Of a stretch of DNA of 64,000 nucleotides, positions 1-64,000 are shown piece by piece; position 1 is the first letter of the stretch, and each line of letters opens with the position of its first letter. Under the pieces are notes generated by a model. It ran no database searches. It was given only the letters and a program-made list of their open reading frames with translations, and was not told where the DNA came from. Both the position numbers and the translations under genes were made by a program. The stretch is from Octopus sinensis (Eukaryota): NCBI RefSeq assembly GCF_006345805.1, contig NC_043014.1, forward strand, positions 16,926,001-16,990,000. Reading direction: 5' to 3'.

Positions 1-1535
1 TCCAGGTGTTCTTTGAACCTATCATTGATGCTTCTAGAAGTCTCACCTATGTATGACTCTGGGTTAGTAAGGACCTACTTAGCAGGATCCGCGAATGCAA
101 CAACATGTGTGACCTCAAGAACTACATCGTGGGTAGCATGGATGTGGTATCACTATACCCCTCCATCGATGTAGACTTTGCTGTCGATAAATGTATAGAA
201 ATAGTTAGTGAGAGTGGTATGATATTTAAGAATGTGGATGTATATGAACTAGGGCTCTTCCTGGCCCTGACGTGTACCAATGAATACCTGTCGCGCAATA
301 ACCTTCTATATGCTTGTCCCACCTGTAACAAACGCGGTAGACCACCTACCATTACCTCAGCTTACAGGAAGACTCACTGTGAGCGCTGGCAGGGATGGAC
401 AAAGCCGGACTACCCACCTTCAAGTGCACACGATATTAGAACCACCATCGCACATGCTATCGGTGTCAGCCTGAGATTTACGCTAAAAACACATATTTTT
501 AAATTTGACAACAAACTGTATAAGCAAACGAAAGGCGGTGCTATTGGAGTGGGGATCGCCGGTGACGTTGCTAACCTCTTCATGGTATGGTGGGACAAGC
601 GTTTTAAACAGTGCCTAGCAAACCGTAACATCCACTTGGCTATGTACTCTCGTTACGTCGACGACATTAACCTTGTTGTGAAATATAATACAGACACAGG
701 TATGGGCCCTCTACCAAGTGAAGAACAGGTGATGACATCTATACAACACATAACTGACTCTATCCACAGCAATATAAAACTTACCATAGACTACCCCTCT
801 AAACACCCCAGTAAACGATTACCCGTCCTAGATACTGAGCTATGGATGGAAGATGCTATGGTTAATGGTACCATTAAACCCTGTATACTCCACTCACACT
901 ATCAGAAACCGATGGCTAATCCACTAGTAATCCGTAGTGACTCAGCTATGTCAGATACTGCCAAACTCAACATCCTAGTGGCAGACTTAGTTAGAGTAAT
1001 GAGGAATGTATCACCACTATGCCAACCACAAGAACGACAACAACACATCCAGCACTACATATTCCGAATGCAACACTCCGGATACACACAAGACGATAGA
1101 GTCAGAGTGTACAAAGGAGCGAAAGCTAGATTCGAACGCATTCTAAGGAACGACGAAAACGGTATATGCCCCCTGTACCGCAACAAGTTCTGGAATAGGT
1201 TAGAGAGGGACACCAACAAAAAGATGAGAAACGTTACTTGGTACGATAACAGGAGATTTCACGGAGTGATGTTCGTTGACGCCACACCTAAGAACGAGCT
1301 AAGTAAGGCATTCAAGAAAGTCCTGCGCACTACGGGCCTAAAAGTTAAAGTCGTAGAAAAGACAGGTAGGACTATCAAATCGGCATTATGCAGATCATAT
1401 CCATTTGATAGAATCACCTGTCAAAGTAATTGTGCAGTATGTTCGACAAACCCACATGTAAATGGTAAACCAAGGGCACTGTATACCAGATTAAGTGCCA
1501 GGAGGGAGCTTGCGCGACTAACAAAAATGAAAAGT
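1..1535 (+). mobile_element. Penelope-like retroelement (Neptune-type): RT, Cys-rich linker and start of GIY-YIG endonuclease; degenerate and truncated
   Basis: ORF 105-1577 has PLE RT motifs GSMDVVSLYPSI, YKQTKGGAIG, YSRYVDD, LPVLDTELW and HYQKPMAN, then CQSNCAVC. After a frameshift near 1469 the frame reads TKGTVYQIKCQEGAC (start of GIY-YIG). In-frame TGA at 54-56. Confidence 0.9.
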
Positions 1536-1915
1536 CAAGTCTGTGGGGTTGTTCAACAAGCTATAAACAGCAGTTAAATGTCCTTCAAAGCATATTGCAA
1601 TGATGGTGTTGATGATGATGTTCATCATATCAATGTCACCACCACCATCGCCCCTCCTCCTACCTCTGCCACCACCACCTCCACAAACATAAATCTTTGA
1701 TAATGTGATGAATTAAAAGCCTATATTAACAGATGTGGTGCTGGAAGTTTCCAGAGACTGGTCTCCATGAAGACAGAATGGTAAACCAAATTGATGGAGA
1801 GGGTGGTGGGAGATGTGGAAGGTGAGGGGAGGGAGTGAAATGGCTTTTAACTGAGAATGTTTTAGGGAGGCTGGAATAAAGTGCTTTAAAGAGTGGATAT
1901 ATTATATATATATAT

Positions 1916-2593
1916 GTGAAAATCTTTATATAGATAGCCTGCACAGAGAGTCGTTCGTCGAGGGGCGGTGGCTGCCATACGTTGACAATAGGCAAACACC
2001 TTGAAACCTGGGTCCGTATGTGGCATCCGCTTCTTCGGGGAATGATCTCCCTTTGCAGGCTAGAGGACGCCGTGATGGCGTCAGCCCTTCTGGTGACGTT
2101 GATGATCGCCTGGGGCTAAATGCATCAGTAACACCCCCACCGCCCTGCCCTGTCCCTACCCACATTCGGATGGCTAACGTCCCTTATGTTATGGAGCAGT
2201 TACTGTCTATACCTCGTTTAGAGAATTATTATTGCTGTCGAACAGATTTTCTACATCAGTAAATGTATTTACTGTGAAAATCTTTATATAGATAGCCTGC
2301 ACAGAGAGTCGTTCGTCGAGGGGCAGTGCCTGCCATACGTTGACAATAGGCAAACACCTTGAAACCTGGGTCCGTATGTGGCATCCGCTTCTTCGGGGAA
2401 TGATCTCCCTTTGCAGGCTAGAGGACGCCGTGATGGCGTCAGCCCTTCTGGTGACGTTGATGATCGCCTGGGGCTAAATGCATCAGTAACACCCCCACCG
2501 CCCTGCCCTGTCCCTAGCCACATTCGGATGGCTAACGTCCCTTATGTTATGGAGCAGTTACTGTCTATACCTCGTTTAGAGAATTATTATTGC
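1916..2593. repeat. Tandem duplication, 358-bp period (~1.9 copies, near identical), flanked by (TA)n
   Basis: 1916-2236 recurs at 2274-2593 with about 3 substitutions. Duplicated ORFs at 2020 and 2378 confirm the period. Confidence 0.95.
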
Positions 2594-2605
2594 TATATAT
2601 ATATG

Positions 2606-2636
<31 letters not shown>

Positions 2637-2705
2637 GTATATATTATATATATATATGTATATATATATATATTGTATATATATATATATAATATATATA
2701 TATAT

Positions 2706-2770
<65 letters not shown>

Positions 2771-2775
2771 CATAT
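2594..2775. repeat. (TA)n microsatellite
   Basis: Direct inspection. Similar tracts at 22034-22090, 26540-26670, 27645-28160, 31580-31620, 32140-32290 and 56630-56700. Confidence 0.95.
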
Positions 2776-2779
2776 ACAA

Positions 2780-3170
2780 GGCACAGGCGTGGCTGTGTGG
2801 TAAGAAGTTTGCTTCCCAACCACATGGTTCCGGGTTCAGTCCCACTGCGTGGCACCTTGGGCAAGTGTCTTCTACTATAGCCTCGGCCTGCCCAAAGCCT
2901 TGTGAGTGGATTTGGTAGATGGAAACTGAAAGAAGCCCGTCGTATATATATATGTATGTGTGTGTGTCTTTGTTTGTCCCCCACCACCGCTTGACAACCG
3001 GCGATAGCTTGTTACGTCCCCGTAACTTAGCGGTTCGGCAATAGAGACCGATAGAATAAGTACCAGGCTTTAAAAAATAAGTACTGGGGTCGATTTGTTC
3101 AACTAAAAATTCATCAAGGCGGTGCCCCAGCATCGCCGCTGTCTTATGACTGAAACAAGTAAAAGAAAAA
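2780..3170 (+). mobile_element. tRNA-derived SINE, high-copy family
   Basis: Head ggcgtggctgtgtggtaag...gggttcagtccc with A/B-box-like motifs, internal (TG)n and A-rich tail. Related copies near 9350-9690, 20990-21150(-), 46006-46410, 50473-50800, 52200-52340(-), 53480-53830, 59560-60600 and 60730-60870(-). Confidence 0.8.
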
Positions 3171-3218
3171 AAAATTTATATATATACATATATATATTTA
3201 TATATATATACATACATA

Positions 3219-3570
3219 CATCATCATCATCGTTTAACGTCTGCTTTCCATGCTAGCATGGGTTGGACGATTTGACTGAGGACTGGCGAACCAGATGGCT
3301 GCACCAGGCCCCAATCTTAATCTGGCAGAGTTTCTACAGCTGGATGCCCTTCCTAACGCCAACCACTCTGATAGTATAGTGGGTGCTTTTTATGTGCCAC
3401 CGGTACGGGGGCCAGTCAGGCGGTACTGGCAATGACCTCGCTCAAATCATTTTACATATGCCACCAGCACAGGTGCCAGTAAGGCGGTGTTGGTAACGAT
3501 CACACTCGAATAGTGCCCTTTTACGTGCCACCGACACGGAAGCCAGTTAGTCACTCTGGCAACGATCACA
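3219..3570 (-). mobile_element. RTE LINE 3'UTR fragment with (TGA)n tail
   Basis: Reverse complement of the RTE 3' terminus seen at 5700-5880 (ggatgcccttcctaacgccaaccac, (cat)n). Confidence 0.8.
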
Positions 3571-3938
3571 CTATATGTGTGTGTGTTTGTGTAAAGTAGG
3601 AGTGTATATATGTATGTATGTGTGTGTATACCCAACAAAATATCTGAAACTGTATCCTTGAGGAAAAAAAAAAACAGATTTGATTTTCAAAATGTGCATC
3701 CCAAAGTGGTTTTCAGTAAATAATAATCAGAAAATATAATTTGACGCAGGAAATAGCTCAACTTTTTAGATCGCTAAATCTCCTTCTTACCACAAGAGTG
3801 CTATCCCTCTTGACCTGACTCATATTCCCATGGCTTCATCCAAAAGGAGCACATATCCTTTTTTTCCCCACCTCCATATATATATATATATATACTTACA
3901 TACAAGACCAAAAAGGGTACGGGTGCCGCTATATATAT

Positions 3939-4195
3939 ATGTATATGTAAAAAAATACAAACCGGGACAAGAACGCAAAACATTTAGAGGACGACACAAA
4001 AAAACACAGACGGGACATTCGAAGCCTTGAGGCTGGCCAGGTTGAAGCAATCTCAAGATTAATCAGCCGAAATTGCGAGGATGATCTGGTTCTTGACTGA
4101 AGATTGAAGGCTTCGAATGTCCCGTCCGTGCCCCTTGCATCGTCCTCCAAATGTTTTGCGTTCCTGTCCCAGCTCGTATCCCTTTACATATACAT
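3939..4195. repeat. ~90-bp inverted repeat with a 78-bp spacer next to (TA)n; likely PLE-derived foldback element
   Basis: Arms 3939-4028 and 4107-4195 align in reverse complement with 15 transitions and 1 indel. The PLE origin is inferred. Confidence 0.85.
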
Positions 4196-5881
4196 GCCCC
4201 TGGGCGCTCCTCTATGCTGATGACCTTGCTCTAATTGCTGAGTCATTATCAGAACTGGAGAAGAAGTTTCAGGTGTGGAAGCATGGTTTAGAATCGAAGG
4301 GCCTTAGAGTCAACCTAGCTAAAACCAAAGTCGTAATAAGTAGGAAGGTAGACAAATCACAAACGCCTTCAGGTAGATGGTCCTGCTCGATCTGTAGAAA
4401 AGGTGTAGGTAGAAACTCTATAAGATGCACCAAGTGTAAGCTATGGACACATAAGAGGTGCAGCAATGTCATAGGAAGGCTAACTAGGAAGATGGTTTTT
4501 GTATGTGGCAGATGCTCGGGAGCATTAACCTCTGAAAATCTGCAGAAAACAACTTCCGTCACTTTCCAGGGGGAAAAACTAGAAGTAGTTGATAGCTTCC
4601 GTTATCTTGGTGACCAGTCAGTAGTGGGGGTGGTGTGCTGAAAGTGTAACGGCTAGAGTAAGAATAGCCTGGGCAAAGTTTAGGGAGCTCTTACCTCTGT
4701 TGGTGACTAAAGGCCTCTCGCTCAGAGTAAAAGGCAGACTGTATGATGCGTGTGTACGAACAGCCATGCTACATGGCAGTGAAACATGGGCCGTGACTGC
4801 TGAGGACATGCGTAAGCTCGCGAGAAATGAAGCTAGTATGCTCCGTTGGATGTGTAATGTCAGTGTTCATAGTCGACAGAGTGTAAGTACCTTGAGAGAA
4901 AAGTTGGACCTAAGAGGCATCAGATGTTGTGTGCAAGAGAGACGATTGCGCTGGTATGGTCATGTGGCTAGAATGGATGAAGATAGGTGTGTGAAAAAGT
5001 GCCACACCCTGGCAGTTGAGGGGATCTGTGGAAGAGGTAGACCCAGGAAAACCTGGGTCGAGGTGGTGAAGCACAACCTTCGAACTCTAGGTCTCACCAA
5101 GGAAATGACCAGAGACCGAGACCTATGGAAGTATGCTGTGTGCGAGAAGACCCGGCAAGACCAGTGAGAACAATCAAAATCAAATCATATATCAGAAAGC
5201 AGGGGTTAAGTGACCCATCCGTTCGTGTCCGCTGTCAGCCTCGTCTGGCACCCGTGCCGGTGATACGTAAAAGCACCATTCGCTCGTGGCCGTTTGCCAG
5301 GTCTGCCTGGCCCCCGTGTCGGTGGCACGTAAAAGCACCATCCGTTCGTGTTCGTTGCCAGCCTCGCCTGGCCCCCGTGCCGGTGACACGTAAAAGCACC
5401 GTCCGTTCGTGGCCGTTTGCCAGCTCTGTCTGGCCCCGTGTCGGTGGCACGTAAAAGCACCATCCGTTCGTGTTCATTGACAGCCTCGGCTGGCCCCCGT
5501 GCCGGTGACACGTAAAAGCACCGTCCGTTCGTGGCCGTTTGCCAGCTCTGTCTGGCCCCGTGTCGGTTTGCACGTAAAAGCACCATCCGTTCGTGTCCGT
5601 TGCCAACATCGCCTGGCCCCGTACCGGTGACACGTAAAAGCACCATCCGTTCATGGCCGTTCGCCAGCTCTGTCTGGCACCTGTACAGATGGCACGTAAA
5701 AACCACCCACTACACTCGCGGAGTGGTTGGCGTTAGGAAGGGCATCCAGCCGTAGAAACACTGCCAGATCTGACTGGGCCTGACGAAGCCTTCCAGCTTC
5801 ACAGACCCCAGTTGACCCGTCCAACCCATGTTAGCATGGAAAGCGGACGCTAAATGATGATGATGATGATGATGATGATGA
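4193..5881 (+). mobile_element. 5'-truncated RTE-clade LINE (RT C-terminal half, PHD-like finger, 3'UTR VNTR, (TGA)n tail)
   Basis: LLYADD, CSICRKGVGRNSIRCTKCKLWTHKRC, DSFRYLG and RLRWYGHV..GRGRPRKTW; frameshift near 4620; ~60-bp tandem units at 5215-5700; (TGA)n at 5855-5881. Confidence 0.93.
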
Positions 5882-5900
5882 TATATATATATATATATAT

Positions 5901-7903
5901 CATCATCATCATCATCATCGTTTAACGTCCGTTTTCCGCGCTAGCACGGGTTGGACGGTTCGACCGGGGTCTGGGAAGCCAGGGGCCGCTCCAGGCTCCA
6001 GTCTGATCTGGCAGAGTTTCTACGGCTGGATGCCCTTCCTAACGCCAACCACTCCGTGAGTGGAGTGGGTGCTTTTTACGTGCCACCTGCACAGGGGCCG
6101 GGGGGTCCGGCATCGGTCACGATCGGTTCGAGCTTTTAACGTGCCAGCGGCACGGGGGCAACGGGATCCGGGGTACTTTGGGGATCCGGGGTACTTTGAA
6201 TGGGTAGGGGGTATGTGGAATTGCTGCAGAAAGCAACCCGGGTCTTTGCAGTCACAGCATATCTCCAGAGATCTCGGTCCTTCGCCATTGCCTCAGTGAG
6301 GCCCAATGCTCTGAGGTCATGCTTGACTACCTCATCCCATGTCTTCCTGGGTCTACCTCTCCCCCTGATACCTTCAACTGTTTGGGAGTGGCACTTCTTC
6401 ACACACCTCTCTTCATCCATCCGCAGCACATGACCATACCATCGCAAGCGTCGCTCTTGCACACCACATCTGATGCTTCTTATATCCAGCATTTCTCTCA
6501 GGATGCTTACACTCTGTCTTGCGTGCACACTGACACTACACATCCAGCGGACCATGCTAGCTTCATTTCTTTCAGGTCTACGCATGTCCTCTGCAGTCAC
6601 AGCCCATGTTTCATTACCGTGAAGCATGGCAGTTCGCACACATGCATCATACAATCTACCTTTCACTCTGAGGGAGAGACCTTTTGTTGCCAGTAGGGGT
6701 AGGAGCTTTCTGAACTTTGCCCAGGCTATTCGTATTCTAGTGGTGATACTCTCTGTGCATCCACCTCCACTACTAACTTGGTCACCCAGGTAGCGGAAAC
6801 TATCAACTACTTCTAGTTTCTCTCCCTGAAGTGTGATGGAATCTGTTTTCTGAGTGTCTGTTGTGTCTATTGTCCCTGTGCATCTGCCGCACATGAAAGC
6901 TATCTTATCTGTTAATGTTGCTGCACCTCTTATGTGTCCATAGCTTACATTGGGTGCATCTTATGGAGTTTCTACCTGTACCTTTCCTACAGATTGAGCA
7001 GGGCCACCTACCCGAGAGGGTATGTGCTGAGTACCTCTTGCTGCTTACTAATACTTTGGTCTTTGCTACATTTATTCTAAGGCCCTTTGATTCTAACCCT
7101 TGCTTCCACACCCGAAATTTCTTTTCTAGTTCCGGTTGTGATTCTGCTATGAGAGCTAGGTCATCGGCATAGAGGAGCTCCCAGGGGCATCCTGTTTTGA
7201 ATTCCTCTGTTATTGCCTGAAGGACAATGATGAATAAAAGGGGACTGAGGGCTGAGCCCTGGTGCACACCTACTTCTACCCGGAATTCTTCACTATATTC
7301 GTTGCCAATCCTAACCTTGCTGACAGCCTCTCTGTATAGAGCCTGTACAGCCCTTATTAGCCATTCATCAATCTCCAGTTTCCGCATCGACCACCAGATA
7401 AGGGAACGGGGAACCCTGTCAAAGGCTTTCTCCAAGTCTACAAAAGCTATGTAGAGGGGTTTATCTTTAGTTAGGTACTTCTCCTGCAGTTGTCGGACCA
7501 GGAATATAGCATCAGAGGTGCTTCTACCTGGTACAAAACCGAACTGCATTTCATCTAAACAAATTCTCTCCCTAATGAGATGGGTTATGACCTTCTCTGA
7601 GACCTTCATCACCTGGTCCAACAGTTTGATACCTCTGTAGTTATTTCTATCTAGAGCATCACCCTTACCCTTGTAGCAGTTGACTAAGGTGCTGCTGCAC
7701 CAGTCATTGTGTATGACTCCATTGTGAACTACCTGGTTTACAATGCGGGTGACTATGTCATAGCCCACATAGCCAGCTGTTTTAAGCATCTCAGCAGTGA
7801 TTCCTGATAGGCCGGGGGCTTTACCTGGTTTCATATCCTTAATTGCCTTATCTACAAGGGAGCTGTCTATTCGGGTAGCTGGTCCCTCTACTGGGTCAAT
7901 GCC
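5901..7903 (-). mobile_element. 5'-truncated RTE-clade LINE with full RT domain
   Basis: ORFs 7834-6905 (KAPG, NYRGIKLL, FVDLEKAFD, GVHQGS, LLYADD) and 6894-6136; (cat)n tail at 5901-5918. Confidence 0.95.
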
Positions 7904-8835
7904 CTGAAGCTACCAGTTGAAATTTATAGTTGTATATTCCAATTTATAGTTCGAGGTGTTCATACATCTTGAATTCACTGCTCATGGATCAGTTTACACA
8001 TCTGGTTAGACACAGATTATGACATTTAACAAATGAGCACACCCACCCTCCTCACAGCTAGAATCAACTATGTTCAACCAGGTACATTTACATACATATG
8101 AACACACAAGTCAAGATATTAGCTGATGCTACAGGTACATGTATGGAAATGCCCACAAATTTGAACAATATCTTTTAAACTCATCATCATCATTATTATT
8201 GTTGTTTAACATCCGTTTTCCATGCTGGTATGGGTTGGACAGTTTGACAGAAGATGGCCAGCCAGGAAGGGGCCCAGACTGTCTGTTGTGGCATGGTGTC
8301 TATGGTTGGGTGCCCTTTTCTAATGCCAAAATATACTTTAATTTATGGCTTATAATTTCCTTGCATGTATCATACACACACACACACACACATTTGGCTT
8401 TGTTTACATACTTTCAAGTTTATTATGATTATAATTATTACTGCCATTGTGATTATGAACAACAAAATCCAAATATATATTCAAGGTTTAAGACGGAAAA
8501 ACAAAGTCTGTCCCTCTCCCCACCCACCACACCGATGTGCAATTTTCCCCCAACCCCACCCACCACCAAGTGCCATCCATTTTGTGTAGCGCTAGATTAC
8601 ACAGTTGTATATAAAAATGGAGACCACCCTCCCCCTGTGGGATGAAGTTAAAATAATAGACAGAGAACACCACTGGAAAATACGAAAACTAAAAGAAGCA
8701 GCTTAAATGCTAGGACACAACAACCTCCTAAGCAAACCAAGTGCAGATATGAGCAACATATGGGAACCGGTATTAAGGAAGAATAGAAAAATATTAGGTT
8801 TATAAGCCCTAAAATTCACTCCATAATTGCCCACA

Positions 8836-8907
8836 GGCATATGGCGTAGTGGGAAAGAGCACAGGCTACTAACCCCAAGATTCCCAGTTCGATTCCAGGC
8901 AGTGACC
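8836..8907 (+). promoter_or_regulatory. tRNA-derived segment with Pol III A and B boxes inside the PLE 3' region
   Basis: A box TGGCGTAGTGG at 8842-8852 and B box GTTCGATTCC at 8887-8896. No intact acceptor stem, so not called a tRNA gene. Confidence 0.7.
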
Positions 8908-8975
8908 TGAATAGTAATGATAATAACATTGAAAAATACCTTAGGAATGAGAACCAAGGTTCGAAATTTCCCCAA

Positions 8976-9021
8976 GACACCTGATGAATGCTGGAGGGTA
9001 TATCAGCCGAAACGTTGTGTT
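8976..9021 (+). ncRNA. Minimal type I hammerhead ribozyme (PLE-type)
   Basis: gacac-CTGATGA-(gctg/cagc stem II)-GAAA-cGTT-gtgtt, with palindromic minimal stem III aacgtt. The stem II closing pair is mismatched in this copy. Confidence 0.8.
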
Positions 9022-11804
9022 AACAACAAACAAGATGAGGACAAATATCCGTCAATAATGCACTAGATTACAGTTTCAGTATCAGGCAACATCACAAAGT
9101 AATTTAGCTTCATCATCGCTTCAGAATTAATTTTTAAATTTTCCTGTTAATAGGACAACGATGAAGTTAAATGACTAAACTTTAAACAGCAACTGCAGTA
9201 AATTAGGGGATGCCCATTACCATAACATTCATTGATGATATGATCCCTTAAAAATATTAACTCCAATTATTATTATTGCTGCTGCTGCACAAATTAATTT
9301 ATTATTTTAAATGTATCTTAATTTGTATAAAGAGAAAGCAAAAAATATAGATATGTGGTTCCAGGTTCAGTCCCACTGCTGGCATCTCAGGCAAGTGTCT
9401 TCTACTATAGCCTCAAGCCAACTAAAGTCTGTGAGTGGATTTGGTAGACAGAAACTGAAACAAGCCTCTGTGTGTGTGTGTGAGGGGGTCTGTGTGTGTG
9501 TGACCACCACTTAACTAGTGTCAGTGTATTTATGTCCCCATAAATTAGCAGTTTCACAAAACAGACCAACAGAACAAGTATCAGAAATGGAAAGAGAAAT
9601 AAGTCCTGGGTTGGAGTCCGACTAAAAGTTCTTCAAAGCAGTAATCCAGCATGGCTGCAGTCCAATGACTGAAGCAAGCAAAGGATAAAATATCAATCTG
9701 GATCTCTCCCCCCCTCTCTCTCTCACACACTCACACACACGATGCATATGGCTGTTGTGATTTAGCAAATAGAAAGAAAGAGGTGAAAGGAGTTAAGAAA
9801 TTTAAAACTCGGTCAGTTGTTTTGTGTGACAGAGAGTATACTTGCACAAAAAAAGACATGAAGACACTGTTGCTCAGGGGAAGTTGCCTGTAGCAACGGT
9901 GTAACTTGTTTTTTATATATTTGTTAACAATCTTAACTTTAAAAAAATGTAACAATGAAAAAAAGCAGCACATAGACATAAATGATTTGTGGGGAGAACT
10001 ACATGTAAGTAGTTTGGTGCCTTACAATTCTGAAATTAACTTGATGGAATGTGAAACAATAGGTAATGTGAAAAAATTTAAAAATTCTAAATTTTCTCCA
10101 CATAAAAGCAAAACAACATTGATTAAAGTTAGAAGCAGCCAGGGTTGCAGAATAAAAAATTTGCAGTCGGAAAAGCAAAAATGTTATGCTTGACAGTTTC
10201 ATGCAATGCAAGTTAGAATAACGGGGAAAAAAAGGACTCAAAAAGATTTTAAAATCCAACATTTGATTGATCAGTTAATCCTTTTTCCTTAAACTACACA
10301 GTATCTGCCTAAAATAATTTCCTTTACAAAAAGACTGGATTATTGAGAATGTTGGAATGTCTTGAACGAAGAAATTAAGTTGTTTAATTTTTAGCTTAGC
10401 TAAAAACTCATTCTTTTAAACATTCTTTTTCTTATCATAGCTGTTGCTTAAAAGAAACAAATTTATTATTGTTGTTGTTCCAAATGCTATAAATTTTCAG
10501 GTAGAGATCCTGGTATGGAAAATAAAAAATCCTGTTAAAAAATTATTTCTCTAGACAAAGTTTATTTCGAATACAGAGTAGGCAGTTATCTCCCCTACAC
10601 TTTAAGGCTGTAAAAACGAATCTCTTACGAGAAAGCCACCTTCAAACAAAAGGAAAATGTTAAGATTTTTGTGATTTTATGATTTAGAAAGAATAAAAGA
10701 AAACCCACAAAGTGTTTCTATGCTCCTAAGTAAAAAATGAAGTTATTAGTTATGAGATCCTCGGTGAAATTTTAAATAGAAACTAATTTCAAATGTTTAG
10801 AGGTAATACAATATTTGTTTTTTACCAACAAAAATACGTTTCAAAATCTTTTGTTGCTTCTAGAATTTTTTGCCTTTTTTGGAAAGATTAATATCTGCAA
10901 ATATTTGAAATAACAATACATTAACTTATAATGAAATCAGGAAAACAAACAACAAAATATGGAGAAGACTATAGAATAATAATAATAATAAATCTAAATA
11001 AAATGCAGTTTTAATATATTAATTACAAACATGCAAGTATCAGCTGAAAATAAACAATGTTAATTAAATATACATATATTTAGGGGACTAAGGGTCAAGA
11101 TCCTTAAACAGATATCTTTACATAAATCAATGTAGCAAATGTCCCCCCTCCCCATTGTAGGATGTACCCTTATAGTTTGTATGACTATTTGTCCCCCACC
11201 TACCCACCAGCAGTATAGGGCTTGTCCACACACTCTGTAAGATTTATACTTCACAGTAATATAAGTATGAATATATTTGTGTACACATGTTTATAGTAAA
11301 TCATGTTGATGTAGGTAGAGTTTCTTGTGGCCACCACTAGTGATGGTTGACCAAGGCTAGTTCAAATGACACAAAATCTGTGGATTTAAAAAAAAATCTA
11401 TTTCAGTGTTGAGAAATAATAAAATCTGGACAGGGAAGCCATGTTTGATGAAAAAATAGTGAAGAACATGTAGGCATTCAGGGAAAACAGCAGTCTACAT
11501 GTGTGCTGATAATGAATACATAGTTAGGTGTGTGTGTGTGTGTGAGTACATGTGTGACTGTCTATTTGTGTAGATGTATGTCAACTGGTATGAGTGTATA
11601 TACACATGCACCATCATCATCATCTTTCTTTAACGTCCAATTTCCATGCTGGCATGGGTTGGACGGTTTGACAGGAGGTGGCAAGGCCGGAAAGCTACAC
11701 CAGTCTCCATTTGTCTGCTTTGGCATGGTTTACATGGCTGGATACCCTTCCTATCGCCAAACACCTTACAGAATGTACTGGGTGCTTTCTATGTGGCACC
11801 TGCA

Positions 11805-14800
11805 CAATAATAATAATAATAATAATGAAATTATTGTATACAGTGCTCAGGTGCACCACAACTTGTCAGAAAGTGCATATAAAGTACATGCAGTAATGTA
11901 GAAATGTCTGGAAAGTGAACATGCTTGTGTGTGTATGGAGGGGAGAAAATCAAGTGTAGTGTTGGCGAATCTCAGGAAGCATGGAAGTCTTGAAGGATGC
12001 AGTGCTCCGACAACTAACAACCGATGCCGGCAGTTTGTTCCACGCTTCAGCAACTCTCAGCATGAAAAAATGTTTCCTGAAGTCATGGGAGCTGTGCTGT
12101 TTTCTTACTTTGTAAATATGTCCACGGGTGTTAGATGGGTGGAGTTTGAAGAGGTGCTCAGTGTTATTGTTTGTGCGATGGTTGATAATTTTATGGGTGT
12201 CTGCCAGGTCAGCTGCCAGACGTCGGAGTTTCAATGTGTCCATGCCCAGGGAAGTAAGGCGTTCAGGATATGGCAAATGCCTGATGGAGGGTATTCTTTT
12301 GGTTGCACGTCGCTGAACAGCTTCTAGACGATTGATGTCCTGGGCAAGATAGGGGTTCCAGACCGGTGATGCAAATTCCAGGTGAGGTCTTACCATAGCT
12401 ATATAAAGCCGCAGATAGATAGCCAGAGAGCGGCTCACAAAGGATTTGGTAAGTGATGCCAAGACACCCTCAGCCTTCTTGACAATTTTGGTGATGTGTT
12501 TTGTCCAACGCAAATCACTGTCGACAATAATACCCAGGTCACGTTCACTTGAAGACTTTTTGAGACTAGTGTTGTGGAGGGAGTAGGTGGACGCTGGGTT
12601 TCTCCTCCCAAAATGCATGGTGGTACATTTGTCCACAGCCAGCTTGAGTTGCCGGTCCATGATCCACTGCTGCATTGTGTCCAGGTCTGCTTGCAATAGA
12701 GATCCATAGTGTATAGGATTTGACCTCTTTATTTCGAGGTACAGCTTGATGTCATCTGCATATTTCAGCATTGTGGCATTCTTTAAGTTGGCATCTATGT
12801 CATTAACATATGCAACAAATAAAAGGGGGCCAAGAACAGATCCCTGCGGCACACCAGATGTCATCTCATAGGGCGAAGAGTGCTGTCCTAGAACTGTGAC
12901 AACCTCTTTTCGGCCGAAAATAAAGGACTTTAACCAGTTATAGAGTTCGTCTCTTACACCCAACGCAGAAAGCTTCACCATAAGTCTTTTGTGTGGCACA
13001 GAGTTAAAAGCCTTAGCAAAGTCCAGGTAAACAACATCCACCCAGGATCCGCGATCAGTGATTTGGGTAACATCCTCAAGAAACTCGATGAGTTGATTAC
13101 AGCAGCTGGAGTTAGGAATAAATCCGAATTGTGACGGCTGGATGAGGCTATGAGACTTCCAGAAGTTCCAGAGGGTTTTTCTGATACAGGATTCCATCAG
13201 TTTGGCGATGCAGCTGGTAAGACTGACGGGGCGATAGTTGACAGGCGATGTGTGGTCGCCTTTTTTGAACAGAGGGATGACACTGGCAGTTTTCCACTGT
13301 TCTGGAGTAACACCATTGTCAAGACAGAATTGGAAGAGTAGAGAAAGTTGGCTTAGAAGAAAGTACCCACCGCATTTGAGAAGTAGGTATGTAACACCAT
13401 CGAGACCAGGAGAGGCATAATTACGTTTATTCTTTAGGTGGCGTTGCAGCATTGCTGGTGTAAATTGCATAGAAGATATATATAGAGTCCGATGTCAGTG
13501 GTGATGATGATGGAACATTTTGGTCTTCGACAGTAAAGATGCCGGCATAGCATCCAGCAATGATTTCTGCACATTCTTCGGGATTGCCAGTAATCTGTCC
13601 TGTGTGGGGATTGCGAAGGGGACCAACAGGAGAGTGGGGTCTCTGCTTTGAGTGCACATACTTCCAGAACCCTTTGCTGTCAGGGTTAGCTGCAATGCGT
13701 TGTTCAAATTCAAGCACTGCCTTTTTTGTCACCTGCTTGAGGTCCCAAGTTGACCTATTTTGGCTGACCTATTGCGCTTTTTCCTGTTGCTCTCTGATTT
13801 GTGCAATTTGTATTCCCATTCAGCATTACGGCGTTCTTTCCTGGCAAGTCGGACTGCTGCAGTCTCACAAATTGCACTATTGGGTGGTTTTTTGTGCTTG
13901 CATTGTACTGATGCTGCACATGCTGCCCATATTGAATTCAGAATGTTCTGGAGTATAGTGTCCACATCTCCAGAGGCATAAAATTCGTGCCAGTTCGGGC
14001 GTTGCAGCTCAGTACAATAAGAGCTCCAGCTTGCTTTATTCTAGTCAAAGCGGGCAATCTGAAGATGGTTGTGTTTTTTGTTACAACCAATCAGAGACAA
14101 GTCGGCCATGATCATGGAATGATCAGAGTCACCCAAAGGTTCTTCGGTAGCGACACTAATGATTGTTTCAGGAGAAGCGGTAAGTAGCAGATCCAAAGTG
14201 TTGTTACCCCTTGTGGGGGAGGTAACAACTTGGGACCAATTCGAATTCAGCACCAGTTCAAGGAAATCATCTGCACTTTGCGGCCAACGGAAGGCCTCCC
14301 AGTCGATCTCAGGGAAATTGAAGTCCCCCGCAACATACACATATGTGGCTGTTTTCATGGCAGCCGCCCTGAGGATATCAAAAAGCTGTGTGTCTTGGCG
14401 ATAATTTGGAGGACGGTAAACGACTCCGAGCAGAAGTGTTGACATGGTCATGTGTACATTGCAGAAAAATACCTCCTGCTGAGATTGGTTCAAATCATCA
14501 CAGGGATTGCCGATAGACTTGATCGAACATAAATCATCACACCACCCCTCCACGCGGCGATTAATGCGGTCTTTGCGGAACAGGTTGTAGCCGGCTATGC
14601 TGAAAACTCCATCACAGAGTGCAGAGTGTGCCCACGTTTCCGTGACTGTGATGAAATCTGGGTTGATACTTTTGACGTAGGAGACAAAAAGATGCACCTT
14701 GTTACATAAACTACGGGCATTCAAGGACAGCAGTTTATATCTGGATTTCAGATGATGATATACAGGGGATGGCTGATTGTTCTTGGTTAGTTTCCCAAGA

Positions 14801-16260
14801 TTTTTGCATTGCCAGTTGTTGTTGTGGGTGTAGTCTGCTCAGTCCAACTGGCATCCCTTATCCACGACTCACCAGACTTGACGAATTTCCAGATCTGCCC
14901 ATCATCGCGGAGGCTAAAACTCTCCCGTGGCACAGAGTTGCGATTTAGGGAAGCCATGGATCTTATCTTTGGGCGTACATCGGGTGGTAGGCCAGGACGT
15001 GTTCTAAAGTTGATAATGTTGTCACGCCGAGCTCTGTCAGCAGCCAGATGGAATGTCCGCGCCTCAGTAGAGCCCGTAAACAACAGCCTGATCAGCCTGG
15101 GTTTGGATCCCGGTCGGCCAAGGCGGGAAGCACTTTTTGGAGGGACACAGCTGAGATCCCTAGCTGTGTTTCCAATGAATGCCTGCAGATCTGCCACATC
15201 TTCCGGCACTCCGATTGCTATTTATTCATGAGTGGCCGGTTCAGCAACTCCCTCGATGCGTTGAGGTTCTGTACGAGCTACAGGTAAGTTGCTGAGCAGG
15301 GCACTCCTATATGACCCTTCGCTGCGAGTTTTTGGACAGACACTGGTTCTGAGTCCTGCTACCTCACGACTCAAAGCGGAAATCATTCGTCTAATTTCTG
15401 CAACTTCTGTGCTGATGGTCGATCTCCGTTTTAGTTGGGAAGCATCAGGAGAGGAGGGCATGGTTGGTTTTTGTACCTGCTGATGTACTTCGGCTGGAAT
15501 GATTAATTTTTGTTGTCCAAGAGCAATAAGGGAGGAAGGCATAGGGGGTTTAAGTTTCTGTTTTTGTTGTTCATCAACATGAATGGCCGATTTTTGTTGC
15601 TGCTGTTGAAGAGTGACAGGGGAGGAAGACACGGGCGGATTCAGTTTTTGCTGTTGTTCTTTATCAACAGGGCTGGTTTTGGGAGACAAAGTAGTCGGTT
15701 TTTGCTGTTCAGCAGCAATGGCAGCGGAGGACACGGTTGTCGGGTTTTGTTGCTGTTCAGCAGCAATGGTGGCAGGGGACACACAAGTCGCCACACAAGT
15801 CAGGCAATGAAACGACCAGTTTGGTAGCTGGACCATTTCCCAGAGTTTATCCATCATAGAAGTATGGTGTCCTTTCTTTTGACCTGGGATCTTCTGAAAG
15901 TTTGTGGCACATTGAAAGCAGATCGAAACACGACAGTTACTGCATTCAACCCATCTATTTCGGAAGGAATTTTCGAGTTTTGTGCATAGATGACAGATGT
16001 GATTTGCCGGGCAACGTTCTTATTGTAGGACAGCGACCAGTTTTGTCGCATGGCTCATCCGCGGATGATACCGTGGCAGTTTTGTTCTGTCTGCCCATCC
16101 GTACTGTGGTGCAAGGTAAACAAAGAAAGGAAGAAGAAGAAAAAAAGTGAAGATACAGATAAATGAGATGTTATTATTTGTTGTTGTTATGCTGTTAGCT
16201 GTTTTCGCTTTCCACATTGGTTGGTGTGTTTATAATGCACGCACTTGTTAGGGAATTCCA
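11805..16260 (-). mobile_element. Near full-length CR1-type LINE (ORF1 with PHD-like finger; ORF2 APE-EN plus RT), disrupted
   Basis: ORF1 ~16058-14787 with CHLC..WVECSNC..ICFQC..FHCLTC. EN at 14724-14041 (NARSL, ITVTETW, YRPP, GDFN, TLDL, SDH). RT at 13470-11950 (YLDFAKAF, GVPQGS, YADD, TRGH..HFF..RV..WNKLP). (ATT)n tail at 11805-11826. The 5' boundary is approximate. Confidence 0.92.
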
Positions 16261-17759
16261 CACACGGTTAATTCATTTGACGTGGAGGGGGCTGAGGGAT
16301 GTTTTTACTGTAATTTCTCTTTTCTCCCAACACAGAGAAAGAAAGGGATACGGGGAGAAACATCTCGGTGTCATCATCAACTTGTAGCGATAGTAGTAGC
16401 AGCAGTAAATTCTGATAGCAGCGGTAGTAATAGCTGTAGCAGCAGCTACTGTTTTCATAAAGTGAGATGAAGAACGGTCGGTCAAAGAGAGTTCAAATGT
16501 TTACTATGGTGTTGATAGAACTAGCAAACAGTGACCTTGACTTTGAGAGAAATCAAGGATGGGCAGACTATAAACAGTACTTGTGAATAGGGTTGTGGAC
16601 GAACAGAGTGAAACTATAGAGAGTATTGTTTCTTTTTTCTTTTTTTTTTGTGTTTTGCCCCTTATTCTCCACGTGTTTTATTACTGTGATCAAGAAGAAA
16701 ATAAAGGTTAGCAGGTGTTTACGTCCATAATTTTAGCGTGCATTTAATTGTGCTGTTACAATAAAGGCATTTTTACATAATCTGATACTCAAGGAAGAGG
16801 TGACGACAAAATGTTCACGCAAAAAATGGAAGTATTTATGATCCTAAAACTTTTGTCCTAATGGTATGTGCAATGCCAGTAAATCTGGATGGCCAACTCC
16901 ATGTAGGAGAAAACTGCTCAATTGGTTTGATGCCATTCTCCACTAAAACCTAGTTTGTTCCAAAGACGAGCTGAAGAATCCAGAATATTCTGTTCCCAGA
17001 GTAAAAACCATGTAAAAGGGAAACATGGACAGAGGAAAAGGTTTTGTTCTGATTTTAGGGCCACAAGAGGAAGGTCTGTTCTGTTGGGGTGAGTGTGTGG
17101 AAAAAGGGCCATGTTCTGTGGGCAGCAACGTTTATAAAGGGGCCTTCACTGATTAGATGGATGGGCACTCCATCGATTATGATGACGAGGGTTCCAGTTG
17201 TTCCGATCAATGGAACACCCTGCTCGTGAAATTAATGTGCAAGTGGCTGAGCACTCCACAGACATATGTACCCTTAACGTAGTTCTCAGGGAGATTCAGT
17301 GTGACACAGAATGTGACAAGGCTGGCCCTTTGAATTACAGGTACAACTCATTTTGCCAGCTGAGTGGACTGGAGCAATGTGAAATAAAGTGTCTTGCTCA
17401 AGGAGACATTGTGCTGCCAGGTATTGAACTCACAACCATACGATTATGAGCTGAACACCCTTGCACTGAGATCAAATCACAACCCTGGATATAAAATAAA
17501 GTTCACTGAAATCAACTGTTGTTTATTTAGCCCCAGGTTAGTCAAGATCTTGCAGTGACCTTTAAACTGTTTTATGTGGACATATGCAAGTACATATCTA
17601 TATCCATACATGTACTTTATTTATGTACTTTATTTATGTACATATGTATGAACATAAATATCTATGGGTGTACATACAGACATGTGTATATATATGTGTA
17701 CATACAGATGTATGTATGTGTGAGTGTGTATATAAGTGTGTCTATGTATGTTTGTGTCT

Positions 17760-19185
17760 ATACTTTGATACTTTGATAGGTTTCGGCCATTATTGGCCCA
17801 GGCCATGTCTAACTTAATAGCACCACCTGGTGAAGTCTTTCAAGTCAGAATTTGGGCACTATGGTCCACTCAAGTAGAGAGTTATTGTTTACAGAGACAT
17901 ATCCGGGTGTAGGGGGTTTATCCGGGATTTCTTGAAGGAATCTGTCCAAAGACTTCTTGAACCCTATAGGGTCAGTTTCTGTTTTAATGTGTTTTGGTGT
18001 AATGTTAAAGAGAGCGGGGACAATTGAGGTGAAATAATTGTGCCGTATTGTTGTTATGAGATGAGAGTGCAATTTTTGTTTTGGGCGGATGGCACGGGGC
18101 CCAAGCCTTGGATGTACCTTAAAGGTGATGCCAACATCATTTGGGCAATGCTGATGGAATATTTTCCACATCATGCAGATGATGTAGCGCTCACGACGAC
18201 GTTGGAGAGAATAAAGTTTTAGCTTTTCTAGTCGACCCCAATAGTCGAGGCCTGTCATGCCATCTGTCTTTTTTGTGATTGCCCTTTGAGCTCCTTCAAC
18301 TTTTATGATACCTTGTATTGTGTGGGGAGACCACAGTGGACAACAGTATTCAAGGTGGGGTCGGGCAAAAGTGGAGATGAGAAGGATAATGGTGTGGATA
18401 TCTCTCGACTGGAAAGTTCTGAGAATCCAGGAACACATTCTGCGGGCCATGTCAACTTTGGTGTTTATATGAGTGGCCCAGCTTATGTTGTTGTCCACAA
18501 TTACTCCCAAGTCTCTGATGTTGTTGGACGCCGCGAGAGTTTCACCTGAAGGAAGGGGGTATGGGAGTTTCAGGGCATCCTCTTTTCCAAAGTGGATTAA
18601 CTCAAATTTATCTTCGTTCAGCAGCATATTGTTTTTTTCTGCCCATTGGATAACAGCCAGTAGATCTGACTGAAGGCATGTCCGGTCACTCGCCTCATTT
18701 ATGACCTTCTGTAGCTTGGAATCATCTGCAAAGATTTTTATGTTGCTGTGCTTGATGATGTCATTAATGTCGTTAATGTAAATGATGAAAAGAAGTGGGC
18801 CCAGCACAGTGCCTTGCAGAACGCCACTACTGACTTTGGCTGGGCTTGATTTTACCCCTTCAACTACAACATGTTGAGATCTGTCTGTCAGGAAGCACTT
18901 GATCCATTTCAGTAACTTTCCAGAGACACCAATGTTGGATAGTTTTTTCAATAGGATCTTGTGATCGACCCTGTCGAAGGCCTTACTGAAATCAAGGTAG
19001 ATGACATCGGTGTTGGAGCCCTCTCCCAAAGCTCTCAAAATGTCATCAAAGTGATGCAGGAGCTGCGTTAGGCAGTCCCTTCCATTACGGAACCCATGTT
19101 GGTTGGAGATCAGCCGTCTGTTGCTTTCCAGAAATTGGGTTATTCGAGATCTCACCACCCTCTCAAATACCTTGATGATATGAGA
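17760..19185 (-). mobile_element. 5'-truncated CR1/L2-group LINE with an intact 437-aa RT ORF
   Basis: QHGFR, YLDFSKAFD, GVLQGT, FADD, RPHLEYC, SLQRRRER; short 3'UTR ending in (TATCAAAG)-like repeats. Confidence 0.92.
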
Positions 19186-22029
19186 GGTGAGTGTGTATAT
19201 ATGTGTGTATGCATGTACATACAGACATGTATGTATGCCTTATATTTAAGTTTTTCTACAACAGCACCTTATGGTGTGTATAAGATAGGGGAGTGTATAG
19301 TGAGAGAAAATAAAATGATTTTGGGTAGAATTGATAGTTGCTTCTGACTAGCTGTGATGTACCCTAGGGGAAACTGAAGTTAGGTTGATATACGTTAGGG
19401 GTGGATGAAGTATTTTGATGTCTACTTACTTGTCAGGTAGAATCAGTCAGTGTGATAGTGTGAATAAGTGGATGGGTATCTTACAGATACTGTTAATGGG
19501 GTGGGTGTGTTATAGGTAGGGGTAGAGGTACAGTGGTGGGGATGATGGAGGTAGTGTGAGGGTGTTAGGAATATTGGAAATGGTAGGGTTAGTGGGGGTA
19601 CTAGAGGTGGTGGTGGTTCAATGGTGCCATAGGTATTGTTGTCTGGTACTAAATCCTCTCATGGCGACACACCCTCGATACCAACCAGCTGACCGTTACC
19701 ATTAACAACAACATTATCATCTTGTTAATGTAGTTTCTGGCACAATCTGTATTATTGACTGACAATCAGTGGTGACATTAATACACACACACATACACAG
19801 AGGGGTATGTGTGTGTATTGATACAGTTGCTTCTGAATAGTTGTGTTATTGTGCTATACTCCAGGGTATATCACAACTGTGATATGCTCCAAGGGTAGCT
19901 GAAGTTAGTTTGATATACGCAAGTGGTAACTGAAGTTAGGTTTATATACCCCTGGGGTATATATACCAACCTCTATGTGTTTGTGTGTATGCATGTGTGC
20001 ACTTCTCTTTCTCTCTGTCTGTCTGTCTAATTACCTACCTACCTACTTACCTACCTACCTGTCAATCTATCTATTCAGTCCCCACCATTCTATGAACACA
20101 TTTTAGGGTAGTGAGGACTCTGTATCCTTAGAAGGGTCAGAGGTCACTTCAGTGATACTGGTGCCAAAATAAAACCCATCAAGGGACACTCTGTGAAGTG
20201 GTCGGAGATAGGAAGGACATGGCAGCAGCCGTAGAAAGCCAAGTTCAAAAGGAAACAAATGAATTGTTGTCTTCTGACTAAAATCTAATCATACAGTATT
20301 GTTGTATAAGAACTGACTTGGATTGTGATGAGCTGTCCAACCCATGACAGCATGGGAAGCAGATGTTAAATAGTGATGATGATGATGATATATTTGTATA
20401 TGCAAATATAGATATACGTGTGTGGGCGTGTGTGTATATATATATGTGTGTGTGTTTATATGTATGCATGCATATATGTTTGTGTGTATATGTGTGTGTG
20501 TATGTATGCATGTATGTATATATGTATTGTATAAAATGACATATAAGCCATCAAGTTCGCTGGCAGCAAATATTGGCCCTGTGCCACCAAAGGTTCGCGT
20601 AAATTCTTCAATGGTTCATGTTTCTCCAAGATTACTAACAATCTACACAACATTCCCTTCTACTTCCTCTCTCTCTCTTACACAATCATCATCATCATCA
20701 TCATTTTTACATCTACTTTTCTATGCTTGCATGGGTTAGGTGGAATTAACTGAGGCAGATTTTCTACAGCCAGATGCCCTTCCTGTCACCAACCCTCACC
20801 TGTTTCCAAGCAAGATAATATTCCCCCCCCCAGCCCAGACCAGACATGTCTTTGCAGAAGATTGGAATTGAATGACACTGCTTGTATGACAGTGACACTC
20901 GTTTACAACTATCATGTGATGTCAACACAAGGAGACACTAACACACATACACACACACATGTATATGTATATGTGTGTGTGTGTGTGTGTGCATATATAG
21001 AACAGGCTTCTTTCAGTTTCTGTCTACCAAATTCATTCACAAGGCTTTGGTTAGACCCAGGTTATTTTAGAAGACACTAGCCCAAGGTGCCACACAGTGG
21101 GACTGAACCCAAAACCATGCGGTTCAGAAGCAAACTTCTTACCACTGTACACCATGACTATATATATATATATATACGAGTGAGTAGACAGCCGAAAGAA
21201 TAGGGCACTCAACACATTTAGTAGGAGTTACATGTATTATTCAAAACAGTTTGATTCACACCCATAGAGTTTCGCAGAGCGCTGCACGAGTGTCTGACTC
21301 ATTCAGATTCTGGGTCACGTATGTGTGTATTATTTTGATCCCAGAATGTTTTTAATTAATCTTGAAAGTCTGTTTATAAGATGTTTTCTACAGCTTCATA
21401 ACAGAAATACTGTACATTACAATTGTGTGGTACCCAGGGGGTAGCCCCTGTGGGGTATATTGAGGGAATACAACTCAAACAGTGGCTTCTGAGTGGCTGT
21501 GGTTGGTTCAGATATACCCAAGCATACACACTGTATTAGCATAGTCTTATATATACCCTTACCCTCACACACATCATATTATGTATACATACATGTATTA
21601 TATACACACGACATATACACTCATATACTAAGTAGATACATATAAACATCACACACGCACATATATATATGTATTATTGATGTACATACATAAGTATGCA
21701 CACACATAAATACACACATACACACACGTATATATACATGCATGTATATACACCGTCATACATATACACATGTATATACACCAACTGTCACCCCTGTTTA
21801 GAAAGAGGGAAGTTTCACTTCAAACATCTTTGTCTATTTAGAGAAGGTGGGGGTGGGATGGGATGGGGTGAAGGTTGGTGATGTGGTGGTGGGTGTCTTG
21901 TTATGGGTTGCAGTGTGTATAGTGTGTATATACCTTCATCACATTCCATGTATGTTTATATGGTTTTAAGAATGTTTATGTATGTGACTATGTTTATCAA
22001 AGGCTTCATAGTCTCTCTCTCTCTCTTTC

Positions 22030-22093
<64 letters not shown>

Positions 22094-22516
22094 TACATAA
22101 TGCAAAGTAAAACAGTGTAAACAGTTTTAAAAAAGTAACACAAAGAACACAATACCATGATATATATACTGTATATATATATGACAAAGCCATTAGTGCA
22201 AGGAGACAGGCCTGGAAAGCCTGGAGGGATGGGGGTAGCAGGGAACTGTACCAGGTAGCCAAAAGGGAGGCTGGGCGGCAGGTATACATAGCCAAAGATG
22301 TAGCAGAATAGAAGAAGTTTGCCAATGTCCAGCGACGTGAGGACCAAAGAGCTGAGGTATTTCGGATTGCCAGACAGTGTGTGAGAGAAAATACTGATGT
22401 TACAGTAGAGAAATGTGTCCGCATGTACGATGGGGCACTTGCTTTTAATGTTGGTGAAAAGAAAGAGGCTTGGAGAAGCCATTATGAAAGACTGCTGAAT
22501 GAGGAGAATGAATGGG

Positions 22517-23027
22517 TCGCGCCAAGGGTGGGGCCTACTTTGATGATGAGCAGCGTCTGCTGTGACTGAACAGTCCAATTCTAGAGTGGCAGTCCCTGGT
22601 ACAGTTGCTGCACACGAACATCGATGGGTACGTGTGGGGTGTTGCTGCAGTTGTCCTCCTCCTGTCCCGCCTGTCCGACCACTGCTGTGCTCTCCTTTCC
22701 TCAGCCATGGAAACGCCTTTCCGCACTGTCCGACGCCAGGCAGAGCGGTCAGCAGCTGTTACCTCCCACGTGTCCAACAGATGTTGGCAGTCCTCAGGTC
22801 GCGCTTGCACACGTCCCTGTATCGTAGCTGTGGACGTCCCTTTGGTCGGGATCCCGTGGTGAGTTCGCTGTACAGGATGTCTTTAGGCATGCGACCGTCC
22901 TGCATGCGGCAGATGTGTCCGAGCCAGCGCAGTCATCTCCGCACGAGGAGGGCATGCATGCTTGGCATATTAGTCTGTTCTAGGATGACTCCGTTTGGTA
23001 CTCGGTCCTTCCAGGAGATGCCATATG
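22517..23027 (-). mobile_element. 3' fragment of a different RTE (BovB-like) LINE with a C2H2 finger
   Basis: LRWLGHICRMQDGRMPKDILYSEL..GRP; AADRSAWR...FVCSNCTRDCHSRIGLFSHSRRC. Confidence 0.85.
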
Positions 23028-23122
23028 TAATGGACAATTAAAATTAAAACAACAACAATCATGAGGACGTACATATAGAATGTATTGGATTCACACTCAG
23101 TATAAGATGGAAAAAAAGTATA

Positions 23123-23154
23123 TTTACGTTTCGAGCATGGCTCTTCGTCGGAAA
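23123..23154 (-). ncRNA. Minimal hammerhead-like motif in a PLE pLTR-like fragment (23028-23235)
   Basis: Minus strand ttt-CCGACGA-a-gagc-cat-gctc-GAAA-cGTA-aa; stem I is very short. A decayed relative lies at ~42675-42703 (+). Confidence 0.6.
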
Positions 23155-25819
23155 GAGGAGAGAAAAAAATCTGGAGAGAATGGAAACAAATCCGTGGAAC
23201 ACGTGTGCCTACATGATGGATAATGGCGGAAATATCTATATATCTATCTATCTATCTATATATATATACATATATATATACATATAGGAGGAGAGCCTGC
23301 CAAATGTTGACCCAGTAGAGGGACCAGCTATCCAAATAGACAGCTCCCTTGTAGTTAAGGCAATTAAGGGTATGAAACCAAGTAAAGCCCCCAGCCCATC
23401 AGGTATCACTGCTGAGATGCTTAAAACAGCTGGTTATGTGGGCTATGGCCTAGTCACCCATATTGTTAACCAGGTAGTTCATAATGGAGTCATACCCAAT
23501 GACTGGCGTAGCAGCACCATAGTCAACTGCTACAAGGGTAAGGGTGATGCTCTAGATAGAAATAACTACAGGGGTATTAAACTGTTGGATCAGGTGATGA
23601 AGGTCACAGAGAGGGTCATAACCCATCTCATTAGGGAGAGAATTTGCTTAGATGAGATGCAGTTCAGTTTTGTGCCAGGTAGAAGCACCACTGATGCTAT
23701 ATTCCTGGTCCGACAACTGCAGAAGTACCTAGCTAAAGATAAACCCCTCTACATAGCTTTTGTGGACTTGGAGAAAGCCTTTGACAGGGTCCCCCGATCC
23801 CTTATCTGGTGGTCAATGCAGAAACTGGAGATTGACGAATGGCTAATAAGGGCTGTACAGGCTCTATACAGAGAGGCTGTCAGCAAGGTTAGGATTGGCA
23901 ACGAATATAGTGAAGAATTCCGGGTAGAAGTAGGTGTACACCAAGGCTCAGCCCTCAGTCCCCTTTTATTCATCATAGTCCTCCAGGCAATAACAGAGGA
24001 ATTCAAAACAGGATGCCCCTGGGAGCTCCTCTATGCTGATGACCTGGCTCTCATAGCAGAATCACTACCGGAACTAGAAAAGAAATTTCGGGTGTGGAAA
24101 CAAGGGTTAGAATCAAAGGGCCTTAGAGTAAATGTAGCAAAGACCAAAGTTATAGTAAGCAGAAAGGCGAACTCAGCACACACCCCATCGGGCAGGTGGC
24201 CCTGCTTGATCTGTAGGAAAGGTGTAGGTAGAAACTCCATAAGATGCACCCAATGTAAGCTATGGACGCATAAGAGGTGCAGCAACATCAAAGGGAAATT
24301 AACTGATAAGATAGCTTTCATGTGCGGCAGATGCACAGGGACAATAGACACCACAGACACTCAGAAAACAGATTCCATCACACTCCAGGGGGAGAAACTA
24401 GAAGTAGTTGATAGTTTCCGCTACCTGGGTGACCAAGTTAGTAGTGGAGGTGGATGCTCAGAGAGTATCACCACTAGAATACGAATAGCCTGGGCAAAGT
24501 TCAGAAAGCTCCTACCCCTACTGGCGACAAAGGGTCTCTCGCTCAAAGTGAAAGGTAGATTGTATGATGCATGTGTGTGAACTGCCATGCTTCATGGTAG
24601 TGAAACATGGGCTGTGACTGCAGAGGACATGCGTAGACTTGAAAGAAATGAAGCTAGCATGATCCGCTGGATGTTTAATGTCAGTGTGAATGCACGACAG
24701 AGTGTAAGCACCCTGAGAGAAATGCTAGGCATAAGAAGCATCAGATGCGGTGTGCAAGAGCGACGCTTGCGATGGTATGGTCATGTACTGCGGATGGATG
24801 AGGAGAGATGTGTGAAGAAGTGCCACTCCCGAACAGTTGAAGGAATCAGGGGGAGAGGTAGACCCAGGAACACATGGGATGAGGTAGTCAAGCATGATCT
24901 CAGAGCGTTGGGCCTCACTGAGGCAATGGCGAAGGACCGAGATCTCTAGAGATATGCTGTGACTGCAAAGACCCGGGCTGCATCCTGCACCAGTTCCGCA
25001 TAGCCCCTGCCCATTCAAAGTACCCTGGATCCCAGAACGTCCCGCTGTGCTTGAGGAGACCTGTTGAGTCAAGTACATGAACATCGAAATAAATATCAAT
25101 GGAAATAGTAGTTGTGATACCTGTGCCGGTGGCACATAAAATGCACCATCCGTACGTGGCCGTTGCCAGCGCCGCCTCGACTGGCTTCTGTGTCAGTAGC
25201 ACATAAAAAGCACCATCCGAACGTGGCGATGCCAGCAATGCCCCGACTGGCTTCTGTGCCGGTGGCACATAAAAAGCACCATCCGAACGTGGCCAATGCC
25301 AGCCCCGCCTCGACTGGCTTCCATGCCAGTAGCACATAAAAAGCACCAACCGATCGTGGCCGATGCCAGACCCCTCTGGCACCTGTGCAGGTGGCACGTA
25401 AAAAGCACCATCCGAACGTGACCAATGCCAACCCCGCCTCAAATGGCTTCTGTGCCGGTGGCACATAAAAAGCACCATCCGAACGTGGCCGATTCCAGCC
25501 CCGCCTCGACTGGCTTCTGTTCCGGTGGCACATAAAAGACACCAACCGATCGTGGCTGATGCCAGACCCCTCTGGCACCAGTGCAGGTGGCACGTAAAAA
25601 GCACCCACTACACTCGTGGAGTGGTTGGTGTTAGGAAGGGCATCCAGCTGTAGAAACACTGCCAGATCAGACTGGAGCCTGGTGCAGCCCCTGGCTTCCC
25701 AGACCCCGGTCGAACCGTCCAACCCGTGCTAGCGCGGAAAACGGACGTTAAACGATGATGATGATGATGATAATGATGATACATACATAGATAGATATAT
25801 ACATATACATACATATATA

Positions 25820-26538
25820 CAAGGTGGTATCAAAGAGTTCCCAGACTAGTTCTGTAGTACACCAACAGATGGCAGCACACGGTTGTGTGTGCAGGGAGAG
25901 CTAGCAGTGACCTTCATGAGGCCGTGTGCTGAGTGACATTGTTGTGTTTACTTCGCAAGTAGTGAAATTTGTGTTTTTGTGATCACGTGTATGCAGTAGA
26001 ATGCGATTTTGTCATGGACAGGAAAGAACATTGCGTCGATGTCTGTCAAGATCTCTGTCAGCATGCCGCTGATGACCCATCCTTCATGTCGAGGATCATC
26101 ACCAGTGATGAGAGTTGGGTCTATGGGTGCGACCCTGAGACGAAGCAGCAGTCGTCACAATGGAAGACTGGGTGCATTGTCATCGTGAAGAATTGGACTC
26201 TTCACGATGACAACACACCCAGTCACCAAGCTCTCCTCACTCGTGAGTTTCTTGCCAGATTTAGCACCTGCGGACTTCCATCTCTTCCCCAAGATGAAAA
26301 TGCAGCTGAAAGGTCGCTGTTTTAACACCGTTGTCGAGATCCAGAGCGAATCGCAGAAGGTCCTCCACTCGCTTACAGAAGATGACTTCCAAGCCGGATT
26401 CCAAAAGTGGCAGGAACGCTGGGACTGGTGTATTGCTGTGCAAGGTGACTATTTCGAAGGAAATGATGTTAAGACTTAGGTAAATAAGCTATATTTTATT
26501 ATACATAACTAGTCCGGGAACCTTTTGATACCACCTTG
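25820..26538 (+). mobile_element. Internally deleted mariner element
   Basis: TIRs caaggtggtatcaaa(g/a)..ttccc.gactagtt with TA flanks; residues IITSDESWVY..DPETKQQSSQWK, LHDDN..SH and PDLAPADFHLFPK. Confidence 0.9.
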
Positions 26539-26559
26539 TATATATATATATATATATAT

Positions 26560-26672
<113 letters not shown>

Positions 26673-26736
26673 TGATAAAACGGTAAGATAACAAAAGAAA
26701 GAAAGAAACCACAATATTATGTAAATAGAGGAAATT

Positions 26737-27647
26737 TATCTATACAATATGTTACATTACTCGGTAGTCAAGATAAAACTCTGAGTTTCAGATGCCGAAG
26801 TGGAAATCCACAACACCATCTCTTCGGTTATCTGGCTATTTGCGATGGTATGGTCATGTACTGCGGATGGATGAGGAGAGATGTGTGAAGAAGTGCCACT
26901 CCCGAACAGTTGAAGGAATCAGGGGGAGAGGTAGACCCAGGAAGACATGGGATGAGGTAGTCAAGCATGATCTCAGAGCGTTGGGCCTCACTGAGGCAAT
27001 GGCGAAGGACCGAGATCTCTAGAGATATGCTGTGACTGCAAAGACACGGGCTGCATCCTGCACCAGTTCCGCATAGCCCCTGCCCATTCAAAGTACACCG
27101 GATCCCAGAACGTCCCGCTGTGCTTGAGGAGACCTGTTGAGTCAAGTACATGAACATCGAAATAAATATCAATGGAAATAGTAGTTGTGATACTTGCACA
27201 CCGAATCTGATGCTTCTTATGCCTAGCATTTCTCTCAGGGTGCTTACACTCTGTCGTGCATTCACACTGACATTAAACATCCAGCGGATCATGCTAGCTT
27301 CATTTCTTTCAAGTCTACGCATGTCCTCTGCAGTCACAGCCCATGTTTCACTACCGTGAAGCATGGCAGTTCGCACACATGCATCATACAATCTACCTTT
27401 CGCTTTGAGCGAGAGACCCTTTGTCGCCAGTAGGGGTAGGAGCTTTCTGAACTTTGCCCAGGCTATTCATATTCTAGTGGTGATACTCTCTGAGCATCCA
27501 CCTCCACTACTAACTTGGTCACCCAGGTAGCGGAAACTATCAAAATAGCCAGATAACCGAAGAGATGGTGTTGTGGATTTCCACTTCGGCATCTGAAACT
27601 CAGAGTTTTATCTTGACTACCGAGTAATGTAACATATTGTATAGATA
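26737..27647. mobile_element. ~105-bp perfect inverted repeats (PLE pLTR-like, HHR-bearing) enclosing two RTE fragments in opposite orientations
   Basis: Arms 26737-26841 and 27543-27647. Inside: RTE on + at 26842-27193 and RTE on - at 27193-27542. (TA)n on both sides. Confidence 0.88.
27552..27612 (+). ncRNA. Hammerhead ribozyme-like motif (mirror copy at 26772-26832 on -)
   Basis: gataa-CCGAAGA-gatg...catc-t-GAAA-ctc-a-gaGTT-ttatc; stems I, II and III can all form; U4C core variant. Confidence 0.7.
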
Positions 27648-27697
27648 TATATATATATATATACATATATATACATATATATACATACATATATATA

Positions 27698-27823
<126 letters not shown>

Positions 27824-27867
27824 TCCAACCCATGCTAGCATGGAAAGCGGACGTTAAATGATGATGA

Positions 27868-27934
<67 letters not shown>

Positions 27935-27968
27935 CATATACATACATACATATATATATATATAATAC

Positions 27969-28097
<129 letters not shown>

Positions 28098-28159
28098 TAT
28101 ATATATATATATATATACATATATGCATATATATACATATATACATATATATATATATA

Positions 28160-28602
28160 TCAAATCAAATCAAAATAGATGAACATGAATGGAATTCGTA
28201 TCCTTGTGGTACCAGTGCCGGTGGCACATATGAAAACCATCCGAACGTGACCGTAGCCAGTACCGCAACGACTGGCCTCCGTGCTGAGGGCACGTAACAA
28301 ACACCATCCGAGGGTGGCCGTCCGCCAGCCTCGTCTGGCACCTGTGTCGGTGGCACATAAAAAACACCATCCGAGCGTGGCCGTCTGCCAGCCTCGTCTG
28401 GCACCTGTGTCGGTGGCACATAAAATCACCCACTACACTCTCGGAGTGGTTGGCGTTAGGAAGGGCATCCAGCTGTAGAAACACTGCCAGATCTGACTGG
28501 CCTGGTGCAGCCTTCAGGCTTGCCAGACCCCAGTTGAACCGTCCAACCCATGCTAGCATGGAAAGCGGACGTTAAACGATGCTGATGATGATGATGATGA
28601 TG

Positions 28603-28603
<1 letters not shown>
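28160..28603 (+). mobile_element. RTE 3'UTR fragment with VNTR and (TGA)n tail
   Basis: Similar to 5170-5880. Confidence 0.85.
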
Positions 28604-28663
<60 letters not shown>

Positions 28664-29192
28664 ATATATTATAAGAGTTAAGGTTAAAATCCCAACTGTA
28701 ACCTCAAAGAAAACACATCTGCTAAAACCAAGATAGTGGAGTTGAATAAAAATAGATGAAAATGGATGGTATTTGGTATTATTTATTCTCCATGACAAAT
28801 GTTTCATTATCCAATAAAAGCAATAACTGTACACAGACAGATAAAACAAATTATATTAGACAAATCTTCAGACAGAGAAATAACATCATCATCATTTAAC
28901 ATCTATTTTCCATGTTGGCATGAATAGGACAGTTCAACAAGATCCAGCAAGCAGCAGGACTGCATCGAGCTCCAATGTCAGCTTTGGCATGGTTTCTGCA
29001 GCTAGATGCCCTTCCTAACGTCATCCACTTTACAGTGTGTATTGGATGCATTTCTTGTGACACTGGCACTAGTGAGGTGACTAGTGCCAGTGTTACAAGT
29101 AAGTTGCAAGACAGGAAAAGAAAAGGAAAAATCCCTCTTCACTAAGTGGGAAGAGTATTTGAGAAGAGGAGGTGTCTTTATGCCAAGTAAAG

Positions 29193-30349
29193 TCACCTTC
29201 CCATACAATCTTATAAATCACCCACCCATCCACCCACTTCTGCTCAGCTTGTAACCTGTGGGGCCACCAGTCTGCTCCCTCCCACCTCATTCACCTTCCC
29301 ATACAATCTTATAAATCACCCACCCATCCACCCACTTCTGCTCAGCTTGTAACCTGTGGGGCCACCAGTCTGCTCCCTCCCACCTCATTCACCTTCCCAT
29401 ACAATCTTATAAATCACCCACCCATCCACCCACTTCTGCTCAGCTTGTAACCTGTAGGGCCACCAGTTTGTCCCCTCCCACCTCATTCACCTTCCCATAC
29501 AATCTTATAAATCACCCACCCATCCACCCACTTCTGCTCAGCTTGTAACCTGTGGGGCCACCAGTTTGTCCCCTCCCACCCTCATTCCCCTTTCCATACA
29601 ATCTTATAAATCACCCACCTATCCACCCACTTCTGCTCAGCTTATAACCCATGGGGCCACCAGTCTGCCCCCTCCCACCTCATTCACCTTTCCATACAAT
29701 CTTATAAATCACCCACCCATCCACCCACTTCTGCTCAGCTTGTAACCCTTGGGGCCACCAGTTTGTCCCCTCCCACCCTCATTCACCTTTCCATACAATC
29801 TTATAAATCACCCACCCATCCACCCATTTCTGCTCAGCTTGTAACCCATGGGACCACCAGTCTGCCCCCTCCCACCTCATTCACCTTCCCATACAATCTT
29901 ATAAATCACCCACCCATCCACCCACTTCTGCTCAGCTTGTAACCCATGGGACCACCAGTCTGCCCCCTCCCACCCCATTCACCTTTCCATACAATCTTAT
30001 AAATCACCCACCCATCCACCCACTTCTGCTCAGCTTGTAACCCATGGGGCCACCATTCTGCCCCCTCCCACCTCATTCACCTTCCCATACAATCTTATAA
30101 ATCACCCACCCATCCACCCACTTCTGCTCAGCTTGTAACCTGTGGGGCCACCAGTCTGCTCCCTCCCACCTCATTCACCTTCCCATACAATCTTATAAAT
30201 CACCCACCCATCCACCCACTTCTGCTCAGCTTGTAACCCATGGGACCACCAGTCTGCCCCCTCCCACCTCATTCACCTTTCCATACAATCTTATAAATCA
30301 CCCACCCATCCACCCACTTCTGCTCAGCTTGTAACCCGTGGGGCCACCT
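29193..30349. repeat. 98-bp minisatellite, about 12 copies
   Basis: Unit tcaccttcccatacaatcttataaatcacccacccatccacccacttctgctcagcttgtaacc...; starts at 29193, 29291, 29389, 29487 and so on. Confidence 0.95.
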
Positions 30350-31575
30350 GGGCACTTATCATCATTATCTCTGTCTTGCAGGTCCTACTCGTCATTTTCT
30401 CTCCCCTACTAGATGTGAGTAGCCATGCAGACCCCTCTACAAGAACCTGTTCTTCCCACCACCCCACCTCTCATAGTAACCCCCTTTGTCCCCTAGCATG
30501 ACGCTGACCCTCTTCCACCTCCCCCAGGGTTCACAGTCCTATGAACTGCATGGCAACCTCAATAGTGCAGGTGGCACAAAAAAAAAGCACCCAGTCCATG
30601 CAGTAAAGTGGTTGGTGTTGGGAAGAGCATCCAGCCATAGAAACTGCCAAAGCAGACAGTGGCGCATGATGCAGTCCTGGGACACTCAGATCCTGTCAAA
30701 CAATCCAACCTATTCCAGCATGGAACATGGATGTTAAATGATGATGATGATGATGATGATGATGATTAATGAATGATTGAATAACTAACACCTTGAGGCA
30801 GTAATAGGTTTGTCATTATTTACAACAGCTGATGAAATAAACTTGGTTCCAGTGATAAGGCTTGAACCCTGAACCAAAGGGTTGTTAATAAACCCCCAAC
30901 TACAGCATCATGCTCCCTCCACCTCATTACTACCCATTCTATGTGGGGCTACTATTGTTCTCTTATCTGCACACAAACCTTCAATAGATCCATTCTAATC
31001 CAAGCAATCCGATATCGGACTTAAACCAAACTACAATCACAGTCAGTCTTTAATTTTCATCACTGATTCTTCAGAATAACTCACACACACACACACACCA
31101 CACACACACACACGCGCGCATGCACGCACACACACTCAAATATGTCTTTAGAAACACCTAAACAGTACAGAGCCCTTCCAAACACATCTACACACATACA
31201 TGTTCTACACACGCATATACACAGGAACACATTTGCACTCACACACAACTATATCTATACACACAAGACCATTGCTCCACCTTTTGTTTTGCATTATCAC
31301 CTCCATATCTCTATCACATTCTTTCATATAATACATACACACACACATACATGTGTGTGTGTGTGTGTGTGTTGATATAGACATACATACACCTGTATAT
31401 AGAGATAAAGGATACATGTAGATGTGTGCAAACAAACACACAAATGTTATGAGGCATTAAAAATAGATGTTTACAAGTGTATATATGGAAATGCATATGT
31501 ATAAACAGGTACACACACAAACACATATATATATATATATATATACACATATATGACAACATAAGTGCAGATATA

Positions 31576-31622
<47 letters not shown>

Positions 31623-32122
31623 CTACAATATAAACACCCTATAAACTACACCATATAATATATACACTACTGTGTAGTGTATATATTATGTAGTGTGTAT
31701 ATATATATACACACACATATATATATGGATGTATATTATCATTATCATCATATATATATATATATGATGATGATTATATACACTCTTTACCCCCTCCCCC
31801 ACTATGTACCATAAAGTCATTGTCTTCAACACAGTTTCATAATCTTTAACTCTGCATGTAATGATAAACATTGTCCATATAGCCTCTAACACCACCACCA
31901 CTGCTATTGGTCTTTGATATACAAAAATAAGGATGGTCATGGCTGGAACATCTTTCATCATAGGTCTGCCAGAACAAGGCTAACCTAGGGTTAAACAACA
32001 CCACACATCCCTAACCCCTCCTCCACATATACATACAGCATTGAGCACTTCTTTCCTCTCTTCTCTGAGTGTTCACCACCAACGTCACCACCACCACCAC
32101 CATCTAATTCCACAGCCTATAT

Positions 32123-32190
<68 letters not shown>

Positions 32191-32194
32191 CTAT

Positions 32195-32239
<45 letters not shown>

Positions 32240-32246
32240 ACTATAT

Positions 32247-32297
<51 letters not shown>

Positions 32298-33683
32298 CTG
32301 CTCCCCAACCTACACCACATCCATGAATCTATAGAACAGACCAAACAAAAGAAGCCATTTACTAGGATCAGTGATCTTGCTGAGCCAAAGTCTGAAAAGA
32401 ATCTATTGTAGAATGGTTCGCTTTCAACTCTCACTCGCCCCTCCCCACCGCCCCCCACTGACCAATATTGGAACTGAGGGGGTGAGGTGGTGTGTGTGGG
32501 ATATGTTAATGAATAATGAATTCCTTGATATTGTCTTATATGTAGAAAAAATAAGTGTGCCATTTGTGTGTATGTGTATATATGTGTGTGTATATATATA
32601 TGTATGTGTGTGTATGTATATGGATGTATATTATCATCATCATCGTTTTAACATCTACTTTCCATGCTTGCATGGCCGACACTGAGTTGAGACAGAGTTA
32701 TACACACAATTACACATGTCTGTGTGTATGTGTATACATGCATGTTTGTGTGTGTGTGTGTGTGTGTACATTTTCAGCCAAGACATTCTTTAATTGAGGG
32801 TTTCTACAATCACATCATCAGGAGTCTCTCTCTCTATCTATGTATTTATATATGTATGTATAAACACACACACATATCATCATCATCTGACTTCCATGAT
32901 GACATGGGTTGGATACACACCAATTCACATATGTCTGTATGCCTATACATGATGTCTATATCATATTCTTGTTTTTCCCTGTTGGCATGGGTTGTCTGAG
33001 TCTTCTCCAACATACCATCTTGCCATCATTCACTGCAATCTTGCATCATCCCCTTTGTGAAGTACCACCTCTTGGGATCAACTTTCAACCCTTCTTCCGA
33101 CCTGTCCCTTGGTCTTCTTCTACACAGCTTCCTTCCACTTAGATTGCCAACCACTTCTTGCCTTCACACTCTTACTACTACTACTACTACTACTCACTCT
33201 TCAGATTTTGTGTTTTGCTATTCATTCACATCCAGGGCCACATGCTCACCTCATTTCCTTCCAGCCTTAGCACATTCACTTTACTCTGATAAAAAAGCTT
33301 GGAATAAATCAGAGAGAATGATAAAACCACAAGGCATACATAAAGTGACAATGTAAATAGGTAGAAAGACAGAGTGAAAGGGAGAGAGAGGGTGCGAGTG
33401 AGAGGGAGAGACAGAAGGGGAGAAAGAGGAGAAAAAATATTAAGAAAGAAAGAAGTGGATACAATAAGCTTTATGGAGAAAGGTAGCATGTATCAGAGAG
33501 GAGTGCAAAAATGAATAACTGTAAGGTTGACTGTATATAGATAAAATAGTAGGAGAAACAAAGAGCAGAAAGATGTTAAGATCTAGGAAGAAAGTATAAT
33601 TAGGGGGTGGTGTGTAAAATGAATAATGTAAAGTAGGATTTATAGTGTGGAGAGAGGGAGAGAGGAAGGCAGAGGGAGCGATG

Positions 33684-33712
<29 letters not shown>

Positions 33713-33715
<3 letters not shown>

Positions 33716-34080
33716 TATAAAACAATAGGAGAGTGGAGATTAATTGTACATCAATACTTTTATTAGAAAAAGTTCGCTACAACATGACCATTCTAAGACC
33801 GACATATGTTTGTTACAACAGTAGCAAAACTGCATCACATGCAGACATGCACTAAACTGCAGCACCCTCATCGGGGTCCACTCATTATGATGTTTACAGA
33901 ACGTAATGAGTGGACCCCGATGAGGTTGGTGCAGTTTGGTGCATGTCTGCATGTGATGCAGTTTTGCTACTGTTGTAACAGAAACATATGTCGGTCTTAG
34001 AATGGTCATGTTGTAGCAAATTTTTTCTAATAAAAGTATTGATGTACAATTAATCTCCACTCTCCTATTGTTTTAAATAT
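33713..34080. mobile_element. ~175-bp palindrome (foldback PLE pLTR-like element) within (TA)n
   Basis: Arms ~33713-33887 and ~33901-34080 are near-perfect reverse complements. Confidence 0.88.
33913..33996 (+). ncRNA. Hammerhead ribozyme-like motif with palindromic stem III
   Basis: gacc-CCGATGA-(long stem II)-GAAA-catatGTC-ggtc; acatatgt palindrome and GUC cleavage triplet. Confidence 0.7.
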
Positions 34081-34124
34081 ACACTCTATGCAGTATCTGG
34101 ATTTATAACTGATTTTTTCCCTTC

Positions 34125-34159
<35 letters not shown>

Positions 34160-34161
<2 letters not shown>

Positions 34162-35360
34162 AGGTTGAGTCAAAAGTTTTTTCGGATTTTCACTGATGAT
34201 TTTTGACAACTTGTATCTCCAAGTTATATTATCAATTTGATACAACTTCTTGTTCAATCGTGCTGAATAGTTTTTTCTTTATTTTATAGCTTTGACAATG
34301 AGTGGTGAATAAATTGCAATAAGAGCCATTTTATGCTGCCTGTGGAAGAAAGGACTGAGTGCAAGACAGTGGCAAAATAAATTAATGATGGGGAAAGCCC
34401 AGGAACTGTCAATAAATGTGTGGCACAAAACTAGTTCAGATGTTTCAAGGAAGGTGACAACAGCCTCGAAGACAAACCAAGGTCAGGGAGACCTTCTGTT
34501 GTGGAAGATGAGGCCTTACTTGAAATGGTTGAACAACAGCCAAATACAAGCACTTGTACATTGTTGGCAGAACTTGGTCCTTTACAAAGTACCATCAATT
34601 GACACCTCCATAAGCTTGGCCTTGTGAACAGATGCTGTCGAGAAGTTCCTCATGAACTGACCAATGACCAGGCTCAATGATGTGTGAACATTTGCAAACA
34701 GCTGCTGGCAAATCCTTGAGATGCCCATTTTTGGTGTTGAATTGTAACTGGGGATGAAAAATGGAACTATTTTTGTAATCCTAATAAGAGAAATCAGTGG
34801 CTTTGTTCCAACCAGGTTTTAGAACCTGTTGTCAAACAAGGGTGGTTTGAACAGAAGGTCATGTTGTATGTTTGGTGGAATTTCGAGTGAGTGTTGCACT
34901 TTGAGCTTGTCCCAGATGGTCATGCTTTGAACACTAACCTTTATGCTCAACAAGTGCAGTGACTATATGATGCTTTGAAAGCCCGCTACCCGGCATTGGT
35001 CAATCGAAGACATGCACTCCTACAGCATGACAATTCCCCAGCACATACTGCCAATGTGATGAAGCGCAAACTTGAGGGTCTGTAAGTGCTGCCTCACCTT
35101 GCTTACAGTCAAGAACTTGCACCATCAGATTACCACCTTTTCCAAGCCATGGCTCATTTCCTGCCTAGACAGAGGTTCAACAATGTGGATGAGGTTGAAA
35201 ACAAATGGTATCAGTGTGGAATTGAGATTCTGGCACAACAATAGCAACAGACAATAGAATATAATGGGATATATTTTGATGAATAAACACTTTTCGTATG
35301 TAATTTGTTTGAACTATTAATTAAAGCTTGAAATACGAAAAAACTTTTGACTCAACCTGG
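34160..35360 (+). mobile_element. Full-length mariner element with a pseudogenised transposase
   Basis: ~30-bp TIRs ccaggttgagtcaaaagttttttcg, TA at the right flank; IVTGDEKW, KVMLYVWWNF, QHDNSPAH and AYSQELAPSDYHLF with stops and frameshifts. Confidence 0.93.
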
Positions 35361-38300
35361 TATATATATATATATATAACGGACGTTAAAGGATGATGAT
35401 GATGATATATATATAATAAGAGAGAGAGAGAGATACATATTGTAGATGTGTATGTACATTTTGCCATTATATTAGGGTAAAAGAACTGAAAAAGTGGTGT
35501 TTTTGGTAAAAAAACTGCAAAGTAGACACTTGCATGTCTCTCTCTCTCTCCCTCTCTCACTTTCTCTCTCTCTCTCTCACTCTCAGAAATCCTGTAAACT
35601 AGTTGGAACCCTACATTTGTTGTCCACTTATTTCTGCAACAGAAAATATAAAAACAATACTTGATGTCCAATACTTGACCAATTCTCTCATCTCCTCTCT
35701 TACTTTTAATTGGTTAAACTTCATAATTAAGTTATTACTAAATTATTCTTTGAAGAAATAATAAAAAGTTGATAATGAACAAATGAAGCTAATCATTTAA
35801 AATTAGGTGTGGAATAAATTAGTGAATTAATTGTTAATTATTACTGATGCTAATTGTTAATGGTTTATAACCAGTTGTTGAGTATAAGGAGGTTGGGGTA
35901 ATGGAATGGGTGGGGGTAGCAGCAGTGGACATTAAGTGGGGGCTTCAGGACAGTGGAGGGGGGCCTTAACATGCTTTGGAATCTCTAGTTTAGAAATAAG
36001 ATATTTACAGGAGATGAGACCCACAATAAAATTGATGATGATGCTGGTAGTGGTTGTGGTGGTGATGGTTGCTGTCATCCTCATCATCATATCGGGGGGG
36101 GGGGAAGACACAAAGCTCTAAAACAAGGAGAGGTCAAGCAGGGTGAAAGGAAATGCTAAATGTGTAGAGGAAGGTGGCAGTGGTATGGTAAAGGTCAATG
36201 GATGACCTTTAGTAGAGGGTGTGGTTCTGTTGAAGATGCTTGGCTGGGTAGGTGGGTGGGTGGGAAATATTGGTTACCCCTAGGTTTATTGATCTGTTTC
36301 CACCCTCCCCCCTTCCCCAGCTGATTCTGCGTGGAGCAGTCCTGTCTGTGTGTCTGTACTCAATACAGTCATGTTGCCATGTGCACTGTTGTTGCAAGTG
36401 TTGTGTTAAATGTTAACGAGCGTTAAGTGCATCTCTTTCCTAAAATGACAACTAATTGATCCATTCCGACCAGCCAGCCTTCCCACAATGCAACTGGAGA
36501 CAGTTTCTCATTTTTCACAGATTTTCCAATATTATTTCTCTGTTATTAGTTTCATGTGATTTATAGCCAATTCTTCAAGAATGGTAACAATGCACACACA
36601 AACACATACATTGGCACATACACACATACATATATACACACACACGTTTGATTATAATGATAATAAAGTTGAATGTTAATCCATTTTCTACTCAGTTTAT
36701 CCCATTCCAGAATATATGGGTGTTGGGGGCAGTGAATGGAGAAACTTGTCTAAGCCTTAATTCACTTCACAGTTTATTTCACTCAGATCACATCCTCTCT
36801 GATCTCTAGTGACTGTTTTATGATTTATGGACAGTGAAAATATATTTGTTGTAGCTGACAAGACACTTTGCAACAGTTAAGGGGAATTAACAAATATTAT
36901 TGTCAAGAATATAACACATTAATGTCACTCATGTCAACTTTCTTTTAGATGGCTGTGGGCAGTGCCCTGCCTGCATTGTGTAAAATGACAAAAGGAAGAG
37001 AGGAAAAAAGATGATTTACCTTTGGCGAGGCACAGTGCCAATATGTGGCACCACTGTAGTATATAGGGAATCCAGAATATTTTTTTCTGAAGATCCATTC
37101 TGGTCAATGTAGTAATCTGGAATAGAGAGAAAAATATTTTAATTACAGCTGTCATATAATTTTATTATAAGGATTTGTAAGAATCAAGGCACATCAACTC
37201 GTAGGATGTCAGGAATGGCTAGGTAACATAGAGCCCACATTGAAATAAACAACACTGAAAACACATCAAGTGTTGATAGGATACCGTAGATATGCAAGTA
37301 CCACTAAATACTAGTGGCCTTTAAAATTTACGACAGCTGTTTTGGTAGAATTTTATTTATTTAATGCAGTCATAAAAGATTACATCATAATATATAATCA
37401 ATCTTTGGGTGGCGAGCTGGCAGAATCGTTAGAGCATTGGAAAATATGTTTTGCGGCATTTAACTCCAGCGTTTTACGTCCTGCTTATGTCAGCTTTTCC
37501 TTTTCATTGTTCAGGGATCGATAAAATAGGGTATTAGTTAAGTCATGGAATCGATGGTATCGATTGTTCCCTTCCCCTCAAAATCCCTGGCCATATGACT
37601 ATGCATGTCAGTGACAAGTTCTCAGTTTCGAGCGATGAAAATTTTGACAACATATTACAGACAATAAATGTTTAAGTGAAGTTAACGGTCTTTGTATGTC
37701 TATTTGGTTGAGTGTTTAATGTATGGTACCCTTTTTTATTATATATAACAACCCGCCCGAAAATACCTCTTTCTACGATAGCAAACTTCTATTTTGAAAT
37801 GAAATTTGGTAAGAAAATGGGAAAAGCAGTAGCGTGTACTTCGGAAAATTATCGTAAAACCGCAACTTTGTAGCTCTCGTAATCTGGCAAGCCCATGATC
37901 CGACGAAGAGGGTGACGGGTTTAAATAGATATATCACTACCTCCCCCTGTCTCTTCCGCTTTTTGTAATTTGGCGCCATTTCGTGATTGAATCAGTCCAC
38001 ATCATGATGTAATAGTAGGTCTCAGTTCAAATATCTCTTCCGATGCTCCAAAGTTCTCCGTGTTTTTGTCTTTTAAGTTACCACCATATTCTAGGTAATT
38101 CTTTTATGACAATTATTTAACCACTTCATCATACTTAACACAATTTACTTGTCACCTTTGGCTCATTGAATTACGTCCTTCTTTTACAAGTGAAATATCA
38201 GTCTTGTTTAAAGTTAAACAATTCTCATAGAAGCAAACACGATATTCACTAATTCACCGTCATACGTCTACTAAAAACTTTAACATACTTCCAAAATTGA

Positions 38301-38395
38301 TCCACGCACCAACATAAAAAAAATTTCAATTTCAACCAAATTTACAAAGTGTTGCATTACAAGAGGGACGATGTTTCAATAATGAAAGTAATGTT

Positions 38396-38801
38396 AAGGC
38401 GGCGAGCTGGCAGAATCGTTAGCACGCCTGGCGAAATGCTTAGCGGTATTTCGTCTGCCGCTACGTTCTGAGTTCAAATTCTGCCGAGGTCGACTTTGCC
38501 TTTCATGATTTCGGGGTCGATAAATTAAGTACCAGTTACGTACTGGGGTCGATGTAATCGACTTAATCTCTATGTTTAGCCCCTTGTGGGCAATAAAGAA
38601 ATAAGAAACGTTAGCACGCCGGGTTAAATGCTTAGCGGTATTTCGTCTGTCTTTATGTTCTGAGTTCAAATTCCGCCAAAGTCGACTTTACCTTCCATCC
38701 TTTCGGGGTGGATAAATTAAGTACCAGTTGCGTTCTGGGGTCGATCTAATCGACCGGCTCCCTCCCCCAAAATTTCGAGCCTTGTGCCTAGAGTAGAAAA
38801 G
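38396..38801 (+). mobile_element. Dimeric tRNA-derived SINE (Meta-domain-like) with 18-bp TSD
   Basis: TSD aataatgaaagtaatgtt at 38378-38395 and 38802-38819; core gtcgactttgcctttcat..ttcggggtcgataaattaagtacc present twice. Relatives at 37408-37600, 39790-40005 and 53870-54360. Confidence 0.85.
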
Positions 38802-40171
38802 AATAATGAAAGTAATGTTTCGCCGGATTAGTCACATCTGTACTATTATAATAAAGAAAGCAGCGATCCTTCGTTTTGAGAAAGCTGCTTAACAATCTAT
38901 AATGGGCACTGTCATGCTATTAGGTGTCAGAAGTGAAAGTATGTCAACTGTGGTTATTGACTGAATCTTTCCATTCTGAGTTCAAATTCAGCTGTCGCTT
39001 ACATGGGAGGTATTCTAACCCGTTGCCGCCCAGTTTAACACCAACGGACAATTGAGTGCCTTTAGCAGAACCAATTCCGTTTGTGATTATTCAGATTATG
39101 TCCCTCATTTGACGATACCTCTCTCTCCCTTTCTCCCACTCGACTGTTAAGGATTATGAGCATCGCCATTCCTCTTAAGTAAACGATAGAAAAAGAAAAA
39201 TTAGTTTTCTCGTAATTTCTTGGTCGAGTACCTTATTTAATGGTGTTTAAGATGCACTTAGCAACACATGTGGCGCCACGTAAAAATGCACTCGTTAAAC
39301 TGTAAAGTGGCTGGTTGTTAGGAAGGGCACCCAACCTGGAACCTGGTGTAGCTCCCTGGCCTTGCCAGCTCCTGTTGAACCAGCCAACCCATACCAGCGT
39401 GGAAAATGGATGTTATATGATGCCCACCCCCGCCCCGCAAAAAAAATTACTCCAGGTCTTAGATATAAAGTTGGGCCTCTTAGAAGCTAATTCCTGAATG
39501 TACCAAAACCTAATTTTGTTTAATCTGTGCATCTTTTATACCGTCAAATATGGTATGTTTTTCTAAAACATGCTTGGAGTCTTTTATACTTATTAGAGTA
39601 ATTTTGTTAAAACAATATAGGTACAGGCGTGGTTGTGTTAACAAGCTTGTTTTACAACTGTGTAGTTTGGGGTTCTGTCCCACTTCAAGTGCTGAAGTTG
39701 ACACAGTCAACTTACCTGCTCTGCCTGAACTTGACAGGCCTTGTGTCAAAAATTGAAACCATCATTATTATTGTTAGTCATTGACTATAAGGTGGCAAAC
39801 TGGCAGAATCGTTAGCATGCCGGGCAAAATGCTTAGCGATATTTTGTCTGCCGCTACGTTCTGAGTTCAAATTCTGCCAAGGTCAACTTTGCCTTTCATT
39901 CTTTCAGGGGTCGATGAAATAAGTACCAGTTACACACTGGGGTCAATATAATTGACTAGCCCCCTTCTCCCAAAATTTTCAAGGCCTTGCACCTAGTGTA
40001 AAAATAATTATTGTAGTCATTGAGTGATAGGGCTTTTCCTTGCTCCTTAATTCTTCCCAATTTGATTTTCTGTGTTCCCTCGCATTAAATACATTAACAC
40101 TTGCATTTAATTATGAAATTGTTTATTTGTTGTTTTTCCAGAGACTTCCAGCATTTTAACACAGTGTTACC

Positions 40172-40457
40172 ATGAACGTGAAAAAAGTTTATCCAGCTTC
40201 ATATCGGAACCCGAAATGTTCTCGTTGTAAAAATCATGGCTCTGATGCCAAGATGAAGGGCCACAAAGGTTTCTGCCCCTACATCTCATGTGATTGCATA
40301 AAATGCATCTTGGTAGAGGAACGGCGCCGAATCAGCAGACAACAGAATCTGCTCCGAAGATATCCTGACATCAACGTCAAGGATATTTTCAAAGGTTGCA
40401 TAAGATGCGAAAAATTCTGCCAACAGGTGACTGATTATTCTAACTGCGTCACTGCAG
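40172..40457 (+). CDS. Dmrt: DM-domain (Dmrt/doublesex/mab-3 family) transcription factor, coding exon 1
   Basis: RNPKCSRCKNHG...KGHKGFCPYISCDCIKCILVEERRR..LRR has the DM zinc-ligand pattern. Acceptor ttttttccAG at 40140-40141, ATG in accATG context, donor CAG|GTGAGA after 40457 (phase 1). Confidence 0.92.
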
Positions 40458-40630
40458 GTGAGATTACATTTATTTATTTATTACATAGAGTAACGCCTCA
40501 ATATACGTGTTAACTTGTTCCTGGAGACTGCTTATAAATCGAAAACTCGTAAAGCAGAGCAGTAATTAACCATAGTAGTCATGTAATTCGTTCCCAGAAA
40601 AATATTTTACCTGTAAAGTTTATAGTACTT

Positions 40631-41040
40631 GGGGATCTTTTCGGTTTGAACGGCAGTTTTTAACATAATTTCTAGGTAACTAAGAAATTTGAAACTTTGT
40701 ATACTGGTAGAATGTGTTTATAAAACATCTTTTTCTCTTGGCTTTATTGAGAAAATTCTATAGTTTGTAAGATATTTGTTGTTATTTTTCTGCAATTTCT
40801 GCTATTTCAACCAATCACCTACATGTATTGAGGTGAAAAACATTCTGTGCCGTATGAATATGTCCCTCATTTAAGAAACAGATTGGGTTTATTTACATTT
40901 CTGAAGAAAAAAAGATACCCTTCCCCCTAACCCTGACCCGGATTGACATGCAATAGATCGATACTAGGGTCATAATTATGGGTGACAATTTCATATGACA
41001 CCGCTAGGAAAAACACAGCCGTTCAAACCGAAAATATCCG
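40631..41040. mobile_element. MITE with gggatcttttcggtttga TIRs (second copy, inverted, at 57211-57616)
   Basis: TIR pair with 5-6-bp TSDs ((g)tactt here; (c)attat in the second copy) and internal TTAGGG-like repeats. Confidence 0.85.
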
Positions 41041-42366
41041 TACTTAGAAATAAATAGTAATAAATCAACAGTAGAATGTAAAGAATATTCTATGTAAAGT
41101 AAAAATAACGTCAAGGTCCTTTATAATAAAAGATACTAATATTATAATGGTTTTCTGAATCACTTTCACTCACACTAGACTCGTGCACACCATCACTTGT
41201 ATATGTGGTTGCTGATTCACAAGCACTCATAGACAGACTGTGGATTTCTTTTTGAAAACAAGTTTAGGGTTATTTGCTTAGAAGATGCTTTCTTTCGCTC
41301 TCTAATAAATCTCTCGGTAACATACCGAAACATTTGTTGTGCTTCAAAATAAAACTCATAAACTTGGGGTTTTGTAAAACGGGTCCTTGTAATGTGAGGT
41401 TATTACTGTATATGCCAGGTATGGCTGTGTGGTTAAGAAGCCGGATTTGAAACCACAGGATTTTGGGTTCACTTCCACCTTGCCCCACAGTGTCTTTTAC
41501 TAGAATCCTGTGCCTTGTGAGTAAATTTGGTAAACAAGGTGTACATGCATGCATATGTATGTATATATCACTTGATTGACCAGGCTATCAGATGTTGTTA
41601 CATATCGCTGGTCACAATACACTTTCTGTATTGTTTTAGCCTTCAAATGACACAACCAACATTCCCCACAGATCAAAAGGGGGTCTGGAGCAACGTGAAA
41701 TGAAGAGTTTTGCTCAAGAACACAAGGCATTGCCCAGTCAGGGAATCAAACCTTCAATCAAGTGATTGTGAGTCTAACAGCCAAACCACTAGGCCACGTA
41801 TATATGTACATTTGCATACATGTACACGTATATCTGTGTATGTGTGTGTATATATATTGTATATGTGTGTACGTATATGTATATATGGGTATATATTTTA
41901 ATGTATATGTGTGTATATAAATGTATGTATATATGTCTATATATGTGTGTATATACATGTGTATATCTGTATATGTGTATATATATATGTATGTGTATAT
42001 GCATATATATGCGTATATATATGTGTATATATGTATGTGTGTATATATGTATATGTGTGTGTATATATGTATATATATGTATGTATATATGTGTGTATAT
42101 ATATATATGTATGTGTGTGTATATATATGTATGTATATGTGTATATGTATGCGCACACACACACACACACATTATGAAAGAGCTACTGATAATTTCAAGC
42201 TTGGAAATATATGGCAACTTATACAAATCTTCCAATTTAATGTATCTTAAAGCATGAAATTATTCTTGGCTCTTTTGTAATTACGTATATTAAATGATAT
42301 TTATCTTGCAGGGTGGAGTACTTTTATTGTTGGCCCTATAAAGAAACTGTAAACTGTGTGTGTATA

Positions 42367-42584
42367 TGAAGGGGTTCTGAAAAGTTTCTGGTTTCGGGTG
42401 AAAGAAAATTCAGGAGGATCAGTTAATTACAATTTTATTCAACATATTCTCTTCACAGATTCAGACTCTTATTTGCAACGGTTCTTCAGTTTTTCTAAAC
42501 CCTGTAAAAGAACTCTGAAGGCCTGGTTTCCAACCATGCCTTTCACGACACCCTTAAAGCCAGAAACTTTTCAGCACCCTTTCA
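42367..42584. mobile_element. Mariner-type MITE
   Basis: TIRs tgaagggg.tctgaaaagtttctgg / ccagaaacttttcagcaccctttca. Confidence 0.7.
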
Positions 42585-43429
42585 TGTGTGTGGGTGTGTG
42601 TAGAAATATAACTGCATGTGAACTGTTGGCGATTTTCCCTTATTTTTCCTTCTTTCTCTTTGGGCTTTCCTGTTTCCGACAAAGAACTATGCTCAAAATG
42701 TTAACAACTCTCTCCTTTCACCAAGCGTCAAATTAATATATTTCTTGTGCATGTCCTCACATCTACATTTTTCTTTTTTTTCTCTGTATTTTGTTTGTTT
42801 ATTTGAATTTACACACACACACACAGAGTAAAATCCTTCGCCATATCCTGGTTCACCTATTGCAGTTTATTATTAAAGCTTATGTCGATTCCTCTGTGGT
42901 GTTCTTTTGCATTTATAATAAAATAAATATATACAAATTATAAAAACAATAAAAACAAAACATACAGTACTGTTTCTATTTTGCTGATTTTCACCTATCA
43001 CAGGATGTTTTTGGAATGTAACACCCACAATAGTCGAGGGGTTACTGTAGATATTAAGATTCAAATTTCCAATGGCTGAAGATAAGCATTAAATTTTGAA
43101 ACTTTAAGTACCAAGGAATTAGAATCAAACTGTTTTGATCCCTCCATGGAACTCCCAATAAATTAATCGAGTGCCCTTCTTTTGTTTGTCCACTCACTCG
43201 TATACTACAAACACACACACACACTTGTAGTGCTTGGAAAAAGGTGTGAGGGTTGCCAAGAGGACAGGATTAGGGAGTGGGGGGAGGGTAAGCATAGTGC
43301 ATGAAGTGGAAAGATGAGGAAGGGAAGTGATGTAGAGATGTAGTTTGATTTGTTGTGGGAAGTTTTCTTGTTAAGTATAGGTGGGACGTTCAGCGCTTCT
43401 AGAACTGTTTCACTGACATGGGCGGGTTT

Positions 43430-44872
43430 TCTCAAGGACTTCATATTGCAAGACATCTTGGTCCATTGTCATTTGTTCCATGAGGCCCAACATCCTGAGA
43501 TTGGTCCCTACCACTTCATCCCATGTCTTCCTGGTTCTCCCTCTTCCATGGGTACCATCCACTTTCGCTGATCACCACTTCTTTATGCAGCTGTCCTCAT
43601 TCATACGCATCACATGTCCAAACCAACGTAGTCTTCTCTCTTGCATGCTACATTTGATTCCTCTTCTGCCCAACTTTTCTCTCAATACATTTGCACTTTG
43701 TCATACATGTGCACTGATGTTGCACATCCAACAGTGCATACCACCTTCATTTCTCTCCAGTCTGTACATGTCTTCTGCAGTCAGAGCCCATGCCTCACTA
43801 CCATGGAGTATATCCGTTCATACACAAGCATCATATAGTCTACCTTTCACTCTGAGAGAGTTCTTTCATTGCCAACAGAGGTAATATTTCTCTGAACTTC
43901 CTCCACCCAATTCTAGAAACAATACTTTCAGAGCATCCCCCACCATTGCTAATTTGGTCACCTATATAACAGAAACTATCTCCAACCTCAAGAGAGCCTC
44001 CTGGGCATTTGAGAGAATCTACGTCTCCTGTGCTCTTAGTGCTTATTCTTCCTGCACATCTGCCACATACAAAGACTACTTTATCTGTTAATCTTGTTAT
44101 TCCACTGTACCTCTTATGTGTCCATAGTTTACACTGGGTGCAGTGAATGGAATTTCTTTCAACGCCTTTCCTACATACTGAGCAGGGCCATTTACCTGAT
44201 GGAAAGAGAGTTTTATCTTCTTTCTTACTAACAACTTCGGTCTTTGCTAGGTTAACTTTAAGACCCTTTGATTCCAGGTTTTGTTTCCATACCTGGAATT
44301 TCTTCTCCAATTCTGCTAAAGATTCTGCAATAAGAACAAAGTCATCAGCATATAACAGTTCCCACAGGTATCCAGTTTTGAATTCCTCTGTTATGGCCTG
44401 GGGGACTATAATGACTAAGAGTGGGCTGAGAACTGAGCCTTAGGGAACCCCTACCTGTATGCTAAATTCATCACTGTATTCATAGCTGACTCTCACCTTA
44501 CTGACAGCACCACTGTATATGGCTTGTACAGTTCTAAGACCTTTTCCTGTAGCTATCTCACTAGGAAGATAGCATCAGTGGTACTCTTTCCAGGTACAAA
44601 ACCAAACTGCATCTCACCTAGTTTAATTCTATTCCTAATTCAACTATAACCCTCTCAGTGACTTTCATGGCTTGGTCTAGCAATTTAATGCCTGTGTAGT
44701 TCATTTCTGTCTAAGGCATCACCTTTACCCTTGTAGCAGCTAACAATAATACCACTACACCAGTCATTGGGGGTGATGCCTTCCTGAATAATCTGATTAA
44801 CTTCACGGGTGACTAAGCTATATCCTTCACCACTGGAGATTTTAATCATCTTAGCAGTGATTCCTGATGTCT
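43430..44872 (-). mobile_element. Old, degenerate RTE LINE in the Dmrt intron
   Basis: ITAKMIK..PNDWC..YKGKGDALDRN, ELLYADD and WPCSVCRKG..CTQCKLWTHK with many disruptions. Confidence 0.88.
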
Positions 44873-45324
44873 GACTCCCATATATTGCATTAATATTCTT
44901 GCACTTTCTGTTGCATTGTTGCAAAATATGCCGAATATGCTCCTTTGTCACTTCCATTATAGCTTTGGAAAAATAACTGTTTAAATCAAACTGCACTCTT
45001 CAAAACTTGCACTAAGAATAAGTAGAAGTTAAAATCACTACCTGCTTTTATAGTAAGTTGAAGCAAGTAGTTTATCCCATCCCTCTTCCGACTTTTAGTT
45101 CATGCAATTGAAAGATCCCACATTTATGGGACGACCCAGTGTGTGTGCGTGTGTGTGAGTGATGATTGCCTCATCTTGTCAGATGGTAGCTGCCTCCTAT
45201 TCAGGCTTACTGTTTTGATGTACTTTCATCCATGCATGGATATGACTTCAAACATCACCATTGAACTTTAAAAAATACAAAATGGATCAAGAAAGAAAAT
45301 TATTTGACATGCCATTAGATTTAA

Positions 45325-45546
45325 CCCTTTAGCATTTAAACCGGCCATATCCGGCCAAAATTATTCTGCTTGTTTTATGTTCAAACTGGCCAGATCTGGT
45401 CTCTTGCACCAACCCTACAATATCATTTAAAAAAATTAACAGCTACCTCATCAAAATCTCATAGCTACAAGATAATGCCTGATTAGTTCAAAACAATGTG
45501 GATAAAAAAGGATTAATTTTGGCAGAATAATGCAAACAATAAAGGG
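45325..45546. mobile_element. piggyBac-type MITE
   Basis: TTAA|CCCTTT ... AAAGGG|TTAA. Related copies at ~58660-58865 and ~63245-63423. Confidence 0.8.
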
Positions 45547-47247
45547 TTAAATGACAAAAAAGCTTGTGCAACACTTTTGCCATTCTTTTGGTTGCCAAAG
45601 TAGATTCCAGCACCAACCATTGCAAAGTGACTGTTACTATTTTCACTACAAATTTTGTCTCAGAGTATCTTTCTCATTGGCTGCCTTCCTTTGGCTTTGT
45701 CAAAAATAGTCGGAGCTTCCTCTATCCCCAGGAAATCTATTTAACCCTGAGATGGGAACCAAATAGGTACCACCCATTCCTGGTCAGAATAGAATGGGAA
45801 CAATGGTAATTAATGGGACGACTCCTTACTCTCCACAACCCCGGAACTCTCAAACTGGAGCCTCATCACCGACATCACAGGACATTATAAATATGAAGGC
45901 ACGTGGCTTGGTGGTTAAGCGTGTTGTAGTCACGGTCTTACTATCGTGGTTTCGCTTCCTGGACCGGAAGGTGTGAAGCTTTCATTTCTTTTGTAGGCGC
46001 AGTAGTGGCTGTGTGGTAAGTAGTTTGCTTACCAACCAAATGGTTCCGGGTTCAGTCCCACTGTGTGGCAACTTGAGCAAGTGTCTTCTACTGTAGCCTC
46101 GGGCCAACCAGTCTTATGAGTGGATTTGGTAGATGGAAACTGAAAGAAGCCCATCACATACACACACACACACACACACTCACACACACACACACTGTGT
46201 GTATGTGTTTGTACCCCTAACATCACTTGACAACCGATGTTGGTGTGTTTACATCCCCATAACTTAGCAGTTTGGCAAAAGAGACCAATAGAATAAGTAC
46301 TAGGTTTACAAAGAATAAGTCCTGGGGTCGGTTTGCTCAACTAAAGGCGGTGCTCCAGCATGGCCGCAGTCAAATGACTGAAGCAAGTAAAAGAATAAAA
46401 GAAAATAAAAGTATATACAGTTTTCACATCCATGCAGTAGTTGCAAATAGGTGGCGCTGTCATGCAAGCAGTGTGGTTTCCGATCTTATCTGGAAACGTG
46501 TCTAGCTACAGAGGAATAGTACCAGGCTTGGAAGTGGGAGAGGGTTGGTGACAGGAAGTGTGTATGTTTCTTTGTCTTGACATCACAAATTGATAGAATG
46601 AGGGTCTTTCTATCCCCTGTTCTATCATCAACTCCCTTGAGTCCCCTCCACTCTCTTCTCTTCATTAATGACTTTCTTCTCTTAATTAATCACAGCCAAC
46701 AACAACACCTCTCACACAGCTAACACTTCCTTTCATTCTTCCCTAGTTAAACATCATCCATTCATAACTTTGGCACCACCACACACCAAAACCTGCTCTC
46801 ATTCCATGAGCTGTAACCTCAAAAGGATCCAAATGGGTCCTTGAGAATCTGAACAAACAAAGGATTCTTTTGTCAGGATTCTCAGACGAAAGAATTAAGA
46901 TTGGATAAAATATTGAGCAGTATTTAATCACTAAGTTCTTTGTTTTGAGTTGAAATCCTGCCATGGCCTGTATGGGTGGTAGACTTCATTCCTTGCTTGG
47001 TTTATCGCTGCTGCCATCGCCTTGGTACCTTGGGTGCTCTTTATTGTAAGAATTCACTCTCTTGTAAGTCAGATTTTGGTCAAGTCTTTGGTTTGAGGAT
47101 ATCTTCTTACTCCCTCTCCCACTTTCTACCCCCTTCTCTCCTGTCACTTTCCCTCTCTCTATCCATTCTTCCCCTTTCTCCAGTCTTGGAGGCCCCTACA
47201 AAGGGATGTGGGCATTGCTTTCCCTGACTAAAATATGTATATATATA

Positions 47248-47609
47248 CTAGCACTATGACCTGGCAATGCTGGGTCATAGTGCTAGTGCATGCATATACA
47301 GCTGTGTGCGTGCACACATACACTCGAGTACTGTCCAAATCTCCGACCAATCACATACAGCTAGCTGGCATTCAATTGGTGTATCAAGTTTCGTTCATTT
47401 TGATTGGGTTTTGGATAAAAAATTCACAAAAAAGTAATTTCTATTGATTTTTTTTAATGGTTTTGCGGGGTGACTGGGGAAATGCAAAGATGTGCACGAC
47501 CACCCTTGGACGGTTTTGAATGACCATAGAAAGTGTGAGCCCTCTAACTGAAAAATTGTGGATTTGTATAAAGGACACGCACAGACAGACATTTTGCCCT
47601 TTATATAGA
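47248..47609 (-). mobile_element. Non-autonomous Helitron-like element
   Basis: The minus strand ends in a hairpin plus CTAG|T; the other end resembles the tc..tatataaa 5' terminus. Confidence 0.6.
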
Positions 47610-47796
47610 GGTATTAAGAAAAAGAAAAAAATTAACCTGTTTATGAAAGAGTGGTAAAATGGATGTAAAATAAAGGAACCAAGCTCTCTAAAGGTGAGAT
47701 TAATTTCCAGGGGAAATTATTAGTTATTGATGCCTTTATTCTTCAGGTAGATTTCGTTGTAATTTTTTTTTTATTTTGTTCATCTTACCATTTCAG

Positions 47797-48398
47797 ATTC
47801 TTTCATGCCATCACCAAACGCCTACCCCGTTGTCCAACAGATCAACGGGAATCAATCGATGCCAAGCGTTAACCTGCAGATGCCTTCCACCCAGCCACCA
47901 CCCAGTCATATCTATTCTTCTTCGCCTCAGCCAGACTTTGCCTACTACACCCCAAAGACACCCTTTGCCATTTTCAACTACCCTGCCGCCACTTCCAGCA
48001 AGATGTCTGACGTACACAGCAGCAATAGTAACATTAGTAGTAGTAGTAGTAGCAGCAGCAGTAATAGTAGTAGTAGTCCTACCACTACTACTACCACCAC
48101 CACCGCTACTACTACTTCTGCCAGTAACACTATGTATTATACTCCAGTGCAGGTGGCCACGGATGGCATGGCAAGTTCAGAGTTCAGTCCTTCGTATATT
48201 TACCCAGGTAATGGCTGCCAATTGGCACGACCACCTCAAAATCTTGGATTTGGTAATTACAACCGACCTTCGTTATTCTGGAACACTTTTAATTATCCCG
48301 TTAATTCCTGGCTGCAGAAGTTCTGTGACAACTCCGTGCCTTCCAATGCGGACAATACCTTGAAATCCTGCAAGTTTGCAGCTGACACGACGAAATAA
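47797..48398 (+). CDS. Dmrt: Dmrt gene, terminal coding exon (Pro/Ser/Thr/Tyr-rich C-terminus)
   Basis: Polypyrimidine tract plus tttcAG at 47795-47796. The phase-1 join gives G|AT-TCT-TTC-ATG, in frame with ORF 47805-48398. Spliced CDS is 888 nt (295 aa). The link to exon 1 is inferred from phase compatibility. Confidence 0.75.
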
Positions 48399-48712
48399 GA
48401 AACATGTTCTAGAGATACGTGTGTGTGTGACGAACTACTGTTTAATTTCTTTCATTTGTCTACCATATCATTCATTACTCTACAGAATGTGTGTGTGTGG
48501 GGGGTGCTCTCCTACTTTCTTTGGTATCCCCCACCCTTTCCCCAACTAACATCATTGCTCAAATCCCTCCCACCCCCTTATCTTCCCTCCTCCCTAAATC
48601 TACCCTTTGACCTTCCCTGGTGTCGGGTAAAAGTTTTTGGAATCTGAAGAATTCTAACATTTGAACATGGAAAGAAGAACTACTTCAAAAGAAAACATTT
48701 TTTTATCATTGA

Positions 48713-49109
48713 CTAGCAGTATCGCCCGGCGTTGCTCGGGTTTGTAAGGGAAATAACTATATAAGCATTTTTAGAGAGTTATAGCCAAAAAATAGCAAAA
48801 AAATGCATTAAAAATGGAAAAAAATTAAGGTAAATTTTTTTTTAAATCGTTGACACATCGTAGATATTTTTAGAGAGTTACTTCCCTTATATAATAGCGA
48901 AAAAAATGCATTAAAATGGAAAAACATGATGGTAAATTTTTTTTAAATCGTAGATTCATCGTAGACGCGCGCTAATACCCAGAAGGGCCCGATATGACTC
49001 ACGACTTTAAGATACCCGCTTTTGGTGAAACTGCACCACAAAATGTGGGAGTAGTTAGGAATCTAAATCATAGGAGACAGACACACAACTTCAGTTTTAT
49101 ATATAAAGA
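48713..49109 (-). mobile_element. Non-autonomous Helitron
   Basis: Minus strand A|TCTTTATATATAAAA ... cccgagcaacgccggg hairpin ... CTAG|T. Confidence 0.85.
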
Positions 49110-49960
49110 TATAAGCCACGTAGTTATATACACATACTTTGTTATATACACATTCTTAAAAGAAAATGTTATTTTGAACACAACATTTATAAAGAATAAA
49201 ATATTTTTTGGTTTTTCTTAACCCTTTCGTTACTATATTTCTGACCAAAATACACCCCTTATGTGTTTCAATTATTTTCTAACGTAATCATAAATTTAGT
49301 CTGGTTTCATTAAAGAACAATAACGTTTTTATTTATCAATATATTAACATGAATTTTGGAAGATAATTTAATGAAATGTTCTCAACCAATTCTATACTAT
49401 AATTTTTGTCACAAAGTGACTCTAATTGCAGGTAGATACAGGTAAATTCAACAATATATAAAATTATTAAAATTTTGTTCAAACATCGCTATAGAAAATG
49501 GGTTATTAGCTAATATTCAATTGGGTATACAACAAAATTTTACGATAGAATTTGTTATTCTGGATAACTTTCTGATACCCATAAAATATTTATGGCAAAA
49601 TAGGCCTTAATTTCATTTAAGGTTGTGGGAAAAACAACAAACTATCCTTTCTTTCGTTTTGTTTACATTTTAACGTAACAGTTCATTTCCGCCGTAATGA
49701 TTTCAAATGGGCTCATTCGAAAAAGTAAAAAAAAAATAGTCTAAGGCTTTACTCTACTGGGAAAGTCTGTGGCTTGGTCCAGTTTCTTCAGAAAAATCAC
49801 CGAAAGAAACAGTTTTTAAATTTTCACTCCATTCAGGTGCCAATTCATTTTCTTTATCGTTGTCGGAGCTCTGGGATTCACTGTTTCACTTTAATCATTG
49901 CAAACTTGCAAAGAGAAAGTCGTAGAAATGAGAGTGATAGCGTGAGTGAATCAGATCGCT

Positions 49961-49991
<31 letters not shown>

Positions 49992-52746
49992 CGAGTGCTG
50001 TAGCCCACACTAAGAAAAGCATTTGACATACACACCACAATGTGAGTTTTCTCTAAATTTTGCTTAATTGGGGTTGAAATTTTAAAAACTGGACCTGACA
50101 CGACCCGATGCATTCTACTCTTAAAAATGCTAGGTAAATTGTAATTGAAGAAATCCTATATTGTAGATTTCTATAAGATACAAAGGGAGGCAGATAAAAT
50201 CTGCCTTTTATAATAAGAGATTATCAAGAATTTCAACTTCAAAAATACAAAAATATTTTTAAAAAAATTTTTTCACTTTCAAAATTCTCTCCTCCACAGA
50301 TAAACTTGTGAATGGTTTCCTCAACTCCATCCAAACTAGCTGTGAATAGGAACCATAATTTTGAGATAACAGTAAGCAGCAGTAGCTGTGTGTAACTGAA
50401 GAATTAATTCGTTAACCAAGTTTGGAGTTTAACTTGTCCTGTAGGAACAGATTGTATCTCTCTCTCTCTCTCTAGGCATGACTGTGTGATAAGAATCTTG
50501 CTTCCCAACCACATGGTTCCGGGTTCAGTCCCACTGCATGGCACCTTGGGCAAGTGTCTTCTATGGTAAGCCTCAGGCCAGAAAAGTCTCGGGTGGATTT
50601 GGTAGATGGAAACTGAAAGAAGCCTGTCATGTGTTTGTGTGTGTCCACCACCACTTGACAACCGGTGTTGGTGTGTTTACGTCCCTGTAAACTGATAGAA
50701 CAAGTATCAGGCTTTAAAAAGTACTGGGGTCAATGAGTCTGACTAAAATTCCTCAAGATGGTGCCCCAGCATGGCCACAGTTTAATGGCTGAAACAAGTA
50801 ACAGTATATATTCTTCTCTGACACTGTTAGTTACTATTACGAGGGTTCCAGCCTGCTTATGGAATTAATATGCAAGTGGCTGAGTACTCCACAGACATGT
50901 ATCCCTAAAGCAGCTCTCAGGAAGAGTTAGTGTAACATACAGGTACATCTCACACTTTTCACTTATGGCCCCTCTTGATTCTCTGGACCTAATCCTGATG
51001 TATGTTTTCTACACTGAACATATCTAGGCCCTTACCTATTTATATGGCGTGGCACTCCGTCAGTTACGACAATGAGGGTTCCAGTTGATCCAATCAACGG
51101 AACAGCCTGCTCGTGAAATTAACATACAAGTGGCTGAGCACTCCACAGACACCTGTACCCTTAACATAGTACTCGGGGAGATTCAGCATGACACAGAGTG
51201 TGACAAGGCTGACCCCTTTGAAATACAGGTAGAACAGAAACAGGAAGAAAGAGTGAGAGAATGTTGTGGTGAAAGAGTACAGCAGGGTTTGCTCGCGTCA
51301 CCCTCTGCTGGAGCCTCATGGAGCTTTAGGTGTTTTCAAACACAATGCCCAGTCTGCCCCTCTCATAATTCCTTGTATTGTGAGTTACTTGGTGACCCTG
51401 TCAGTGGTGGAGCCATGTTAAAAGCATCCAGTCCACATTGTAATGTGGTTGGCATTTGGAAGGGCCATTCTTGCAAGGGTAATAACACCCAGTTTTTCTG
51501 CTGTTTCCATGGCAATATAGTGTTCGAAATATGACTTCCTTGTCTGTATAATACACACACAGCACTGCATCAACTAGACTTTTGGATGTTGTTATACACT
51601 GCTGATCACAGTGCACTTCCTTGCTTTGTTGTAGCTTAAAAGATTGTCACCCCCACTGGCTAAGCAGCCAGGCCAACATTCTTGCTTAATGGGATGCCAA
51701 TCCTTTGCAGGGTTACCCATTGACAACAGAGTAGGCTGAAGCTCCATGAAATAAAGCATTTTGTTTAATGAACGCAATGTGGCACTGCTTGTCTTGGAAT
51801 TGAAACAGCAATCTTGGAATATCATGTGTGCAACACCCTAACCACTAGGTCATGTGTCTTTGTGTGTGTGTATGAGTATATACACAAGAGGAAGAGGACC
51901 CCCTTCAGTCGTGAATGAGCATGGGATTGTGCTTAAAAAGACCAGCAGTTGCCCATGCATGCCAGTCACCCTTCTCCATGCCACCCGATGTTATCCAAGG
52001 GAAAAGCAAAGGGGCCGATACAGCTTGGCACCAGTGACACCGCAACTCATTTCTACAGACTTAGTGATCTGGAGCAATGTGAAATAAAGTGTCTTGCTCA
52101 TGAACACTATACAGTTGGCCTGGGAATCGAACTCACTACCTTATGATTGTGATCCTGATGCTCTAACCACTAAGCCATGCACATTCTCGCACACACACAC
52201 ACATCGGGCTTCTTTCAGTATCAACCTACCAAATGTACTCAAGGTTCTGGTCAACTCAGGCATAGTTCCATGCAGTGGGACTGAACTCAGAACCATGTGG
52301 TTTGGAAGTAGGTTTCTTAACCATACATCCACATCTGTGCCTATATACATACATTCATAAAAAAAGGAATTCAAAATGTTCCAAACATACAAGTGTGAAT
52401 GAAAAAGTAATTGAATTTGTTTTACCATAAAGAAATAAGGGACACCATCAAATAGTCTGTACATCAAAATATAGCTGCTACACATCACAGGTTCACATCC
52501 CTACTTCTCAACATAGTCACCACCCCTTTTCAATGGCAGTGTTCTATAAATGAAGTCTTGCAGCCCAGCTTTGTAAAAATCTGTTGGTTACTGATTTATC
52601 CAATTCCTTACTGAAGTTTTGCTTCATTTATAAGTAAAATGAGTAATAATTATAATAAAACTATTTCTAGTTTTATGATTATAGATTACAGCAGTTTTCA
52701 CTTCATTTAGTGAGAATTTTAATAATTGTAATAAAACTATTTCTAG

Positions 52747-53132
52747 TTACCTCTGCCTTAGAGAAGGCGGAGGTATTGTTTTCAGTTGTTAGTTTTTTTG
52801 TCTGTCCATGGACAAGATATCTCAAGGACTATTGGATGGATTTGGATGAAACTTTCAAGGATGCTGCGTGACTAGCACAAACTGATTAGATTTTAGGATC
52901 AATCTGGTACCTGACAAGGATTCTGGATTATTTTTCTATTCTTCCTTTAATTTAATTTTTGAGTTCGGTCAGGTTCATTTTTAGTATTCTCATTTGTGAT
53001 TAAATGAGAATACTAAAAATGAACCTGAACCTGAGAGCAGTCGAGTTTATTTCAGATATTCTCATTTTAAAAATCATCTCTGATTGAGAGGACGTTGGTG
53101 TTGCCTGGCAGAGGTTTGCACTCTGAGTGCTC
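52747..53132 (+). mobile_element. Helentron-associated (HINE/DINE-like) element
   Basis: 5' ttacctctgcc..ggcggaggt inverted repeat; 3' ggcagaggt followed by a gcactc-t-gagtgc hairpin. Confidence 0.6.
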
Positions 53133-55192
53133 CCGTTATATAATTATAATTATAGCAGTTTTCATTTAGTGAAAATTTTAATTAAATAAAACTACTAGTT
53201 TTATAGTTATAATTATAGCAGTTTTCATTTAGTGAAAATTTTAATTATTATAAAACTACTAGTTTTATAGTTATAATTATTCTAGTATTGAATACTTCTG
53301 TTATTACCAACAGATATAGGGCTATCTGCATTATGTATGATACACAGATATGCATTTTTATCTAATTGTGCTTCTGTTGCACATAAGATGTCTCACAGAG
53401 TTTTGGATCATGGCAGAGTTAACTAGAGACTCTTAGGTATGTACACACAACATGAAGAAAAATTACCTAGTGGTGACCCTATGTGTGTGTGTTTGTATGT
53501 CTGTTCATCCCCCACCATCACTTGACAACCGATGCTGGTTTGTTTACATCCCCATAACTTAGCAGTTCGGCAAAGAGACCGATGGAATAGATACTAGGCT
53601 TACAACGAATAAGTTCTGGGGTCGATTTGTTCGACAAAAGACGATGCTCCAGCATGGCCACGATCAAATGACTGAAATAAAAGAATATATATGTATTTGT
53701 TATTTGTGTCTTTGTCTGTCTCTTCCACCCCCATCGCTAGGTTTACAGAGAATAAGTCCTGGGGTCGATTTGTTCGACTAAAGGTGGTGCTCCAGCATGG
53801 CCGCAGTCTAATGACTGAAACCAGTAAAGAAATAGTAGAAAGGATTACCATTATTGGTTGAAACCTCAGCACGCCAAACATGATGCTTAGCAGCATAACG
53901 TCTATCTTCACGTTCTGAGTTCAAATGCATTTCGGCATTTCGCGGTCGGTGTCCCGGGGTTGATGTTATCGACTAACCCCCTCCCAATGAAAATTGCAGG
54001 CTTTGTGCCTATAGTAAAAAGGATTATTGATATGGTGGTGAGCTGTTAGAATCATTAGCACGTCGGACAAATTGCTTAGTGGCGTTTCTGCTCTCTGTTT
54101 ACCGTATGAGTTCGAATTCCACCGAGATCGACTTATCCTTTCACCCTTTCGGGATGGATAACTTAAATGTCAGTTGAGCACTGGAGGTCGACGAAATTAA
54201 ATAAATAAAATAATTCAAACTCCGCCAAGGTGAACTTTTCCCTTTCATCTTTTCGGAGTAGGAGGTAGTGGTGGTGGTGGTTAGGGGTGAGGGCGAGGGT
54301 GATGAACTCAACTAGCCCCTCCTAGCAAAATTTTGGGCCTTGTGTCTATAGCAGAAAGAAGTGTTGTTGTTATTGTTACTGCTATTATTCAAGCCAACAA
54401 CCTTTCAGCTTGTAAACTCTCTTTCATTTCAACATTTCGCCCCGCCTTGCCTCGCCCGGCCCTGTCCCACCTCTTACTATGTGTCTCTTTCTTCCTATTC
54501 TTCCTTTTGTTGTTGTTGTTTTCCTCCCCCCTCATTCCACCCCTCTCAATAAATGTCTGTGACATGATGTGATTGATATAAGCCAAGTAGCAAAGAGCTA
54601 AATTATTTTAGATTTCATGTTTCCTCTGCTGTTAAATACCAAGGACCATATTTAGTGGTCTGTGTTGACATTTCCTACTGAGAGGGGAGGACAAAAACGA
54701 AGAAATAAAATAAAATAAGTAAGATAAAATAATAATAAGAAGAAAAAAAATTGGGTGGTACACAGCCAGCCACAGAGAAGTCAAGTTAGCATAAGACATT
54801 AACTGTTACAACGAATCAAGAGGAATTATATGTATGGTCTTGCTATATGTCTATCAGTATCAAATATATCTGTGTTGCGTATCATATCGGCTAATGGTTC
54901 GATCTTTGAATAGATTGAAGATAATGAGTTCGATTCCGGAACCGGACTGTGTGTTGTCCTCTTGAGCAAGACACTTTATTTCACGTCGCTCCAGTTCAGT
55001 CAGCTGTAGAAGTTAGTTGCGATTGCACAGGTGCCGAGCTGTATTGGCCCTTGCCTTTCCCTTGGATAACACTGGTGGCGTGGAGAGGGGAGGCTGGTAT
55101 GCATGGGCAACTGCTGGTCTTCCTTAACCCTGCCTAGGCTTGTGCCTCGGAGGTGCAATGCCATGGTCATTCATGACCGAAGCGGATGTTTA

Positions 55193-55262
<70 letters not shown>

Positions 55263-55506
55263 ACATATATATACACATATATATATATACACATATATAT
55301 ACACATATATATATATATATGCATATATATATATACATATATATATACACATATATTTGCTTCTCAACAACATGGTTCCTGGTTCAGACTCACTACGTGG
55401 CACTTTGCGCAAGCGCCTTCTACCATGGCCCTCCCCCCCAGTTGACCAATGCTTTGTGAGTAGATTTAGTTGGTGGAAACTGAAAGTGTGTGTGTGTACA
55501 ATCTTA

Positions 55507-56319
55507 CAGGGTGCGGTGAATAAATTGTCTAAATTATGTGAAAATGAAAATAGTACCGATATCTCATTTTAACAGATATATTCACCAAAATTGCATAAAG
55601 AATATTTTGAAATATTAAAGAATAAACTTGTTCGATAAAATCTCCATTGGTTTCAACCACGGCCTCCAGACGACTCCAGAATCTCCTGCAACTCTTCTGG
55701 ACAGTCTCCTTGTTTAAGCTGGCGAATGCTGCCATAATCCTTGCCTTTAGTTCATCTTTGCTGTTACAAGGTATTTTGTTGGTCTCTCGCTCAACAGCGC
55801 CCCACACATAATAATCAAGGGGTTGCAGTCTGGGGAGTTAGGTGGCCAGATGTTAGACGTGACGTGGTCGCAGAAATTGTCTAAGAGCCATGACTGGGTT
55901 CTTCTACTTGTGTGGCATGGTGCAGTGTCCTGTTGCTAGACATAGGGTCTTCCAGCAGCCACCCTCTTCATCCAGGGTAGCACTACTTCCACCAGGCACT
56001 TAATGTAAACCTCCGTGTTGAGTGTGAGGTCGTGTGGAAAGATAGTGATCACTCCAAACACCACGATGTTAACTGGATGTTTGATTTTTTACTCACTCTC
56101 GGTACTTGTCCTGAGACTGACACCCAAACATTCTGAAATGTATTGGGGCTTCCAGCGCGAATGCCAAGCAGTATAGCATGTCGTTTCGAAATTTCCCGCA
56201 GAATAAATTGCGTCACGGTGCTCAACCGACCCTACTAAACTGTGTAGTTGACAAAATCAAAATCCAACAATGCGCAAAATTAAAAATATAAGAAAAGATA
56301 TTTTACCCATCACACCCTG
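55507..56319 (-). mobile_element. Deleted Tc1/mariner-superfamily element (DD37D/maT-like)
   Basis: cagggtg TIR ends; minus strand reads QQDTAPCHTSRRTQSWL..PNSPDCNPLDYYVWGAVERETN. Confidence 0.85.
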
Positions 56320-56623
56320 TGTATGCATTTATGCAGACAGACAGTCACACACACACACATACACAAAGATACAAGCTAATAATAGTTTCTTGCCTTGGAG
56401 ACACGAGTCTTGGTAAGTCTTTATAATACGCCTTGTGCCTGCATGCAGCTTTAAGGCGCTGCTAAGAGATACAAGGCGTGTTATAAAGACTTGCTCAGAC
56501 CTGTGTCTCCAGAGCAAGAAACTATTACTAGCTCGTACCTTTATACTGTGTGCGTTAAATAATATTTATATCTCTGGATGGAATATTTTATTTTGTTGAT
56601 GTTTACCATAGTGGTACAGTTAA

Positions 56624-56702
<79 letters not shown>

Positions 56703-59700
56703 ACGTATATGATTTAAGTTATAAAACAAAGTTCAACAAATTCAGTCGTATTTTTCGGAAATGGAGTAGATTAGATGTTAATATGCATTGAAATTGTAAT
56801 AATAATAATTATTATCTATATATATATATATGTTCCTAATAAGCACTTACAAAACCATGAATTTACTTCAGAGGGTAATCGATTCACCTGTGGAAAATGC
56901 TTTTTTTTAATCAATTCTTCTAGGGGAGATAATTCTCTAATATTTTTTTAAACATTCAAACTACAAAAAGGGGGGGGGGATACCCGAGCTTTTGAAATGA
57001 TCAATAAAAAGTATTACGTTTAGTTCTAAAACCCATTGTTTTTAATTGTTTCCCCATATTAAACAGTTGAACAAACAGAGAAATACAAGTGTACAGTTTC
57101 ATAAGAAAATATACACAGAATAGGAATAAAACAGTTATAATACATCTATGTAGAAATTATGTATGCTCGTATTCGAAATGAATGCTAAAGGAAAGTTCAT
57201 TGAACATTATGGGATCTTTTCGGTTTGAATGGCCGTTTTTTCTAGCGGTGTCATATGAAATTATGACCCTAGTATCGATCTATTGCATTTCAATCTGTTT
57301 TAGGGTTAGGGTTTGGGGTGGGGGAAGGGTATCTTTTTTTCTTCAGAAATGTAAATAAACCCAATCTGTTTCTTAAACGAGGGACATATTCATACGGCAC
57401 AGAATGTTTTTACCTCAATAGACGTCATTGTTTGGTTGAAATTGCAGAAATTGAAGAAAAAACAACAACAAATATCTTAGAAACTATAGAATTATCTCAA
57501 TAAAGCCAAGAGAAAAAGATGTTTTATAAACACATTCTACCAGTATACAAAGTTTAAAAGTGTTTAGTTACGTGGAAATTATTTTAAAAAACTGCCGGTC
57601 AAACCGAAAAGATCCCATTATCGAGTGCGACCAGTTGACGCACTTAGTGTTGAATTTGTGCTTTTTCCTTTTTTCATTCTCTTTTTTTTTCCATTTTTTT
57701 CTCTTCTGGTTTTGAATTTAAATTTTTGATGTGGTTTTGTATTATATATATGTATCCTATACATACGTGTTATATTCCAGTAAGAGATTTGATGCACGTT
57801 TTACATTTTTAAGATGCAATGTATATCACAAATGTCTTTCACTCATTCACATGCGTATGTATATATGTACGTGTATATGTTTTAGAAATGCGTGTATAAA
57901 TATATGTGTATGCGCATGTGTGCGTATGTATGTTTGTATAGATGTGCATGCATGTATAAATATATGTGTATGCGCATGTGTGCGTATGTATGTATGTATA
58001 GATGTGCATGCATGTATATACATATATATGCTTGTGTGTGAATATAGACAAGAAAGGGATAACTTGTACTTGACCCTCTCTTATGCCTAAGTTGGCTACA
58101 TCTTTCCCCCTTGTCGGGTTACTAAATCAAATAACAGAGAAAGCACTAAGTCCCTTAAAGTCGATAAAATATCATTGAAGGCCTTGCCGCTTATGAAGTA
58201 ATTAAACAAAAAAATAAATAAATAATGCGGAAGGGATTAAGTTAGATATACGTGTTAGAGTTATCTGCCGCTGTTAAAAATGTTAAAAAGGAAAAGTGAA
58301 CAGATTTACAATGCTTCTCGTCTTAAACAGCCAAAGATGAGATATTTACCTGCCATAAATCAGAATATTAGAAAGCTTAAGTGAAGGTGCGTCACCTAGT
58401 GGTTTGAGAGGCTGTTCAGGTTCCGGACAAGATGTTGTGTTGGGATCTTGAGCAATGCACTTTATTTTTATATTGTCCCAGTTTACTCAAATGCAAGTGA
58501 GTACCAATCGAGTACTGGCTCAGCCCTCTATGCCTCCAGGTGTTAGCTATATCTTGGATTTTCACCTGGGTCAATTGTGAGGAAACTGAGTGAGTGACTA
58601 TTTATAACAATTAGCCAAAGCATGCTACTTGCTCACAATTAACGGTTGGCTATAATTTAACCCTTTAACATTGAAATTATTCTGTCAAATTATTCATTCA
58701 CATAGTCTTGAATTGATCATGCATTTTCTCGTAGCTTCCAGATTTCGATGATGTGACTTTATTTTCAGAATCGTATTGTATAGGTTTGGTGTGAGAGGCC
58801 GAATCTGGGCAGTTTGAACGTAAAACAAGTTGAATAATTTTTGTGCCGGATATGATAACTGGTTTAAAGAATCAGATGATAGCCCTTCTCTTTCTTTCGT
58901 TTATCGACACTCAATGTTATAATATTGTAATAGGGCTTCACACGATACGTTATTAAGGCGAGAGAGAGCCTATGGTTATTAGCTTATTGTCTAAAGGCGG
59001 CGAGCTGGCAGAATCGCACCAAGCAAAACACTTTGCGGCCTTTTGCAAAGGAATCCACTCCGCTACAAGCATTCAAGATATATCTCCAGTTCGAAGATAT
59101 CTTCCTCACTCTTTCTCATCAGTCTCAAAGGAGCTGTAAAGGTCCATGGTCATTGCCTTTCCCTTCTGTTTCTCACTCCGAAGATCACCTGACTAATTGA
59201 GCTAAATTTGCTGGCCAATCCTTTGCTTTTCGTCCTTGACCTTTGCTTCTTGATGCAGGTTGGTTTCGTGCGGCATTGCCTTAAGACTACCGGATCACTC
59301 ATTCCAATTGTCGCTCGTTCTCTTGTCACCAATTCTGTTACTCTTCCTATGGCTTTGCACTAACCACAGCACTCAGTCGTTTCTTCATGGGCGGTCAACC
59401 CACCGAAACTCTTTTCTTGCTCATGTTTTTCGTGCAGCCATCATCAACTGGCCATAGTTCAAGAAGGACATTAGCCTCATTACTCTCACCAATCGCTGCT
59501 GATCTTCGAAGGCTATGAGCACAGTTGTCTTTTGTTTTTTTTCGTCAAAGTGTTGTAAGTACAGGTGTGGCTGTGTGGTTAAGGTTTCTTTTCAAACACG
59601 TAGTCCTATTGTGTAGCATCCTGGGCAAGCGTCTTCTACTATAGCCCCATGCCGCCTGAAGCGTTGTGAGTAGATTTGGGTATGTCTTGATGTTTGTGTC

Positions 59701-59922
59701 TGTCTCCCATCGTCTCCTGACAACCAGTTTTGGTTTGTTCACACGTAATTGAAGCACTTCGGTAACAAGGACCAATAAAATAAGTAACAAACTTCTACAA
59801 AATAGCTACTGGGGTTGATTTGTTCGACCAGTCAAAGTGGTGTCCTGTAAGGCCACTGCCCAATGACAAAACCGAATGCTTGCCTGAATCAGTGACGACT
59901 CTGCTAATAGCATTATATATAT

Positions 59923-59968
<46 letters not shown>

Positions 59969-61610
59969 TGTGTGTGCAGGTGTGGCTGTGTGGTAAGAAG
60001 TTTGCTTCCAACCACATGGTTTCGGGTTCAGTCCCACTGCGTGACACCTTGGCCAAGTGGCTTCTACTGTAGCCTCGGCCCGATATAATGTGTGTATATA
60101 CATCCTAATGTGTGTCTTTGTGTCTGTTTGTCTCTCCCACCCCAATCGGTATTGTAGTTTATGCTCCCCGTAACCTTGCGGTTCGACAAAAAGAGACCGA
60201 TAGAATAAGTACTAGGCTAAAAAAGAGAAAAGTCCTGGGGATGCTCCAGCATGACTGAAACAACTAAAAGAATGGGCAGGTGTCTTCTACTATGGCTTCG
60301 GGTCGATCAAGGCTTTGTGAGTCGATTTGGTGGACGGAAGCTGAGGGAGGCCCGCGTATATATGTATATATATATATATATCTGTGTGTATATGTTTGTG
60401 TGTCTGTGTTTCCCCCCCCCAGCATCGCTTGACAGCCGATGCTGGTGTGTTTACGTCACCATAACTTAGGGGTTCGGCAAGGGAGACTGATAGAGTAAGT
60501 GCTAGCCTTGCAAAGAATAAGTCCTGGGGTCGATTTGCTCGACTTAAAGGCGGTGCTCCAGCATGGCCACAGTCAAATGACTGAAGCAAGCAAAAGAGTA
60601 AAGGGCTAAATTCATTCACAATATGTTTTTACTACTCGATTCCCTAGTTCACAGCAATTTTGGGTGCGGCTTGTCGCTGAGTTGGAACAACCAATCATAA
60701 TTTTCATTTCCATGGAAATTATATATTTACTCTCTTTTTTACTCTTTTACTTGTTTCAGTCATTTGACTGCAGCCATGCTGGAGCACTGCCTTTAGTCGA
60801 GCAAATCGACCACGGGACTTATTCTTTGTAAGCCCAGTACTTATTCTATCAGTCTCTTTTGCCGAATCGCGTGATCTTTTCTAAAAGATGGACAGAATTT
60901 TCTAGTTAAGTAAACAATTTGAAACTTCGTATACTGGTAGAATGTGTGAAAAGAAAACATAATTGTAAACCAAATTGAAAATGGAATTGTAATTTCTAAG
61001 TTTAACATAGTTTAATAATTCGAATTTTAACCAATGGTATTCTTTGTTTTGACCTAATATCATTTACTGCCTGTCAACATATTGTTACTGTGATGTAAAC
61101 AGCTATTTTGTGACGTACTTAACGTAAACATGTAAACAGCTAAAACGTAAACATCCGCTTATCGTAAACAGCTAAATTCGTTTGGCATCGTACACAGCTT
61201 TTTCAGTTCCCTAGAATTATATTTGAAACAAAATAAAAAGAAAAAGATTCATACGCATAAATATCCATCCTTAGACATCAGAAAGATTAGAAATGCAACA
61301 AAAATTTTAAATACCGGATCTTTACCTTTTAACCTACAGATTTAAAAAATAATTTTTTCTAACTAAACACTTTCAAACTTCGTGGAGTATATATAAAATT
61401 TGTGTAGATCCTAAATAGCTAAATTCTTTTTGAAAGTCTGAGTATATATAAAATGAGTGTTTAAATTATTTTCCATTGTTTGCATTGCATTATAGAATTT
61501 GAAACTTTTACACATACACACAAACACATTATTGATATATGCATATATTTATTTTTATGCACACACACAACACACATGTATACAAACATATGCATATATA
61601 TATATATACA

Positions 61611-61657
<47 letters not shown>

Positions 61658-64000
61658 TATATAGATGCATACATTATATATATATAAAAGATGTTTACAT
61701 ACAATATATATATATATATGTTATATACATCTACATGTATATGTATGTATGAATATATAAGTACCATAGAATTTGAATCAAACTGTTTTGATCCATACAT
61801 ATACACACACACACACACACACACATACATACATACATACATACATACATACATACATACACACATACTAAAATTACATCGTTGGAGCAGTAATTTATTT
61901 ATGTATTTTTTGTTATACAATTTATTTTTAAGCTGAATCCCTATCCTGTCATTAACCCCTTTCTTATAAAATAGTTGAAGAATCTGGGGTGTAGGAATTG
62001 GGCCAGTATTGGAACTTTTAACTTCTTGCTCTCTATCTTATGATCTCCGAAATTTAAGAATCTTGTGTTAACTGGGCTCTTATTATTTACTCTGACTGCC
62101 ACCACCTCAATGCAAAGACTATCAATATCAGAATCATCTTCACAACCACCACTACAACCATTACTACAACCTCCAATGCCACCACCACAACCATCTTCTG
62201 CAACCACAACCCCAAGACCAATACCAGCATCATATTCAAAATCACCAATTTCACCACCACTACACTCTGCAATGTCTTCAACACTTCCATCCATGAGACA
62301 TCCTAACATAATCAATGCCACTACTACTATCATCATCATCATCCACTGCTGCCACCACCACCACCACCTCTACAAAAACACCAACACTATAATTGCTGCC
62401 ATCATACACATCCACTGTCACCACCACTGCCATGATAACCACATCTACCACCTCCAACACCATTACCACCACTATCTATGAGACATCCTAAGTTAGATAC
62501 TACTTTCACTTTCTTGAGTTTATTATATCTAATCTATCTCTCTAAAAGATGCAAACCAAGTAGCATTAAATGGAGAATGGATGTGAGCAGAAAGAGAGTA
62601 AGTTTCATTCCAGTTTACAATAATTATAGAATTATTCTCAAACCATAAATGAATGGTGGAGAGGAGTGAAGGAGGAGTCATGTTTCCTCTGAGAGGTTAC
62701 AGAAGTATTATTACACTGTTGTTAGAATAGCTGTGGAAAATGTAAGTTGAAATCAAATTTGATGTTAAATTCTTTTATAGTCATGTTCCCAATGAAATAC
62801 ACATAATCAATTTGAACAGTCTTAGTAAAATAACTACTTTCTTTAATTATTATTAATCAGGTGTTTGGATCAACAAAATTATGAGATAAAGGTGAGAAGT
62901 CAGTAGAGTGTCTATCTGCTTGTAACTATGTAGACACTTAAAATAATGAGCGAAAACATGGTATACATTACTAAGTCATACTCGCTTGCAGGCAGTCACT
63001 ATGATTTTTTTATCTGCTCATATGCAATGAAGCATTGATGTTTCATTGTATATTTGGACATAACAAGTAATTCTTCGTCGTCAAACTGTCCAACCCATGC
63101 CAGCATGAAACATGGATGTTAAATGATGATGACACTTCACATTATTGAAACATTGGGAATAGGAACTAGATCATCTGATGATGTTAACACGTGACAGAGT
63201 GGCTCCCTCTCCATGTAGCGAGATAGATTTTAATTTATATGTTTCTCCTTTTAGCATTTAAACCGACCATATCTGGCCCAAATATTCTACCTGTTTTATG
63301 TTCAAACTGGTCAGGCCTGGCCTCTTGCACCTATCCTAGAAAGTCAATCTAAAAATAAGCAATCAGATCAATGAAATCTCAAGGCTACAATGTGAATAAA
63401 CAATCTGAATGTTAAGGAGTTAAGATGAAACAAGAATTGAACACTGGTTTTTAACAGTGATATCAGAGATCTTTTAAATTGAATTACATTACTTTTAATA
63501 TTGAAACAAACTACTGTAACAATGTGAAACAAAATAATTGCATTCTTATTTGAACCAAAATCCATCATTCTCAGTATCATAAATAAAGGTGCCAGTCGCA
63601 CCTCAGTGCTTACATGTTTGTCTTGTCTAATAAATGGAAGATTACTGAACATAAGACACTTGGGTCACTCAGCCAAGTTTCATCTGAGCAATATATGTGA
63701 AAGTTCTGGAAATTTGTGACCTTTTTGTATTTCAAATAATGTGCAAGTCTGAGAATAATATACATTGTTGGATACAGACATACAACTAAACTTATATATT
63801 TTAGATTTTCTCAAAAAGTCTAACAATTGCTGACTGATATAACTAGCTTCTCTATTACTGCCTGTGTCTCTCCTCTCTTTGTTATTCTATCTACAGATAG
63901 GTTTGTGTGTGTAGTTCTTATATATACACATTCATACATTACCTCTTTTACTTGTTTCAGTTATTGAACTGTGGCCATGATGGGGCACCACCTTGAAAGG

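What the first reader, a model, noticed from the sequence alone, without database searches (positions are those of the whole stretch)
3939..4195. Inverted repeat with a one-sided A/G bias: possible genomic fossil of ADAR hyper-editing
Seen: aligning arm 3939-4028 to the reverse complement of 4107-4195 gives 13 A-vs-G and 2 C-vs-T differences, 1 indel and no transversions. Examples: aaaaaaatacaaac vs aaagggatacgagc; caaaaaaacac vs caaggggcac. On the minus-strand RNA all 15 become G-U pairs, clustered in A runs. Known: ADARs hyper-edit long dsRNA hairpins, RT copies I as G, and coleoid cephalopods edit extensively. Inference: an edited hairpin RNA was reverse-transcribed and integrated, writing RNA edits into the germline genome.
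Basis: partly seen in the sequence, partly recalled or inferred. Interest (0 to 1): 0.8.

Follow-up and report, generated by a model that had tools for sequence, protein, structure and literature searches.

The report
RNA-edited ADAR2 intron copied into genome
This hairpin sits in a 4-kb second copy of an intron of the octopus RNA-editing gene ADAR2 and carries 14 A-to-G changes, all in its stem and on the gene's own strand, that the intron lacks, so it is likely an edited RNA molecule that was reverse-transcribed into the genome, though independent DNA data have confirmed only one of the 14 changes.

Summary
In detail: 13 A/G, 2 C/T, 1 indel, no transversions. The hairpin is an inverted partial copy of a ~730-nt Penelope-like repeat. 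Against 29 family copies, 14 of the 15 differences are derived A>G on the minus strand, all in the stem, none after a 5' G; the 15th is CpG decay. The hairpin lies in a ~4.15-kb segment (window 3219-11071, later split by two LINEs) with exactly one other copy, on contig C6, unedited at all 14 sites. That copy lies in an intron of a minus-strand ADAR2 gene. The window copy ends exactly at a minus-strand LINE tail. Edited strand, gene strand and tail strand agree. Best reading: ADAR2 pre-mRNA was hyper-edited and retroposed by LINE machinery (0.8). Weak point: four public runs' contigs confirm the junction and one edit, but none covers the edited right arm, so an artefact is not excluded. It is a single event: nothing similar in 1.2 Mb. 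The scan noted similar fossils in two other genomes (unchecked notes); the known precedent is avian retroviruses.

The parts
3219..11071 (-). Whole copied segment, ~4.15 kb without the two later LINE insertions. Sister of G000:C6:3038605-3044230, which lies in the ADAR2 intron after the extra-dsRBM exon
   Evidence: only two copies in the genome; 116 of 3883 aligned bases differ outside the hairpin (3.0%)
3219..3547 (-). 5'-truncated LINE 3' end with (ATG)n tail; the tail is the exact left boundary of the shared segment; inferred priming end of the reverse transcription
   Evidence: flanks diverge at the tail; 75-84% like the 3' ends of RT-coding LINEs in the window
3896..3929 (-). Short 'tail' of the Penelope-like repeat beyond its (TA)n run
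   Evidence: matches positions 1-48 of a natural unit; similar tails in L004, L016, L022, L026; also in the C6 copy
3939..4028 (-). Left arm: 3' end of the repeat unit. Two A>G on the minus strand (3963, 3995), one CpG C>T (4008), one extra base, one variant shared with the other arm (3989/4145)
   Evidence: an independent run's contig matches 3965-4028 exactly, including 3995
4029..4106 (+). Loop: unpaired part of the longer inverted repeat copy; 0 of 18 minus-strand A changed
   Evidence: junction contig 3999-4070 exact in run X1
4107..4195 (+). Right arm: 12 private T>C (A>G on the minus strand) at 4131-4134, 4138, 4148, 4164, 4173, 4175, 4180-4182
   Evidence: not covered by any contig
4194..5882 (+). 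5'-truncated LINE inserted in the (TA)n run; absent from the C6 copy; no T>C excess, so likely a later insertion
   Evidence: T>C 1 of 162, A>G 1 of 221
5901..7905 (-). Second 5'-truncated LINE, tail to tail with the first; absent from the C6 copy
7899..11071 (-). Rest of the copied intron; blunt end at 11071 corresponds to a point 833 nt inside the ADAR2 intron (inferred 5' truncation)
11068..11079 (.). Weak target-site-duplication candidate: 12-nt match to 3182-3193, but in TA-rich DNA and 26 nt from the tail
   Evidence: the best such match at C6 is 6 nt

Best explanation
The hairpin lies in a second genomic copy of an ADAR2 intron and carries 14 stem-confined A>G changes that the intron lacks, likely because an ADAR enzyme edited the folded pre-mRNA and LINE reverse transcriptase then likely copied that edited RNA into the germline. 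Steps: (1) a Penelope-like repeat inserted as an inverted pair in the ADAR2 intron on C6 (structure shown, mechanism from literature). (2) ADAR2 is on the minus strand, so its pre-mRNA would form a 90-bp duplex (gene strand shown, fold predicted). (3) About a quarter of stem adenosines were deaminated (pattern shown, enzyme inferred). (4) Reverse transcription primed at a LINE tail ~720 nt downstream, read inosine as G and stopped after ~4.15 kb, before the exon (boundaries shown, mechanism inferred). (5) Two LINEs later inserted next to the hairpin (inferred). It is most likely a functionless one-off fossil.
For: Polarity: 12 private T>C in the right arm and 2 A>G in the left arm, all A>G on one strand although the arms point in opposite directions. 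Stem confinement: 13 of 42 arm sites vs 0 of 18 loop sites (p=0.006; the 13 include the shared variant) and background 2.4% (p=1e-11). Against the sister copy: 15 of 54 stem sites (one, 4123, is the sister's own CpG decay) vs 13 of 1135 outside, p=2e-14. Differences outside the hairpin are symmetric (A/G 21 vs G/A 23; C/T 13 vs T/C 13). 5' G avoided, as described for ADARs (PMC8586724, passages). Sister copy inside a minus-strand ADAR2 gene. Segment ends exactly at a minus-strand LINE tail. The edits are interleaved with ancestral letters at 4123 and 4161 where C6 has since changed, so they were not copied from today's C6 transcript. Run X1 holds the window-type junction and the 3995 change.
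Against: No contig of four runs covers 4144-4185, although X1 and X4 hold the locus flank and X4 was read whole; the best holder has 0.65 of the sampled words. The target-site duplication is weak. No RNA data show editing of the C6 hairpin today. The neighbour test is only p=0.04. The C6 left arm has 3 private changes of the opposite polarity (3 of 43 vs 23 of 1358, p=0.04), unexplained. No second example was found in this genome, so the case rests on one locus.
Confidence: 0.8

Rival explanations
1. Assembly or polishing artefact: the copy is real but the 12 right-arm changes were written in by consensus error or by edited RNA reads.
For: Zero depth over 4144-4185 in all four runs laid; no run holds more than 0.65 of the words.
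Against: The same contigs also lack the C6 copy's variants at 3706, 3713 and 3774, while their depths fit both loci being present (X1: implied single-locus depth 450 vs 420-497 seen; X4: 188-194 vs 197), so these contigs appear to drop low-copy paths; the tool states that contigs show presence, not absence. The 3995 change is in X1. RNA from C6 would have brought C6 letters at 4123 and 4161. A consensus error has no reason to respect stem, strand and 5' neighbour (inference).
Confidence: 0.09
2. In-situ write-back: the segment was duplicated unedited, and the C18 copy later took up the edits from its own minus-strand transcript by RNA- or cDNA-templated repair, or by ADAR acting on the DNA strand of an RNA:DNA hybrid.
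For: X1 holds the junction but the edited arm was not seen. ADARs can edit DNA in model heteroduplexes (PMC12925331, passage).
Against: Needs an extra step. No host gene was found at C18 among 12 window ORFs scanned (not an exhaustive gene search). Hybrid editing would not stop at the stem or put A>G on the same genomic strand in both arms. The retroposed RNA already had the right strand and hairpin.
Confidence: 0.06
3. DNA-level duplication plus another clustered mutational process (error-prone repair of a cruciform, or chance).
For: The target-site duplication is weak; C6 also has a small excess of changes in one arm.
Against: One boundary is exactly a LINE tail. All 14 changes are one transition type on one strand. 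The expected number of such copies among 1690 is 3e-7 at the family rate. Other inverted copies of the family show no bias.
Confidence: 0.04
4. Conserved G-U-rich RNA structure, or C>U (APOBEC-like) deamination of the other arm.
For: All 15 mismatches are G-U on the minus strand.
Against: Family and sister carry A at these sites; only the window copy matches the multi-C patterns among 1690 motif matches, apart from one ordinary copy.
Confidence: 0.01

Closest known systems
A-to-G hypermutated avian retroviruses (Rous-associated virus, Felder 1994; avian leukosis virus, Hajjar and Linial 1995), seen only through reviews PMC12925331 and PMC8586724 (passages); the original was not held
   Same: ADAR-type A>G clusters, in one case in an inverted repeat, in a reverse-transcribed RNA.
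   Different: Those are viral sequences. Here the RNA is a host intron, the copy is in a chromosomal assembly, the mover is likely a LINE, and the unedited source is identified.
APOBEC 'DNA editing' footprints in LTR elements (Knisbacher and Levanon, PMC4866542; Zaranek et al., PMC2873906; passages)
   Same: Deaminase footprints fixed in genomes through retrotransposition and polarised by a family yardstick.
   Different: Those are G>A on the sense strand from cDNA deamination and were depleted in 19 invertebrates; this is A>G, confined to a duplex, in a mollusc.
LINE-mediated transduction and retrocopies of host RNA (recalled; not looked up in a paper)
   Same: Copy bounded by a LINE 3' tail at one end and a blunt truncation at the other.
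   Different: The cargo lies upstream of a short LINE tail inside an unspliced intron; there is no poly(A) tail and no clear target-site duplication.
Penelope-like elements, Naiad type (Craig et al., PMC8557442, passages)
   Same: Variable 5' truncation, partial tandems, inverted 5' copy, 30-40-bp tail, (TA)n targets, no canonical hammerhead; the paper lists Octopus among Naiad hosts.
   Different: This unit is ~730 nt and non-coding; no autonomous partner was found.
Squid ADAR2 and its self-editing (PMC10278661, passages)
   Same: [quoted passage not shown]
   Different: Here the edited target is an intronic transposon hairpin and the record is in DNA.

Membership tests
ADAR hyper-editing footprint | Clustered A>G on one strand, polarised against the ancestral state | tested here: met
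   14 of 15 arm differences; family and sister copy agree
ADAR hyper-editing footprint | Confined to double-stranded RNA, both arms hit on the same strand | tested here: met
   12 + 2 in the arms, 0 of 18 in the loop, symmetric spectrum outside
ADAR hyper-editing footprint | G depleted 5' of the edited A | tested here: met
   0 of 14 vs 10 of 42, one-sided p=0.04; small sample
ADAR hyper-editing footprint | The edited strand is the transcribed strand | tested here: met
   source copy in an intron of a minus-strand gene; transcription itself not observed
ADAR hyper-editing footprint | Changes present in genomic DNA of independent samples | tested here: inconclusive
   1 of 14 seen in X1; right arm uncovered in 4 of 4 runs; contigs only
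ADAR hyper-editing footprint | Same sites edited in present-day RNA; enzyme identity | not testable with these tools
   no RNA holder listed
LINE-mediated retrocopy | 3' end coincides with a LINE tail on the RNA strand | tested here: met
LINE-mediated retrocopy | 5' truncation relative to the source | tested here: met
   blunt end 833 nt inside the intron; no ADAR exon in 264 kb around the window
LINE-mediated retrocopy | Target-site duplication | tested here: inconclusive
   12-nt TA-rich match, offset 26 nt
LINE-mediated retrocopy | Loss of introns | not testable with these tools
   the segment is wholly intronic
RTE clade (for the tail and the two LINEs) | RT phylogeny places it in RTE | not tested
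   RT and endonuclease domains shown; the clade name is recalled from the tail type
Non-autonomous Penelope-like element | Variable 5' ends, fixed 3' end at (TA)n, partial tandems | tested here: met
Non-autonomous Penelope-like element | Inverted 5'-truncated copy and short tail | tested here: met
   inverted pieces in 5 of 57 other distinct loci (L004, L016, L021, L026, L035)
Non-autonomous Penelope-like element | Shared 3' end with an RT + GIY-YIG element | tested here: inconclusive
   no match in 30 of 147 GIY-YIG loci examined, 1.5-kb flanks only
Retrozyme | Hammerhead ribozyme in each unit | tested here: not met
   no ribozyme among Rfam matches in 6 loci; one lone CTGANGA in one unit
ADAR2 (host gene at C6) | dsRBM exons plus deaminase exons, best hits ADAR2 | tested here: met
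   95-100% tblastn matches of an Octopus vulgaris protein named editase 1 over four exons; Pfam A_deamin + dsrm

The most novel reading that the evidence does not exclude
An ADAR edited a transposon hairpin in ADAR2's own pre-mRNA, 5.4 kb downstream of the optional extra-dsRBM exon, in the germline or early embryo of an octopus ancestor, and LINE machinery fixed that single edited molecule in the genome: a heritable record of the editing gene's own editing with its unedited source still beside it for comparison, and a first member of a class of host-RNA editing fossils in cephalopods.
Probability: 0.6. Interest if true: 0.82.

Novelty: new variant of a known kind. Interest (0 to 1): 0.72.

Why it matters
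It would be a direct case of RNA edits on a host transcript becoming inherited DNA, with source, strand, substrate and mover all identifiable. It would imply ADAR activity and ADAR2 transcription in cells that feed the germline of a coleoid, where editing is mostly studied in neurons. It gives a site-by-site prediction that can be tested in today's nascent RNA. It also offers a search recipe (paralogue pairs with stem-confined, strand-matched A>G) and a warning: such copies can mimic or hide editing sites in RNA-seq. The event looks rare and probably has no function, which limits its weight.

Tried and rejected
An exact 25-nt junction pattern found only the window; this was a false negative, as the sister has a short duplication at the junction and was found by a similarity search. 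Other edited family copies: four two-site patterns gave only the window and one ordinary copy with 3 T>C of 50 and no inverted partner; 87 segments and 36 gave no second cluster. These patterns test chosen sites only, so other edited copies are not excluded. The 1.2-Mb survey gave no second case; top candidates were microsatellites or mixed changes. The idea that the two neighbouring LINEs were part of the edited RNA was rejected: their inverted pair is unbiased (50 vs 68), the first has no T>C excess, and C6 lacks both; the second LINE could not be polarised (too few copies). Rfam gave only sub-threshold microsatellite matches. No autonomous Penelope-like partner was found. No RNA holder listed. 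The uncovered stretch 4144-4185 in contigs proves nothing either way. A cluster of differences at 8735-8798 was mixed when compared with paralogues and was dropped. Literature: searches (listings and abstract starts only) showed no report of ADAR edits on a host RNA fixed in a germline retrocopy; the library lacks most subscription journals, and no supplements were opened, which could bear on this.

Full report
Observation. The arms 3939-4028 and 4107-4195 differ by 13 A/G, 2 C/T and 1 indel, with no transversion. All 15 are G-U pairs on the minus strand, which folds as a ~90-bp stem (-156.9 kcal/mol, z=-17.6). In 1.2 Mb of the same genome, 467 inverted pairs were scored; among the 440 outside low-complexity DNA the longest one-class mismatch run was 9, against 15 here.

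What the hairpin is made of. Loop plus right arm belong to a dispersed repeat (782 candidates, 40 scored; 1690 matches to a degenerate 22-mer, control 1). The unit is ~730 nt and non-coding, has a fixed end at (TA)n and variable other ends, and occurs as partial tandems and inverted pairs with a short tail. This matches the description of Penelope-like insertions in Craig et al. (PMC8557442, passages). I found no hammerhead and no autonomous partner in 30 of 147 GIY-YIG loci, so I call it Penelope-like by architecture only. The inverted arrangement itself is ordinary: 5 of 57 other loci have one, without mismatch bias.

Polarity. Against column majorities of 29 copies, the right arm has 13 T>C at 42 T sites, one of them shared with the left arm and so older than the inversion; the loop has 0 of 18 (p=0.006); the family background is 2.4% (p=1e-11). 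The left arm has two A>G on the minus strand and one CpG C>T. So 14 of the 15 arm differences are A>G on the minus strand, in both arms. None of the 14 follows a G, against 10 of 42 unedited adenosines (p=0.04). That neighbour rule is the one given for ADARs (PMC8586724, passages). Among 87 family segments only this one has such a cluster, and genome-wide two-site patterns returned only the window plus one ordinary copy.

The source. A similarity search with the junction found a second locus on contig C6 with the same flank, tail, arms and junction, but unedited. The shared segment covers window 3219-4195, 7899-8374 and 8371-11071, 4154 bases, and matches C6:3038605-3044230. The window has two extra LINEs at 4194-7905; C6 has an extra 1.3-kb insertion. 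Two searches found exactly two copies. Outside the hairpin the copies differ at 116 of 3883 sites, symmetrically. In the stem the window has G at 15 of 54 minus-strand A sites of the sister, one of which (4123) is the sister's own CpG decay, against 13 of 1135 outside (p=2e-14).

The source is an ADAR2 intron. A Pfam scan of 140 of 244 candidate frames around the C6 copy found dsRNA-binding exons on both sides, on the minus strand. The two-domain exon matches solved ADAR2 domains at 3e-76 and an Octopus vulgaris protein named editase 1 at 97%, which also places the genome among octopuses. Mapping gave an extra-dsRBM exon ending at C6:3045063, the two-dsRBM exon at 3012411-3011623 and two deaminase exons near 2.97 Mb, the exon plan described for squid ADAR2 (PMC10278661, passages). 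The copied segment starts 833 nt after the extra exon's donor. One isoform (P0003) uses a first exon downstream of the segment, so only longer transcripts would contain it. No ADAR exon lies in 264 kb around the window. The strand was predicted from the edits before the gene was found.

How it moved. The left boundary is exactly the (ATG)n tail of a minus-strand LINE 3' fragment; the right boundary is blunt in unique DNA. The fragment resembles the 3' ends of RT-coding LINEs in the window. I infer target-primed reverse transcription from that tail with 5' truncation. Active RTE LINEs are reported in octopus (PMC9115989, passages); the clade of this one was not tested. A target-site duplication is only weakly suggested. 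No other long duplex above 80% identity links the segment to the surrounding intron, apart from the later C6 insertion, which fits edits only in this stem.

The open point. Contigs of four public runs were laid on 3640-4250. X1 holds the window-type junction (3999-4070) and left arm (3965-4028, including the 3995 change) exactly; X1 and X4 hold the left flank. None covers 4144-4185. Depths suggest that both loci are present in X1 and X4 while the C6-specific variants are missing from the contigs too, so low-copy paths seem to be dropped; this is my reading of the depths, not a direct test. The edits are interleaved with ancestral letters where C6 has since changed (4123, 4161), which argues against overwriting by present-day C6 RNA. 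I keep 0.09 for an artefact and 0.06 for in-situ write-back.

Known and new. ADAR-type A>G clusters in avian retroviruses are known (via reviews; original not held), as are APOBEC footprints in LTR elements (passages). Seven searches (listings only) showed no germline retrocopy of an edited host RNA. I also read part 1 of 5 of a retrozyme preprint and passages of PMC9148063, which added nothing decisive. Two unchecked notes of this scan describe similar fossils in other genomes; I did not test them. Which ADAR did the editing cannot be told, and that the host is ADAR2 may be coincidence.

Verdict. A real and highly non-random feature; most likely an ADAR-edited ADAR2 intron RNA retroposed into the genome (0.8); new variant of a known kind; interest 0.72, pending raw DNA reads.

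Noticed in passing
G000:C6 hairpin, homologues of window 3950, 3996, 4010 (L187): The source copy's left arm has three private changes that would give A-C mismatches in the ADAR2 pre-mRNA stem, one opposite a site edited in the window copy (p=0.04 vs flanks). May be chance.
   Followed up: partly
G000:C6:3040176-3041503 (L232): A 1.3-kb insertion with 91-99% inverted repeats, flanked by (TA)n, in the same ADAR2 intron and absent from the window copy: a young, long duplex and a likely present-day editing target.
   Followed up: no
window 4194-7905: Two 5'-truncated LINEs inserted tail to tail in one (TA)n run; both RT frames carry a weak PHD-like match.
   Followed up: partly
window 33713-34080: Near-perfect foldback, 183-nt arms, 94% alike, no strand bias.
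   Followed up: no
L025:1675-2534, L034:2733-3329, L058:2545-2894, L007:2333-2746: Long near-perfect palindromes (95-98%, one 94%) are common in this genome.
   Followed up: no
window 11609-16019: Near-full LINE on the minus strand with endonuclease and RT frames and the same tail type.
   Followed up: no
window 57-1577: 506-codon open frame on the plus strand with no Pfam match.
   Followed up: no
L202, L203 (C10, C6): GIY-YIG retroelement frames of 780-883 aa, so intact-looking Penelope-like elements exist in this genome.
   Followed up: no
window 8735-8798: Dense cluster of differences from the C6 copy inside an old repeat; mixed directions against paralogues.
   Followed up: partly
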